Positions 1 through 38,344 of a stretch of DNA of 38,344 nucleotides are shown here, piece after piece. The stretch lies in IMG/VR virus record IMGVR_UViG_3300027985_000213; one strand, 5' to 3'. The position numbers and the translations under genes are program-made. Below the pieces are notes generated by a model. It did no database searches, was not told the origin of the DNA, and saw only the letters and a program-made list of their open reading frames with translations. Position 1 is the first letter of the stretch. Each line of letters starts with the position of its first letter. The stretch is from a virus.

Positions 1-144
1 CAACCGAGAGTGAATAGAGATACGATTTTTTTACGCCCATATCTCTTGTAAAATTCCTCGTTACTTAGGCTTAGATCTACTTTTTCATTTATATTATTAT
101 CCATATTGGCATCTATCCTCTCATTACTATAAATTTTCATCGTT
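1..144. repeat. Direct terminal repeat, left copy (identical to 38201-38344)
   Basis: Read base by base: nt 1-144 equal nt 38201-38344 with no mismatch. Nothing outside the repeat looks like host DNA. Confidence 0.95.
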
Positions 145-194
145 ATATTTTACCACAACTTTTCTAAATTTAATAGCACGAGAATAAATGTACT

Positions 195-479
195 TTACTT
201 AGATACGATGTTGATTTTCTCGCCGTCTAATCCGGCTTTAATCATCGTCTTTTTTTCTGCCTCTGCAGCTGTTTTTGTTTTATGGTTTCCTGCGATCTCG
301 ATTTCATACGCCGCCTTTTTGATGGCTATATTTCCTCTGAAACCGCTCTTTGCGCATTTAACCATTTCCTTTACCGCTGTTTCTCTGCTTTCAAATGATC
401 CGTACGTTATTTTGTGCCCTTCTGCTTTCTTAGCTTCGTCTTGGCTAGTTTCTGCAGCTGTAGCCGTATCTTTCTTCAT
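195..479 (-). CDS. Small SPOR-like (peptidoglycan-binding fold) protein, last gene of the lysis region
   Basis: 94 aa with an AAAGGAGG SD. The pattern ITYGSFESRETAV..GF..YEIEIAG..AAEAEK..IKAGLDG resembles the duplicated beta-alpha-beta SPOR repeat. No signal peptide or TM segment is visible. Confidence 0.4.
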   Translation of the reverse strand: MKKDTATAAETSQDEAKKAEGHKITYGSFESRETAVKEMVKCAKSGFRGNIAIKKAAYEIEIAGNHKTKTAAEAEKKTMIKAGLDGEKINIVSK

Positions 480-502
480 GTGCGTAGCCTCCTTTCGTTA
501 AT

Positions 503-865
503 TTACTCTTTTGCTTGCTGTGTTGGCTCTGATCCGCTAATGTACAGTTTCATGTTTTCGTTTTGTTCCCATTTCTTCTTAGCCGCTTCAAGTGCTGTTT
601 CGATCATCTTGTCGATGTCCTTAGATGTAAAAAGGAATTTCAATATTGCCGGCAACCTCTCATAGATCCAATCCGAAACCGTCGCATATTTTAATTCCCC
701 TGTCCCTGCTCCATATTCTTTTTCAGCCTGCGTTACTAATCTGTATAGGATATTGTTTAAGATCTTAACCTCGCCTCTTTTAACAAGAACCACGATTAAA
801 ATAATGAAGCCTATAACCACTAGAACACTATCCCAATTAGCAAGTAAAAAGTTTAATATAGCCAT
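503..865 (-). CDS. Holin-like protein with a single N-terminal TM (LL-H holin family-like)
   Basis: Hydrophobic N-terminus (ILNFLLANWDSVLVVIGFIILIVVLV) followed by a charged helical tail. The ATG at 865 has AGGAGG 7 nt upstream; the ORF-track start at 871 is too close to the SD. Confidence 0.5.
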   Translation of the reverse strand: MAILNFLLANWDSVLVVIGFIILIVVLVKRGEVKILNNILYRLVTQAEKEYGAGTGELKYATVSDWIYERLPAILKFLFTSKDIDKMIETALEAAKKKWEQNENMKLYISGSEPTQQAKE

Positions 866-876
866 TTCCATTCCTC

Positions 877-1836
877 CTATTCTACAATTTCAAGATCCTT
901 TACAAGAACCCAACTGTTAATTCCGCCATTTGCTCCAAGTAACGCCTTTTCTCCGGATATTTTCGAAACTGTGTGCGTTCCGCTTTTTGCCCACTTAGAA
1001 ACTGGTTGCCCTGTTGCGTACTTGCTGCCTGTGATTTTTACTTTTGAACCCTCTTTTAGCGTCTGCGCTGCCCCCTCTAGGTCTTTCAAGTAAACCCAAC
1101 TATTAATTCCGGATAATAGCGCTCTGTCCTCTTTTAATGCCTTAATAGCGTATTTACTGCCCTTCACGAAATCGGCGATATTTTGACCGGTTGCGTATTT
1201 TGCTGCAGTCTTTTTAACCGTCGCAATGTCCCCAACTTTAAAACCGCTGCTTTCCTGTTCCTTTTCCGGCGCTTTTGCCTCCTGCGCTCCGCCGCTTACT
1301 GCCGCTATGATCTCGTTAAATTGGTAGTTCTGCCCAGGGCAATTTGGTTTTGTAATCGGACTTACTTCGAAATGCCCTACAATATGCTCTCTATCCGCCG
1401 GTATCTCTACCCCGAAAATGCTTTTAACTTCACTTCTGATATGCTTTATTAGTTCGATCGTTGCGGCTTTCTGTGCCTCTGTTAGTTTGCCTTTACCTTC
1501 TGCCCAAATTCCCTCATGCTCGATTGATACGGTGTAATAATTGGCGTTTGTCTTTCTGTCCCTCACCGCTTTAAGCGATGATTTTCCGTAATAAACTTTG
1601 CTCGTTGGGTTTGTGCTCGTTCCGTTGCACCATGATCCGTCTTTCAGATCCACAAGCTGCGTTATTCTTCCGTCTTTGGCAACAACGAAATGCGCCGATG
1701 CTTGCGACTTCGGATTGCATAGCCACGATACCGCCCCATTGTATGATCCTTCTGTGATATGGCATACAATCATATCCGGTTTCCAACCATTCCTCCCATT
1801 GTACTTATTTGGCGAATTTTTCTTAGTGATGTTCAT
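877..1836 (-). CDS. Endolysin: N-acetylmuramoyl-L-alanine amidase (Amidase_2/PGRP type) with two C-terminal SH3b-like repeats
   Basis: The N-terminal 170 aa show amidase_2 features (CHITEGS, SAHFVV, HFEVS..CPG). Two about 60-aa repeats each end in GINSWV.(L/V)KDLE. SD is GAAGGAGG. Confidence 0.85.
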   Translation of the reverse strand: MNITKKNSPNKYNGRNGWKPDMIVCHITEGSYNGAVSWLCNPKSQASAHFVVAKDGRITQLVDLKDGSWCNGTSTNPTSKVYYGKSSLKAVRDRKTNANYYTVSIEHEGIWAEGKGKLTEAQKAATIELIKHIRSEVKSIFGVEIPADREHIVGHFEVSPITKPNCPGQNYQFNEIIAAVSGGAQEAKAPEKEQESSGFKVGDIATVKKTAAKYATGQNIADFVKGSKYAIKALKEDRALLSGINSWVYLKDLEGAAQTLKEGSKVKITGSKYATGQPVSKWAKSGTHTVSKISGEKALLGANGGINSWVLVKDLEIVE

Positions 1837-1853
1837 TAAAACAACCTCCTTCG

Positions 1854-2207
1854 TTATTGTGATGATATGTTATTAAGATAAATGGATCCTTCCGTTATAT
1901 CCGGATTTTCCTTTTTGATCTTTAGAATGTTTTCCGCTTTCGCCTTCCAACAATAAAATGCGATTGTTGCAGCTGTCGGCGTTCCTATGAACGCCAATAC
2001 AACCCCTAGTTGCGTTACGTCTATAAAAACAACCTTGATGCCTACGAAAACCCCTATAAAATAGGTTGAAAGAACAAGAAGAAGTACGATTTTTGAAAAC
2101 TCGTACTTCTTACCTGTTTTTTTCTTTGAATTTAGTTTTATAGCGATTAATGCCGTTATGATGATCCCGACAACAACCCCTGCTATGATGAAATTAATAT
2201 AATTCAT
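1854..2207 (-). CDS. Holin-like membrane protein (three predicted TM segments)
   Basis: 117 aa with three hydrophobic stretches and a charged C-terminus. It sits between the XhlA-like gene and the endolysin, the xhlB position in PBSX. Confidence 0.55.
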   Translation of the reverse strand: MNYINFIIAGVVVGIIITALIAIKLNSKKKTGKKYEFSKIVLLLVLSTYFIGVFVGIKVVFIDVTQLGVVLAFIGTPTAATIAFYCWKAKAENILKIKKENPDITEGSIYLNNISSQ

Positions 2208-2223
2208 TTTGCACCGCCTTTAC

Positions 2224-2550
2224 TTAAAACAGTTTAGCTGCCGCAAATGCAACCCCTGCTAAGAGGATATATTTCACAACCTCATATTTTAAGTTGTCGA
2301 ATGTCTTTGCGTCTTTGCTTTTCATTGCCTCCATCGCCTCCGCAATCTTAACTATGTTTTTTTCTATAACCTCTATTGCGTCGAATATCCTTTCGATGTC
2401 TTTTCGGTTTTCACTTCTAGCGATCTCTAGGTCTGTAATCCGCTTTTCAAAGTCCTTTAATGTGTCCTTTGTTTCGTTAACTGCGTTCCAAACCGATTTT
2501 ATTCTGTCCTCTATGTTCCTCACCTGTATGCAGTCTTTACATTCATTCAA
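2224..2550 (-). CDS. xhlA: XhlA-like lysis-associated protein (coiled coil plus C-terminal TM)
   Basis: 108 aa with a long heptad-like charged helix and the C-terminal anchor YILLAGVAFAAAKLF. Same position as in the PBSX lysis cassette. Its start overlaps the RT stop by 8 nt. Confidence 0.6.
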   Translation of the reverse strand: MNECKDCIQVRNIEDRIKSVWNAVNETKDTLKDFEKRITDLEIARSENRKDIERIFDAIEVIEKNIVKIAEAMEAMKSKDAKTFDNLKYEVVKYILLAGVAFAAAKLF

Positions 2551-3664
2551 TGCCCTTCACCTCGTTCGCTCTGTTTCGTGATGCGTCTGTGCACCTTAAT
2601 ACGAAATCATTAATTATTTTTTCTCTTAGTCCGTCGTTTGTGCAATGCTTCATTAACCCGAAATAACTTTGCATTGTCGAATTGACTTCTTTTAATGTCA
2701 TTTCTCCTAACTCATAGGCTTTCTTAATGTATTTAATTCGTGCTTTCATTCTTTTAACTGTGGATTTTCTTAGCCTTATTTCGTCTTTGTTAATGACATA
2801 CCCCACAAAATCGACGTTGCAGGTAGTCGGTCTTATGACCGTTTTATTGTTTAAATTCAGCTTTAATTTTTCAAGTAAAAATACTTCTATTTTTTCTTGG
2901 ATTTCTTTTAGCTGCTTTTTGTCGTTGTGAAGTATTATGCAGTCGTCCATATATCTTATTGCGTACTTTAACCTTAACTCGTGTTTCAAGTATTGATCTA
3001 GTTCGTTCATATATATGTTTGCGAACATTTGGCTTGTTAGGTTCCCTATCGGCATTCCTTTGTCGAATATCATTTCTTGTGGTGCGACATCGCAAGGATC
3101 CAAACCCAACGGCAGCCCAAACGCTCTTTTTTCTGACTTTATTATTTTTCTAAGCAGCTCTAATAGCCTGCCGTCTTTTATTCTTTTTTCCAGTATGTTT
3201 AATAAAACTTCGTGATCCACACGATAATAGAATTTCGAAATATCAAGTTTCAAGTAATAGTATTGTTCCAGTTTCCTGTCTGTTTGCCGTAACCAATACT
3301 GCAGGCGATTGCCTGCCTTTTCTCTGCCTTTTTCTTTTCTGCAGCCGTAACTATCCCCTATGTACGTCTTTTCGTATAGCGGATTTAATAGCCTGTAGAT
3401 CGCCCATTGTAGCACACGATCTCGATATTGCAACGCCATTATTAACCTTTTCTTTGGAACGTGGATATACATAACCCTATAGCCACTTACTTTATATGTT
3501 CCTTCTTTTAACTCTTTGTACAACTTGTTTAAGTTGCTATCTAATTCCAATGAAAAGCGCATTATCTCGTTTCTTTCACTTTTACATCGCATAGCGTCAA
3601 TATGGGCGGCATAGATATTGTTGTAGCTTATTACGTCGTCGTATGTTACTTTGAATTTTTTCAT
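2543..3664 (-). CDS. DGR reverse transcriptase
   Basis: 373 aa with RT motifs LKLDISKFYYRVDH, GMPIGNLTSQMFANIYMNELD (DGR-type motif 4) and IRYMDDCIIL (YMDD). It lies directly downstream of the TR on the same strand. No maturase, endonuclease or RNase H domain is present. Confidence 0.9.
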   Translation of the reverse strand: MKKFKVTYDDVISYNNIYAAHIDAMRCKSERNEIMRFSLELDSNLNKLYKELKEGTYKVSGYRVMYIHVPKKRLIMALQYRDRVLQWAIYRLLNPLYEKTYIGDSYGCRKEKGREKAGNRLQYWLRQTDRKLEQYYYLKLDISKFYYRVDHEVLLNILEKRIKDGRLLELLRKIIKSEKRAFGLPLGLDPCDVAPQEMIFDKGMPIGNLTSQMFANIYMNELDQYLKHELRLKYAIRYMDDCIILHNDKKQLKEIQEKIEVFLLEKLKLNLNNKTVIRPTTCNVDFVGYVINKDEIRLRKSTVKRMKARIKYIKKAYELGEMTLKEVNSTMQSYFGLMKHCTNDGLREKIINDFVLRCTDASRNRANEVKGIE

Positions 3665-3841
3665 GTCTTATCATATCGCCTTAATATGCCATGCGTTGCA
3701 CCGTTCGCCTGTAGGCTACTAGCTGCATTCATGGAAATTTTTATTTTTCTTATCATTTGATAAGAAGGGAAATGCGCCCCTTTTCTTCTCTCTGTACTGT
3801 ACGCCGCCCACGTGTTGCGGCATATGCTTACTATATGAGAA
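3665..3841 (-). ncRNA. DGR spacer region between TR and RT (part of the presumed TR-containing RNA)
   Basis: 177 nt non-coding. Contains hairpin GCCGC-N9-GCGGC (3803-3821, with CACGTG in the loop), palindrome GCATATGC (3820-3827) and palindrome CTTATCAttTGATAAG (3749-3764). The role is assigned by position only. Confidence 0.55.
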
Positions 3842-3958
3842 AAGCGGAGAAAAACCCTAAATTCGCATTCGAGTTAGAACGAGGGTTGTTCAAATTGCCG
3901 TTAGCCTCTCCGGCATTCGCACCATTACCATAATTACCGCCTCGGTAGAGCAGCCTTT
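3842..3958 (-). repeat. DGR template repeat (TR)
   Basis: 117 nt, non-coding. Aligns without gaps to 4466-4582 at a constant offset of 624. In the VR frame it carries 10 AAY and 2 TAY codons. Confidence 0.9.
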
Positions 3959-3979
3959 ACGGCGCATTCCCCATAGTTT

Positions 3980-4384
3980 TTATTTCAGCTTGTTAAGCCA
4001 ACTACCTAATATTCGTCCCATTTCCTCTAGTTTCTCGCTCCACTTTCTTTGTTTTTCGAGTGGTAGCACTACCGTTTTAGGATCAAACTTCGGATCCGCC
4101 ACTATTAACAGTAGTTGCCTAAGAAACTTTATTTTTGCATCTGCCTGCGTTAATGCCGTTTTCTTCTTTTCCTTCGTCGCTGCATCTGTGAGCAGGTCTA
4201 GTATTTCGTACATGCTCTTTTCGATTTGTGCACCGATGCTGTTACCTACTCTGTATCTTTTCGGAAATTGAGCATGGTATAGGCAGGCATTGCCGTACTG
4301 TATCATTTCTCTTGTTTTCTTGAAAATCAATAGATCTTCTTTTTGTTCCGGCGGCTTTTCCGTCGCTCTAAAGTTTCTTTGCAT
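3980..4384 (-). CDS. avd: Accessory variability determinant (Avd-like four-helix-bundle protein)
   Basis: 134 aa, basic and predicted helical, with the FPKRYR motif typical of the Avd / 23S rRNA intervening-sequence protein family. It sits between the target gene and the TR. SD is AAGGAG. Confidence 0.8.
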   Translation of the reverse strand: MQRNFRATEKPPEQKEDLLIFKKTREMIQYGNACLYHAQFPKRYRVGNSIGAQIEKSMYEILDLLTDAATKEKKKTALTQADAKIKFLRQLLLIVADPKFDPKTVVLPLEKQRKWSEKLEEMGRILGSWLNKLK

Positions 4385-4409
4385 CTTGGCAACTCCTTAA
4401 TTTAAAATA

Positions 4410-4433
4410 GGGCGCACGCTGCCGCATGCACCC
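4410..4433 (-). promoter_or_regulatory. GC-rich hairpin just downstream of the DGR target gene (target-recognition and/or terminator element)
   Basis: The minus-strand RNA/DNA GGGUGCAUGC-GGCA-GCGUGCGCCC forms a 10-bp stem (two G:U pairs) with a 4-nt loop, 6 nt after the stop codon. On the plus strand the same positions are C/A mismatches. Confidence 0.6.
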
Positions 4434-4439
4434 ACAGGA

Positions 4440-5504
4440 TTAAAGATAGAGGGCAGGATCCACGTAAGCGGAGAAAAACCCTAAAATCGCAGACGAGAGA
4501 GAGCGAGGGTAGTACAAATGGCCGAGAGCCTCTCCGGCAGTCGCACCATTACCAAAATTACCGCCTCGGAAGAGCAGCCTTTCACCGTTGTTTCTCATAT
4601 AAAAACCGCCTCTTCCTGTTTTGGCTGTGTTAGGGAATAACGCTAACGCTTTTAGCATGTCCGGAACGGTTACGCCTGCTTTTGCTGTCAACGTGCCGAA
4701 ATCTTTATAGCCGTATGGCGTTTCGTCTGTTTGCTTGTTTTCAATTGTTGTCGAAACATAAAAATTTCCTGTTCCTGCCGTTGGCGTTGCCGAATAATCA
4801 AACTTTAATGTTGCATCTGTACCAGGGGCAACAAATGAACCATCTTGTAAAATCCCTTTCCATGCTGCGCTTGTAGATTTTTGATCTACATTGTGCATCG
4901 CTGCGTTGTTGTTAGGGATTACTTGGATCTCGCCCTCGTTAAGCCTCATTCCGGAAACCCATTTAACCACATTGCCCACTAGATCCCAAACGTCATTTCC
5001 TACACCGTCGATGCACCAAGATTTGTCGCCGGATCCTGTTAGTGTTCGGTATGCTCCGCTTTGATTTGTTGGACTTAACACGCCTTTTTCATATGCTTTA
5101 ACGTGAGATTTTCCGTTATTCGTGTTTCCTCTCGGCTCTAGTCCTGCTGCCGTAATTTTGTTGTGAAGTAATCCCCACTCTGCAGCCGTCAATAGATGCC
5201 ACCCTGCGCCTTTGTTGTAGCATACCTCTAACGCTCTGTCGTAGGTAACATAGTTTGCAGGATCTTGATTTGGTAAGCTGTAAGCACGATTGTTTTTAAC
5301 GATGTTGATGTACTTCGATACATAAATGTATGGCACTACAACGTCATTAACCACAAATGCAGGGTGTGGAACATGCGCCGCACCTATGCCCAATTCGTCC
5401 AAATATACTAATGGCACTTTTACCATTACCGACGGTAACCCTAGATCATCTAAAATAATTTCATTGTTTGCCGCTGCTGCCCTTAAATCTTCATAATTAC
5501 TCAT
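4440..5504 (-). CDS. DGR target: variable receptor-binding protein with FGE-sulfatase / C-type-lectin-like fold
   Basis: 354 aa with FGE/SUMF1-like motifs (GWHLLTAAEW, DLVGNVVKWV, RGGNF). The C-terminal 40 codons are the VR. It is the last gene of the tail-fibre region. Confidence 0.85.
   Translation of the reverse strand: MSNYEDLRAAAANNEIILDDLGLPSVMVKVPLVYLDELGIGAAHVPHPAFVVNDVVVPYIYVSKYINIVKNNRAYSLPNQDPANYVTYDRALEVCYNKGAGWHLLTAAEWGLLHNKITAAGLEPRGNTNNGKSHVKAYEKGVLSPTNQSGAYRTLTGSGDKSWCIDGVGNDVWDLVGNVVKWVSGMRLNEGEIQVIPNNNAAMHNVDQKSTSAAWKGILQDGSFVAPGTDATLKFDYSATPTAGTGNFYVSTTIENKQTDETPYGYKDFGTLTAKAGVTVPDMLKALALFPNTAKTGRGGFYMRNNGERLLFRGGNFGNGATAGEALGHLYYPRSLSSAILGFFSAYVDPALYL
4466..4582 (-). repeat. 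DGR variable repeat (VR), inside the 3' end of the target gene
   Basis: 117 nt, 103/117 identical to the TR. 13 of the 14 differences are at TR adenines (coding strand). Confidence 0.9.
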
Positions 5505-5844
5505 TGATATATACCCCCTCTATGCTCCATAGTGTTAACGTGCATTTTGTAATGTCGAAATCCTTTTGTACTTTTTCATATGTTGGCTTGCCTTCTGCGT
5601 CCGGCTCTCCCTCTACATACTCGTATTCTTTAGCCGGTATTTCAATTTGCGCTACGTAATTGTAGCCTAAACCCATTACTAAGTTGCCGTCGCTATCTGC
5701 GCAAATATCTTTCGTTACTACGTCGTCCGTCTGTAGCTTTGGCAACCTCACCGCTAACACATCGCCGATCCACAACGTCGAACCCTCTAAAGAGTAACTA
5801 ATTTTCTTTCCTTCGTTCTTTTCAACTACTTTAATCGTTGACAT
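5497..5844 (-). CDS. Hypothetical tail-fibre-region protein
   Basis: 115-aa ORF translationally coupled to both neighbours (overlapping stop/start). No motif recognised. Confidence 0.5.
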   Translation of the reverse strand: MSTIKVVEKNEGKKISYSLEGSTLWIGDVLAVRLPKLQTDDVVTKDICADSDGNLVMGLGYNYVAQIEIPAKEYEYVEGEPDAEGKPTYEKVQKDFDITKCTLTLWSIEGVYINE

Positions 5845-6338
5845 TAAATCTTACCTCCTATTATGAAATATTTAATTGTTATCGGCTGTTTCGGGCAATC
5901 TTCTACCTCGACTTTGAAGCCGTTTAACTGCTTGTCTTTAATTCGAATTTCTCTGCCCTGCACCAAATTGTCGCAATATGGTATCACTAAATAATTTAGT
6001 GTATTGCGTGCCTTTGCCATCGAAACCGTTACGCTCTGTGTGTTAAACGGATAATCTTCCGTTGTCGATACTTGAACCTCTCCGATTTCGAAATAGGTGT
6101 TTTCTAATTCTCTTTGGTGCTGCAGCAATTGAACGATAGCCATGTTTGCCAATATCATAGCTTCGTTAATTCCATGTTCCCCTACCATCATGTTAGTTTG
6201 ATTAAAGCTAGTTCCTGCCTCGATAACCTCACCCACAACCGGCGTTAATGTTATGGTGCCGTCTGCGTTTTCGGTTATCGAGTACGTATTGCTTTTTTCA
6301 GTTCTTCGGTTTTTCCATAAAACTAAATCGTATGCCAT
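5844..6338 (-). CDS. Putative tail fibre / baseplate-distal protein
   Basis: 164 aa with an AGGAGG SD. The N-terminus (W.N....N.Y...ENADGTITLTP..GEV...GT..N..N) resembles N-termini of Firmicutes phage fibre proteins. The call is mainly positional. Confidence 0.4.
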   Translation of the reverse strand: MAYDLVLWKNRRTEKSNTYSITENADGTITLTPVVGEVIEAGTSFNQTNMMVGEHGINEAMILANMAIVQLLQHQRELENTYFEIGEVQVSTTEDYPFNTQSVTVSMAKARNTLNYLVIPYCDNLVQGREIRIKDKQLNGFKVEVEDCPKQPITIKYFIIGGKI

Positions 6339-6347
6339 GTTAACCTC

Positions 6348-6629
6348 CTACTCTTTCCGAATTGTTATTTTTATTCCTATTGTCGCCGATGCTAAAGTGT
6401 CTTTTTTCGTGTTGTAATCCTTGCTTTCTAGCAGTTCGTCGTTTGCATCGTACAGTTTTGCGTTTGTGATTGTACCCTGCATTTCGTCGTCGATATAAAC
6501 GTAAATCGTTATGCTGTCGCCACTTTTTACAACCTTCCCTATGGTTCCTTCTTTGACAACTCCATCGATTGTATAGGTCGCCTTTTTAACTATGCTTTCT
6601 GTGTACTGCAGTAATCTGTCTTTAAGCAT
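6348..6629 (-). CDS. Hypothetical tail protein
   Basis: 93-aa ORF with SD AGAGGAGG, between the XkdU-like gene and the fibre-region genes. Confidence 0.5.
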   Translation of the reverse strand: MLKDRLLQYTESIVKKATYTIDGVVKEGTIGKVVKSGDSITIYVYIDDEMQGTITNAKLYDANDELLESKDYNTKKDTLASATIGIKITIRKE

Positions 6630-6630
6630 T

Positions 6631-7392
6631 CTATACCTCCTCTCTTGCGTAATCTTCGCCGCAAACCATGATCGGCGTTGTTGTACTGTTTTGAGTTTCT
6701 TCTACTTCTATAGCGCTTTCTTGCGTTTCAAATTGCGCTTGTAAGGCTAGGCAATTTTCTAAACCGCAAACCGCTTGCCCTGTTAATAGATAGGCGTTTG
6801 TATAAAAAAAACCGCCTACGCTCTGCACGTGGTCGGTTCTTTCTGACTGCGTTATGTTGTTGTCGAAATTGCAATGTTCTGTTTCTGACGCTGCAGGTTC
6901 AAACGCCATAAATATTAGATCTTCGATCCTGTATTTAATACTCGTTTCTCTTTGCAATGCAAACTCAAAATAAATATTCATCGGCAGTATTTCATCTATG
7001 ATCTTATTTAGCGTGTTTACGCTGCTTGCGTCTGTGTTTATAGTAACTATCATGTGCATGTTTGCTATGTCGTTTAGTAACTCTATGCCCTCTGAATAAT
7101 TGGCAAGCATCGCCGTTAATTCTGATAGGCTCATTCTTCGCCTGTTCATCATTGAGATAATGTATATCTTTCTGTCGTCTAGGCTTTGCGCTGCCTTTGG
7201 TGTTATGCCTAGTATTTTTTCAAATCTTGCAATTCCTGTTTCATTTGCTGTAAATACAAACATATTGCTGATTACTTCATTTGTTAGTGTTTTTAATTTC
7301 TCAAACTCTATATCTTCCGCTTTTGCAATCTGCTGCATTTCTTTGATTTGCTGTATTACCGGCGGATAATGATTTATGATTATTCCTTGCAT
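6631..7392 (-). CDS. XkdU/YmfQ-like baseplate-associated tail protein (DUF2313-like)
   Basis: 253 aa directly after the baseplate J-like gene, as in PBSX. The N-terminus (YPPVIQQIKEMQ.I...E) is typical of this family from memory. Confidence 0.5.
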   Translation of the reverse strand: MQGIIINHYPPVIQQIKEMQQIAKAEDIEFEKLKTLTNEVISNMFVFTANETGIARFEKILGITPKAAQSLDDRKIYIISMMNRRRMSLSELTAMLANYSEGIELLNDIANMHMIVTINTDASSVNTLNKIIDEILPMNIYFEFALQRETSIKYRIEDLIFMAFEPAASETEHCNFDNNITQSERTDHVQSVGGFFYTNAYLLTGQAVCGLENCLALQAQFETQESAIEVEETQNSTTTPIMVCGEDYAREEV

Positions 7393-8444
7393 GTAATCAC
7401 GCCCCTAACCGGTACGGCGTTTGGATCTAATAGCAGGTTTTCGGCTACTCCGTTTAGTTCTGTGTTTTGCACGTCTATTACGCCTTCCACGCTTGCTATT
7501 GCCGCATTTATTTTCAGTATTCTAACCGTTAGATAATCTTCATTCTCCCAAGTTTTCGTTAACTCTAAATAATAATCATCTAGTTTCGTTTGGATCATCG
7601 GTAACAAATCTTCCCACACATAACCGGTATCTAGCATTACGTTTGCTGCTATGTCGATCGTCGTTGCTGCGCATGGGTAAATGTCTACTATATGGTATAT
7701 CGTGGCTTTGCCTTCGCCTTCTCCTTGCTTTCCTATTGGATCTATAATTTCTTGTACGTCTGATACTAGCGTTTCGTTTGGCGTGCTGTATGCGCTATCT
7801 AGGAAGTATATTTTAATTCTGTTTTCGTCTTTAGTTACTCTGTATACCTTGCAGGCTCCCACGCCCTCTATGTCGTGCATTATGCTTTTGTATTGCGCCC
7901 TATTCCCTCCGAACGCTTGCGCCGCTCCTACAATTGATAAATACCTTGCCCTATATACTTCTGTTTCTTCGTCGTCCCTTGCAGGCGTTAATAGTTCTGT
8001 CAATTCGCCTGTTTCATATCCTGCGATAAATTCAATCGGCGTTAAGTCGCCTTTTTTCGTGTTACCTATAATGCCTGCCTGTTCGCACATTAACCTATAG
8101 GCTTGATCTTCCGTTTCCTCTGTGCATATATATGTCAATTCACCTGCAGAAAACCTAGCGCCTATTTCTATTTCTACGTTGAATTGTGCTTTCCATATCG
8201 CATTAGTTTTTTCAAGTGGCAGGATCCCTCTTTCTTTTCCTCTCAAAATCAAATGCTCTCTGTCTGCAGTTTCCGCATATCCGTTTTTATCAATTAAGCC
8301 TAAATTGATGTAGGCTTGTTCAAATTCCGTCGCCGCTCCTGCGAACGAGTGATTTATTAGCGTCCCCTCTTCTTTGCTTATATCGCTGTCAACGGTATCT
8401 AACAAATCTTTCATAATATTGTTTTGCGTTTTGTCCTCAAACAT
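7380..8444 (-). CDS. Baseplate J-like protein (XkdT-like)
   Basis: 354 aa. Size, position and general sequence character match baseplate J / gp47-type proteins. SD is AAAGGAGG. Confidence 0.65.
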   Translation of the reverse strand: MFEDKTQNNIMKDLLDTVDSDISKEEGTLINHSFAGAATEFEQAYINLGLIDKNGYAETADREHLILRGKERGILPLEKTNAIWKAQFNVEIEIGARFSAGELTYICTEETEDQAYRLMCEQAGIIGNTKKGDLTPIEFIAGYETGELTELLTPARDDEETEVYRARYLSIVGAAQAFGGNRAQYKSIMHDIEGVGACKVYRVTKDENRIKIYFLDSAYSTPNETLVSDVQEIIDPIGKQGEGEGKATIYHIVDIYPCAATTIDIAANVMLDTGYVWEDLLPMIQTKLDDYYLELTKTWENEDYLTVRILKINAAIASVEGVIDVQNTELNGVAENLLLDPNAVPVRGVITCKE

Positions 8445-8457
8445 CGCCGTACCTCCT

Positions 8458-8874
8458 TTAGATCTTAATACTATTCATTTTTATATCTCCGTAAATCGTG
8501 TTCGCCGTAAAACTTATCTGCAGCTTTTCGTTTTCCACTTTCAAAGAAAAGTCCGACACACTTTTTATATTTTCATTAATCAATAGGCAATCTTCAGTCA
8601 TGCGTTTAGCCTCTGTTTCTAAATACTCTTCTGTGTAACCCTTGCCTATTAATCCCTCAAACTCGTTGCCGTAATCCCACGAATAAATATGATACCTGTA
8701 TCTCGCCGTTTGTAGCGTTAGCCAAATCCATATTTTAATAGCCTCTAACCCTTCGACTATCCTTCCTGTTAATTGCCCTGTTTCTAAATCTATTTCGTAT
8801 TCTTTCGGCACTTTCGCATTTTCCGCCGTCGTTCCTGCGCTTTCCTCTATGTACGTAGGGAATAAATTCATCAT
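8458..8874 (-). CDS. Baseplate wedge component (XkdS-like, DUF2634-like)
   Basis: 138 aa at the position upstream of baseplate J. The motif IWIWLTLQTARYRYHIYSWDYG resembles XkdS-family proteins. Confidence 0.45.
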   Translation of the reverse strand: MMNLFPTYIEESAGTTAENAKVPKEYEIDLETGQLTGRIVEGLEAIKIWIWLTLQTARYRYHIYSWDYGNEFEGLIGKGYTEEYLETEAKRMTEDCLLINENIKSVSDFSLKVENEKLQISFTANTIYGDIKMNSIKI

Positions 8875-9177
8875 TTACACCAACCTTTCTAAGATAATAT
8901 ATAGTTCGTCGCTTACCCTGTATACCGCTACTTTGTCGCCTTTTTTTAGCGCTCCTATGAACGTGCTATTATCCTTTTTTGATGGCGTGTATTCGTCAAC
9001 CGCATAATGATAGCCTGTCTTTAAGTGCTCGGCTATCAATAAATCGTTTCCGCTTAATTTTAATTTACCTATGGCGCATACCGTTTCGCTTTCCATAATT
9101 CCTATTTGGATCGGCGGCGTGTTGTCTTTTCCGCCTTCTTTTCTCATTACCTTTAATATTTCTTCGTAAGGGTTCAT
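8875..9177 (-). CDS. Small baseplate protein (XkdR-like)
   Basis: 100 aa with SD GGAAGGAGG. Assigned by synteny with the PBSX xkdQ-R-S-T order. Confidence 0.4.
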   Translation of the reverse strand: MNPYEEILKVMRKEGGKDNTPPIQIGIMESETVCAIGKLKLSGNDLLIAEHLKTGYHYAVDEYTPSKKDNSTFIGALKKGDKVAVYRVSDELYIILERLV

Positions 9178-9192
9178 TGATAGCCTCCTTCC

Positions 9193-10185
9193 TTAATTTT
9201 CTGTGTATTCTTTGCTATCCATTACGTTTTTAAAGTTGAGTTCTAAACTCATAATGTGCGTGCCGTTTTCCCATGTATGGCTATCGTTTTCTATCCAAAA
9301 TAAGCCGTTCAAACCTGTTGCTTTGTCGTATACTTCTACGCCGTTTCCTGCAATACAATTTATTTTTCCGTTTATTCCGTCTAAGGTTACTTTCTTTTCA
9401 ACGCCCAATAATAGATTATTAGCTGCTGCAGTTTCATTTACGCCACTTTCTTTCTTGTATATCTGTTGATATATTCCGTAACTTGCTATCCAGTCGGCAT
9501 TTTTTACCTCGCCTATCTGTTTTCCTGCGTCGTCGAAAATCTTAACTACGTTCACCATGTTTTCTATTGTTTCTTGATAGGCAGCGTTTGTTATATTGTA
9601 ACCCTCTGCTAAAATAAAGTTTTCCACCTTCGAACCCTTTACCTCTACCGATAGTTCAGATCCGTTCATTCTGCAGATATATAGTTTTCCGGTTTGCCTC
9701 GACGCTTTTGTATATGCCATCATTATTATGTCGTATATCGTGCTGCCGTCTATAATCATTTTCTTAACCGTTGCTTTGCTCTCGGCTATGGATCCTGTTT
9801 TTATTTTGAAGTCTGCGCACACCTTTTTCGTGATTTCTTCCGGCGTTGTGTTCTGAAAATTGTATACCGCTGTGCTTCTAAGCAGGTGCGCCAATAGATC
9901 TGTGCAGCTGTAAATTATGGATCCTGTTTCGCTTTTCTTTTCTTTCGTCTGTACTTCTCCATAAAATATCGTGCTGCCATCTTCTATTAGCTTTATTACA
10001 TCGCCTGCAGCTATGTTTAATTTTAGCTTTTCTATTGTTTCGTCGTCCGGCGCATTTGCTATTGATACTTCCGCCGTTCTAGCTGCTTGCGTCGTTGATC
10101 CTGCCCAAGCTACCGACGCTACAACCTCTGTAATGTCCATAGATTGCGCCACGCCGTTTTTTATTTTTAACCATTTTACAATCAT
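9193..10185 (-). CDS. Baseplate hub / late-control-D-like protein (XkdQ-like)
   Basis: 330 aa between the LysM protein and the small baseplate proteins. Assigned by synteny. Confidence 0.5.
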   Translation of the reverse strand: MIVKWLKIKNGVAQSMDITEVVASVAWAGSTTQAARTAEVSIANAPDDETIEKLKLNIAAGDVIKLIEDGSTIFYGEVQTKEKKSETGSIIYSCTDLLAHLLRSTAVYNFQNTTPEEITKKVCADFKIKTGSIAESKATVKKMIIDGSTIYDIIMMAYTKASRQTGKLYICRMNGSELSVEVKGSKVENFILAEGYNITNAAYQETIENMVNVVKIFDDAGKQIGEVKNADWIASYGIYQQIYKKESGVNETAAANNLLLGVEKKVTLDGINGKINCIAGNGVEVYDKATGLNGLFWIENDSHTWENGTHIMSLELNFKNVMDSKEYTEN

Positions 10186-10820
10186 ACGGTAATCACCAAC
10201 TTTTGCCCTGCGTATATTTTATTCGGGTTTCCGCCTATTGAATTTTTGTTTTGATTGTATATTGCTTGCCAATTAGCGCTATTCCCTGTTGTTTTCTTTG
10301 CTATTTTGCATAACGTATCGCCTTTTACGACTGTGTACATCGTGCTTTCTACCGCTTTCGCTGCCCTGCTTGTTGCTGCAGGTGTAATTTTTTTTGCTAC
10401 GGTTTCCCTTTTGTTGTCCGCCGTAACCTTTACTTTTCTGTACTCTTTAAATTCTATCGTGAAATTAATGTCCTTTGTTCCGTCGTTTTCGCCCCATGCG
10501 AAACTCTCTATTGTGCATTCCATGTTTACCGGCGTTCCTGTCATTGTAAGCCTCAATACGCCTTTATTCTTCATTTCTTCAATTATTTTTACACTTTCCA
10601 TCGGCGACGGAAAACCCGAATACTGGCAAAAATAATAATTTTGTTTCGGGAAAAACGAAGCAAGAGAAACCGTTTTAAGATTTCTCTTGCCTAATAAGTT
10701 GATTTCCCCTAGCGCATTTATATTAATTGGCGTGTTGTTGCTTGTGCTTGATAGTTCGTATTCTGCCGGTATAACCGCAAATCTAAAACTATTTTCGTTT
10801 TGTTTTAACCATATTTCCAA
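10182..10820 (-). CDS. LysM-domain tail protein (XkdP-like)
   Basis: C-terminal LysM signature YTVVKGDTLCKIAKK....NWQAIYNQNK......IYAGQKLVI. TTG start with SD AAAGGAGG. Confidence 0.75.
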   Translation of the reverse strand: MEIWLKQNENSFRFAVIPAEYELSSTSNNTPININALGEINLLGKRNLKTVSLASFFPKQNYYFCQYSGFPSPMESVKIIEEMKNKGVLRLTMTGTPVNMECTIESFAWGENDGTKDINFTIEFKEYRKVKVTADNKRETVAKKITPAATSRAAKAVESTMYTVVKGDTLCKIAKKTTGNSANWQAIYNQNKNSIGGNPNKIYAGQKLVITV

Positions 10821-10834
10821 TTATACCGCCTCCT

Positions 10835-13744
10835 TTAAGCTGTTCCTGTGTTTAGTGCAACTTTCTTTAATTTCAGCGCTAGCGCCTCTGCAATGCGATC
10901 TATATCCTCATCGCTGCGCACTTCTATTTTGTCCGCTAACTTTTGGATCGTGATTGTTATTGCTCCTGCAGCTGTTGCCGCACCTTCTTTTCTTGCCATT
11001 GCAATTGATTTATCGTGAGGGTATACTCTCGAACCTCTAGGCAGATCTACAATTTCTCCGCCTCTGTCGTGTATTACCGCCGTTCCGCCTTGCCAATTGC
11101 TCGTTCCTTTATAAAGCATCGGTATAGTAGGAATGTTTAAATCAAATCCTTTTCCGCCGATCATTGGCACCCAATCCGGAATTTTTATATCCAGTTTATT
11201 AATGCCGCTTATAGCGCCGTTGATTATTCCGATCACCGCATTTATTGGCGCTTTCGCCAATGCTGCGAAACTGTCGAAAATTCCTTTAAAGATCGTTTTT
11301 ATTCCTTCCCACGCCTTTGACCAATTACCAGTAAACACACCCGAAATAAACGTTGTGATGCCGTTGAATACCGTTTTTAGTCCTTCTATTACACCTTTGA
11401 TTGTGTCTATTGAGCTTGCAATGTAACCCTTTGCCATTTCAAAAGCTATTCTAAGTGGTGGGAATGCTTCAACCGCCTTATTGAACGCCGACGTAAACAC
11501 TGTTTTGAATTGGTTTAACTTCGATAGCGTTCCGGCTACCATATTTCCTATGGCGTTTTTTACTGTGTCTGATACCGATTTGCCCCAATTTTTCATAAAT
11601 GATAAAACTGCTTTGAAACTTCCTTGTATCTTGTTTCCTAGTTCTATCGCTTTAGCTTTTATTTTGTCCCAATTTCTATAAAGAAGAACGCCTACCGCTA
11701 TTGCCGCTCCAATTCCGATTATAATCAATGCGATCGGACTTGTTAAAAACGTTACCGCTGCAGCTAATCCGCTCGTTGCCGTTGTTGCAATCCCTGCTAC
11801 TGTCGTCCAAATTGTAGTCGCTGCGCTTTTCGCTCCTATTCCTATCGCTGCTATATTGTCCGCTGCGTACATTGCGTAAATCGCTGCCGTTTGTGCTCCC
11901 GATGCCGCCGCCGACGCTATAGCGCTTGCGTTGTATGCAATAACTAGCGCTGTGATCGTCCCTACTGCTACGCCTGCTATTTCTAACGCCGTTCGATTTT
12001 CTTCGCACCAATCTTTAATTACGTTGTTTTTGAATGCTTTTTCTACAATTGTTAGGAAATTGTTGAATTTCTTTGCTCCGCTTTCCACTGCGCTTAGCAA
12101 GGCATCAAATACAATTAGTGCTCCTTTTACTGCACCTTCAAAAGCCGCTTTGATCTGTGGCATTCTTTCTACGATCTCATTTCTGATCTTAGAATTGAAC
12201 AACCCTGCAAAACTTTTGATATATCCGCTTATCTTTCCAAATATACTACTTAGCGTCGTTGCTACTGTTGAAAACTTTTCTTTGAACCGTTCTACTGTAA
12301 AACCCGATTTTTCAAACGCCGTTTTAAACCAACCGCCAACTTTATCCAAAAATACTTTTACTTTGCCCCAATTCTTTATAATTAAAAAAGCTGCTATCGC
12401 TATGGCTGCTAGAACCCCTATAACTATTCCTGCAGGACTTGTAATCGTTCCTACTATCCCTTTGAAATTTGCTATAGTTTTAAACATGCTTCCAAATTCT
12501 CTAGTAACTCCACCTATCAGCATTACCGTTTTCCCGAATATCAAAATTGCAGGTCCCACCGTTGCCGCTACTGCAGCAAATTTTACAATTGCGTTTACTT
12601 GCCCTTCGCTTAGATTGTTTAACCTGTCGCCTATTGCTCCTATGATGTCTGCAAACTTATTAAAAACCGGTGTTAGTGCTGCTCCGAATTGGATCAATGA
12701 ATTTTTAACTTTCGTTATTGATATATTCATTCTTTCGGCAGGCGTTAGCATTTTTTCGTATGCCGCTTGCGTCGCTCCTGTTGCGTCGCCCATTAACCCC
12801 AAAGCCTCTGTAAAGTCTTTGGATCCTTTTCCGGCTAATACCATAACGCTATTTAGCGCCTCTGTTGATCCGAATAGGCTCGCCATTGTTTCGGCGTTTC
12901 CGCCTGTTTTTTCTTTAATTTCCGCTAGGAATTGCGCCCACCCAACGCTCGATAGGTGCGCCGCTGAAAAGTCCAACCCCAACGACTTAGCCGCTTTGCT
13001 TGCGTCTGCTGTCGGTTTTAGAATATTGCTATATGCTGCTTTTAAGCCCGTTACTGCCTCGCTCGTTCCTATACCGTTTTTCGTCAATACTGCTATACTG
13101 CTGAATAATTCTTGTGTTGACACGTTCAAACTTGACGCAATCGGTATCACTTTGCCCATGCTACTAGCCATGTCGCCAAATGATGTTTTACCGTAGTTTT
13201 GAGCAACTAGCATTTGATCGCTTATGTCTGTTGCTTTGCTCGCCTCTAGTCCGTATGCGTTTAATACTGTTGTTAATCCATCTACCGCCGTTGTGGCGTC
13301 CGTAAATCCGCCTTTGGCAGCTTTTATAGCTGTGTTTACAAATTCAACGCTATTTGCTGTTTTTACGCCCGCTGAAATGGCTTGATACTGTGCCTCCGCT
13401 ATGTCCGATAAGCCTACGCCCACTGTATTAGATAGGCTTACGACTTGTTTTTTTAACGTTTCCATCGGTACGGCTGTTGTGTCTGCGATTGTTCCTACTT
13501 TCGCCATTGAATTTTCAAAATCATTGCTCATCTTAACCGCCGCTGCAGCTACTCCAACGATCGGCAGCGTAATAGATTTGGTTAGATTTGACCCGACGTT
13601 TGAAATTGTTTTTCCTGCGCTTTGCATTTGTTTGCCTGCGTTTATTGCTTCGTTCCCCATTTTTCGCATACTCTTTATTGCTTCTTTAGATGGATTGGTA
13701 AAGCCATCTATAAACTGCAACGCCGTACTAATTACTCTTCCCAA
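10835..13744 (-). CDS. Tail tape measure protein
   Basis: 969 aa, Ala/Gly/Ile-rich with long helical and TM-like central repeats. It follows the tail chaperone. TTG start after a GGGGGTGAG SD. Confidence 0.85.
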   Translation of the reverse strand: MGRVISTALQFIDGFTNPSKEAIKSMRKMGNEAINAGKQMQSAGKTISNVGSNLTKSITLPIVGVAAAAVKMSNDFENSMAKVGTIADTTAVPMETLKKQVVSLSNTVGVGLSDIAEAQYQAISAGVKTANSVEFVNTAIKAAKGGFTDATTAVDGLTTVLNAYGLEASKATDISDQMLVAQNYGKTSFGDMASSMGKVIPIASSLNVSTQELFSSIAVLTKNGIGTSEAVTGLKAAYSNILKPTADASKAAKSLGLDFSAAHLSSVGWAQFLAEIKEKTGGNAETMASLFGSTEALNSVMVLAGKGSKDFTEALGLMGDATGATQAAYEKMLTPAERMNISITKVKNSLIQFGAALTPVFNKFADIIGAIGDRLNNLSEGQVNAIVKFAAVAATVGPAILIFGKTVMLIGGVTREFGSMFKTIANFKGIVGTITSPAGIVIGVLAAIAIAAFLIIKNWGKVKVFLDKVGGWFKTAFEKSGFTVERFKEKFSTVATTLSSIFGKISGYIKSFAGLFNSKIRNEIVERMPQIKAAFEGAVKGALIVFDALLSAVESGAKKFNNFLTIVEKAFKNNVIKDWCEENRTALEIAGVAVGTITALVIAYNASAIASAAASGAQTAAIYAMYAADNIAAIGIGAKSAATTIWTTVAGIATTATSGLAAAVTFLTSPIALIIIGIGAAIAVGVLLYRNWDKIKAKAIELGNKIQGSFKAVLSFMKNWGKSVSDTVKNAIGNMVAGTLSKLNQFKTVFTSAFNKAVEAFPPLRIAFEMAKGYIASSIDTIKGVIEGLKTVFNGITTFISGVFTGNWSKAWEGIKTIFKGIFDSFAALAKAPINAVIGIINGAISGINKLDIKIPDWVPMIGGKGFDLNIPTIPMLYKGTSNWQGGTAVIHDRGGEIVDLPRGSRVYPHDKSIAMARKEGAATAAGAITITIQKLADKIEVRSDEDIDRIAEALALKLKKVALNTGTA

Positions 13745-13746
13745 AT

Positions 13747-13905
13747 CTACTCACCCCCTAACATTTTTGCTATTTGCTCGTTTATTTCGTCTTTATCCTC
13801 GATCTCTTGGCGCATGTATGCCCTTGCAACCCTCTTTTGTCCTTCGGGCAAACTCATGTAATCAAACGGTTTCCAATTTTTAAAGCGATAGTGAAGGTAA
13901 TCCAT
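13747..13905 (-). CDS. Small ORF between tail chaperone and tape measure (52 aa)
   Basis: Own translation: MDYLHYRFKNWKPFDYMSLPEGQKRVARAYMRQEIEDKDEINEQIAKMLGGE. SD is AGAGAGG. Too short for the ORF track. It occupies the slot of the second chaperone ORF. Confidence 0.45.
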   Translation of the reverse strand: MDYLHYRFKNWKPFDYMSLPEGQKRVARAYMRQEIEDKDEINEQIAKMLGGE

Positions 13906-13928
13906 GTTAACCTCTCTATCGCTTTTTA

Positions 13929-14336
13929 TTAGTTTTTTATTTCTTTTGTCGTTTCTTCGTCTGATTTAAAGCCACTGATTTCCGAAATCTCCGTTGCAAT
14001 CTTGTTAATTTCGCCTTTAAAGATTTTTTTTGCTGCGTCTGCAGGTGTTGCAACTCCCAAATGTCTTAATAGTGCGTCGTCTTTTAAATTCGGCTCTACA
14101 ATCCCTGCAGCTGCAATTTTTGCATTTGTGCTAAATGCTCTTCCATAATCTACTTCTCCGTCTTCATCAAGTCCGCTTGCGCTCAATGCTCCGAATAGAT
14201 CGCCGTCTACCGCTTGGATCTTAACTTTTGCCTCTTCGCCTAAAAGTTTTGATAACGCTTTACTCGCTAGTTCTTTTGTTTCGATTTTTTCAAATTCCTT
14301 TTTATCGACTGCCATTAATTTTTCAACTAAATTCAT
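13929..14336 (-). CDS. Tail assembly chaperone (XkdN-like)
   Basis: 135 aa, acidic, located between the tube and tape measure genes. SD is GAAGGAG. Confidence 0.55.
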   Translation of the reverse strand: MNLVEKLMAVDKKEFEKIETKELASKALSKLLGEEAKVKIQAVDGDLFGALSASGLDEDGEVDYGRAFSTNAKIAAAGIVEPNLKDDALLRHLGVATPADAAKKIFKGEINKIATEISEISGFKSDEETTKEIKN

Positions 14337-14351
14337 AACGCATTCTCCTTC

Positions 14352-14388
14352 TCATAAAATAAAAAGGGCTGCGCATCGCAACCCTTTT
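14352..14388 (-). terminator. Rho-independent terminator/attenuator after the tube gene
   Basis: Minus strand AAAGGGUUGCG-AUG-CGCAGCCCUUU forms an 11-bp stem followed by UUAUUUUAU. Confidence 0.55.
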
Positions 14389-14399
14389 AGTAATTTGTA

Positions 14400-14828
14400 T
14401 TAGATTGTTTGGATTGGTTCCCAATCTCCAAACGTGAAGCTGTAACTTTCTTCGCCTGTCTTGCCTGCCTCCCAATCCGCAAGGATCATTTTGTCTAGCA
14501 CGCAATAGTAATACGCTACCCTTTCTGCTCCGATAGCGTCCGGATCGCTTACGTTTGAAATAATCGTGTGTGTTGGTGTCTTGCCTGCTTTTACCAATGC
14601 CCCGACTTTGTTCATAACAAACGAATTGATATGATGTAACTTTAATTCGCCTTTAGGCTCTAGTCCTGTGATCTTTTGACCGTCTATCAAACTTTGGCAT
14701 TGCGTAATTGCTGTTTTCTTAAAGCCTACTTCTGCTTTGCAAGCTGTTACCTGCGCCAAATATTCGCCATCAAACCAAACCTCGCCCCATGTACCGTTAA
14801 TAACTTGTTCCGGTCTAAATCCCTTCAT
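14400..14828 (-). CDS. Tail tube protein (XkdM-like)
   Basis: 142 aa. INGTWGEVWFDGEYLAQVTACKAEV parallels XkdM ISGKEGRLFLDGEEMAHIKTFEANV, and the C-terminal FTFGDWEP parallels FTFEDFDVP (recalled from memory). Confidence 0.7.
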   Translation of the reverse strand: MKGFRPEQVINGTWGEVWFDGEYLAQVTACKAEVGFKKTAITQCQSLIDGQKITGLEPKGELKLHHINSFVMNKVGALVKAGKTPTHTIISNVSDPDAIGAERVAYYYCVLDKMILADWEAGKTGEESYSFTFGDWEPIQTI

Positions 14829-14842
14829 TTAACTATACCTCC

Positions 14843-15970
14843 TTAGATATAAATAGGCATCGCAATATCTTCTATTGCATCTAGGATTTTTACGTTGCCT
14901 TTTAAGAAAACTTTTGATCCTGTGTCTGCTACTCTAATGTCGTCCTCTGACATTTCCGACGTGTCAATGCCTTTAGACTGCAGATAGATTGTTTGCGCCT
15001 CTATGTCGATGTCTACCGCATAACTCGAAATAATGCCATCTTTCAATAGCTGTTTGAAATATCCACCGATTGCAGTCATTAGAATGCACTTGTTGTTGTA
15101 TGAGTTTGCATATTTGCCTAAATAGCTGTCTTGTGCCGTCTTTGTGATGTCGTCGTTAATCATATCCATAGCTTCGACGATTTTGATTTTCTTGAAGCTA
15201 TCGCCTTTTCCGTCGATCGTTGTTACGAAACTGTTTACCGCACGAACAACCTTAACCTTTTCTCCGTCGTAGAATAAAATAAACTGTCCTTCATCTACCG
15301 GCGTGTCGATGTCGTTTAGTCTTGTGCAGTCCGATAATTCCGGCAATGGTGCATATGTAGCCGAAATTGTAAGCGGCGTTCCTGCGATTAGTCCGGCAAT
15401 TCTCGAACAATATTGCTCCGCTGTATAGTTTGTGTCTACTGTGGTTACTGTTCCATCTTCTCCGGTTACGCTTTCAGTCTTAACGTTTTTCTCGATTGTG
15501 TAGTTAATAACACCCTCGGTGTCTGCTGCTGTGTTTGGCAAAACTGCTTTTACCTTCTTTTTCTTGTTTGTTCTTACTGACTTGATCCACGTCGCAATAT
15601 CTTGCCCTTTTCCGTCTGTTTGAACCGTTGGAATTGCCAAATAATCAAACTTGATTGTTTCGATCGCTTCGAGTGCTGCGCTATATCCTGCCTCTACTAC
15701 TGCTGTTTCTGCATCTGCAGCAATCCCCATGCAGTACACCAACACTTTTTTAGGTGCATTTACATACCCGATCATCGCAAGTTTGATTTGTTCTTTTGTC
15801 GTGTCACTTAATCCGGTTGGTATGTCGCTTTCTAAAACTACTGTTACCGGATTTGTTGCCGGCGCTGCTAATGTATCTTTTACTAATAGCATTACAACGC
15901 CTCTTTCGCCTCTTTTAATGGCTGTGATCGCTTTTTCTATAAAGCTGATATTAATACTAGGTGCTCCCAT
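14843..15970 (-). CDS. Contractile tail sheath protein (XkdK-like)
   Basis: 375 aa immediately upstream of the tube gene. SD is GAAAGGAG. Assigned by size and synteny. Confidence 0.65.
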   Translation of the reverse strand: MGAPSINISFIEKAITAIKRGERGVVMLLVKDTLAAPATNPVTVVLESDIPTGLSDTTKEQIKLAMIGYVNAPKKVLVYCMGIAADAETAVVEAGYSAALEAIETIKFDYLAIPTVQTDGKGQDIATWIKSVRTNKKKKVKAVLPNTAADTEGVINYTIEKNVKTESVTGEDGTVTTVDTNYTAEQYCSRIAGLIAGTPLTISATYAPLPELSDCTRLNDIDTPVDEGQFILFYDGEKVKVVRAVNSFVTTIDGKGDSFKKIKIVEAMDMINDDITKTAQDSYLGKYANSYNNKCILMTAIGGYFKQLLKDGIISSYAVDIDIEAQTIYLQSKGIDTSEMSEDDIRVADTGSKVFLKGNVKILDAIEDIAMPIYI

Positions 15971-15985
15971 TTTACAAACTCCTTT

Positions 15986-16420
15986 CTAACTCTTTGAAAT
16001 GTTTGTGTTTATTTCTGTTGCAACTTCCTGCGTTTCTTCTTTTCTCGTATTTTCTTTGTAGTCAAAATCAACGCTTATTTGCAGAATGTCCGAAAACTCG
16101 CCTATGAAGTCATGCGAAAATTCGCCAACCGTTAACTTTCTTTGTCCTACGGTAAAAACCATTCCGAACAGTTCTTTTATTTCGTCAACCTTCTGCAGCT
16201 GATCTAGTTCGTTTGTGTCTTTTTGAAAATACGTTATCACTACCGTAAATCCACCTGCAGCAAAGTTTTTCGTTTGCCCTCTACTGCCCTTGTCTAAAAC
16301 CTCTGCAAAGAATGCCGGTGTTTCAAATCCTTCTCTAATTTCTTTGCCGTATATTTTAATACTAGGGTATTTGCCTTTAAGCAGTCCGTTTATAGCCTGC
16401 TTTATTTCGACGTTTTTCAT
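15986..16420 (-). CDS. Tail terminator/completion-like protein (positional)
   Basis: 144-aa ORF between the gp10-like gene and the sheath gene. No motif recognised. Confidence 0.35.
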   Translation of the reverse strand: MKNVEIKQAINGLLKGKYPSIKIYGKEIREGFETPAFFAEVLDKGSRGQTKNFAAGGFTVVITYFQKDTNELDQLQKVDEIKELFGMVFTVGQRKLTVGEFSHDFIGEFSDILQISVDFDYKENTRKEETQEVATEINTNISKS

Positions 16421-16869
16421 AGATTACACCCTTTCAAAATGTCGTCTATCATTTCTTCGAAACGTTCCGGCACTATGTTTTCGTACTGATCTCTTGTTTT
16501 TTTCATAATGTGCTTGCCTTCGACAAACCCGACGACTTGACCGTTTTTTATTAATTGGTGTCCTAACTCGGCTAAGTGAAAATGTCTTGCTGAATTGTAC
16601 ACAAGCGCTGTCATTCCAACGCTTTCGTCTACAACCTTAGAACCCCACTTTTTACTAATTGCTTTTTTCTCTTGCCCTTCTTTTCTTTTGTGTGATTTTA
16701 AATCCGCCTTCGCTCTTTTTTTTGCCGACTTTTTAAAGTCATTCCCAAGATCTTTTAGCGTTTCTCGTGCTTGTGCCGGACACCGTTTAACTGCTTTTGT
16801 TAGATCTCTTTCTAATTCCTCTAATCCTTCTATCCTAAAATCGCAACTACTCGCCCAACCCTCAGCCAT
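16417..16869 (-). CDS. HK97 gp10-family head-tail joining protein
   Basis: The ARHFHLAELGH motif resembles the gp10-family HAHLxEFG motif. The ATG at 16869 has SD GAAGGTG 6 nt upstream; the ORF track starts at a GTG at 16878. Confidence 0.55.
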   Translation of the reverse strand: MAEGWASSCDFRIEGLEELERDLTKAVKRCPAQARETLKDLGNDFKKSAKKRAKADLKSHKRKEGQEKKAISKKWGSKVVDESVGMTALVYNSARHFHLAELGHQLIKNGQVVGFVEGKHIMKKTRDQYENIVPERFEEMIDDILKGCNL

Positions 16870-17203
16870 TATTCGCACCTTCTTTCGTTATGCTCTCGGT
16901 GCATATTATTTCTAGCATTTCGTTTTTTTCTCTTACGTTAATGATTGAAACAATTTCGAAATGGCGATCTTTGAATTTAATCAGCATATCCGGCGTTACT
17001 TCTTTGTGGTATCTTGTTGTTATTTTGTATGTCAATTCCGGTCTGATCCGCTGCGCCTCTTGATACTCTTTGCCTCTTGTCGGTTCCACGCTTGCCCATA
17101 CCGTTTTTACTTCGATTAACTTTTGTTCCATCTGCAGCAATTCGTTTTCTACTTCTTCATGCCTGCAGAACGTTACCCTTTTGTTTGTTCGCCCTATATC
17201 CAT
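16862..17203 (-). CDS. Head closure / head-tail adaptor protein
   Basis: 113 aa. VWASVEPTRGKEYQEAQ is typical of the phage head-tail adaptor family. Position also fits. Confidence 0.6.
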   Translation of the reverse strand: MDIGRTNKRVTFCRHEEVENELLQMEQKLIEVKTVWASVEPTRGKEYQEAQRIRPELTYKITTRYHKEVTPDMLIKFKDRHFEIVSIINVREKNEMLEIICTESITKEGANNG

Positions 17204-17211
17204 GCTCTCAC

Positions 17212-17508
17212 CTACTTATTTTGTAATTGCAGCATGAGGGATTTTGTCATATAGCTGAAATCTTCCCCGACTTTTCCGGCAGGCGTTCGCTGTTCGTACC
17301 AATAGGCTATAAGTAGCTGCAGATAAATTTTTTCGAGTTCGTATTTTATCGCTACTCCGTTTTCGTCTGTTTCGGGGTATTCTTTTCCGGTTGCGTTTTT
17401 TAGGTATTCAACCGCTGCCGTAATAATGGTTTGCAATAACTGATCGTCCTCGGTTATATCAATCCTCGCATATCCTTTAACCTCTTCTAGCGTTATCATG
17501 CTTGCCAC
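17212..17508 (-). CDS. gp6-like head-tail connector protein
   Basis: ITLEEVKGYARIDITEDDQLLQTIITAAVEYLKNATG matches the gp6-like connector signature. The start is either the GTG at 17508 or the ATG at 17499. Confidence 0.7.
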   Translation of the reverse strand: MASMITLEEVKGYARIDITEDDQLLQTIITAAVEYLKNATGKEYPETDENGVAIKYELEKIYLQLLIAYWYEQRTPAGKVGEDFSYMTKSLMLQLQNK

Positions 17509-17519
17509 CTACCTTATAT

Positions 17520-17541
17520 GCGGCAGGTGTTACCCTGCCGC
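17520..17541 (-). other. Conserved intergenic hairpin, copy 1 (after the capsid gene)
   Basis: Minus strand GCGGCAGG-GUAACA-CCUGCCGC forms an 8-bp stem. It matches 27004-27027 at 22 of 24 nt, including the loop. Confidence 0.6.
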
Positions 17542-17555
17542 CTTAATTCATGTTA

Positions 17556-18893
17556 TTATGCTCCTGCTGCAGTTTGTTGCGCTAAGAAATCCGCTACGAT
17601 TTCAGCTTTTGTATTAGCTGCTGTAGTTGTCATTGTGTACCCTAATTGGGTAGCCAATGCCAATATCTGATCCTTAGTCATTGCCTCTAATTCAGCTTGT
17701 GAATACGTGCCGTCTTGGTTTGTATCTGTGACAATTAGATGTTCTGCCATAATAATAGCCTCTTCATCTACCGACTTAATATCAAGTCTTTCCCTAACCT
17801 TGATACCTGTTTGATCCTTGCCCCATAAATCACCCGCAACGCTTGAAATGTCGATTGTTAGAGTTTCACGATCAAAAATCGTGATTGCCTCTTTCAGATC
17901 TCCGCAAACGATCGGCACTTTATAGCCACCTGTTACGCCTTTGCTCGGCATTGTTTTGTTGCTTACTTTTGTGATTGGATATTTCCCGAATAAAAGCATC
18001 TGCGTAGGTTTTGTTGGATCCGGCTGTAAAATATACTTGCCGTTATCGTCTTTCAATGTATCAAGCCAATTGTAACCGTCTTGGTTTGTTACAACGCCTG
18101 CACTTAATGCGATTGCCGGATCTAAGAGAATGTTGAAAATCTTTTTAAGATCGTCTAAGCCACTTACCGCAACTTCTGCATCTGTTGTAATTTCTCTGAT
18201 CTTCGCAACGATCATAAAGTTTCTAGTTGCTTTTGACTTCTTGGCGATCCACTTTTTAAGGTACGCAATTACGTTTTCTGCTGTATCGCTTAAAAGTTCT
18301 TGTGTAACCTTTAAGATGCCGCCTTTCTTTTTCACCTTGTAGTCGATTTTTTCAAACTGTGGCGTTGAAACTTCCGGAAACTCTGCAGCTTCGTCCACGT
18401 TATCAAATGGCGTTTGATCTGCGTAGCGTTCAATAACTCTGCTGCCGCTTAATGTTCCTACTCGTTCGACGTTTACTAACATTTCTAACGCATCGTCTGA
18501 TCTTCTCAATTCTTTAACGGCTGTTCTAATGTCTTTCGGAACCGTTAAACCGCCGTCCTCGTCGCTGCCCTCGCTCATTGAGTTTAAAATTTCTCTGTCG
18601 CCATCTGATAGAGCATATTTGCCTACTGCTGCTTTGATTGCGTTTACAAACGCTCCTGCAACGTTTTTAGCGTTATCCACTACCTTTTTAGCTGTTCCGT
18701 CTTTTGCTTTGTTCTCAATGCCTTCTAGCGCCTCTGCGTCCAAATCATAGAGTAAATCAAATTGCGCCTGCAGATCCTTTAATTCGTCTTTCACTTTTGC
18801 GGCATCTTCGATTTTCCCAACTTTGCAAAGGTCTTTTACCTCTTGTTTCTTAGCTTTAATGCTGTCCAATAGTTTTTTTAATTCTTCGTTCAT
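17556..18893 (-). CDS. Major capsid protein, HK97 fold, with N-terminal scaffold-like coiled coil
   Basis: 445 aa following the ClpP-type protease. Has an N-terminal charged coiled coil (delta-domain-like) and SD AAGGAGGG. Confidence 0.8.
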   Translation of the reverse strand: MNEELKKLLDSIKAKKQEVKDLCKVGKIEDAAKVKDELKDLQAQFDLLYDLDAEALEGIENKAKDGTAKKVVDNAKNVAGAFVNAIKAAVGKYALSDGDREILNSMSEGSDEDGGLTVPKDIRTAVKELRRSDDALEMLVNVERVGTLSGSRVIERYADQTPFDNVDEAAEFPEVSTPQFEKIDYKVKKKGGILKVTQELLSDTAENVIAYLKKWIAKKSKATRNFMIVAKIREITTDAEVAVSGLDDLKKIFNILLDPAIALSAGVVTNQDGYNWLDTLKDDNGKYILQPDPTKPTQMLLFGKYPITKVSNKTMPSKGVTGGYKVPIVCGDLKEAITIFDRETLTIDISSVAGDLWGKDQTGIKVRERLDIKSVDEEAIIMAEHLIVTDTNQDGTYSQAELEAMTKDQILALATQLGYTMTTTAANTKAEIVADFLAQQTAAGA

Positions 18894-18933
18894 GGTTTTT
18901 AAACCCTCCTTGTTTTTTGCATATAAAAAGGAC

Positions 18934-19770
18934 TTAGATCAAATCTAAATCCTCTAGTATTGCTGCTATTTGCTTTTCTTTGTCGTCTTGTTCCGGAACA
19001 TTTTTATTTTTCCGGTCGATCATGCTTGTTAATTTCTTTACTACTGCGTCCGCAATTTCTTCTACGTCCGCTGTATGCGGCTTTTCTTTTAGATCTTCCG
19101 GCATGTTTTTGTATTTGTCGTAATACTCACTGCTACACGCAACCGCTAGGCTTTTTTCTGATACCTCGATATTGAAATAATCTTGCCATTCTTCGCCGCT
19201 TTTCCATGTTTCGGCGTTGATTAGATTGTTTATTTCTTCCTCTGTAACGCCTTCTTTTGTGTGTTGCATGTATGTTTTAAGGATTACTTTTTGGCAGCCG
19301 TCTAATATGTCCGCCTCTTTTCTTAGCGTGTCGGCATTTCCCCACGCAATGCTACTAGGTTTGTGTATCATCATTTGAGCATTTGCCGGTATGATGATCT
19401 TGTCGCCTGCCATTGCTATTACGCTTGCTATGCTCGCCGCCAATCCCTCTACGTACACTATTATTTCTGCGTCGTGTCTTTTTAGAATGTTGTAAATTGC
19501 AATTCCTCCAAACACTGAACCTCCGCCGCTGTTAATGTGCACGTTTATTTTCGACACTTCGCCTAGTTGATCTAAGAAATCTTGTACATCTTTCGGCGCT
19601 TTATCGTCCGGATAATACTTTTGCCATTCGCCTAGGCTTTCGCTGTTAATATCTCCGAAAAAATACAGGTCTGCCGATGTTTCGGTTTGGTTCTTAATTT
19701 CAATGCTGCCGACTGTGCGGCGTTTATTGTGTTTGTCTTTCTTTTGTAGTTCTAGGATATTTTTCGGCAT
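18934..19770 (-). CDS. Head maturation protease (ClpP / S14 family)
   Basis: INSGGGSVFGGIAIYN, GLAASIASVIAMAGD and MMIHKP match the ClpP-like catalytic regions. The ATG at 19770 has GGAGG 8 nt upstream. Confidence 0.85.
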   Translation of the reverse strand: MPKNILELQKKDKHNKRRTVGSIEIKNQTETSADLYFFGDINSESLGEWQKYYPDDKAPKDVQDFLDQLGEVSKINVHINSGGGSVFGGIAIYNILKRHDAEIIVYVEGLAASIASVIAMAGDKIIIPANAQMMIHKPSSIAWGNADTLRKEADILDGCQKVILKTYMQHTKEGVTEEEINNLINAETWKSGEEWQDYFNIEVSEKSLAVACSSEYYDKYKNMPEDLKEKPHTADVEEIADAVVKKLTSMIDRKNKNVPEQDDKEKQIAAILEDLDLI

Positions 19771-21019
19771 CTCCGCCACCTCCTTCCTCTCCTATTTGCG
19801 AAACTCTTTGGTAACTTCCGACGCATATTAATTCGTCGCCACCGTCTTTTTTGCAATCGTTTAGTAACTCTCTTGCCTCGTTCGGTGTTTTAATGCCGGT
19901 TTTGACATACCCTATTAAAATCTCCGCTTGGGTTTTTGCGTCCGTTCTCAAAATTACGTTTTCGTTGAATTTATAAAACTTCCCTTGCCGGCGTTTTTCC
20001 GGATCGAGTATTTTATAATTTATCTCCTCTTCGTATTGTTTGAGTATATAAAGTGCCGTATCAATGTAAAACGATATGTTTTGCATTTCGCTGTTTGAAT
20101 AGCTGCTCTTTTCATAATCGTTAATTTGATTAGGCTTTATTCCTAGCGCTCCGGCAATTTGTAGCGCTGTGAATTTCTTCAATTCGAAAAACTGACTTTC
20201 TGTTAGCTTGATGTTTAACGGCTCGATCTTCATACCTATAGGTATTGGTATAAACTTTCCTGCGTTATTCGCACCGTTTGCATACCCCTCTAGCTTGCTT
20301 ATTAACTGCTTTTCAAGTTTTGGGGATAAATCACCGGTATATTGCAGCGCCGCCCTTGCTGTTAATCCGCCTTTATACAGGTTGTTCATAAACGTTTGGC
20401 TCTGTAATCCGCCTTCTATCGTTGCTTTTAGAACGTCTATTACCGGCACTCCGGTTAACCCATCAAACGAAAACGATGTTTTGAAGTGCATTACATCAGC
20501 TGACGGAAATACATAGGTTTCGTTGCTGTATTTGTCTACATACTGATAGTAAATATCTCCTGCAGATCCAAACACGCCTTTGTCGTCTATGAGTATTGTC
20601 ACATCACTAGACGGCATGATCCATAAATCTTGTATGCTTAGTTCACCGCCGAATTTCATTCTTTCGAATTTCCTTCGGATCCAAACGTAGGCGTTTCCGT
20701 AATGATTTCTATTGTTTTCAACTGTCCCCCAAAACGTCGTAGGTGTCATTTGTGGGTTTGGTCTAGTTTTCAATAGATCGTATGCTTTATCCGGATCCGC
20801 TCTTACTGTGCCTCGCTCCGTCTGCTGATAATATTTAATTGGCATTTTACCTAGCGTTTCCGATAGCATCTTTAGGCACGTGAAATATGTCGTTTCGCTA
20901 ATTAGTTTTTTCGGCGTTCCGGATATTCCTAGCCACTCTAATAGCTTTTCTTCGTCCGCACCTGCTATCGGTCTTGGTGTCCAATTAAAAAAACTTTTGA
21001 TTTTTTCTATTATGTTCAA
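19724..21019 (-). CDS. Portal protein (HK97 family)
   Basis: 431 aa between TerL and the protease. TTG start after a GGTGAGGA SD. Confidence 0.8.
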   Translation of the reverse strand: MNIIEKIKSFFNWTPRPIAGADEEKLLEWLGISGTPKKLISETTYFTCLKMLSETLGKMPIKYYQQTERGTVRADPDKAYDLLKTRPNPQMTPTTFWGTVENNRNHYGNAYVWIRRKFERMKFGGELSIQDLWIMPSSDVTILIDDKGVFGSAGDIYYQYVDKYSNETYVFPSADVMHFKTSFSFDGLTGVPVIDVLKATIEGGLQSQTFMNNLYKGGLTARAALQYTGDLSPKLEKQLISKLEGYANGANNAGKFIPIPIGMKIEPLNIKLTESQFFELKKFTALQIAGALGIKPNQINDYEKSSYSNSEMQNISFYIDTALYILKQYEEEINYKILDPEKRRQGKFYKFNENVILRTDAKTQAEILIGYVKTGIKTPNEARELLNDCKKDGGDELICVGSYQRVSQIGEEGGGGDAEKYPRTTKERQTQ

Positions 21020-21021
21020 TT

Positions 21022-22794
21022 TTAATCCTCACCTGCCTCCTCTCCAAACATGCTTAGATATGCCTCTACGCTTTGGTTGGTTGTTATTTCTTCCACTTCT
21101 ACACCCATTGCTATTTTATGTGCGCATATAACCGCATCGCATGGATCTATTCTGTGTTTTTGTAGCATCTTATCTATTTTTATTTCTCCGAAACTGTTCG
21201 GATCTGACAAAATAGCGTCGTTCATTGATCTTGTTAACAACTTGTTGCTTTCGTTATATTCGATGCTGTTTGCTTTTACCTCTAATTGAAAATCTATCGT
21301 TGCATCGTTTAGACTTCTTGCGGATTGTTTTATTTCCACTAAATCGCACCCGAAATCTTCAAGATCCACTAAAAACGCACTAGCATTATGCGGATCGTAA
21401 CCGATCGCCGTTAAGTCTATTTCGTATTCATCGACTATCTTGTGCAGGTGCGCTAATATCGTTTTGTAATCTGTCTTTATCCCTCCTGCAGCTGTCGTTA
21501 CTGTTAACAAGCCTTCTCTTTCCCAAATTACATACGGTGCGTTGTCCTCTTTGTCCATATGTTCTTGCATTCTTCTTTTAGGAATGAATGAATGCGAATA
21601 CAGGTAATATTTTTTATCTCCTGTTTCCGGATCCTCGTAAGGAAATTCTAACGCAAGCGATGTTAAGTCGCCGCCGCTTGATAGATCCAGTCCGCATATT
21701 GCTTTCTTGCCTCTGAAATCTTCTAGCGTCCTATTGCTGCCGCATTTTTCCCATTCCTCTAAATCAATGAATGCCGTTTCTGAATTTGTCACCCATATGT
21801 TTAGCGACTTGGTTAGGAAATCTCTTAACTCTTCTCCGCCCATCGACTTAGCTTTTTTCGCATCTTCCATCATTTGCGATACTAACTCTTCGTCGTTTCC
21901 TGTTAATGGGCAGCACTTAATCCAGTTATTCGGATCCCAAATATCGTCTTTGCTGTCCATTTGGGCAATATAAATAAATTGCCGCTCGTTTACGTCAATT
22001 CCTCGTAAAACTCTGCGGCAATATTTGTATAGTTCATAACAAGGCGCATTTAGATTGAAACCTGCGGTTGTTATAACTGATATTAATGATTGTTTCAACT
22101 TCCTTGTACCGCCTTTTAATAGCTTGTACATTTGGTTATCTTTGTGTGCGTGATATTCGTCTACTATACCTAGATATGGTCTAAATCCATCTATTGACTT
22201 TGTGTCACGTCCTAGCGCACGAATTACCGTATTTGTTAACTTTCCGGTTATTTCGTTTTTGTAATCCTTGATTTCAAAAAGTTCCTGTAGGTCGTTGTCT
22301 GCGTTGATGAATTTCGCAATTTCGTTTAATACTATTCGTGCTTGATCCGACTTTGTGGCTGTGCAATATATTTGACCGTAATTGTAATTATCAAAGTTGC
22401 TGCACTTTATACCTAATATGGCATTTAAAACACTCTTGCCCTGCTGCCTAGATACTTGTACATAACTATCTGTAAAGCGTCTTTTTCCTGTTTCTTTGTG
22501 AACCCACCCATAAAGAGAACCTAAAATAAACTCTTGGAAACCGGCGCACGTGAATATTTCGTCACCTTCGCCCTCTGCTATAGTTAGTTTGTTCGCAAGT
22601 TCTATAATATCCTCTGCTTTTTCGGGCACGAATTTATACGGAAAACTTGGATCGTTTTTTTCTGCTCGCTTTAAATCCTCTAGGTGCCTTTTAAATGCAA
22701 GTCTTGCATCTTCTCCAAAATCTTTTTTATTCTTTAAGTTCTTCTCTGCAAATTGCGATACTCTATCAGCCGTTTTTAACTTCTTGCTATCCAT
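21022..22794 (-). CDS. terL: Terminase large subunit
   Basis: 590 aa with Walker A-like VSRQQGKS, Walker B-like LGIVDEYH and a C-terminal nuclease region. Confidence 0.9.
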   Translation of the reverse strand: MDSKKLKTADRVSQFAEKNLKNKKDFGEDARLAFKRHLEDLKRAEKNDPSFPYKFVPEKAEDIIELANKLTIAEGEGDEIFTCAGFQEFILGSLYGWVHKETGKRRFTDSYVQVSRQQGKSVLNAILGIKCSNFDNYNYGQIYCTATKSDQARIVLNEIAKFINADNDLQELFEIKDYKNEITGKLTNTVIRALGRDTKSIDGFRPYLGIVDEYHAHKDNQMYKLLKGGTRKLKQSLISVITTAGFNLNAPCYELYKYCRRVLRGIDVNERQFIYIAQMDSKDDIWDPNNWIKCCPLTGNDEELVSQMMEDAKKAKSMGGEELRDFLTKSLNIWVTNSETAFIDLEEWEKCGSNRTLEDFRGKKAICGLDLSSGGDLTSLALEFPYEDPETGDKKYYLYSHSFIPKRRMQEHMDKEDNAPYVIWEREGLLTVTTAAGGIKTDYKTILAHLHKIVDEYEIDLTAIGYDPHNASAFLVDLEDFGCDLVEIKQSARSLNDATIDFQLEVKANSIEYNESNKLLTRSMNDAILSDPNSFGEIKIDKMLQKHRIDPCDAVICAHKIAMGVEVEEITTNQSVEAYLSMFGEEAGED

Positions 22795-22800
22795 GATCCG

Positions 22801-23307
22801 CTACGCATGTTTCATAAACTTGTTGTCCGGCTTTTCTTCTTTTTCTTTCGGTATCACTAATTTGCATCTGCTCGAAATTGTCAAACCTAACTCTTTCGCA
22901 TTTTCGTTGCATGCTTTCATAAGTCTATTTTGAATTTTGGATAGGTAATCATATTGTGCGTACTGTTCCGCTAGCTGAACCTCTTCCGATGTTCTGCTTT
23001 TTTTATCCGGCGTAAATTTAATTTTTCCTAGTTGCTTAGTGACTTTTACGTACTCCGTTTCTGCTCGTATGTATCTAGCCAATACGTCGCAATCTAGGTT
23101 CGACATTATTTTTAAGTCTATGAGTTGCCCTGCTATTTCGTCGAATTTTTCACGCTCTTTTTTTGTCAAAAAAGGCGGTGCTTTTACGTTGTCTGCAGGT
23201 GCTATTATTTCCGAATTTTTTCGATCCTCATATTCCTGTTTCGTCAAGTGTTTACGCCCTTTTGCTACGATTAAGTCAATCGGTTCTCTAGGTCTTGCCA
23301 CGTCCAA
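22801..23307 (-). CDS. terS: Terminase small subunit (P27-family-like)
   Basis: About 166 aa directly upstream of terL. The motif FLTKKEREKFDEIAGQL..L..MSNLDCDVLARY is P27-like. The start is TTG 23307 or, with better SD spacing, GTG 23301. Confidence 0.65.
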   Translation of the reverse strand: MDVARPREPIDLIVAKGRKHLTKQEYEDRKNSEIIAPADNVKAPPFLTKKEREKFDEIAGQLIDLKIMSNLDCDVLARYIRAETEYVKVTKQLGKIKFTPDKKSRTSEEVQLAEQYAQYDYLSKIQNRLMKACNENAKELGLTISSRCKLVIPKEKEEKPDNKFMKHA

Positions 23308-23331
23308 AAACCCCCTTTCTGAAAAAGTTCA

Positions 23332-23389
23332 TTTAGGGAGTTTTTACGGAGATTTAGGGGGGCTGCGGTCTGCAGTAAAATGCCCTAAA
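23332..23389. repeat. TTTAGGG repeat set upstream of terS (candidate cos/terminase recognition region)
   Basis: TTTAGGG occurs at 23332-23338 and 23353-23359 (21 bp apart). The inverted copy CCCTAAA is at 23383-23389. They flank the GC-rich GGGGGGCTGCGGTCTGCAG. Confidence 0.4.
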
Positions 23390-23404
23390 ACTTTATAGCA
23401 CCCC

Positions 23405-23857
23405 CTACCCTATTCTCTCCCTGTATTTCTCTATGCACTCCCTTAAAGTCTGTTGCATCTGTGCTCTCTTTATTTCATCTTTGTAAGCCTTGTCTATTAC
23501 TGTCTTGTGTGTCCTGCTTGATACGCTTATTAGATTGTCTAGCGTACACCGCTTCGAGTAGTCCTCTGATAACTCTATGATGTGATGCACCATGTCAGCC
23601 GGCACAACCTTGCCCTCTGTGATGTAAATGTATATGTCTATATTCGTATCTCTTGCAAGTGCTCTCGCCCTCGCTGCTCTCCACTCTGCGCTATTATAGA
23701 ATGCCTTAGCCTTCTTATCTCTGCAATGTGTATCGTATTCCTTGTGCCTCTCTTTGTTTTCTTCGGTCTTATTGATCGTGTGCGCTGCGCAATACCTCAC
23801 GCCCTGCGGTACTAACTTATTGCAACCGTTTCTATTGCAATATTTCATTAACGCCAT
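23405..23857 (-). CDS. HNH endonuclease (packaging-associated type)
   Basis: 150 aa from the ATG at 23857 (SD AGGAGG). Has Cys pairs CNRNGC/YCAAH, then ADMVHHIIEL....LDNLISVSSRTH. Located just upstream of terS/terL, as in HK97-like cos phages. Confidence 0.8.
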   Translation of the reverse strand: MALMKYCNRNGCNKLVPQGVRYCAAHTINKTEENKERHKEYDTHCRDKKAKAFYNSAEWRAARARALARDTNIDIYIYITEGKVVPADMVHHIIELSEDYSKRCTLDNLISVSSRTHKTVIDKAYKDEIKRAQMQQTLRECIEKYRERIG

Positions 23858-23873
23858 TTCGCACCTCCTGCAT

Positions 23874-23913
23874 ATAAAAATAGTGCGGCTATTTCGCTTA
23901 GAAAATGCCGCAC
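23874..23913 (-). terminator. Rho-independent terminator immediately upstream of the HNH/terminase operon
   Basis: Minus strand GUGCGGC-N17-GCCGCAC followed by UAUUUUUAU. It lies downstream of the candidate promoter at 23943-23971. Confidence 0.55.
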
Positions 23914-23942
23914 ATTGATTTACAAGTTTTTCAATTGTAAAC

Positions 23943-23971
23943 ATTTTAACATAGTTAAACGGACATGTACA
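23943..23971 (-). promoter_or_regulatory. Candidate late promoter (extended -10)
   Basis: Minus strand TGTACA-17 nt-TAAAAT with TGT immediately 5' of the -10 (TGnTAAAAT). The -35 element is weak. Confidence 0.35.
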
Positions 23972-24020
23972 GGGTGTTATATCGGGCGTGTTGTCAAGTG
24001 TCCGCCTACCTTTCAGCGTC

Positions 24021-24572
24021 TTATATCGCATCTGATCCAAACAAGAAAACCGACATATCACGCACCAATGAATTTTTATAGTTTCTAACAGTCTTTTCGT
24101 TTAGGTTCTCGTTGTAACCCTGCTGCCCTGCTAATATGTCTGTTATCTCTTCATAGGTGTATACTTCATCATTACCCTTGCGCTTTAGGTATCTGTATTC
24201 GATTACCTCGTAACCTTTTTTCTTGCGGATCCTCTCTAATGCCTTTTCGATCCTTTCTACGTCCGTCTTGCTGCGGTTGTACGATGCCATTCTATCCTCT
24301 AATATCTGATCTTCGTCCGGCTTTTGCGCTTTGTTCTTTGAGTACGTAACGAAACTGCAGCTTTTTTGTTTGAATGCCATTTCTAAATATTCGTTTTCGT
24401 CTGCCACGTGCTCTTTCAGAATGTTGTAGCAATACAGGATTTTTTCGGTATTTTTAAAAGCCTCTTCTTTTAGTGCTTTTTGTCGCTCTAGCCATGATAT
24501 GCTATTCATCTTCTTGAATACTTCGTCAATTGTTACCGCTATTGTGTCCTTGATCTCTCTTGTTACCGCCAT
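24021..24572 (-). CDS. Sigma-70 region-4-like / ArpU-RinA-like late transcription regulator
   Basis: 183 aa from the ATG at 24572 (SD GGAGGAAGG). The C-terminus (VIEYRYLKR....YTYEEITDIL......EKTVRNYKNSLVRDM) resembles a sigma region 4 HTH. It is the last gene before the packaging operon. Confidence 0.5.
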   Translation of the reverse strand: MAVTREIKDTIAVTIDEVFKKMNSISWLERQKALKEEAFKNTEKILYCYNILKEHVADENEYLEMAFKQKSCSFVTYSKNKAQKPDEDQILEDRMASYNRSKTDVERIEKALERIRKKKGYEVIEYRYLKRKGNDEVYTYEEITDILAGQQGYNENLNEKTVRNYKNSLVRDMSVFLFGSDAI

Positions 24573-24573
24573 G

Positions 24574-24852
24574 TTAGCCTTCCTCCACCTCTCCAAAATA
24601 TTTAATGTATTTCTCCGGCTCATTCTCTCCGATCCATTTTTTTAGAAACTTTTGATCGCTTATCTCTAGGCTCTTTTCGTTTACGTTGTGCAGAAATAAA
24701 ACGCCTTTGTCTGTGATGTAAATTTCTTGAACCTTGTAGCCGAATGAATTTTTAATGTCGCATATCTTCGTTGCTTTCGCTGTATCGAATAGCCTTGTAA
24801 CCTCTTCGCTTTTATCGCCGTTCGTTACTGTGTATGTTAAAACCGCCTTCAA
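24574..24852 (-). CDS. Hypothetical protein
   Basis: 92-aa ORF with a TTG start 9 nt after GGGAGG. Confidence 0.5.
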   Translation of the reverse strand: MKAVLTYTVTNGDKSEEVTRLFDTAKATKICDIKNSFGYKVQEIYITDKGVLFLHNVNEKSLEISDQKFLKKWIGENEPEKYIKYFGEVEEG

Positions 24853-25105
24853 TTGCTACTACCTCCCTTTCTTTTAGCCTTCTGTCTATTTCTCTTGCTG
24901 CTTTTAATAGTTCTTCTGCGAATATTAAAAACGGTTCTTTCATCTGCTCCCATGCGTCTATAATTGCCTCTTTAACTCTTTTTATGGCGATTATAAAAGC
25001 CTCTTTGTTTTCAAATAAGATCGTTGCCGTTCTTAGCTTCATTCCTTTAGGTGGATTTACTCCAAATCGCTTTTTAAACACCTTCTTTTTCTGTCGCTTG
25101 TTCAT
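24812..25105 (-). CDS. Hypothetical basic protein
   Basis: 97-aa ORF with a Lys-rich N-terminus and SD GAGGGGG. Confidence 0.5.
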   Translation of the reverse strand: MNKRQKKKVFKKRFGVNPPKGMKLRTATILFENKEAFIIAIKRVKEAIIDAWEQMKEPFLIFAEELLKAAREIDRRLKEREVVAIEGGFNIHSNERR

Positions 25106-25280
25106 CGCTTGATTTTCCCCCTCTCGCTAAATCAATTCCGCATAGATATTTCTTGCCTCTAAAATCAATTATCGTTATTCCGTTTTTCGTGGTTCCTGCC
25201 TCTAAATTTTCGCATAGTCCGCACACCATTCTACCCTCCGGCGTTTCTTCTCCGCACATTACGCAAGGATTTACGATCAT
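25074..25280 (-). CDS. Small zinc-ribbon-like protein
   Basis: 68 aa from the ATG at 25280 (SD AAGAAGG). Contains CVMCG...CGLCE. Confidence 0.5.
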   Translation of the reverse strand: MIVNPCVMCGEETPEGRMVCGLCENLEAGTTKNGITIIDFRGKKYLCGIDLARGGKSSDEQATEKEGV

Positions 25281-25282
25281 AC

Positions 25283-25468
25283 CTAGCCTTCTTTCATCGG
25301 GCACCATTTAGGCGCTGTCTTGATAGTTAGATCGTTCGAACCTCTATTGCATCTGCAGATTACTTTTGATCCTCTTCCGGAAACTGCTTTCGGGTGCGTG
25401 CAATAATATCTACTAGGCGATCCGCTATATTCCTCTAAAATTTTGAAGCTGCATTTTGAACATTTCAT
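25283..25468 (-). CDS. Small Cys-rich protein
   Basis: 61 aa containing CSKCS, YYC, CRC and WCP. SD is GAGGCGG. Confidence 0.5.
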   Translation of the reverse strand: MKCSKCSFKILEEYSGSPSRYYCTHPKAVSGRGSKVICRCNRGSNDLTIKTAPKWCPMKEG

Positions 25469-25737
25469 TATTCCGCCTCGCTTTCTATGCGTTCCTCGTT
25501 AATCCTCTGTCCGCATTCGCTGCAGTATAAGCCGTATTCCTCTTCACTACCGCATATCGGGCATTCTCCATCTTTAAACATGCCTTTAGGCTGTATTGGT
25601 ATCGCTAATTTGTCTAGCGCCTCTAAGGTTATTTCCGCCGCTCTTGCCCTGCGTTCGTCGTGCTGCTTTGAATAAAAATCATAGTCTTTTTTAGCGAAAT
25701 CAACCGCTATTTGATACGACGATCTGCCATCATTCAT
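25468..25737 (-). CDS. Small zinc-ribbon-like protein
   Basis: 89 aa from the ATG at 25737 (SD AGGTGG). Contains CPICG....YCSECG. Confidence 0.5.
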   Translation of the reverse strand: MNDGRSSYQIAVDFAKKDYDFYSKQHDERRARAAEITLEALDKLAIPIQPKGMFKDGECPICGSEEEYGLYCSECGQRINEERIESEAE

Positions 25738-25990
25738 TTTTAGCCACCTGCCCTTTAACGAACAACTCATTTACAACCGCCATGATCTCCGCCGCTTTCT
25801 TAGTGCCTATGCCTTTTATTTCTGAAATCGCTACGGCTATGTCCGACGGTCTTACCCTCTTGGTTTCCGCTGCGTCTTTTCCATCTTTGAAACCTTCATT
25901 GTACAGGTTTACCATGAAATTTTCCATTTGCTTATGATCCATTCTTTTAACGCCCTTGTACTGCTCTCTCGTAATCATGTTTTTAGCCAT
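25730..25990 (-). CDS. Hypothetical protein with helix-hairpin-helix-like motif
   Basis: 86 aa. IKGIGTKKAAEIM resembles an HhH motif. SD is GGAGGG. Confidence 0.45.
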   Translation of the reverse strand: MAKNMITREQYKGVKRMDHKQMENFMVNLYNEGFKDGKDAAETKRVRPSDIAVAISEIKGIGTKKAAEIMAVVNELFVKGQVAKNE

Positions 25991-25994
25991 TTCT

Positions 25995-26273
25995 CTATTC
26001 CCTCCACTCTTTTAATTGCATATTGTCCATTAGGCTTAAAAACTCCACCTCTTCGGTCTTGCCTTCCGCCTCTACGCATGTATTTAATAGGCTAACCCCT
26101 ATATTTTTTAGCATTACGTTTCTAGCGTCCTGCGGTATCTCTGAATTGAATTTAATTTCTATTGCCTTTGTGCCTTCCTCTTCATCTGCAGTAATATAAA
26201 CCGCCTCTATTTTGTCTTTCGCCTTTAGATTTCCTGTGAAATACTCTGTTAGTTCCGCTATTATTTCTCTCAT
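25995..26273 (-). CDS. Hypothetical protein
   Basis: 92-aa ORF with SD CAGGAGG. Confidence 0.5.
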   Translation of the reverse strand: MREIIAELTEYFTGNLKAKDKIEAVYITADEEEGTKAIEIKFNSEIPQDARNVMLKNIGVSLLNTCVEAEGKTEEVEFLSLMDNMQLKEWRE

Positions 26274-26274
26274 T

Positions 26275-26469
26275 CTACGCCTCCTGTAAATCTTCGTACT
26301 CTAATTCCAATGATGCTTTAAAGCACTCTATGCACGCCTCTAAATGCTTTCCGTCGCCATATATGCACTGATTATCTTCTGCGCATTCTCTTTTAACGTC
26401 TTTAAATCCGTAATCTCTTGGGCATGCCTCTTGTGCCATTACTTTTATTAACTTCTCAATGCCTTTCAT
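26275..26469 (-). CDS. Hypothetical Cys-rich acidic protein
   Basis: 64-aa ORF tightly packed between its neighbours, with a weak SD. Confidence 0.4.
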   Translation of the reverse strand: MKGIEKLIKVMAQEACPRDYGFKDVKRECAEDNQCIYGDGKHLEACIECFKASLELEYEDLQEA

Positions 26470-26472
26470 CGC

Positions 26473-26985
26473 TTAAAATACCTTCATCGTTGTAGTTGTC
26501 TTTTCTTCGCAACCTTTTGCCTGCATTGTTACTTTGTATTCTCCGCCCTTTATTTTCTCAACCGTTATTTCGTCGTTTTTAAACCCTGTAACGCTCGTTA
26601 TTTTCTTTTTGATGTAACTCTCTACAACTCTGTTCATTTTGCCTTCGTGCTCCTTTCTGTGCGGAATATCGGCAATGATTATTTTGTTCTTAGCTTCGCC
26701 TGCCTCTATCTCCGCTGCCATGCCTTCCGAAACTCCGTAGCGAATGCCTATAATCATTGTTTCGCATGTTTGTAGTATAACGTGCCCTGCCTCTAATCCT
26801 TGCTTGCGCTCGCTTGGTATTTCATCGTTTAACACTTGCGTTAGGTATAGGTGCGGCGTTATTGGTGTGAAACCCATTTCTAAAGCCTTCTTTGTCAATT
26901 CCCTTGCGTATTGTATGTTCTTTCTAATCTGCCATGCGTTACCTCTATATGGGCTGCATATGTACGCTAATTTTCTTTCGCTCAT
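26473..26985 (-). CDS. DUF4406 / nucleoside 2-deoxyribosyltransferase-like protein
   Basis: The N-terminus (YICSPYRG....N...A......L..G..PI.PH) and later S.GM..E motif are typical of this phage-associated family. SD is AAAGGAG. Confidence 0.55.
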   Translation of the reverse strand: MSERKLAYICSPYRGNAWQIRKNIQYARELTKKALEMGFTPITPHLYLTQVLNDEIPSERKQGLEAGHVILQTCETMIIGIRYGVSEGMAAEIEAGEAKNKIIIADIPHRKEHEGKMNRVVESYIKKKITSVTGFKNDEITVEKIKGGEYKVTMQAKGCEEKTTTTMKVF

Positions 26986-27003
26986 GCTACTGCTCCTTTC
27001 TTT

Positions 27004-27027
27004 GGCGGCAGGTGTTGCCCTACCGCC
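27004..27027 (-). other. Conserved intergenic hairpin, copy 2
   Basis: Minus strand GGCGGUAGG-GCAACA-CCUGCCGCC forms a 9-bp stem (one G:U pair). It is near-identical to the hairpin at 17520-17541. Confidence 0.6.
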
Positions 27028-27034
27028 CTCTAAA

Positions 27035-27235
27035 TTATTGAAGCGCCACCGTTGGCATGTCCTCTAGTTGTTCTATGCAGTCGCCTACGTCTACAATCTC
27101 ATGTAATACGCAATTTACTACGTACGTTCTTTCTATTGGCATCGGGTAGGCTCTAAAACCTATGTTTTTCTCTAAGCAATATTTTTCAAACTCTGCCTCT
27201 TTGCCCTGTTTGGTTTTAACCTTGAATTTCTCCAT
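27035..27235 (-). CDS. Hypothetical protein
   Basis: 66 aa. Its ATG overlaps the parB-like stop codon (TAATG). Confidence 0.45.
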   Translation of the reverse strand: MEKFKVKTKQGKEAEFEKYCLEKNIGFRAYPMPIERTYVVNCVLHEIVDVGDCIEQLEDMPTVALQ

Positions 27236-28596
27236 TACCTGCCTGCCCTTTCCCTGCATTTCATCATAATATCTTGCAGTACGTAAATCTCGTTCTCCGT
27301 CAAGTAATTACTAATCGGTTCGAGGTCTTTAACGGTTCTTTTCGCCCAATATTTCAAATCGCTATCTATGGTCGTTATCTCGATCACTTTTGTATAGATC
27401 ATAACGTCTATTAGTTCTGCCAATTCCTCATAAAGAATAATTGCGCTTTGATCCGCCGCCTGCCGCTTCACCTGCAAACCTTGTTCGATTAGTATTAAGT
27501 CGCATTTTTCTGTTTCTGTGGTTTGTACGGTGTAGGTTGTTACCGTCCCCATGTACTCCGCTATAAACTCCGGTTTGTTTCCGGCACTCTTCCAACCTTC
27601 CCAAAACTCCGAACCGAATAGATCCGAATTTATAACCGCTCCCATGAAGTAATTTACCGTCATGCCGTTGTATTCTTTGTTCTTGTTGATCTTGCCGTTT
27701 ACGATAAGGCTTTTCTTGTCTGTCGTGTCCGGTGTTGGCTGATTGAATGTTACTTTTACCTCTTCTGCTTGTTCTTTAGGCTTTGGTTGCTCTTGCTGCT
27801 CTTGCTTTTTCTCTGCTGCCTCTTCCTGCAGATCCTCCGGTAAACAGTCCGGAAAATCTATAATATCCATTTGCCCCTCTGCCTGCTCATTCTCAACCTT
27901 TACCGCTTTAGCGTCTTTCGCTGTCAATGATCCGGTTTCTTTGTAGGTGTTGAATAATTCTATTTGCGCCTCTTTGTCTAAGCCTGCTATTTCGTTTGCT
28001 GCGTTGGTGCTTATTCTTCCTGCTGCAAATTCTTCTTTGAATTGCTCTATTAGGTTGCGGTCTATGTTCTCTAATGTGCCTACTTTCGTTTTGCTAGTGC
28101 CTAAGATCTCCGCTATTATGTTTTGCTTTCTGCCGGTTAATTCGTTGTTCTTTTGGTACTCTGTTAGTAACTCTTTAACCCTCTTGATCTCCTGCATTTT
28201 CTCGTAGTCTGTGCGGCTCCGCTGCGTTGAGTTTGTGAATATTAAAATTAATTCGTTTCTTATGCCGTCTGTTGCCTGCTCGACTTTGCAAGGTATCATT
28301 TCGTAGTCTGTTTTGCCCTCTTCAACTAGCTTTAGAACCGCTAGCCTTCTTTTGTGTCCTGCTATAACTTCGTATTCGTCTGTGCCCTCTAAAGGCTTTA
28401 CTACCGGATATTGTTGTATGCCTACTAATTCGATTGTGCGTGCGGTTTCCTCTACCTCTTTGTCGTCTATATGATAAAAGTTTTCTTTGCCTGCTGCCGG
28501 TCTTAATTTGTGTACGCTGATCCGGATCGGTTTCCAATCGCTCTTTATTTCTTTTTTGCTCTCTTCATTGAGAAACTTATTAATGCTGAATGCCAT
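27235..28596 (-). CDS. parB: ParB-like N-terminal-domain protein
   Basis: 453 aa. VVKPLEGTDEYEVIAGHKRRLA matches the ParB/Srx GxxRxxA box. Followed by an HTH-like region, a Gln/Glu/Pro-rich linker and an unknown C-terminal domain. Confidence 0.7.
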   Translation of the reverse strand: MAFSINKFLNEESKKEIKSDWKPIRISVHKLRPAAGKENFYHIDDKEVEETARTIELVGIQQYPVVKPLEGTDEYEVIAGHKRRLAVLKLVEEGKTDYEMIPCKVEQATDGIRNELILIFTNSTQRSRTDYEKMQEIKRVKELLTEYQKNNELTGRKQNIIAEILGTSKTKVGTLENIDRNLIEQFKEEFAAGRISTNAANEIAGLDKEAQIELFNTYKETGSLTAKDAKAVKVENEQAEGQMDIIDFPDCLPEDLQEEAAEKKQEQQEQPKPKEQAEEVKVTFNQPTPDTTDKKSLIVNGKINKNKEYNGMTVNYFMGAVINSDLFGSEFWEGWKSAGNKPEFIAEYMGTVTTYTVQTTETEKCDLILIEQGLQVKRQAADQSAIILYEELAELIDVMIYTKVIEITTIDSDLKYWAKRTVKDLEPISNYLTENEIYVLQDIMMKCRERAGR

Positions 28597-28597
28597 T

Positions 28598-29410
28598 TTA
28601 AACCTCCGTTTCTGTACCTAAATCGGGTACTTCGTCTAGTATTTTAGCGGTTTTCTGCAGGTATTCTAAAACGAATTTCTTGTAGTCCTGCGCCGCTCCG
28701 CATCTTACCGAATACTCAACAACTGGCATCTTTGCAAATGTGCTTTCGCTTACCTTCTTTTCTGTCCTTCTAATGTGCTGCCCAAATACCGGAACGCCGG
28801 ATTGTCTTAGCACGTCTATGCCCTGCGTGTTGACCTCGTTGTTTTGATACTGCGTTATGAGGCAACCTAAGAAATTTAGATCCTCGTTGAAATCTTCTTT
28901 TATCTGCCCTATCTGATCCTTTAGAATGTCTAAGCCATCAAACGAGTATTGATCTATCAAAACCGGTACTATAACGTCGTGTGACATTACAAGGGCGTTT
29001 ATAATGCTCATGTTGATGTCGGGCGCATTGTCTATAATGCAATAATCGTACTCTCCTGCAGCTGATAGCGCCTTTTTAAACCTCGTTTGTTGCTGCCTGC
29101 CTGTATCTACTATCGTTCTTAAATTCGCCTCTAATAGATCCATGTTTGCAGTTATAATGTCGATGTTCTTGTAGCCTGTGCTCTTGATGATCTCCGAAAC
29201 CTCTAAATTGCGTTCTAGCATTACCCTCGCTATTGTGTCTTTGTCCTCTGTGTCGTATCTGTTGAATGCCTTAGAGGTATTCCCCTGTTTGTCGTTGTCG
29301 ATTACTAAAACTCTTTTGCCATGTACTGCCGCCAATGTGTACGCCATATTAACGGTTGTTGTCGTCTTTGCTACTCCGCCTTTAAGGCTAATGATTGAAA
29401 TTACTTGCAT
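28598..29410 (-). CDS. parA: ParA/Soj-family ATPase
   Basis: 270 aa with the deviant Walker A SLKGGVAKTTT and a Walker B-like CIIDNAP. Located directly upstream of the parB-like gene. Confidence 0.85.
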   Translation of the reverse strand: MQVISIISLKGGVAKTTTTVNMAYTLAAVHGKRVLVIDNDKQGNTSKAFNRYDTEDKDTIARVMLERNLEVSEIIKSTGYKNIDIITANMDLLEANLRTIVDTGRQQQTRFKKALSAAGEYDYCIIDNAPDINMSIINALVMSHDVIVPVLIDQYSFDGLDILKDQIGQIKEDFNEDLNFLGCLITQYQNNEVNTQGIDVLRQSGVPVFGQHIRRTEKKVSESTFAKMPVVEYSVRCGAAQDYKKFVLEYLQKTAKILDEVPDLGTETEV

Positions 29411-29452
29411 TTGCGTGCCCTCCTTGTTTTAAATTATTGGTTGTGTCCCGCT

Positions 29453-29878
29453 TCAAAACGGTATATCGTCGTCGTTCTCTATCCCTTCCGGCGGATATGA
29501 GAAATCGTCGTAATATTGATCCTGTGTTTCCTGTCCTGCCGCTTCGTTGCTGCTTGCCTTTTTGCTCTCTGCAAATTCTTGATCCTCAGCTATAAATTCC
29601 GTTACGTATACTGTCTTGCCCTCGTTGTTGTTGTATTTTCTTGTTTGGCATCTAGCGGTAATAATCATTTTGATGCCCTTCTTTAAGTATTTTTCCGCAA
29701 ACTCTGCAGCGCCGGCGTATGCTACAAAATTAATAAAATCCGCTGTTTGCTCGCTTTCCCTCTTGCGCCTTCTGTCTACCGCTAATGTGTAGTGCGCTAC
29801 CGCTACCGGCTGCGCTCCTGCTGTGTATCTTATTTCCGGATCCCTTGTTAACCTTCCGGCAAAATGACATTTATTCAT
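29453..29878 (-). CDS. ssb: Single-stranded DNA-binding protein
   Basis: OB-fold N-terminus (GRLTRDPEIRYT), a disordered tail and the acidic tip DDDIPF. Confidence 0.9.
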   Translation of the reverse strand: MNKCHFAGRLTRDPEIRYTAGAQPVAVAHYTLAVDRRRKRESEQTADFINFVAYAGAAEFAEKYLKKGIKMIITARCQTRKYNNNEGKTVYVTEFIAEDQEFAESKKASSNEAAGQETQDQYYDDFSYPPEGIENDDDIPF

Positions 29879-29888
29879 GCTTTCCCTC

Positions 29889-30158
29889 CTATGCTCTGTA
29901 CGTTTCTATGATTAGTTGTTCATCTATGCAGCTGTCTACGCATTCTAGCGCTATTTCTGCCGGTACTCCTGCAGCTAATACGGTTTTGAGTTTGCTTAGT
30001 TGATATAAATAGCCGTCGAATGAATATGCGTGTTTTTCTGCTGCGTATCGTTCCGCCGCTGCCTGTGCTGTTTTGTGATCCGTTATGATCGCTATGCTTT
30101 GCAATATCGTTTGTTCTTCATTTCTGCGCTCTAATATCGCTTTTACTGCCTGTATCAA
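29889..30158 (-). CDS. Hypothetical protein
   Basis: 89-aa ORF with a TTG start 7 nt after GGGGG. Confidence 0.45.
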   Translation of the reverse strand: MIQAVKAILERRNEEQTILQSIAIITDHKTAQAAAERYAAEKHAYSFDGYLYQLSKLKTVLAAGVPAEIALECVDSCIDEQLIIETYRA

Positions 30159-30170
30159 TTCTTTTCCCCC

Positions 30171-30461
30171 TTATAGGTACGATTTGCCGTATCGCTTTCT
30201 AAACTCTTCTCTAGTGCCTATTTTGCTTTCATAGATAGCCTGTCCTAGCATTTTCGATAGCTTTTCAGCCATCGGGTTTTCGTGTATGCGCTCGTTTATC
30301 TGCCCCATGTTATGGCACTTGTTGCAGCTTGGCACCTTTAAACCGTCTTTATCTGCTAACTGCCTTGTGCCGCTCCCGAATAATAAATGATGCTCACACT
30401 CTGCAAGCGCTCCGCAAAAGAAACATATATCTTTATACTCTGTTACTATGCCTTTTTTCAT
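30171..30461 (-). CDS. Small HNH/Ref-like (DUF968-like) zinc-finger protein
   Basis: 96 aa containing CFFCG....EHHLLFG......ADKD...VPSCNKCHN. Confidence 0.5.
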   Translation of the reverse strand: MKKGIVTEYKDICFFCGALAECEHHLLFGSGTRQLADKDGLKVPSCNKCHNMGQINERIHENPMAEKLSKMLGQAIYESKIGTREEFRKRYGKSYL

Positions 30462-30679
30462 TGTTCACCTTCCTGCATTTCCTTTTTAGGCTCATTCACC
30501 CTTGACGGCTCCGCAATCGTTACACTGTGTGCTTTCATATCCTCTAACTCAACTTGTACACGTAAGCCGCCTTTTTCGTTTTTCCTGTAAATTAATGCGC
30601 TTATTCTCTTGTATTGAATGCCGTTGTATTCTACCGGCTTTTCAGAAAATAAAGCCTCTTTCAATTGATCGTTTGTCAT
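30458..30679 (-). CDS. Hypothetical protein
   Basis: 73-aa ORF with SD GAGGGGG. Confidence 0.5.
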   Translation of the reverse strand: MTNDQLKEALFSEKPVEYNGIQYKRISALIYRKNEKGGLRVQVELEDMKAHSVTIAEPSRVNEPKKEMQEGEQ

Positions 30680-30688
30680 TGCGCCCCC

Positions 30689-31597
30689 TCACCCTCGTTT
30701 TGGATCGTATTCCTCGAACCTTTCTGTTGATCTAAAGATCAATTTGTTGTTAACCCATCTTTGGATTAGTCTCGTTTCTCTAGGCGCTTTGCTTTTGTCG
30801 AAAATCATTATATACGGATCGTAGTCGAGTTCTTTTAGTTTGTAGATCCTTTCTAAGTCTTGCTCATGCGTTGTATTGAAATTAGTTAGGACGTACACCG
30901 TCAATTTTCTTCGATCGTATTTTAGAAGCGCCCTTACTTCCTTTAGCTTTTCATATGTCTTAAACTCGTAATTGTCCCATGCAAAATGCAGCCTCTTGAT
31001 TTTCATATTGTTAAGTTGCTCGCAATCCTTATCGGTTAATAGCCTTGCGTCAAGTCCTTGCGTAAAATCAATGTACGCTCTTGTTTGTATAAGCTGATCG
31101 AACAATTCTTCTTTTTCTTTTGCTGCTGTTATGTTTGGATCGAGTAAAACAATTTCCTTTTGATCTTTCCAAAACTCCCTAACGTCTGCAACTTTAACCG
31201 ATTTTTCTCCTTGTGACTCTGATACGTCGCAAAACTTGCATTTTCTAGGGCAACCCCTAGTTAAAAATCCATATGCCTTATTTTCAATTCCGTATATGCT
31301 GTAATCGGGGTATTGATGTTCTATTTCGTATGGCAGCTTGTCTATTTGTGAGTATTCTTTAATTGTCATTCCTTCCGGTCTATATCCTCTTCCGCCTTTT
31401 TTTATTTCGTCCGCCCTAATGCAGTATTGGTAATCCTGTGTGAAATCGAATATTTTCGACATAAAAACTTTGTCGTACTCATAGAAACCATAAAACCAAT
31501 CAACTTCGTGCCCTTTGCTTTTGTGCCATGCTGATATTTTCATCATTGCTAAATTAGGGAACCTGTGACCGTCTACGTCAATCAATCCAACTTTCAA
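30689..31597 (-). CDS. Radical SAM protein with N-terminal B12-binding-like (Rossmann) region
   Basis: 302 aa with the CxxxCxxC cluster motif in TRGCPRKCKFCD. The N-terminus (KVGLIDVDG..FPNLAMMKISAWHKSKGHEV) resembles class-B radical SAM N-domains. TTG start after GAGGTGAAGGG. Confidence 0.65.
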   Translation of the reverse strand: MKVGLIDVDGHRFPNLAMMKISAWHKSKGHEVDWFYGFYEYDKVFMSKIFDFTQDYQYCIRADEIKKGGRGYRPEGMTIKEYSQIDKLPYEIEHQYPDYSIYGIENKAYGFLTRGCPRKCKFCDVSESQGEKSVKVADVREFWKDQKEIVLLDPNITAAKEKEELFDQLIQTRAYIDFTQGLDARLLTDKDCEQLNNMKIKRLHFAWDNYEFKTYEKLKEVRALLKYDRRKLTVYVLTNFNTTHEQDLERIYKLKELDYDPYIMIFDKSKAPRETRLIQRWVNNKLIFRSTERFEEYDPKRG

Positions 31598-31601
31598 CCC
31601 T

Positions 31602-31775
31602 TCACCTCATTTCTATTACCTCTTCAACATTAAACCCTATATCTGCATCGAAACCTAGCAGATCGCCTATAGCGCCTCTAATGTGTCCCTCTAAATCATC
31701 TTTGAATTTCTCTTCTAAATCCTCTTCAAGGACTGTTACTATAAACTTTCGTTCTGTGTATTTTTCATTCTCCAT
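31602..31775 (-). CDS. Small highly acidic ORF (57 aa)
   Basis: Own translation: MENEKYTERKFIVTVLEEDLEEKFKDDLEGHIRGAIGDLLGFDADIGFNVEEVIEMR. It overlaps the dcm stop by 11 nt. Too short for the ORF track. Confidence 0.4.
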   Translation of the reverse strand: MENEKYTERKFIVTVLEEDLEEKFKDDLEGHIRGAIGDLLGFDADIGFNVEEVIEMR

Positions 31776-32712
31776 AATCCGCTCCTTGTGTTTGATTTAA
31801 TATTATTTTCCTAAACATGCTCTCGAATATTGGCACCGCTATGCTGTTTCCTGCCTGTTTGTAAAGTGGCATCGTATATCTTCCGTTTCTTTCGTGTGCC
31901 TCTGATGCTCTGTTAAAATCTTCGTCCGTATACCCCTGCAGCCTCCAACATTCACGCTCTGTTAAGTACCTGTATTTTCCGTTGCCTAAATCAATCACTT
32001 GCGCCGGTGTCCTGTCTTGTCGTGTCGTTATTGTGTATGCGTAATCCTTTATAACTGTTGCTCTTTTGATGCCCTTCTTTCCTATTGCGCTTAATACGCT
32101 TGGTTGTGTTACGTTATACACTTCCGGCACGTCGTTTTCTAAGAAATCTTCAATGCTTTTCATTTGTGTTTTTATAAGATCGTCAAATTCGAACGGCTCT
32201 CCACCTAATACCGAAACTGTAAAAACTCGTTCTCTCGCTTGCGGTAATCCGAAATCTCTTGCGTCTAGTGTTTCGAAACTGTTTGAATATCCTAGCTTTT
32301 GCATTTCCGATAGATACCGATTGAAATTGTGGATCATGTGTTTTGATAGAACGTTTTTTACATTTTCCCAAATTACATATCTTGGTTTCCATTCTCCCAT
32401 TTGCTTAACTATGTTTATCGTTTCCCACATTAGGCTCGATCTCGTTTCCGTTCCTTCGTCCGCTCCCTTTTGCTGTCCTGCTATGCTGAAATCTTGACAA
32501 GGTGAACCATGTATTAAAATATCCGGTTTTAAATTCCACCCTATAACCGACTGTGTTTTATGCTCTAATTCATTTCTGAACATCGCATTGTATGACCTTA
32601 CCGCTTTAGCGTCTATTTCTACGTAGTCAATGGCTTTGACCGGTATTCCTATATTTCTAAGTGCGCATCGAGGCGAACCCACGCCCCCGAACAACTCCAA
32701 TATTTTAATCAT
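31765..32712 (-). CDS. dcm: DNA (cytosine-5)-methyltransferase
   Basis: Motifs I (LFGGVGS), IV (GSPCQDFS), VI (ENVKNV), VIII (QARERVF) and X (GNSIAVP) are all present in order. Confidence 0.9.
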   Translation of the reverse strand: MIKILELFGGVGSPRCALRNIGIPVKAIDYVEIDAKAVRSYNAMFRNELEHKTQSVIGWNLKPDILIHGSPCQDFSIAGQQKGADEGTETRSSLMWETINIVKQMGEWKPRYVIWENVKNVLSKHMIHNFNRYLSEMQKLGYSNSFETLDARDFGLPQARERVFTVSVLGGEPFEFDDLIKTQMKSIEDFLENDVPEVYNVTQPSVLSAIGKKGIKRATVIKDYAYTITTRQDRTPAQVIDLGNGKYRYLTERECWRLQGYTDEDFNRASEAHERNGRYTMPLYKQAGNSIAVPIFESMFRKIILNQTQGADYGE

Positions 32713-33148
32713 TTAATCGACTCCTTAATATCTTTTCTAACTCTCCGTCGTACCGGTCGTTGTATTTTTCAAACTCTATTTTGTGGATCTCTGATAGTGC
32801 ATAGAATAATTGCCATTCTTTCAGATTTGCCGGCGGTTTGTTGTTCGCCCTCTTCCAATCGTCCTGCTGCCATTTCTTAACCCACCCTTGCCGGTGCGCA
32901 TTGTCTATATATTCGCAATCAATATAAATAATTGCCTCGCATGGTTTTATCAGTGATCTAAGCGCCGTTATGCAAATTCTTAATGCAAGTGCGTTCTTTG
33001 TGTCCTCTTCAATTTCAACCTTTACGGTTTTAACGTGTCTGCTGCCGGTTTTATCTATGTACTCAATAACCGCTACTGCCTCTCCTGCTCCTCTTGGATT
33101 GCCTCTAAATTGACTTTTGATATAGATACTTACTTTCAAGTTATCCAC
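32705..33148 (-). CDS. RNase HI-like protein, probably catalytically degenerate
   Basis: Aligns by eye to E. coli RnhA (GNP.G.G; IDCEY vs TDSQY; GWVKKWQQDDWKRANNKPPANLKEWQ vs [25 protein letters not shown]). Residues at D10 and E48 are K and A. The start is ambiguous (GTG 33148 or TTG 33139). Confidence 0.55.
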   Translation of the reverse strand: MDNLKVSIYIKSQFRGNPRGAGEAVAVIEYIDKTGSRHVKTVKVEIEEDTKNALALRICITALRSLIKPCEAIIYIDCEYIDNAHRQGWVKKWQQDDWKRANNKPPANLKEWQLFYALSEIHKIEFEKYNDRYDGELEKILRSRLND

Positions 33149-33220
33149 CGCCTTACTATCCTTTTCGCCGTCTAGTAAATACTAGATGCCGCCGTCTTTT
33201 TGTTTTGAATTATCCACAAC

Positions 33221-33958
33221 CTACCCACTGTTTCCGGATAACCTTATCATGGTGTATCTTTGGTACTCTCTTCCGGTAAATGGATCCACGCCGTTATATA
33301 TCGTGTCTTGGTCGATGTAATAGCCCTTTTTCGGTCTTGGATCCGCTGCCCACCTTGTAGCCTTTTTAATAATTACTGTTTTCGGCGGTGGCATTATTAA
33401 ATTTCTACTGCAGCTATACCGTTGCATGTGTCCGCCGTCTTTTTCTTTGTATGAGTTCGACGTTTCTTTGATTAGATACGCCGCTAGATCTTTGTACTGT
33501 CCTGTTTCGTCTAAATACTTAAAATCCGGTCTACCGAATTTCCACAACCTTCTAACAATTTTCGATACGTCCGCACCCTCTATATGATTTATTAGTAGGT
33601 GGTGGTGGATTGCTTTATTTTTGTACTCTGTCACGTTGATATACTTTAGATCCTCACCTAGCTTTTTGTATTCGTTCCTAAGACTATCAATTAATTTTTT
33701 GATGTTCTTTTTTGCGTCTGCCGGTGTCGGTCTTTCGTCCCTTCTGTATGTCAATGTGATAAATGGATCATCTACCCCGAAATTGGCATTTATTTTTATC
33801 CTTAGATTTCTTTCAGCGTTTAACTGATTTATTTTTTCCATTTCTTCCGGTGTAGCCTTGTCCTTATTTCTTCTTGTCTTTATTCCTGTTCTTTTAGTGA
33901 AACTTTTGTGTACTTCGATCGTTGCTCCTGCCTCTATTGTTGTCTTGAAATAAGACAT
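33221..33958 (-). CDS. HUH-superfamily rolling-circle replication initiator (Rep)
   Basis: 245 aa from the ATG at 33958. Motif 1 is FITLTY, motif 2 is AIHHHLLIN (HUH) and motif 3 is AAYLIKETS (Y..K). The ORF-track TTG start at 34030 lacks an SD. Confidence 0.65.
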   Translation of the reverse strand: MSYFKTTIEAGATIEVHKSFTKRTGIKTRRNKDKATPEEMEKINQLNAERNLRIKINANFGVDDPFITLTYRRDERPTPADAKKNIKKLIDSLRNEYKKLGEDLKYINVTEYKNKAIHHHLLINHIEGADVSKIVRRLWKFGRPDFKYLDETGQYKDLAAYLIKETSNSYKEKDGGHMQRYSCSRNLIMPPPKTVIIKKATRWAADPRPKKGYYIDQDTIYNGVDPFTGREYQRYTMIRLSGNSG

Positions 33959-34028
33959 ATGAAAATTACACCCCCTGCGTCTGCTTTTAGTGTCCTTAAT
34001 GCTAAAGTTAATAGTTTGAACAAGTCCC

Positions 34029-34064
34029 AAACGGCTTAAAACCGCCGTTTTTACTTGACGGCAA
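34029..34064 (-). promoter_or_regulatory. Mutually exclusive hairpins in the rep leader (attenuator-like)
   Basis: On the minus-strand RNA, UUGCCGU (34064-34058) or GCCGUUU (34035-34029) can each pair with the central AAACGGCGG (34050-34042). Only the upstream pairing is followed by a UUUU run. Confidence 0.35.
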
Positions 34065-34083
34065 ACGCAATAAATGATATAAT
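34055..34083 (+). promoter_or_regulatory. Near-consensus sigma-70 promoter facing away from rep
   Basis: TTGACG (34055-34060), a 17-nt spacer, then TATAAT (34078-34083), with TG at 34075-34076 giving an extended -10 (TGaTATAAT). Confidence 0.65.
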
Positions 34084-34089
34084 TTTCAT

Positions 34090-34166
34090 AGATTGAATTA
34101 TTGCATTTGCACTAAATTGTAGTCGGTATGTTTGCAGCGTACCGGCTATTTTCTTTGTCTTTTTTT
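34090..34166 (+). ncRNA. Candidate counter-transcribed small RNA (about 60-75 nt) antisense to the rep leader
   Basis: Lies downstream of the 34055-34083 promoter. Ends in a hairpin at 34120-34148 (11-bp stem with two G:U pairs that would be C/A mismatches on the other strand, 7-nt loop), followed by TTTTCTTTGTCTTTTTTT. No credible ORF or SD. Confidence 0.5.
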
Positions 34167-34214
34167 ATTATGAAATTCGCTCACTATCCCACCTTCTGCA
34201 GCTTCTAGTTAAAA

Positions 34215-34254
34215 GCCTTTGCGAATGCGCTTAATAAACGTCATACGCAAAGGC
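34215..34254 (-). terminator. Rho-independent terminator after the small early ORFs, upstream of the rep leader
   Basis: Minus strand GCCUUUGCGUAUG-N14-CAUUCGCAAAGGC forms a 13-bp stem (one mismatch) followed by UUUUAA. It contains the stop codon of the 52-aa ORF. Confidence 0.5.
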
Positions 34255-34399
34255 TGTAGTAACTTGTTATGTGCTTGTCCAGTATTTCCGATTGATGTTG
34301 TATCGCTTCTTTTGAAGCCTCTTGATCTATGAGCCTGTGTAATTCTGCACGCTCACGCTCTATATCTGTTTTTATGTCCTCTGCTGCTTTGATCTGCAT
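34241..34399 (-). CDS. Small early ORF (52 aa)
   Basis: Own translation: MQIKAAEDIKTDIERERAELHRLIDQEASKEAIQHQSEILDKHITSYYSLCV. The GGAGG is distant from the start. Too short for the ORF track. Confidence 0.35.
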   Translation of the reverse strand: MQIKAAEDIKTDIERERAELHRLIDQEASKEAIQHQSEILDKHITSYYSLCV

Positions 34400-34402
34400 T
34401 GG

Positions 34403-34600
34403 TTATCTCGTTCCTCCCTCTGTTGCTGTTTTGAGAGGCGATACCATGCAACTAATATCGAGCGGCGGCAAGTTCTTGAAGGCTTTTTCAAATTCTTCCA
34501 TTGTATTAATGCCATATCTTTTCTTTAAAACCTGCCATTGTTTCTCGATCATTCGTTTTGTCTGCTCTTCTGTTCGGTTAGTCCTTCTCAACGCTCTCAC
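34403..34600 (-). CDS. Small early ORF (about 62-65 aa), basic
   Basis: ORF-track entry. GTG/TTG start region after AGAAGG. Colinear with the neighbouring small ORFs. Confidence 0.45.
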   Translation of the reverse strand: MRALRRTNRTEEQTKRMIEKQWQVLKKRYGINTMEEFEKAFKNLPPLDISCMVSPLKTATEGGTR

Positions 34601-34609
34601 CTTCTTTCT

Positions 34610-34771
34610 TTAAGCCGGCTGTTTTTCCGCTAATACATCTCTTAGCTTCATTCCTTGCATGATGTAACTAATAGCCTTCTGCTCGTCCGGTGTTAGGGTT
34701 TTTAGGAATTCTACTATTTTGTCAACTTCCGGTTTATCTTCTTTTTTAAAAATTGTGTCTGCCATTGTCAT
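34610..34771 (-). CDS. Small early ORF (53 aa)
   Basis: Own translation: MTMADTIFKKEDKPEVDKIVEFLKTLTPDEQKAISYIMQGMKLRDVLAEKQPA. SD is AGAGAGG. Confidence 0.45.
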   Translation of the reverse strand: MTMADTIFKKEDKPEVDKIVEFLKTLTPDEQKAISYIMQGMKLRDVLAEKQPA

Positions 34772-34890
34772 TACCTCTCTTTCTTAAACTAATGTTAACG
34801 CCTGCTATCCTCTGCCTTCTTCCTGCGGACTTGGAACCGCCATAGGTGGCATTATAGCCGGCAGCATTCGCCGCCGTTTGTGTGTCTGTG

Positions 34891-34919
34891 TTGCCTCTAA
34901 AATTCCATTGCCTTATAAT
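34891..34919 (+). promoter_or_regulatory. Sigma-70 promoter for the small plus-strand ORF
   Basis: TTGCCT (34891-34896), a 17-nt spacer, then TATAAT (34914-34919). Confidence 0.55.
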
Positions 34920-34973
34920 GGTGTTACCGGCTCCGCTAAAGCCGGAATACATTATAGAAAGGCGGTGAACGGC

Positions 34974-35159
34974 ATGTACAAAACCGTTTCGGGTTATTGC
35001 CCTGTAGAAAATTCCGATAAAACAATCGGTATTACCTATAGCGAATTACCTAAAACCGGCACTCTTCAAAAGGCTTATAAGGTAATCCGGCACGATTGCG
35101 ATAATAAAGAGTGTCCTGTAAAATACTGTCCAATCGTTAAGGCTAACAATTCTATTTAG
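34974..35159 (+). CDS. Small Cys-rich protein (61 aa) in lysogeny orientation
   Basis: ATG at 34974, 8 nt after AAAGGCGG. Sequence: MYKTVSGYCPVENSDKTIGITYSELPKTGTLQKAYKVIRHDCDNKECPVKYCPIVKANNSI. The longer ORF-track start (34878) lies upstream of the promoter. Confidence 0.55.
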   Translation: MYKTVSGYCPVENSDKTIGITYSELPKTGTLQKAYKVIRHDCDNKECPVKYCPIVKANNSI

Positions 35160-35174
35160 CTTCACTAATGGCAT

Positions 35175-35465
35175 CTATCTATTAGGTGCCATTTCTCCGT
35201 TCATTTTGATCGGGTAGTCGTTAGCCTCGTGCATTTCTGTCATTTTCTCAATCACTGCCGTTTCGCTGCTCAATGAGATTTCAAATACATTTCTCGTTTC
35301 ATCTAAAAAAGTTGTAATATATTTCATGTCCTCTTTTAGAAAAACTCTTGCGCCCTTTTCACAAATCATAAATGACGCATGCGCTATTTTGTGGATCAAT
35401 TCCGGTAGTTCTTTATAGATTAGTACCTGTAGTTCTTGAAATTCTTTTTCTTTTTCTTCTCCCAT
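35175..35465 (-). CDS. First gene of the leftward early operon, unknown function (no HTH recognised)
   Basis: 96-aa ORF with SD GAAAGGAG. It is divergent from the repressor gene. Confidence 0.55.
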   Translation of the reverse strand: MGEEKEKEFQELQVLIYKELPELIHKIAHASFMICEKGARVFLKEDMKYITTFLDETRNVFEISLSSETAVIEKMTEMHEANDYPIKMNGEMAPNR

Positions 35466-35513
35466 TTTTCTACTCCTTTCATTGTTATTTCGTGTCGTTT
35501 TGTTTACCTCTTT

Positions 35514-35550
35514 GTGATATTATAGTAGCACGTAGTGATATTTATGTCAA
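35514..35550 (-). promoter_or_regulatory. Candidate early-lytic promoter with two GTGATATT repeats (operator candidates)
   Basis: Minus strand TTGACA (35550-35545), a 17-nt spacer, then TACTAT (35527-35522). GTGATATT occurs at 35514-35521 and 35535-35542, 21 bp apart. Confidence 0.45.
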
Positions 35551-35569
35551 TGGTTTTTTAATATTTTTA

Positions 35570-35598
35570 TTGCATTGTGGTATTTTGTGTGTTATATT
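35570..35598 (+). promoter_or_regulatory. Candidate repressor promoter
   Basis: TTGCAT (35570-35575), a 17-nt spacer, then TATATT (35593-35598), about 30 nt upstream of the repressor ATG. Confidence 0.5.
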
Positions 35599-35628
35599 TG
35601 GTTTATCAAATAGAAAGGAGGCTTTAAC

Positions 35629-36120
35629 ATGACTGTTGGCGAACGGGTCAGAGAGATTAGAAAAGAGTTGAACTTAAATCAAACAGACTTCGGCAATAAG
35701 ATAGGTTTAAAACAAACCGCTATCGGAATGTATGAAAACAATCAGCGCTCCGTTTCTGATCGTAGTATTACCGATATTTGTAGAGAGTTTTTAGTCAACG
35801 AGGAATGGTTGAGAAACGGAACCGGCAATATGTTTGTAGAGCCGGCTACATTTTCATTAGATGATTACGCAAAGTCTAACCATCTAAATGATATGGAAGT
35901 AAATTTAGTTCGTGGGTTTATGGAATTGGATCCGAATACTAGAAATGCGTTGTATGATTTATTTAGAAAGGCTTTTGCTACTGAACATGACGAAATAGCC
36001 GCCACAAGCGAGGAGGATAGCATAGAAAAGGAGTTGAATAGCTACCGCCTCGAACTTGAAGCGGAGAAAAAGGGGATAATATTACCAGTTACACAAAAGC
36101 CAAAAGAAGGCTTAGGCTAA
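35629..36120 (+). CDS. XRE-family HTH repressor (CI-like, no S24 peptidase domain)
   Basis: ERVREIRKELNLNQTDFGNKIGLKQTAIGMYENNQR is a classic HTH_3 motif. SD is AAAGGAGG. The C-terminal half is helical and unassigned. Confidence 0.85.
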   Translation: MTVGERVREIRKELNLNQTDFGNKIGLKQTAIGMYENNQRSVSDRSITDICREFLVNEEWLRNGTGNMFVEPATFSLDDYAKSNHLNDMEVNLVRGFMELDPNTRNALYDLFRKAFATEHDEIAATSEEDSIEKELNSYRLELEAEKKGIILPVTQKPKEGLG

Positions 36121-36144
36121 ATAAATAGCTTTCTTTTATTAACG

Positions 36145-36170
36145 CCTCATGAAGCCATGAGGTTTTAATT
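36145..36170 (+). terminator. Rho-independent terminator after the repressor gene
   Basis: CCTCATG-AAGC-CATGAGG followed by TTTTAATTTT. Confidence 0.65.
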
Positions 36171-36192
36171 TTATCCAAAAGGAGGTTTTGAC

Positions 36193-38115
36193 TTGAAAAA
36201 GTGCGCTTTGTACGTGCGTGTAAGTACCGCACATCAAATAGATAAGGACTCGTTGCCCTTTCAGCGTCAAGAACTTATAAACTATTCTAAGTATGTTCTA
36301 GGCATTGATGATTATGAAATATTTGAAGATGCAGGCTATTCCGCTAAAAATACGGATCGCCCTAAATATCAAGAAATGATGTCTCGAATTAGAAATAAAG
36401 AGTTTACCCATATGCTCGTATGGAAGATAGATAGGATCTCTCGTAATTTGAAAGACTTTACAGAAATGTATGAGGAGATAAAGCAATACAATATAACTTT
36501 CATATCTAAAAATGAGCAATTCGATACCTCTTCCGCAATGGGAGAAGCTATGTTAAAGATTATTCTTGTATTTGCAGAGCTGGAGCGCAAATTGACCGGA
36601 GAGCGTGTATTTTCTATTATGCTTTCAAGAGCCGAAAAAGGCTTATGGAATGGTACTACTGTTCCGCTTGGTTATGTATGGTCTAAAGAGATTAAATTTC
36701 CTGTTATAGATCCGGAAGAAGCCAAAATAGTACAATATATTTACGATCTATACGAGAAAGCCGCTTCAACCTCTAAAGTTGCTTTTCAGTTAAACGGAGA
36801 GCAGGTTAAAACCAAGCGTGGCGGCAAGTGGACGGCTAAAACCGTTAATGATATTTTGCATAATCCTTTTTACATTGGTACTTATCGCTATAATTATAAA
36901 ACCGGCGGCACTAGGCGACTAAAGGACGAAAAAGAGTGGGTAGTAGTTGAGGATAACCACCCTCCTATTATTTCAAAAGAGCAATACGAGCAAGTTAACG
37001 AAATGCTAGCAGCTAATTATAAAGGTGTTGGAGATTTTCAAAGAGAGAATACAAATACTCATATATTTTCTAAACTTGTTTATTGCGGTAAATGCGGATC
37101 TTTGCTTAATGCCGGTCTTGACTCTCCTCGCAAGGACGGTTACCGCCCTTCTCGCTATACTTGCTACTCTACTTTGCAATATCATAGCTTCGATAAAGAT
37201 AGGTGTAATAACTTTGTGAGCGATATTACCTTACTTCCCTTTATAGTAAACTATATTGTTAACGTATTTAGGTTAAGAGATAAGATCACTCAAAATCACT
37301 CATTGAGAGATATTGAACGCATTTTAATTCGTGGTAGAGCCTTTGTAGATGTGATAGGGATAGATAAAAAAGGCTTAGAAGAAACTTATGTAGCTTTTGC
37401 CGTCGGCTTTCAATCTAAATCATATGAATTTAGTGAGGAAGAAGGCGGCGGAAGTTTGGAGTTAGAGAATTTAAAGAAAGAGAAGCAGAAATATGAAAAG
37501 GCGTTAACTCGCCTTGAAGATTTGTATTTATATTCCGATGAAGCTATGAGCGAAAAGGACTTTTTATTTAAAAAGCGTGATATTGTCGCTAATATAGAGC
37601 GTGTTAATAATAGCTTGTCTGCCCTTCATAAGAGCATGGCTGATATGAGGTTAACTACAGATACTTCATTCTTGAATAAAGCAAGTTATTTCATTCTCGT
37701 TAATGAACTCACTAACAAGCGTGATATTGATTTTAGAGAACTTTTAGACGTAGTTGATGTTGAAGTAATACAAGGCATCATACAGGGTGTTATAGATAAG
37801 ATTGTCGTTACTGATAAAAAGATACAGTCTATCACCTTAAAGAATGGTATTACTCATAATTTTATGTATAAACCGATTGAGCAACGCAAAATAAGGACTA
37901 AAGAGAAGTTTTTATATAAATCGTTTGAACCCGACTTAATGGCATATTTAAAAGAACATGGATCTGTAAATAGAGTTGAAGTTGAACAATTAACAGGCAT
38001 GAGCCGCACTGGCGCTTTGTCTATTATTAATGAATTTGTTGAACGAGGTATTTTAGAGAAAAAAGGCTTGTCTATTGCAATTAGATACTTTTTAGTAGAT
38101 AAAAACCCCACCTAA
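36193..38115 (+). CDS. Large serine recombinase (integrase/resolvase family)
   Basis: 640 aa with the resolvase catalytic domain (ALYVRVSTAHQ, VWKIDRISRN), a recombinase domain, the zinc ribbon YCGKCG....YTCYS and a coiled coil. TTG start 7 nt after AAAGGAGG. Confidence 0.9.
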   Translation: MKKCALYVRVSTAHQIDKDSLPFQRQELINYSKYVLGIDDYEIFEDAGYSAKNTDRPKYQEMMSRIRNKEFTHMLVWKIDRISRNLKDFTEMYEEIKQYNITFISKNEQFDTSSAMGEAMLKIILVFAELERKLTGERVFSIMLSRAEKGLWNGTTVPLGYVWSKEIKFPVIDPEEAKIVQYIYDLYEKAASTSKVAFQLNGEQVKTKRGGKWTAKTVNDILHNPFYIGTYRYNYKTGGTRRLKDEKEWVVVEDNHPPIISKEQYEQVNEMLAANYKGVGDFQRENTNTHIFSKLVYCGKCGSLLNAGLDSPRKDGYRPSRYTCYSTLQYHSFDKDRCNNFVSDITLLPFIVNYIVNVFRLRDKITQNHSLRDIERILIRGRAFVDVIGIDKKGLEETYVAFAVGFQSKSYEFSEEEGGGSLELENLKKEKQKYEKALTRLEDLYLYSDEAMSEKDFLFKKRDIVANIERVNNSLSALHKSMADMRLTTDTSFLNKASYFILVNELTNKRDIDFRELLDVVDVEVIQGIIQGVIDKIVVTDKKIQSITLKNGITHNFMYKPIEQRKIRTKEKFLYKSFEPDLMAYLKEHGSVNRVEVEQLTGMSRTGALSIINEFVERGILEKKGLSIAIRYFLVDKNPT

Positions 38116-38136
38116 CCTATGTTAAGTGGGGTTTTT
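38101..38136 (+). terminator. Terminator hairpin at the end of the recombinase gene
   Basis: AAAAACCCCAC-N14-GTGGGGTTTTT. The stop codon lies in the loop. The A/T tracts on both sides make it potentially bidirectional. Confidence 0.6.
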
Positions 38137-38199
38137 GCCATCTGTTCAAAGCCTTTGTTTTCAAGGCGTATACGCAATCATATTTACTTTAACTTTCGG

Positions 38200-38340
38200 T
38201 CAACCGAGAGTGAATAGAGATACGATTTTTTTACGCCCATATCTCTTGTAAAATTCCTCGTTACTTAGGCTTAGATCTACTTTTTCATTTATATTATTAT
38301 CCATATTGGCATCTATCCTCTCATTACTATAAATTTTCAT
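38200..38340 (-). CDS. Possible 46-aa ORF spanning the junction between the window ends
   Basis: Own translation: MKIYSNERIDANMDNNINEKVDLSLSNEEFYKRYGRKKIVSLFTLG. There is no convincing SD. It is complete only in the right-hand repeat copy. Confidence 0.2.
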   Translation of the reverse strand: MKIYSNERIDANMDNNINEKVDLSLSNEEFYKRYGRKKIVSLFTLG

Positions 38341-38344
38341 CGTT
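38201..38344. repeat. Direct terminal repeat, right copy (identical to 1-144)
   Basis: Exact 144-nt identity with the start of the window. Confidence 0.95.

Follow-up and report, generated by a model that had tools for sequence, protein, structure and literature searches.

The analysed stretch of viral DNA (38,344 nucleotides, IMG/VR record IMGVR_UViG_3300027985_000213; hereafter the window) very probably carries a complete diversity-generating retroelement (DGR) of the BPP-1/TaqVP type, which is located at the tail-module end of a complete temperate contractile-tailed phage with a circular genome of about 38.2 kb. The host of this phage is most likely a member of the gut Lachnospiraceae (gut Clostridia). 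In such a system, an error-prone reverse transcriptase would rewrite the tip of a tail-associated binding protein.

Organization of the cassette and closest known systems

On the minus strand, the elements follow each other in the order target/VR, hairpin, avd, TR, spacer and RT (Table 1). The four colinear minus-strand elements listed in the first-pass annotation were all recovered at their positions, and the checks of the RT, the 134-aa protein, the target and related phage populations all favoured the DGR reading proposed there. We observed every part of the system, an adenine-specific pattern of TR/VR differences and adenine-specific VR divergence among near-identical phages sharing the same TR. 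The cassette represents an ordinary, well-known kind of DGR, which is complete and apparently working.

Table 1. Positions of the DGR elements and of neighbouring genes in the window
Feature	Position	Strand	Basis or remark
XhlA-like first lysis-cassette gene, adjoining/overlapping the RT stop	2224-2550	-	PHROG 937
DGR reverse transcriptase, 373 aa, RT domain only	2543-3664	-	ORF, Pfam, PHROG, PDB relative
Spacer RNA, Rfam RF02921 (RT-14 RNA)	3689-3843	-	cmscan
TR, 117 nt, non-coding	3842-3958	-	direct repeat of VR, offset 624 nt
avd (accessory variability determinant), 134 aa, between VR and TR	3980-4384	-	Pfam, PHROG, fold
GC-rich hairpin/cruciform-type inverted repeat downstream of VR	4410-4433	-	10-bp stem, loop GGCA
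Target (variable protein), 354 aa, TaqVP-type C-type-lectin (FGE-subtype) fold	4440-5504	-	ORF, phmmer, AF2
VR, 117 nt, codons 308-346 of 354	4466-4582	-	88% identical to TR
Two small conserved ORFs upstream of target (164 aa, 5844-6338; 115 aa, 5497-5844)	5497-6338	-	PHROG 9010, 8734

The mtd-avd-TR-brt order of Bordetella phage BPP-1, to which the cassette had initially been compared, is matched by the order target/VR-avd-TR-spacer-RT of the window. In both systems, the TR is AAY-rich and differs from the VR specifically at adenines, the RT is of the IGxxxSQ type and carries R74 and I181 or their equivalents, Avd is a four-helix protein, a GC-rich hairpin with a GRNA loop follows the VR, and TR and RT are separated by a structured spacer. 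However, only about one third of the aligned RT residues and some 22% of the Avd residues are identical. The spacer belongs to Rfam RT-14 (RT-10 in BPP-1), a GC14-type IMH/IMH* as in BPP-1 is not recognisable in the window, and, unlike BPP-1, the window phage is of the Firmicutes type and has a contractile tail and an Xkd-like baseplate.

The DGR of a Thermus aquaticus prophage, which involves TaqVP (PDB 5VF4) as variable protein, resembles the window in its order taqvp-avd-TR-rt and in the equivalent C-terminal position of the VR. Its variable protein is homologous to our target over nearly the full length (about 35% identity, model TM 0.89), but identity amounts to only about a third, and host phylum and phage background are different.

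Among deposited phages, the nearest ones were Clostridium phage Saumur (ON453901, host Enterocloster clostridioformis), Dulem virus 37 (PP511443) and Faecalibacterium phage FP_Lagaffe. The window arrangement baseplate-small ORFs-target-Avd-TR-RT-XhlA/holin-lysin recurs in Saumur and Dulem virus 37, both of which also have adenine-specific TR/VR pairs. In contrast, identity to the nearest deposited phages is only 42-51% for the RT and 36-41% for the target, and the spacers of Saumur and Dulem virus 37 score under the RT-14 threshold. A search at the nucleotide level with the DGR region (window 2200-5900) gave no match.

Target protein and phage context

The 354-aa protein had been expected to adopt a CLec/FGE fold, and sequence and model comparisons agreed with this expectation. 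In phmmer, residues 18-336 aligned with PDB 5VF4 (E 1.4e-58), and when the AF2 model of the target (pLDDT 87.8, pTM 0.91) was searched with Foldseek, 5vf4 was again the top match (TMq 0.89, E 3e-37), followed by weak matches to PvdO, Mtd and TvpA. PDB 5VF4 is TaqVP, a monomeric, single-domain protein that lacks a fibre shaft (PMC6328139). The target also matched PHROG 2889 (3.7e-99), and PF03781 FGE-sulfatase is present in its distant homologues. Its VR aligns with the VR of TaqVP, which suggests that the VR residues are exposed on the surface of the target.

The phage genes include terminase, portal, capsid, sheath, tube, tape measure, a lysis cassette and a serine recombinase, and its baseplate proteins are XkdP/Q/R/S/T/U-like. 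From the position of its gene and a weak match to a PHROG 'tail protein' family, we infer that the target is part of the virion. It has been considered whether the DGR is active but diversifies a lysogen-expressed surface, adhesion or exclusion protein encoded beside the tail genes, instead of a receptor-binding protein. This alternative appears unlikely. It would fit the shaftless, monomeric single-domain structure of TaqVP-type proteins and the terminator-like hairpin after the target gene; moreover, no Pfam domain ties the target to the baseplate and no baseplate-attachment or trimerisation domain was recognisable in it. However, the target is the last gene of the baseplate/tail block and is encoded on the same strand, with an 8-nt overlap of its start with the preceding 115-aa ORF, and there is no other long fibre gene between the XkdU-like gp48 and the lysis genes. 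In addition, the match to the 'tail protein' family covers the C-terminal third of the target, and the gene has kept its position in Saumur, Dulem virus 37 and FP_Lagaffe, where it is annotated as Mtd-like. Mtd, the prototype of these proteins, sits at the tip of the tail fibre. Diversification of a receptor-binding protein is the reading we prefer.

The two small ORFs upstream of the target belong to families of unknown function. Despite the poor conservation of the baseplate genes, a homologue of the 115-aa ORF precedes the target in both Saumur and Dulem virus 37. The 164-aa ORF has a homologue at this place in Saumur only, and no match in Dulem virus 37 was obtained at E <= 1e-4. It is possible that the two ORFs encode partners of the variable protein.

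At the other end of the cassette, the XhlA-like gene matched PHROG 937 'hemolysin' (4.7e-13), and Pfam gave nothing but coiled-coil noise at E <= 0.01. An 8-nt overlap between the RT stop and this gene had been described. It holds if translation starts at the TTG at 2550, which is preceded by a GAGGTG Shine-Dalgarno sequence 7 nt upstream, but not for the public gene call of the same DNA, which starts at 2523. In Dulem virus 37, the gene following the RT is annotated as 'haemolysin XhlA', and here too the two genes overlap. The suggestion that the cassette had been inserted into an Xkd-type junction was not supported: the same order baseplate-small ORFs-target-avd-TR-RT-XhlA/lysin is present in phages with 42-51% RT identity, and there was no compositional break at the cassette. 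The DGR cassette is a conserved part of the tail-to-lysis region of this phage lineage and not a demonstrable insertion. Its overlapping or tight same-strand junctions would fit co-transcription with the late genes.

Template and variable repeats, hairpin and spacer RNA

The last 40 codons of the target gene had been reported to recur downstream. The repeat and its offset of 624 nt were confirmed, but the VR ends 8 codons plus the stop codon short of the gene end. When each A of the TR was replaced by N, the resulting pattern matched two sites only (TR and VR) with none expected; the TR/VR repeat is not a chance event. Thirteen of the 14 mismatches fall on the 29 TR adenines and a single one on the 88 other bases (Fisher p = 1.3e-8). 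This lone non-adenine mismatch (TR T3879/VR C4503) converts CGT to CGC and is synonymous. It is an ordinary point mutation that has not yet been overwritten, and therefore the VR copy of the window has not been re-homed since the T>C exchange arose.

The TR involves 10 AAY codons, its flanks contain stop codons in the VR frame, and a stop codon cannot arise from any exchange at a TR adenine. Together with the few other adenine-bearing codons, the ten AAY codons would permit as many as about 2e14 variants of the C-type-lectin-fold protein, which would differ on its ligand-binding face. No mismatch separates TR and VR along the A-poor 3' segment TTTAGGGTTTTTCTCCGCTT as far as the end of the homology, where the two sequences diverge abruptly. 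An IMH/IMH* pair resembling that of BPP-1 (GC-only 14-mer, TR-specific differences) was not recognisable from the TR and VR sequences.

Adenine-specific VR variation in populations, the absence of which would have spoken against a DGR, was found among near-identical phages. We compared the window with three such phages from other samples (L001, L007, L010). The four phages have 98% identical RTs and TRs identical at 117/117 or 116/117 positions, but carry four different VRs. Pairwise, these VRs differ at 11-15 positions, all of them TR-adenine sites except for the synonymous T>C of the window. When 12 related loci were considered, the VR differed at 131/299 TR adenines versus 4/1075 other positions. 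A shared TR combined with different VRs at TR-adenine sites indicates that mutagenic retrohoming has been active recently, after these phages diverged; the comparison is one between samples and does not relate to present-day activity.

One may also ask whether the system is a real DGR that has become an inactive fossil, so that the between-sample VR differences are historical and the window copy no longer diversifies. The unerased synonymous T>C in the VR of the window, the promoter scan of the window, in which no signal stood out above shuffles, and the between-sample nature of the VR comparison would be in line with such a fossil. We nevertheless regard it as very unlikely. None of the DGR ORFs is disrupted, the catalytic YMDD and the IGxxxSQ motif are kept, and the TR was conserved (at most 1 nt change) while the neighbouring genes drifted by 2-6% (93-98% identity of the genes flanking the TR in the three related phages). 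Furthermore, spacer RNA and target hairpin are both conserved and show compensatory changes, and the four near-identical phages have four different VRs.

Additional assemblies of the same phage species are publicly available (Logan SRR7216773, SRR28093312; IMG/VR UViG_3300035042_000214, UViG_3300034524_000001). They resemble the window in RT (98-100% identical), TR (the same) and architecture, but each of them carries its own VR, and none is functionally annotated.

The hairpin (GGGTGCATGC-GGCA-GCGTGCGCCC) is located 6 nt past the target stop codon and 32 nt past the end of the TR/VR homology. It was kept in all relatives checked, where the stems differ with compensation and the loops read GGCA, GATA or GACA. 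Published DGR target hairpins consist of a GC-rich stem of 7-10 bp and a GRNA loop of 4 nt and are located 4-34 bp from the VR (PMC3240598), and the window hairpin fits this description. It also looked terminator-like in a simple scan and could act as transcription terminator, instead or in addition.

Between the TR end (3842) and the RT start (3664) there is a spacer of 177 nt, as noted before. Here, cmscan detected the RT-14 RNA with 73.5 bits (gathering score 48.1) over the full model (1-144). RT-14 was present at the equivalent site in 9 related DGR loci, and RNAalifold of 8 spacers indicated compensatory changes in 17 of 31 pairs. RT-10, the sister motif of RT-14, is found at the equivalent place in BPP-1 (PMC5737381), the spacer of which folds back on the TR, with priming from Sp A56 (PMC6182149).

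Self-priming, the RT-Avd RNP, the role of the hairpin and the function of the target as receptor-binding protein are transferred here from work on BPP-1. By this analogy, an RNA spanning (avd-)TR-spacer would be transcribed, and the structured RT-14 spacer would fold back beside the 3' end of the TR and recruit the RT-Avd complex. The cDNA would then be self-primed from the spacer, and the TR would be copied with random nucleotides opposite template adenines. Finally, the VR in the 3'-terminal part of the target gene would be replaced by the cDNA, guided by the A-free 3' homology and by the GC-rich hairpin with a GRNA loop that closely follows the VR.

A wider joint reading, to which we would give somewhat less than an even chance, covers one Clostridia-phage DGR clade. 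In this clade, the orphan family RT-14 might be the functional counterpart of the BPP-1 Sp/RT-10, with a 5' stem starting 2 nt before the TR end and a purine-rich return strand (about 3786-3797) that provides the self-priming nucleotide. At the same time, the conserved 115-aa ORF (with the 164-aa ORF where present) might serve as a dedicated adaptor by which the monomeric TaqVP-type protein is attached to a baseplate of the Xkd type. If true, this would define a portable 'adaptor + variable protein + DGR' module that moves between baseplate backgrounds.

Reverse transcriptase and Avd

The motifs on which the RT had been recognised (LKLDISKFY, PIGNLTSQMFANIY and YMDD) are present in the translation, and sequence comparisons assign the enzyme to the DGR type. 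It matched Pfam RVT_1 (88 bits) and PHROG 1423 (5.9e-132), and its best solved relative in the PDB was the bRT of BPP-1 (8ub7, E 6.8e-40), whereas the best group II RT reached only 1.5e-21. DGR RTs carry the signature [I/V/L]GxxxSQ and group II RTs QGxxxSP (PMC7826257); the window enzyme reads IGNLTSQ (residues 206-212) and has the catalytic YMDD. Its R73 and I206 align with R74 and I181 of bRT, both of which promote adenine mutagenesis (PMC7826257).

Membership in a group II intron was rejected, since Rfam found no flanking intron RNA domains and the RT/maturase model scored far below its cut-off; retron, DRT and Abi membership was rejected because the family RT models, including the Drt models of NCBIfam, stayed far under their cut-offs and PADLOC made no specific call. 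The probability that the RT comes from such a retroelement or defence system and that the repeat is an unrelated duplication is virtually nil: the best-named NCBIfam match is group_II_RT_mat (TIGR04416), PADLOC returned generic RT/UG matches for the RT (zero for neighbouring genes) and similar genes are often labelled 'retron-type RT' in public annotations, but the scores are far from the cut-offs (137 versus 300 bits for group II, 51 versus 235 for retron_St85_RT), Rfam found neither group II intron nor retron RNA in the window while detecting group II domains in the control loci L005 and L006, bRT came out as the best structural relative, and the window also has Avd, an adenine-specific TR/VR pair, the AAY design of the TR and a GRNA hairpin.

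The 134-aa protein had been predicted to be Avd-like, and the FPK motif quoted for it was found in the translation. It scored 66.1 bits against Pfam bAvd PF22296 (cut-off 40) and 68.7 bits against NCBIfam DivGenRetAVD, which is under the trusted cut-off of 80, and it matched PHROG 3206 'Avd protein of DGR' (1.3e-17). As modelled by AF2 from the single sequence, it forms a four-helix bundle (pLDDT 76), and the top PDB matches of this model in Foldseek were the BPP-1 Avd chains of 8ub7 and 4dwl (TMt 0.83-0.85).

The repeat pair and its variation

The cassette had been read from the sequence as a complete diversity-generating retroelement (DGR), and this reading holds. We found a template repeat (TR) and a variable region (VR) that form an adenine-specific pair, a DGR-type reverse transcriptase (RT), an Avd protein and a target protein resembling TaqVP, the variable protein from a prophage of Thermus aquaticus. 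The principle of DGRs is well understood and tens of thousands of them have been catalogued. The present cassette is a textbook DGR, uncharacterised, of this well-known class, and it leaves the general knowledge of DGRs unchanged. Its value is that of a clean natural example, a complete circular temperate phage with sister genomes that carry different VRs from one TR.

Features of the DGR cassette and its surroundings (positions in the window unless a locus is named; L011 and L012, related DGR loci; L013, Clostridium phage Saumur; L014, Dulem virus 37)
Feature	Position	Strand	Remark
RT ORF, 373 aa	2543-3664	minus	ORF list
RT-14 (Rfam RF02921), full-length match	3689-3843	minus	73.5 bits vs. 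gathering score of 48.1
TR	3842-3958		
avd ORF, 134 aa	3980-4384	minus	ORF list
GC-rich inverted repeat, 10-bp stem, loop GGCA	4410-4433	minus	between target and avd
target ORF, 354 aa	4440-5504	minus	ORF list
VR	4466-4582		
small ORFs, 164 aa and 115 aa	5497-6338	minus	PHROG 9010 and 8734, no assigned function
lysis-region direct repeats	L011 6855-7222; L012 6859-7223; L013 9115-9613; L014 9201-10089		

The motifs that the first-pass annotation had assigned to RT and Avd were found in the translated ORFs, and the plus-strand ORFs across 2543-5504 are all short and mechanical. The direct repeat is 117 nt long and has an offset of 624 nt. Its upstream copy (VR) corresponds to codons 308-346 of the target ORF. 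The downstream copy (TR) is non-coding, is flanked by in-frame stop codons on both sides and is separated from the RT start by 177 nt. The A-to-N pattern built from the TR matched two sites in the window (TR and VR; none expected), and the 3′ conserved segment of TR/VR also occurs only twice. Since a genome-wide search for a second VR with these two queries yielded nothing beyond the known sites, the phage involves one TR and one VR.

TR and VR differ at 14 positions, 13 of which fall on the 29 TR adenines, compared with a single one among the remaining 88 bases (Fisher p = 1.3e-8). The sole non-adenine mismatch (VR 4503 vs. TR 3879, T>C) turns CGT into the synonymous CGC and is restricted to the VR of the window. 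The variable adenines occupy positions 1 and 2 of ten AAY codons, plus TAY codons. No substitution of a TR adenine can lead to a stop codon, and the computed coding capacity of the TR is about 2e14 protein variants. This adenine-specific mismatch pattern is, together with the AAY design, the signature of a DGR. At TR/VR, no IMH/IMH* pair in the style of Bordetella phage BPP-1 was recognisable; with this exception, all published cis and trans elements of DGRs are recognisable in the phage.

For comparison of VR variation, we used the window and three near-identical phages from other samples (L001 from Logan, L007 and L010 from IMG/VR). Their TRs are identical to that of the window at 117/117 or 116/117 positions, and at the DNA level the target upstream of the VR is about 94% and the RT about 96% identical. 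The four VRs are all different. Pairwise differences amount to 11-15 positions, and all of them are TR-adenine sites except the window's one T>C. Across 12 related loci, the VR differs at 131 of 299 TR adenines vs. 4 of 1075 other bases. Adenine-specific VR variation in populations, which the first-pass annotation had named as its decisive test, is present in the four near-identical phages as well as in the 12 loci. These genome comparisons show retrohoming since the four phages diverged rather than present-day activity.

The adenine-templated VR changes in this phage species (n = 51) comprise 29 A>T, 20 A>C and 2 A>G exchanges. Distant relatives, such as Saumur, exhibit many A>G changes. The A>T/A>C skew could originate from a misincorporation bias of the RT or from selection on the displayed residues. 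At TR position 13, L001 (position 9719) differs by an A/T polymorphism, with a TTC codon in place of TAC. Both this exchange and the T>C in the window's VR are ordinary point differences in the repeat.

Proteins and RNA elements of the cassette

The RT involves one RVT_1 domain and matches PHROG 1423 (5.9e-132). Among solved structures, the BPP-1 DGR RT (8ub7) was the best match with an E-value of 6.8e-40, and group II intron RTs followed at 1e-21 or worse. The enzyme carries the sequence IGNLTSQ, which fits the DGR motif [I/V/L]GxxxSQ, whereas group II RTs show QGxxxSP instead (PMC7826257). Its residues R73 and I206 align with R74 and I181 of the BPP-1 enzyme, which have been shown to promote adenine mutagenesis. 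Scores against the group II, retron and DRT RT models of NCBIfam all lay far under the respective cut-offs, and PADLOC returned generic RT matches only, which were uninformative for class. At E <= 1e-20, 4016 RT homologues were found, the nearest of which is 98% identical, with many more near 80%.

The 134-aa protein scored above the Pfam bAvd cut-off (66 vs. 40 bits) and matched the PHROG 'Avd protein of DGR'; it stayed under the stricter Avd cut-off of NCBIfam (68.7 vs. 80). Modelled with AlphaFold from its sequence alone, the protein forms a four-helix bundle (pLDDT 76); in the PDB, this model is matched best by Avd chains in 8ub7 and 4dwl (TM 0.83-0.85). For the target, Pfam gave no match even at E <= 10, and the fold was assigned because of PDB and PHROG matches. 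The target is a clear homologue of TaqVP (PDB 5VF4, E 1.4e-58), a C-type-lectin-fold variable protein from the DGR of a T. aquaticus prophage (PMC6328139), and the VRs of the two proteins align. A model built from 42 homologues (pLDDT 87.8, pTM 0.91) superposed on TaqVP with a TM of 0.89, and other FGE-type CLec proteins, Mtd and TvpA among them, were matched weakly.

RT-14 begins 2 nt ahead of the TR end. It is one of 19 'RT' motifs detected near RT genes; the sister motif RT-10 was located in the TR-RT spacer of BPP-1, and the authors raised the speculation that further RT motifs have this role in other DGRs (PMC5737381). Nine related DGR loci (L001, L003, L004, L007-L012) carry RT-14 in the equivalent position, and 17 of the 31 RNAalifold pairs calculated from eight spacers exhibited compensatory changes. 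The spacer of BPP-1 folds back onto the 3′ end of the TR, and its Sp A56 supplies the 2′-OH from which the cDNA is primed (PMC6182149). In the first RT-14 stem, the bases that directly follow the TR are paired with purine-rich sequence some 50 nt further downstream, and by analogy to BPP-1 this stem would create a self-priming geometry, which appears plausible. The clear placement of RT-14 in a DGR spacer and the natural VR variants for one TR are modest extra points, and the phage is a test case for giving this Rfam motif a DGR spacer role. RT-14 marks TR-RT spacers down to 49% RT identity, yet at the gathering threshold it was absent from the spacers of Saumur (51%) and Dulem virus 37 (42%). 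Thus, the type of spacer RNA does not simply track RT similarity.

The hairpin behind the VR is located 6 nt past the target stop codon and 32 nt past the end of TR/VR homology. It is present at the same place in every relative examined, where the stems differ yet stay paired and the loops read GGCA, GATA or GACA. Guo et al. described the DGR target hairpin as a 7-10 bp GC-rich stem with a 4-nt GRNA loop at 4-34 bp from the VR, which is needed for efficient retrohoming (PMC3240598). Judged by its sequence and position, our hairpin is this target element. Because a simple scan also flags it as the region's strongest terminator-like site (10 pairs, tail TATTTTAAAT), a dual role is conceivable: it may function as retrohoming element plus terminator, and it might tune read-through into avd-TR-RT. 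A promoter scan indicated no enrichment vs. shuffles.

Relatives and probable host

An identical RT is present on the 38,230-nt Logan contig L002, which represents the same phage as the window, and the species is already contained, unannotated, in public metagenome assemblies. Megablast of 2200-5900 against GenBank phages gave no match; the nearest deposited phage shares about 51% RT identity. In GTDB genomes, the A-to-N TR pattern had no exact match and thus, no named host genome carries the TR. Among genome contigs, the only related loci were Lachnospiraceae MAGs (55% RT identity) and two group II intron loci used as negative controls, L005 (Babeliales MAG, 5468-5756) and L006 (Clostridium magnum, 1037-1257 and 7427-7503). 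L006 carries a HEARO RNA besides its group II intron. 'Hungatella sp.' (target homologue 72%) was the only further host name obtained from cluster look-ups, and Saumur has an Enterocloster host. Taken together, the Hungatella sp. homologue, the Lachnospiraceae MAGs and the host of Saumur suggest that our phage probably infects gut Lachnospiraceae, and it constitutes a test case for the host-range plasticity of such phages. The PHROG triple 2889/3206/1423 of our cassette has also been reported from a C. clostridioforme LM41 prophage (PMC11318856).

Gene order around the cassette

Positions 1-144 of the window are identical to 38201-38344, and on L002 the lysis cassette directly adjoins the serine recombinase, which lies at the window's other end. 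These data indicate that the window represents the complete genome of the phage, a circle of about 38.2 kb. The genome encodes terminase, portal, capsid, sheath, tube (DUF2001) and tape measure, and the baseplate involves LysM/XkdP-, YqbQ/XkdQ-, DUF2577/XkdR-, sheath-initiator/XkdS-, baseplate J/XkdT- and Mu gp48/XkdU-like proteins. Next come small ORFs of 93, 164 and 115 aa and then the DGR. The XhlA-like protein (PHROG 937) of the lysis region is accompanied by a membrane protein and an amidase, and further genes specify a large serine recombinase as well as HTH regulators. Gene annotation of the window confirms the order proposed before, an Xkd-type tail, the DGR and a lysis cassette. The early region (L002 17907-21122) contains a REP_ORF2-G2P-type replication initiator, RNase H, a DNA methylase and a weak radical-SAM match.

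The suggestion that the cassette was inserted at this junction found no support. The composition is flat, and the order baseplate, small ORFs, target, Avd, TR, RT, XhlA/holin and lysin is the same in Saumur (RT 51%, target 41%) and Dulem virus 37 (RT 42%, target 38%), both of which carry A-specific TR/VR pairs. With a flat composition and the order kept in such distant phages, a recent insertion was rejected. When viral contigs were searched with the 164-aa ORF for DGR-less relatives, DGR-bearing ones alone were recovered.

Between the 115-aa ORF and the target start there is an overlap of 8 nt, and homologues of this ORF adjoin the target in Saumur and Dulem virus 37 (L014 2728-3066). For the 164-aa ORF, a homologue was detected in Saumur only (small-ORF region L013 2995-3995), and Dulem virus 37 gave no match at E <= 1e-4. 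The window's baseplate genes show hardly any similarity to those of these two phages, and the baseplate J gene is not or barely conserved. The two small proteins may serve the variable protein as dedicated partners or adaptors. That a conserved 115-aa ORF accompanies TaqVP-type targets, joined by the 164-aa ORF in nearer relatives, is another modest extra point, and the phage offers a test case for the attachment of monomeric TaqVP-type variable proteins to a PBSX/Xkd-like baseplate.

At the other end of the cassette, the 8-nt overlap claimed for the RT stop and the xhlA-like start is obtained with a TTG start at 2550 (GAGGTG Shine-Dalgarno) and is lost with the public call at 2523. Dulem virus 37 likewise shows an overlap between the RT end and the gene annotated as XhlA. 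Downstream of the RT, the lysis region of relatives contains direct repeats of about 110-150 nt, which are 77-83% identical and lack an adenine bias; they are probably repeated cell-wall-binding domains of lysins.

Follow-up and report, generated by a model that had tools for sequence, protein, structure and literature searches.

The prototype diversity-generating retroelement (DGR) is that of Bordetella phage BPP-1, whose cassette is arranged as mtd-avd-TR-brt and in which cDNA synthesis from the RNA of the template repeat (TR) is known to be self-primed by the spacer (PMC6182149). A BPP-1-like cassette has also been described in a Thermus aquaticus prophage (PMC6328139), whose variable protein TaqVP (PDB 5VF4) has an FGE-subtype C-type-lectin (CLec) fold with a C-terminal variable repeat (VR) of about 40 residues. 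In DGRs generally, the accessory protein is of the Avd or HRDC type, and the variable residues are displayed on a C-type-lectin or Ig-like scaffold. Catalogues of DGRs hold tens of thousands of entries, and gut Firmicutes phages with tail-protein targets are recognised there as a major class (PMC8144416).

The locus described here lies in a 38,344-nucleotide stretch of viral DNA, called the window below, that corresponds to a 38.2-kb circular temperate contractile-tail phage of gut Clostridia. Its features are as follows.

2543-3664, minus strand: DGR reverse transcriptase (RT) of 373 aa (RVT_1 E = 7.9e-25; motifs IGNLTSQ and YMDD)
3689-3843, minus strand: structured spacer RNA, Rfam RT-14 (RF02921), whose 5' helix strand overlaps the last TR nucleotides
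3842-3958, minus strand: TR, non-coding, with in-frame stops on its flanks
3980-4384, minus strand: avd, accessory variability determinant, 134 aa (Pfam PF22296 bAvd)
4410-4433, minus strand: GC-rich hairpin/cruciform GGGTGCATGC-GGCA-GCGTGCGCCC, 32 nt beyond the end of the VR, shortly after the target stop codon
4440-5504, minus strand: open reading frame of the DGR target gene, 354 aa, a TaqVP-like variable protein of C-type-lectin (FGE-subtype) fold with the VR at its C-terminus
4466-4582, minus strand: VR, codons 308-347 of the 354-codon target gene
4466-4481, minus strand: 16-nt A-free segment GGGTTTTTCTCCGCTT closing the VR on its 3' side; the TR has the same 16 nt at 3842-3857

The cassette thus runs target-avd-TR-RT on one strand. 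With its gene order, a CLec-fold tail protein that has a C-terminal VR, an AAY-rich TR, and an Avd, it resembles the BPP-1 element, and the RT shares with that of BPP-1 the [I/V/L]GxxxSQ and YMDD motifs and the residues equivalent to R74 and I181. However, the two systems differ in several respects. The target is a single-domain TaqVP-like protein rather than the trimeric three-domain Mtd, and the spacer RNA is RT-14, whereas that of BPP-1 is RT-10 (PMC5737381). Unlike BPP-1, there are no IMH/IMH* mismatches, and the 3' block is U-rich, in contrast to the 14-bp pure GC segment of BPP-1. The hairpin, which here lies 32 nt from the VR, and the Gram-positive Clostridia host are further distinctions. 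The target is a full-length homologue of TaqVP with the same fold and C-terminal VR, but the Thermus aquaticus element belongs to a different host phylum and phage, and this comparison covers the variable protein, which is only 34% identical.

Among isolated phages, target homologues occur in Clostridium phage Saumur, Faecalibacterium phage FP_Lagaffe, and Vibrio phage VHML (41%, 36%, and 31% identity, with 94-98% length coverage); none of these is close, given at most 41% protein identity by tblastn. Saumur has the same succession of target, Avd, gap, and RT, followed by endolysin and holin genes, beside baseplate genes, and Guo et al. (PMC3240598) include VHML among the phage DGRs whose VR hairpins they described. 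A blastn search with 3.2 kb of the locus against 50,697 phage records gave only two weak matches; the DNA match to isolated phages is only 63% identical and falls within the RT gene, and the collection held no isolate of this phage lineage. The lineage is closest to uncultured viral contigs and to prophages within MAGs of Acetivibrio, Acetatifactor, and Lachnospiraceae. Related prophages are carried, for example, by Clostridiaceae bacterium Marseille-Q4145 and Bacterium 1XD8-76.

We are highly confident that the region is a complete, canonical DGR of a temperate contractile-tail Clostridia phage, whose VR would be altered by BPP-1-like mutagenic retrohoming. This agrees with the first-pass annotation, which had read the TR/VR pair and its adenine-specific mutagenesis as a DGR, and the canonical order of target, avd, TR, and RT supports that reading. 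The element is an ordinary member of a well-known DGR kind.

Template and variable repeats

Re-alignment of TR 3842-3958 with VR 4466-4582 gave 117 nt at a constant offset of 624 with 0 indels and 14 mismatches, at TR positions 3862, 3868, 3869, 3874, 3875, 3879, 3887, 3890, 3896, 3901, 3902, 3916, 3931, and 3946. Thirteen of these are T on the TR plus strand, and therefore A on the coding (minus) strand. The sole exception, at 3879/4503, is a synonymous change of CGT to CGC at R334. The coordinates, the offset, the mismatch count, and the division into 13 adenine sites plus one synonymous change had all been given in the first-pass annotation, and each was reproduced. Stated as rates, 13 of 29 TR adenines are changed compared to 1 among the 88 non-adenine bases (p = 1.3e-8 by Fisher's exact test).

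The codon table bears out the earlier codon assignments as well. Read in the VR frame, the TR holds ten AAY and two TAY codons. Ten of these twelve (both TAY and eight AAY) differ in the VR, which reads F312, F317, T322, L327, H329, Y331, Y332, L336, S338, and I340 there, while the AAY codons N316 and N319 still encode Asn. It had also been proposed that the mutational signature is confined to codon positions 1 and 2. Indeed, all 13 adenine changes are located there, but this reflects where the TR carries its adenines and not the mutagenesis, because 25 of the 29 TR adenines stand at VR codon positions 1-2, and the restriction by itself is not significant (p = 0.077). Twenty of the 29 adenines lie within the ten AAY codons, and two more within the TAY codons. 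The earlier estimate of 15^10 x 4^2 possible peptide variants is arithmetically correct (9.23e12), and the possible repertoire rises to ~1e15 when every A-bearing codon is counted.

The TR/VR pair is the largest direct repeat of the first 12 kb (117 nt), the runner-up being 36 nt at 75%. A scan of the window with the TR on both strands, ignoring A positions and using the full length as well as 40-mers, found no third copy of the repeat and no second or remote VR. The TR begins 21 nt past the avd stop, and 177 nt separate it from the downstream start of the RT gene. The window is matched exactly across 3,065 bp, including both VR and TR, in an independent Logan assembly of run SRR7216773, so the pair is not an assembly artefact.

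The last 20 nt at the 3' end of the repeat had been described as identical in both copies and as an IMH-like boundary. The two copies are indeed identical there, and homology ends abruptly beyond them. However, the last A of this block (TTA, L341) is mutated in one relative (L001), where the codon is TTT, and the invariant part is therefore 16 nt rather than 20 nt. This shorter, A-free block, GGGTTTTTCTCCGCTT, is unchanged in eight of eight close VRs, and relatives possess an equivalent A-free block at the VR 3' end. By analogy with other DGRs, it would serve as an IMH-like homology block, that is, as a putative anchor for cDNA integration.

Reverse transcriptase, Avd and the variable tail protein

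The top PDB sequence match of the RT is 8ub7, a 328-aa RT (E = 6.8e-40). The chain carries YMDD at positions 213-216, the same positions stated for the YMDD of BPP-1 Brt (Guo et al. 2011, PMC3240598), and 8ub7 is thus probably BPP-1 bRT, an identification that rests on this match and on the 328-aa length. The window RT has the motif I206-GNLTSQ, which fits the DGR signature [I/V/L]GxxxSQ that stands in place of QGxxxSP (PMC7826257). This motif aligns with PIGSLTSQ of 8ub7, as YMDD does with YMDD, and R73 and I206 occupy the positions of R74 and I181 in bRT. Comparison with NCBIfam gave only sub-threshold matches to group II, Drt, and retron models.

Avd matches Pfam PF22296 (bAvd) with 66.1 bits at a cutoff of 40 (E = 4.6e-18). 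Its match to NCBIfam NF033474 (DivGenRetAVD; E = 4.4e-19) scores 68.7 bits, under that model's cutoff of 80, and a search of PDB sequences returned no match at E <= 1.

The target protein matches TaqVP (5vf4) over its full length (E = 1.4e-58, 34% identity), and its VR aligns with the TaqVP VR region, residues 341-381. An AlphaFold2 model of the target (pLDDT 86.8, pTM 0.90) was compared by Foldseek, which gave TM scores of 0.89-0.90 to 5vf4 and only ~0.3 for weak matches to Mtd (1yu0-1yu4). Profile matches were to phrog_2889 (3.7e-99) and to phrog_5302, "tail protein." No Pfam family, PF03781 (FGE-sulfatase; "SUMF1/EgtB/PvdO family") included, matched the target at E <= 0.01. PF03781 is present in target homologues at 48-61% identity, and homologous phage proteins are so annotated in RefSeq. 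By the structural comparison, the relation of the target to PF03781 is one of fold, through TaqVP and PvdO.

Because the target closes the tail/baseplate module as its final gene, it is presumed to be a receptor-binding protein. By analogy with BPP-1, it looks as though the tip of this tail protein has about a dozen of its codons rewritten by the DGR through error-prone reverse transcription. In relatives, the hypervariable columns are those of the 12 AAY/TAY codons.

Variable repeat turnover among relatives

Among eight close relatives, all from independent metagenomes, no two share a VR, while their TRs are 99-100% identical, with three TR variants that are each 1 nt apart and with flanking DNA that is 88-99% identical. 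When each VR is compared with the TR of its own locus, 82 of the 85 mismatches are at TR adenines. The same holds for 202 of 209 VR-TR mismatches across 18 wider loci. It had been proposed that, if the system is genuine, the VR should vary only at positions matching TR adenines while the TR stays invariant, and this is the pattern observed between independent metagenome assemblies. Among the relatives, conservation along the locus is highest in the TR and lowest in the VR. At a broader scale, protein clusters of relatives drawn at 90% identity contain 8,521 and 617 distinct sequences, in which the variable columns are the AAY positions. In the search for within-sample heterogeneity, the cluster members came from different samples, as did every VR variant found, and the evidence is therefore between-sample.

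The substitution spectrum in the close relatives is led by A>T (47), followed by A>C (30) and A>G (5). This agrees with the bias of bRT-Avd, which most often misincorporates dATP (PMC7826257).

These comparisons bear on two other explanations for the repeat. One is that it represents an ordinary segmental duplication or gene-conversion tract under neutral drift, with a coincidental adenine bias. Direct repeats of ~100 nt do arise by recombination in phage genomes. However, the base specificity within the window (p = 1.3e-8) and at the 18 loci is contrary to drift, as is the finding that the non-coding TR exceeds all flanking coding DNA in conservation, with the coding VR the least conserved of all. 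Moreover, both repeats lie within a cassette that has a DGR-type RT and an Avd. We give this explanation practically no credence and regard it as effectively refuted.

The second is that the DGR is decayed or currently silent in this genome, such that the TR/VR differences are a frozen record of past diversification. The non-adenine difference at 3879/4503 shows that at least one ordinary mutation or RT error has occurred, and the VR variants, having been found in different samples, include no within-sample set. Yet the RT, Avd, TR, spacer RNA, and hairpin are all intact, with catalytic and signature motifs kept, and a single synonymous non-A change falls within the range for active phage-type DGRs (PMC5758913). 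In addition, close relatives with identical TRs bear different VRs, and homing has therefore continued over 4-14% flanking divergence. We consider a silent element very unlikely. From these sequence comparisons, the DGR looks recently active in its lineage.

Spacer RNA, hairpin and a proposed route of retrohoming

The spacer between TR and RT matches Rfam RT-14 (RF02921) with 73.5 bits against a gathering score of 48.1, over model positions 1-144 of 144. In each of the 17 relatives scanned, RT-14 lies directly against the TR 3' end, which makes 18 of 18 DGR loci when the window is counted; compensatory changes are present in 18 of 30 RNAalifold pairs. A helix of 5-7 bp is possible between the TR boundary and the spacer; because both strands are repetitive, its register is ambiguous and differs between the Rfam alignment, RNAalifold, and inspection. 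An Rfam match to DUF805b (16.5 bits vs 35.6) was sub-threshold and dismissed as chance, and the window holds no other Rfam families and no tRNA genes.

In its original description, RT-14 is no more than a candidate structured RNA located close to RT genes (Weinberg et al. 2017, PMC5737381); RT-10 was the only such RNA explicitly tied to a DGR by the authors, who speculated on the others (PMC5737381). By analogy, the spacer at 3689-3843 is presumed to be the counterpart of the BPP-1 Sp region, and would fold back on the TR and prime cDNA synthesis.

The hairpin at 4410-4433, a feature absent from the first-pass annotation, has a 10-bp stem (8 Watson-Crick and 2 G-T pairs) and a 4-nt loop, GGCA, that fits GRNA. 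According to Guo et al. (2011, PMC3240598), homing hairpins combine a GC-rich stem of 7-10 bp with a GRNA loop of 4 nt, lie 4-34 bp downstream of the VR, and do not occur after the TR; the loop and distance features were shown to matter for BPP-1 homing (PMC3240598). The hairpin of the window agrees with this published description (PMC3240598), and after the TR stands the RT-14 RNA instead. Its geometry is kept in all relatives with compensatory stem changes. Every relative has a GRNA loop, always of 4 nt, at 4-34 bp from the VR, and a distant clade has a wholly different stem sequence with the same geometry and the loop GATA.

In a typical DGR, directionality is set by an IMH at the VR 3' end that differs from the IMH* of the TR. 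No IMH/IMH* differences exist inside the present repeat; an identical 16-nt block closes both TR and VR, and homology ceases past it. Other DGRs without such differences within the repeat exist, and in these, recognition must reach downstream (Wu et al., PMC5758913). Therefore, donor and recipient would have to be told apart by downstream sequence, and most plausibly the discriminating sequence would be the hairpin at 4410-4433.

It might instead be proposed that the hairpin serves the tail-gene operon as its intrinsic terminator and has no part in retrohoming, with the A-free homology block alone providing target recognition. A terminator scan scores the hairpin as terminator-like, with the T-rich tail TATTTTAAAT, and several relatives have stronger T tracts following the stem. 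Furthermore, high-confidence inverted repeats occur in only 34% of DGRs (Wu et al., PMC5758913). This reading is nonetheless rather unlikely in our judgment. A GRNA loop is retained in all relatives, including the distant clade whose stem is unrelated, and the constant loop size and the restricted distance from the VR are the features that matter for BPP-1 homing (PMC3240598). Also, the avd start is only 25 nt past the hairpin stem, and full termination would therefore leave avd-TR-RT without any obvious promoter. A role in termination and a role in homing are not mutually exclusive, and the homing hairpin that we favor may thus also act as a terminator.

By homology with BPP-1, a transcript over the avd end, the TR, and the spacer would be bound by an RT-Avd complex. 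The RT-14 spacer RNA would fold back such that its conserved GAGAGAA/A-rich segment pairs with UUUUCUC straddling the TR 3' boundary, and cDNA synthesis would be primed at this helix and proceed 5'-ward through the TR. The predicted priming nucleotide is an A in GAGAGAAGAAAA, beside TR positions 3843-3847. The RT would copy U, C, and G faithfully but insert any nucleotide opposite template adenines. The mutagenised cDNA would then replace the VR at the target 3' end, with the A-free 16-nt block as its anchor and the GRNA-loop hairpin 32 nt downstream as a helper. Given the AAY/TAY placement of the TR adenines, each round would re-draw 12 (up to 16) of the residues that the C-type-lectin-fold tail protein presents on its ligand-binding face, leaving the scaffold intact and never creating a stop codon. 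The likely benefit to the phage would be changed receptor specificity.

We further speculate, quite tentatively and with somewhat more doubt than conviction, that RT-14 is the self-priming spacer RNA of an entire clade of Clostridia-phage DGRs, and a second architecture beside the RT-10/Sp of BPP-1. Its first helix, in which UUUUCUC pairs with the conserved GAGAGAA, would set the adjacent invariant A-rich tract GAAAAGGGG to give the priming 2'-OH almost exactly at the end of TR/VR homology. The GRNA-loop hairpin would double as the tail-operon terminator, and termination would thereby be coupled with target recognition, as in group IIC introns.

The value of this element is that it offers a clean, compact, and complete example of its kind, with one VR in a 38.2-kb circular genome, many natural VRs against one invariant TR, and a full-length TaqVP-like target with a high-confidence structural model. 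In addition, RT-14 is now positioned precisely in the TR-RT spacer of DGRs, and this could guide the biochemistry of cDNA priming in DGRs other than that of BPP-1.

The repeat pair and its adenine signature

All parts of the diversity-generating retroelement (DGR) lie on the minus strand in canonical order. This arrangement, together with a comparative pattern centered on adenines of the template repeat (TR), supports the DGR interpretation made in the first-pass annotation.

4440-5504, minus strand: target gene, encoding the 354-aa DGR variable protein
4410-4433, minus strand: hairpin GGGTGCATGC-GGCA-GCGTGCGCCC, 32 nt past the variable repeat (VR) and directly after the stop codon
3980-4384, minus strand: avd, the accessory variability determinant (Pfam bAvd, 66.1 bits, threshold 40)
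3689-3843, minus strand: spacer RNA (Rfam RT-14, RF02921; 73.5 bits, gathering score 48.1)
2543-3664, minus strand: reverse transcriptase (RT) gene (RVT_1)

Re-alignment of the TR (3842-3958) with the VR (4466-4582) reproduced an indel-free match of 117 nt, offset by 624 throughout, and recovered the same 14 mismatches, coordinate for coordinate. At thirteen of these, the TR base is T on the plus strand and hence A on the coding (minus) strand; the lone exception (3879/4503) is a synonymous CGT to CGC change in codon R334. Homology ends abruptly, with similarity at background level immediately outside either repeat end. The pair is the biggest direct repeat within the first 12 kb, and no third copy was found in the window, also with A positions ignored. 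Because an independent Logan assembly of run SRR7216773 is identical to the window base for base across 3,065 bp, including both repeats, the pair is not an assembly artefact.

Changes affect 13 of 29 TR adenines versus 1 of 88 other bases (Fisher p = 1.3e-8). A codon table confirms that the TR, read in the VR frame, holds 10 AAY and 2 TAY codons, that ten residues from F312 to I340 are altered, and that N316 and N319 are unchanged Asn. The earlier estimate of the peptide repertoire is arithmetically right (9.23e12), and the figure reaches ~1.1e15 peptides when all A-bearing codons are counted. No A-bearing codon can mutate to a stop codon.

It had also been proposed that changes are confined to codon positions 1-2. 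All 13 changed adenines do fall there, but the restriction itself is not significant (p = 0.077) because 25 of the 29 TR adenines already occupy these positions (placement bias p = 0.016). The codon-position bias is built into the template and is no property of the mutagenesis. In one relative (locus L001), the third-position A of the TTA codon for L341 is changed to T. Therefore, the invariant 3′ block, originally given as 20 nt, is actually the 16-nt A-free GGGTTTTTCTCCGCTT. Differences of the type that distinguish IMH from IMH*, the 3′-end elements of VR and TR, are absent within the repeat, as has been noted for some DGRs (PMC5758913).

Variation among relatives

The first-pass annotation had suggested mapping reads to see whether the VR varies at TR adenines while the TR stays invariant. 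The between-sample equivalent, carried out across relatives, gave this pattern, with a near-invariant TR. DNA was compared from 23 IMG/VR loci, 11 genome loci, and several Logan, ENA, and JGI contigs. A TR/VR pair was detectable in 18 loci, and 202 of their 209 mismatches occur at TR adenines. The closest relatives carry 8 distinct VRs, and the TRs recovered from 7 of these loci comprise only 3 variants, one nucleotide apart each. When every VR of this close group is set against the TR of the same locus, 82 of 85 differences are at A. Each of the two single-nucleotide TR variants is mirrored in its own VR. Across the locus, identity to the window is highest in the TR (99-100%), lowest in the VR (86-89%), and intermediate (88-99%) in the target body, avd, spacer, and RT.

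The VR substitutions in the closest relatives are A>T (47), A>C (30), and A>G (5). For bRT-Avd of Bordetella phage BPP-1, the DGR prototype, dATP is the nucleotide most often misincorporated opposite A (PMC7826257). The A>T-rich spectrum is consistent with dATP misincorporation, and selection also shapes it. The low rate of non-adenine changes (3/85) is consistent with occasional RT errors or with ordinary mutation after homing. Such differences were seen at VR columns 21 and 55 of locus L041 (JGI 3300036940), at columns 10-11 of locus L038, whose TR is absent from its contig, and at window position 4503. They include G>A (yielding G315D), T>G, and T>C.

Homologues of the target protein number in the hundreds, and members of its own 90%-identity cluster differ chiefly at the twelve AAY/TAY codons. 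The 90%-identity clusters of two more distant target proteins (P0021 and P0015; ~71-72% identity) contain 8,521 and 617 distinct sequences. With 15 members read per cluster, the many-residue columns are the AAY positions, which hold up to nine residues each. As these clusters illustrate, DGR targets strongly inflate the “unique protein” counts of metagenome catalogues.

Proteins and RNA elements of the cassette

The target protein itself has no match in Pfam. It aligns over residues 18-336 with TaqVP (PDB 5VF4; E = 1.4e-58), the Thermus aquaticus DGR variable protein, and an AlphaFold2 model built with 38 homologues as input (pLDDT 86.8, pTM 0.90) superimposes on 5VF4 with a TM score of 0.89-0.90. 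Matches of the model to PvdO and to variants of Mtd, the BPP-1 variable protein (1yu0-1yu4), are weak. TaqVP is an FGE-subtype protein of the C-type-lectin fold whose VR occupies the extreme C-terminus (PMC6328139), and this region aligns with the VR of the window target. Residues 300 (G/S/V) and 302 (Y/C), G300 and Y302 in the window, also vary in close relatives; their codons (~4599-4607) are just upstream of the VR, outside the TR/VR homology. This variation may be ordinary or may represent second-shell adjustment to VR changes.

The avd product scores 68.7 bits with the NCBIfam Avd model, under its cutoff of 80, and the TR starts 21 nt past the avd stop. The closest solved relative of the RT is a 328-aa enzyme (entries 8ub7-8ube, E = 6.8e-40) with YMDD at positions 213-216, where published work also places it in BPP-1 Brt (PMC3240598). 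In the window RT, the sequence I206-GNLTSQ conforms to the DGR signature [I/V/L]GxxxSQ. R73 and I206 of the window enzyme align with R74 and I181 of bRT, both of which have been shown to promote mutagenesis at adenines (PMC7826257).

The whole spacer, from the TR to the RT start codon (3664), matches RT-14, with the match beginning on the final two TR nucleotides. RT-14 adjoins the TR 3′ end in 17 of 17 relatives scanned, and of the 30 pairs in the RNAalifold structure, 18 show compensatory changes. Motifs RT-1 to RT-19 were described by Weinberg et al. as lying near RT genes; these authors linked RT-10 to the BPP-1 TR-brt spacer, and a role for others in DGRs was speculation (PMC5737381). In BPP-1, the spacer (Sp) folds back on the TR through ~7 bp, and cDNA is primed from the 2′-OH of Sp A56 (PMC6182149). 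The first RT-14 helix would have the same geometry, with UUUUCUC at the TR boundary predicted to pair with a conserved GAGAGAA, followed by GAAAAGGGG, in an ambiguous register. By analogy to BPP-1, we infer that RT-14 could carry a priming site.

Published phage DGR target hairpins have a GC-rich stem of 7-10 bp and a GRNA loop, and lie 4-34 bp from the VR; efficient homing in BPP-1 depends on both the structure of the stem and the sequence of the loop (PMC3240598). The hairpin predicted at 4410-4433 fits this description. It is kept in every relative, with a stem of 9-10 bp that shows compensatory changes and a 4-nt loop (GGCA, GACA, or GATA) in all. In the near clade, a C-G pair is replaced by T-A, and in the distant clade the stem is of wholly unrelated sequence (ATCTCCGCC/GGCGGAGAT). 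The hairpin is also terminator-like by scan score, and clear T tracts follow the stem in several relatives. It is possible that it functions in homing plus termination, or as a terminator only. A second small hairpin (4459-4472, minus strand; UCCGC-UUAC-GUGGA) is predicted across the exact 3′ end of the TR/VR homology in most near relatives, and is absent from distant-clade predictions. Because it lies within conserved coding sequence (SAYVDP), its structure is inseparable from coding constraint.

Phage context and DGR class

Window bases 1-144 are repeated exactly at 38201-38344, and an independent Logan contig from SRR7216773 (38,230 bp) has the same sequence, differently permuted. Thus, the window represents a complete, circularly assembled genome of 38,200 bp. 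It belongs to a temperate contractile-tail phage, encoding small and large terminase, portal, major head protein, sheath, tape measure, and baseplate proteins, with Baseplate_J and Mu Gp48 domains upstream of the target. Other genes encode a replication initiator and the following products.

2224-2550, minus strand: 108-aa ORF, coiled-coil-like with a hydrophobic C-terminus, overlapping the RT stop by 8 nt
1854-2207, minus strand: 117-aa ORF, hydrophobic throughout
877-1836, minus strand: Amidase_2 endolysin, just after the DGR
27235-29410: ParA/ParB-like partition pair
30689-32712, minus strand: radical SAM domain protein (phrog_9298, E = 5.9e-113) beside a DNA methyltransferase, in the early/replication region
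35629-36120: repressor-like gene, adjoining the integrase
36193-38115: large serine integrase, 640 aa

The sequence of the 117-aa product suggests a holin. The C-terminal half of the endolysin contains an internal repeat (DNA 890-925/1076-1111, 186 nt apart). Because this lysis module (877-2550, minus strand) directly follows the RT, the DGR lies between tail and lysis genes, as it does in Clostridium phage Saumur, whose cassette has the same layout and whose target protein is the closest from an isolated phage (41%). Faecalibacterium phage FP_Lagaffe (36%) and Vibrio phage VHML (31%) come next. The partition pair and integrase indicate functions for both plasmid-style maintenance and integration, and the radical SAM/methyltransferase pair may form a module for DNA modification or anti-defence. 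Related prophages are found in Clostridia, including an Acetivibrio MAG (82%), then Acetatifactor, Lachnospiraceae, Clostridiaceae bacterium Marseille-Q4145, and others.

The cassette is apparently a functional, canonical phage DGR. It belongs to an already well-catalogued class, found in phages of gut Firmicutes and directed at tail proteins (PMC8144416). The new points, all only mildly so, are limited to the assignment of Rfam RT-14 to a precise site, as the spacer RNA adjoining the TR in this DGR clade, the possible double role of the 4410-4433 hairpin, and the standing of the TR as the single most conserved segment of the locus.
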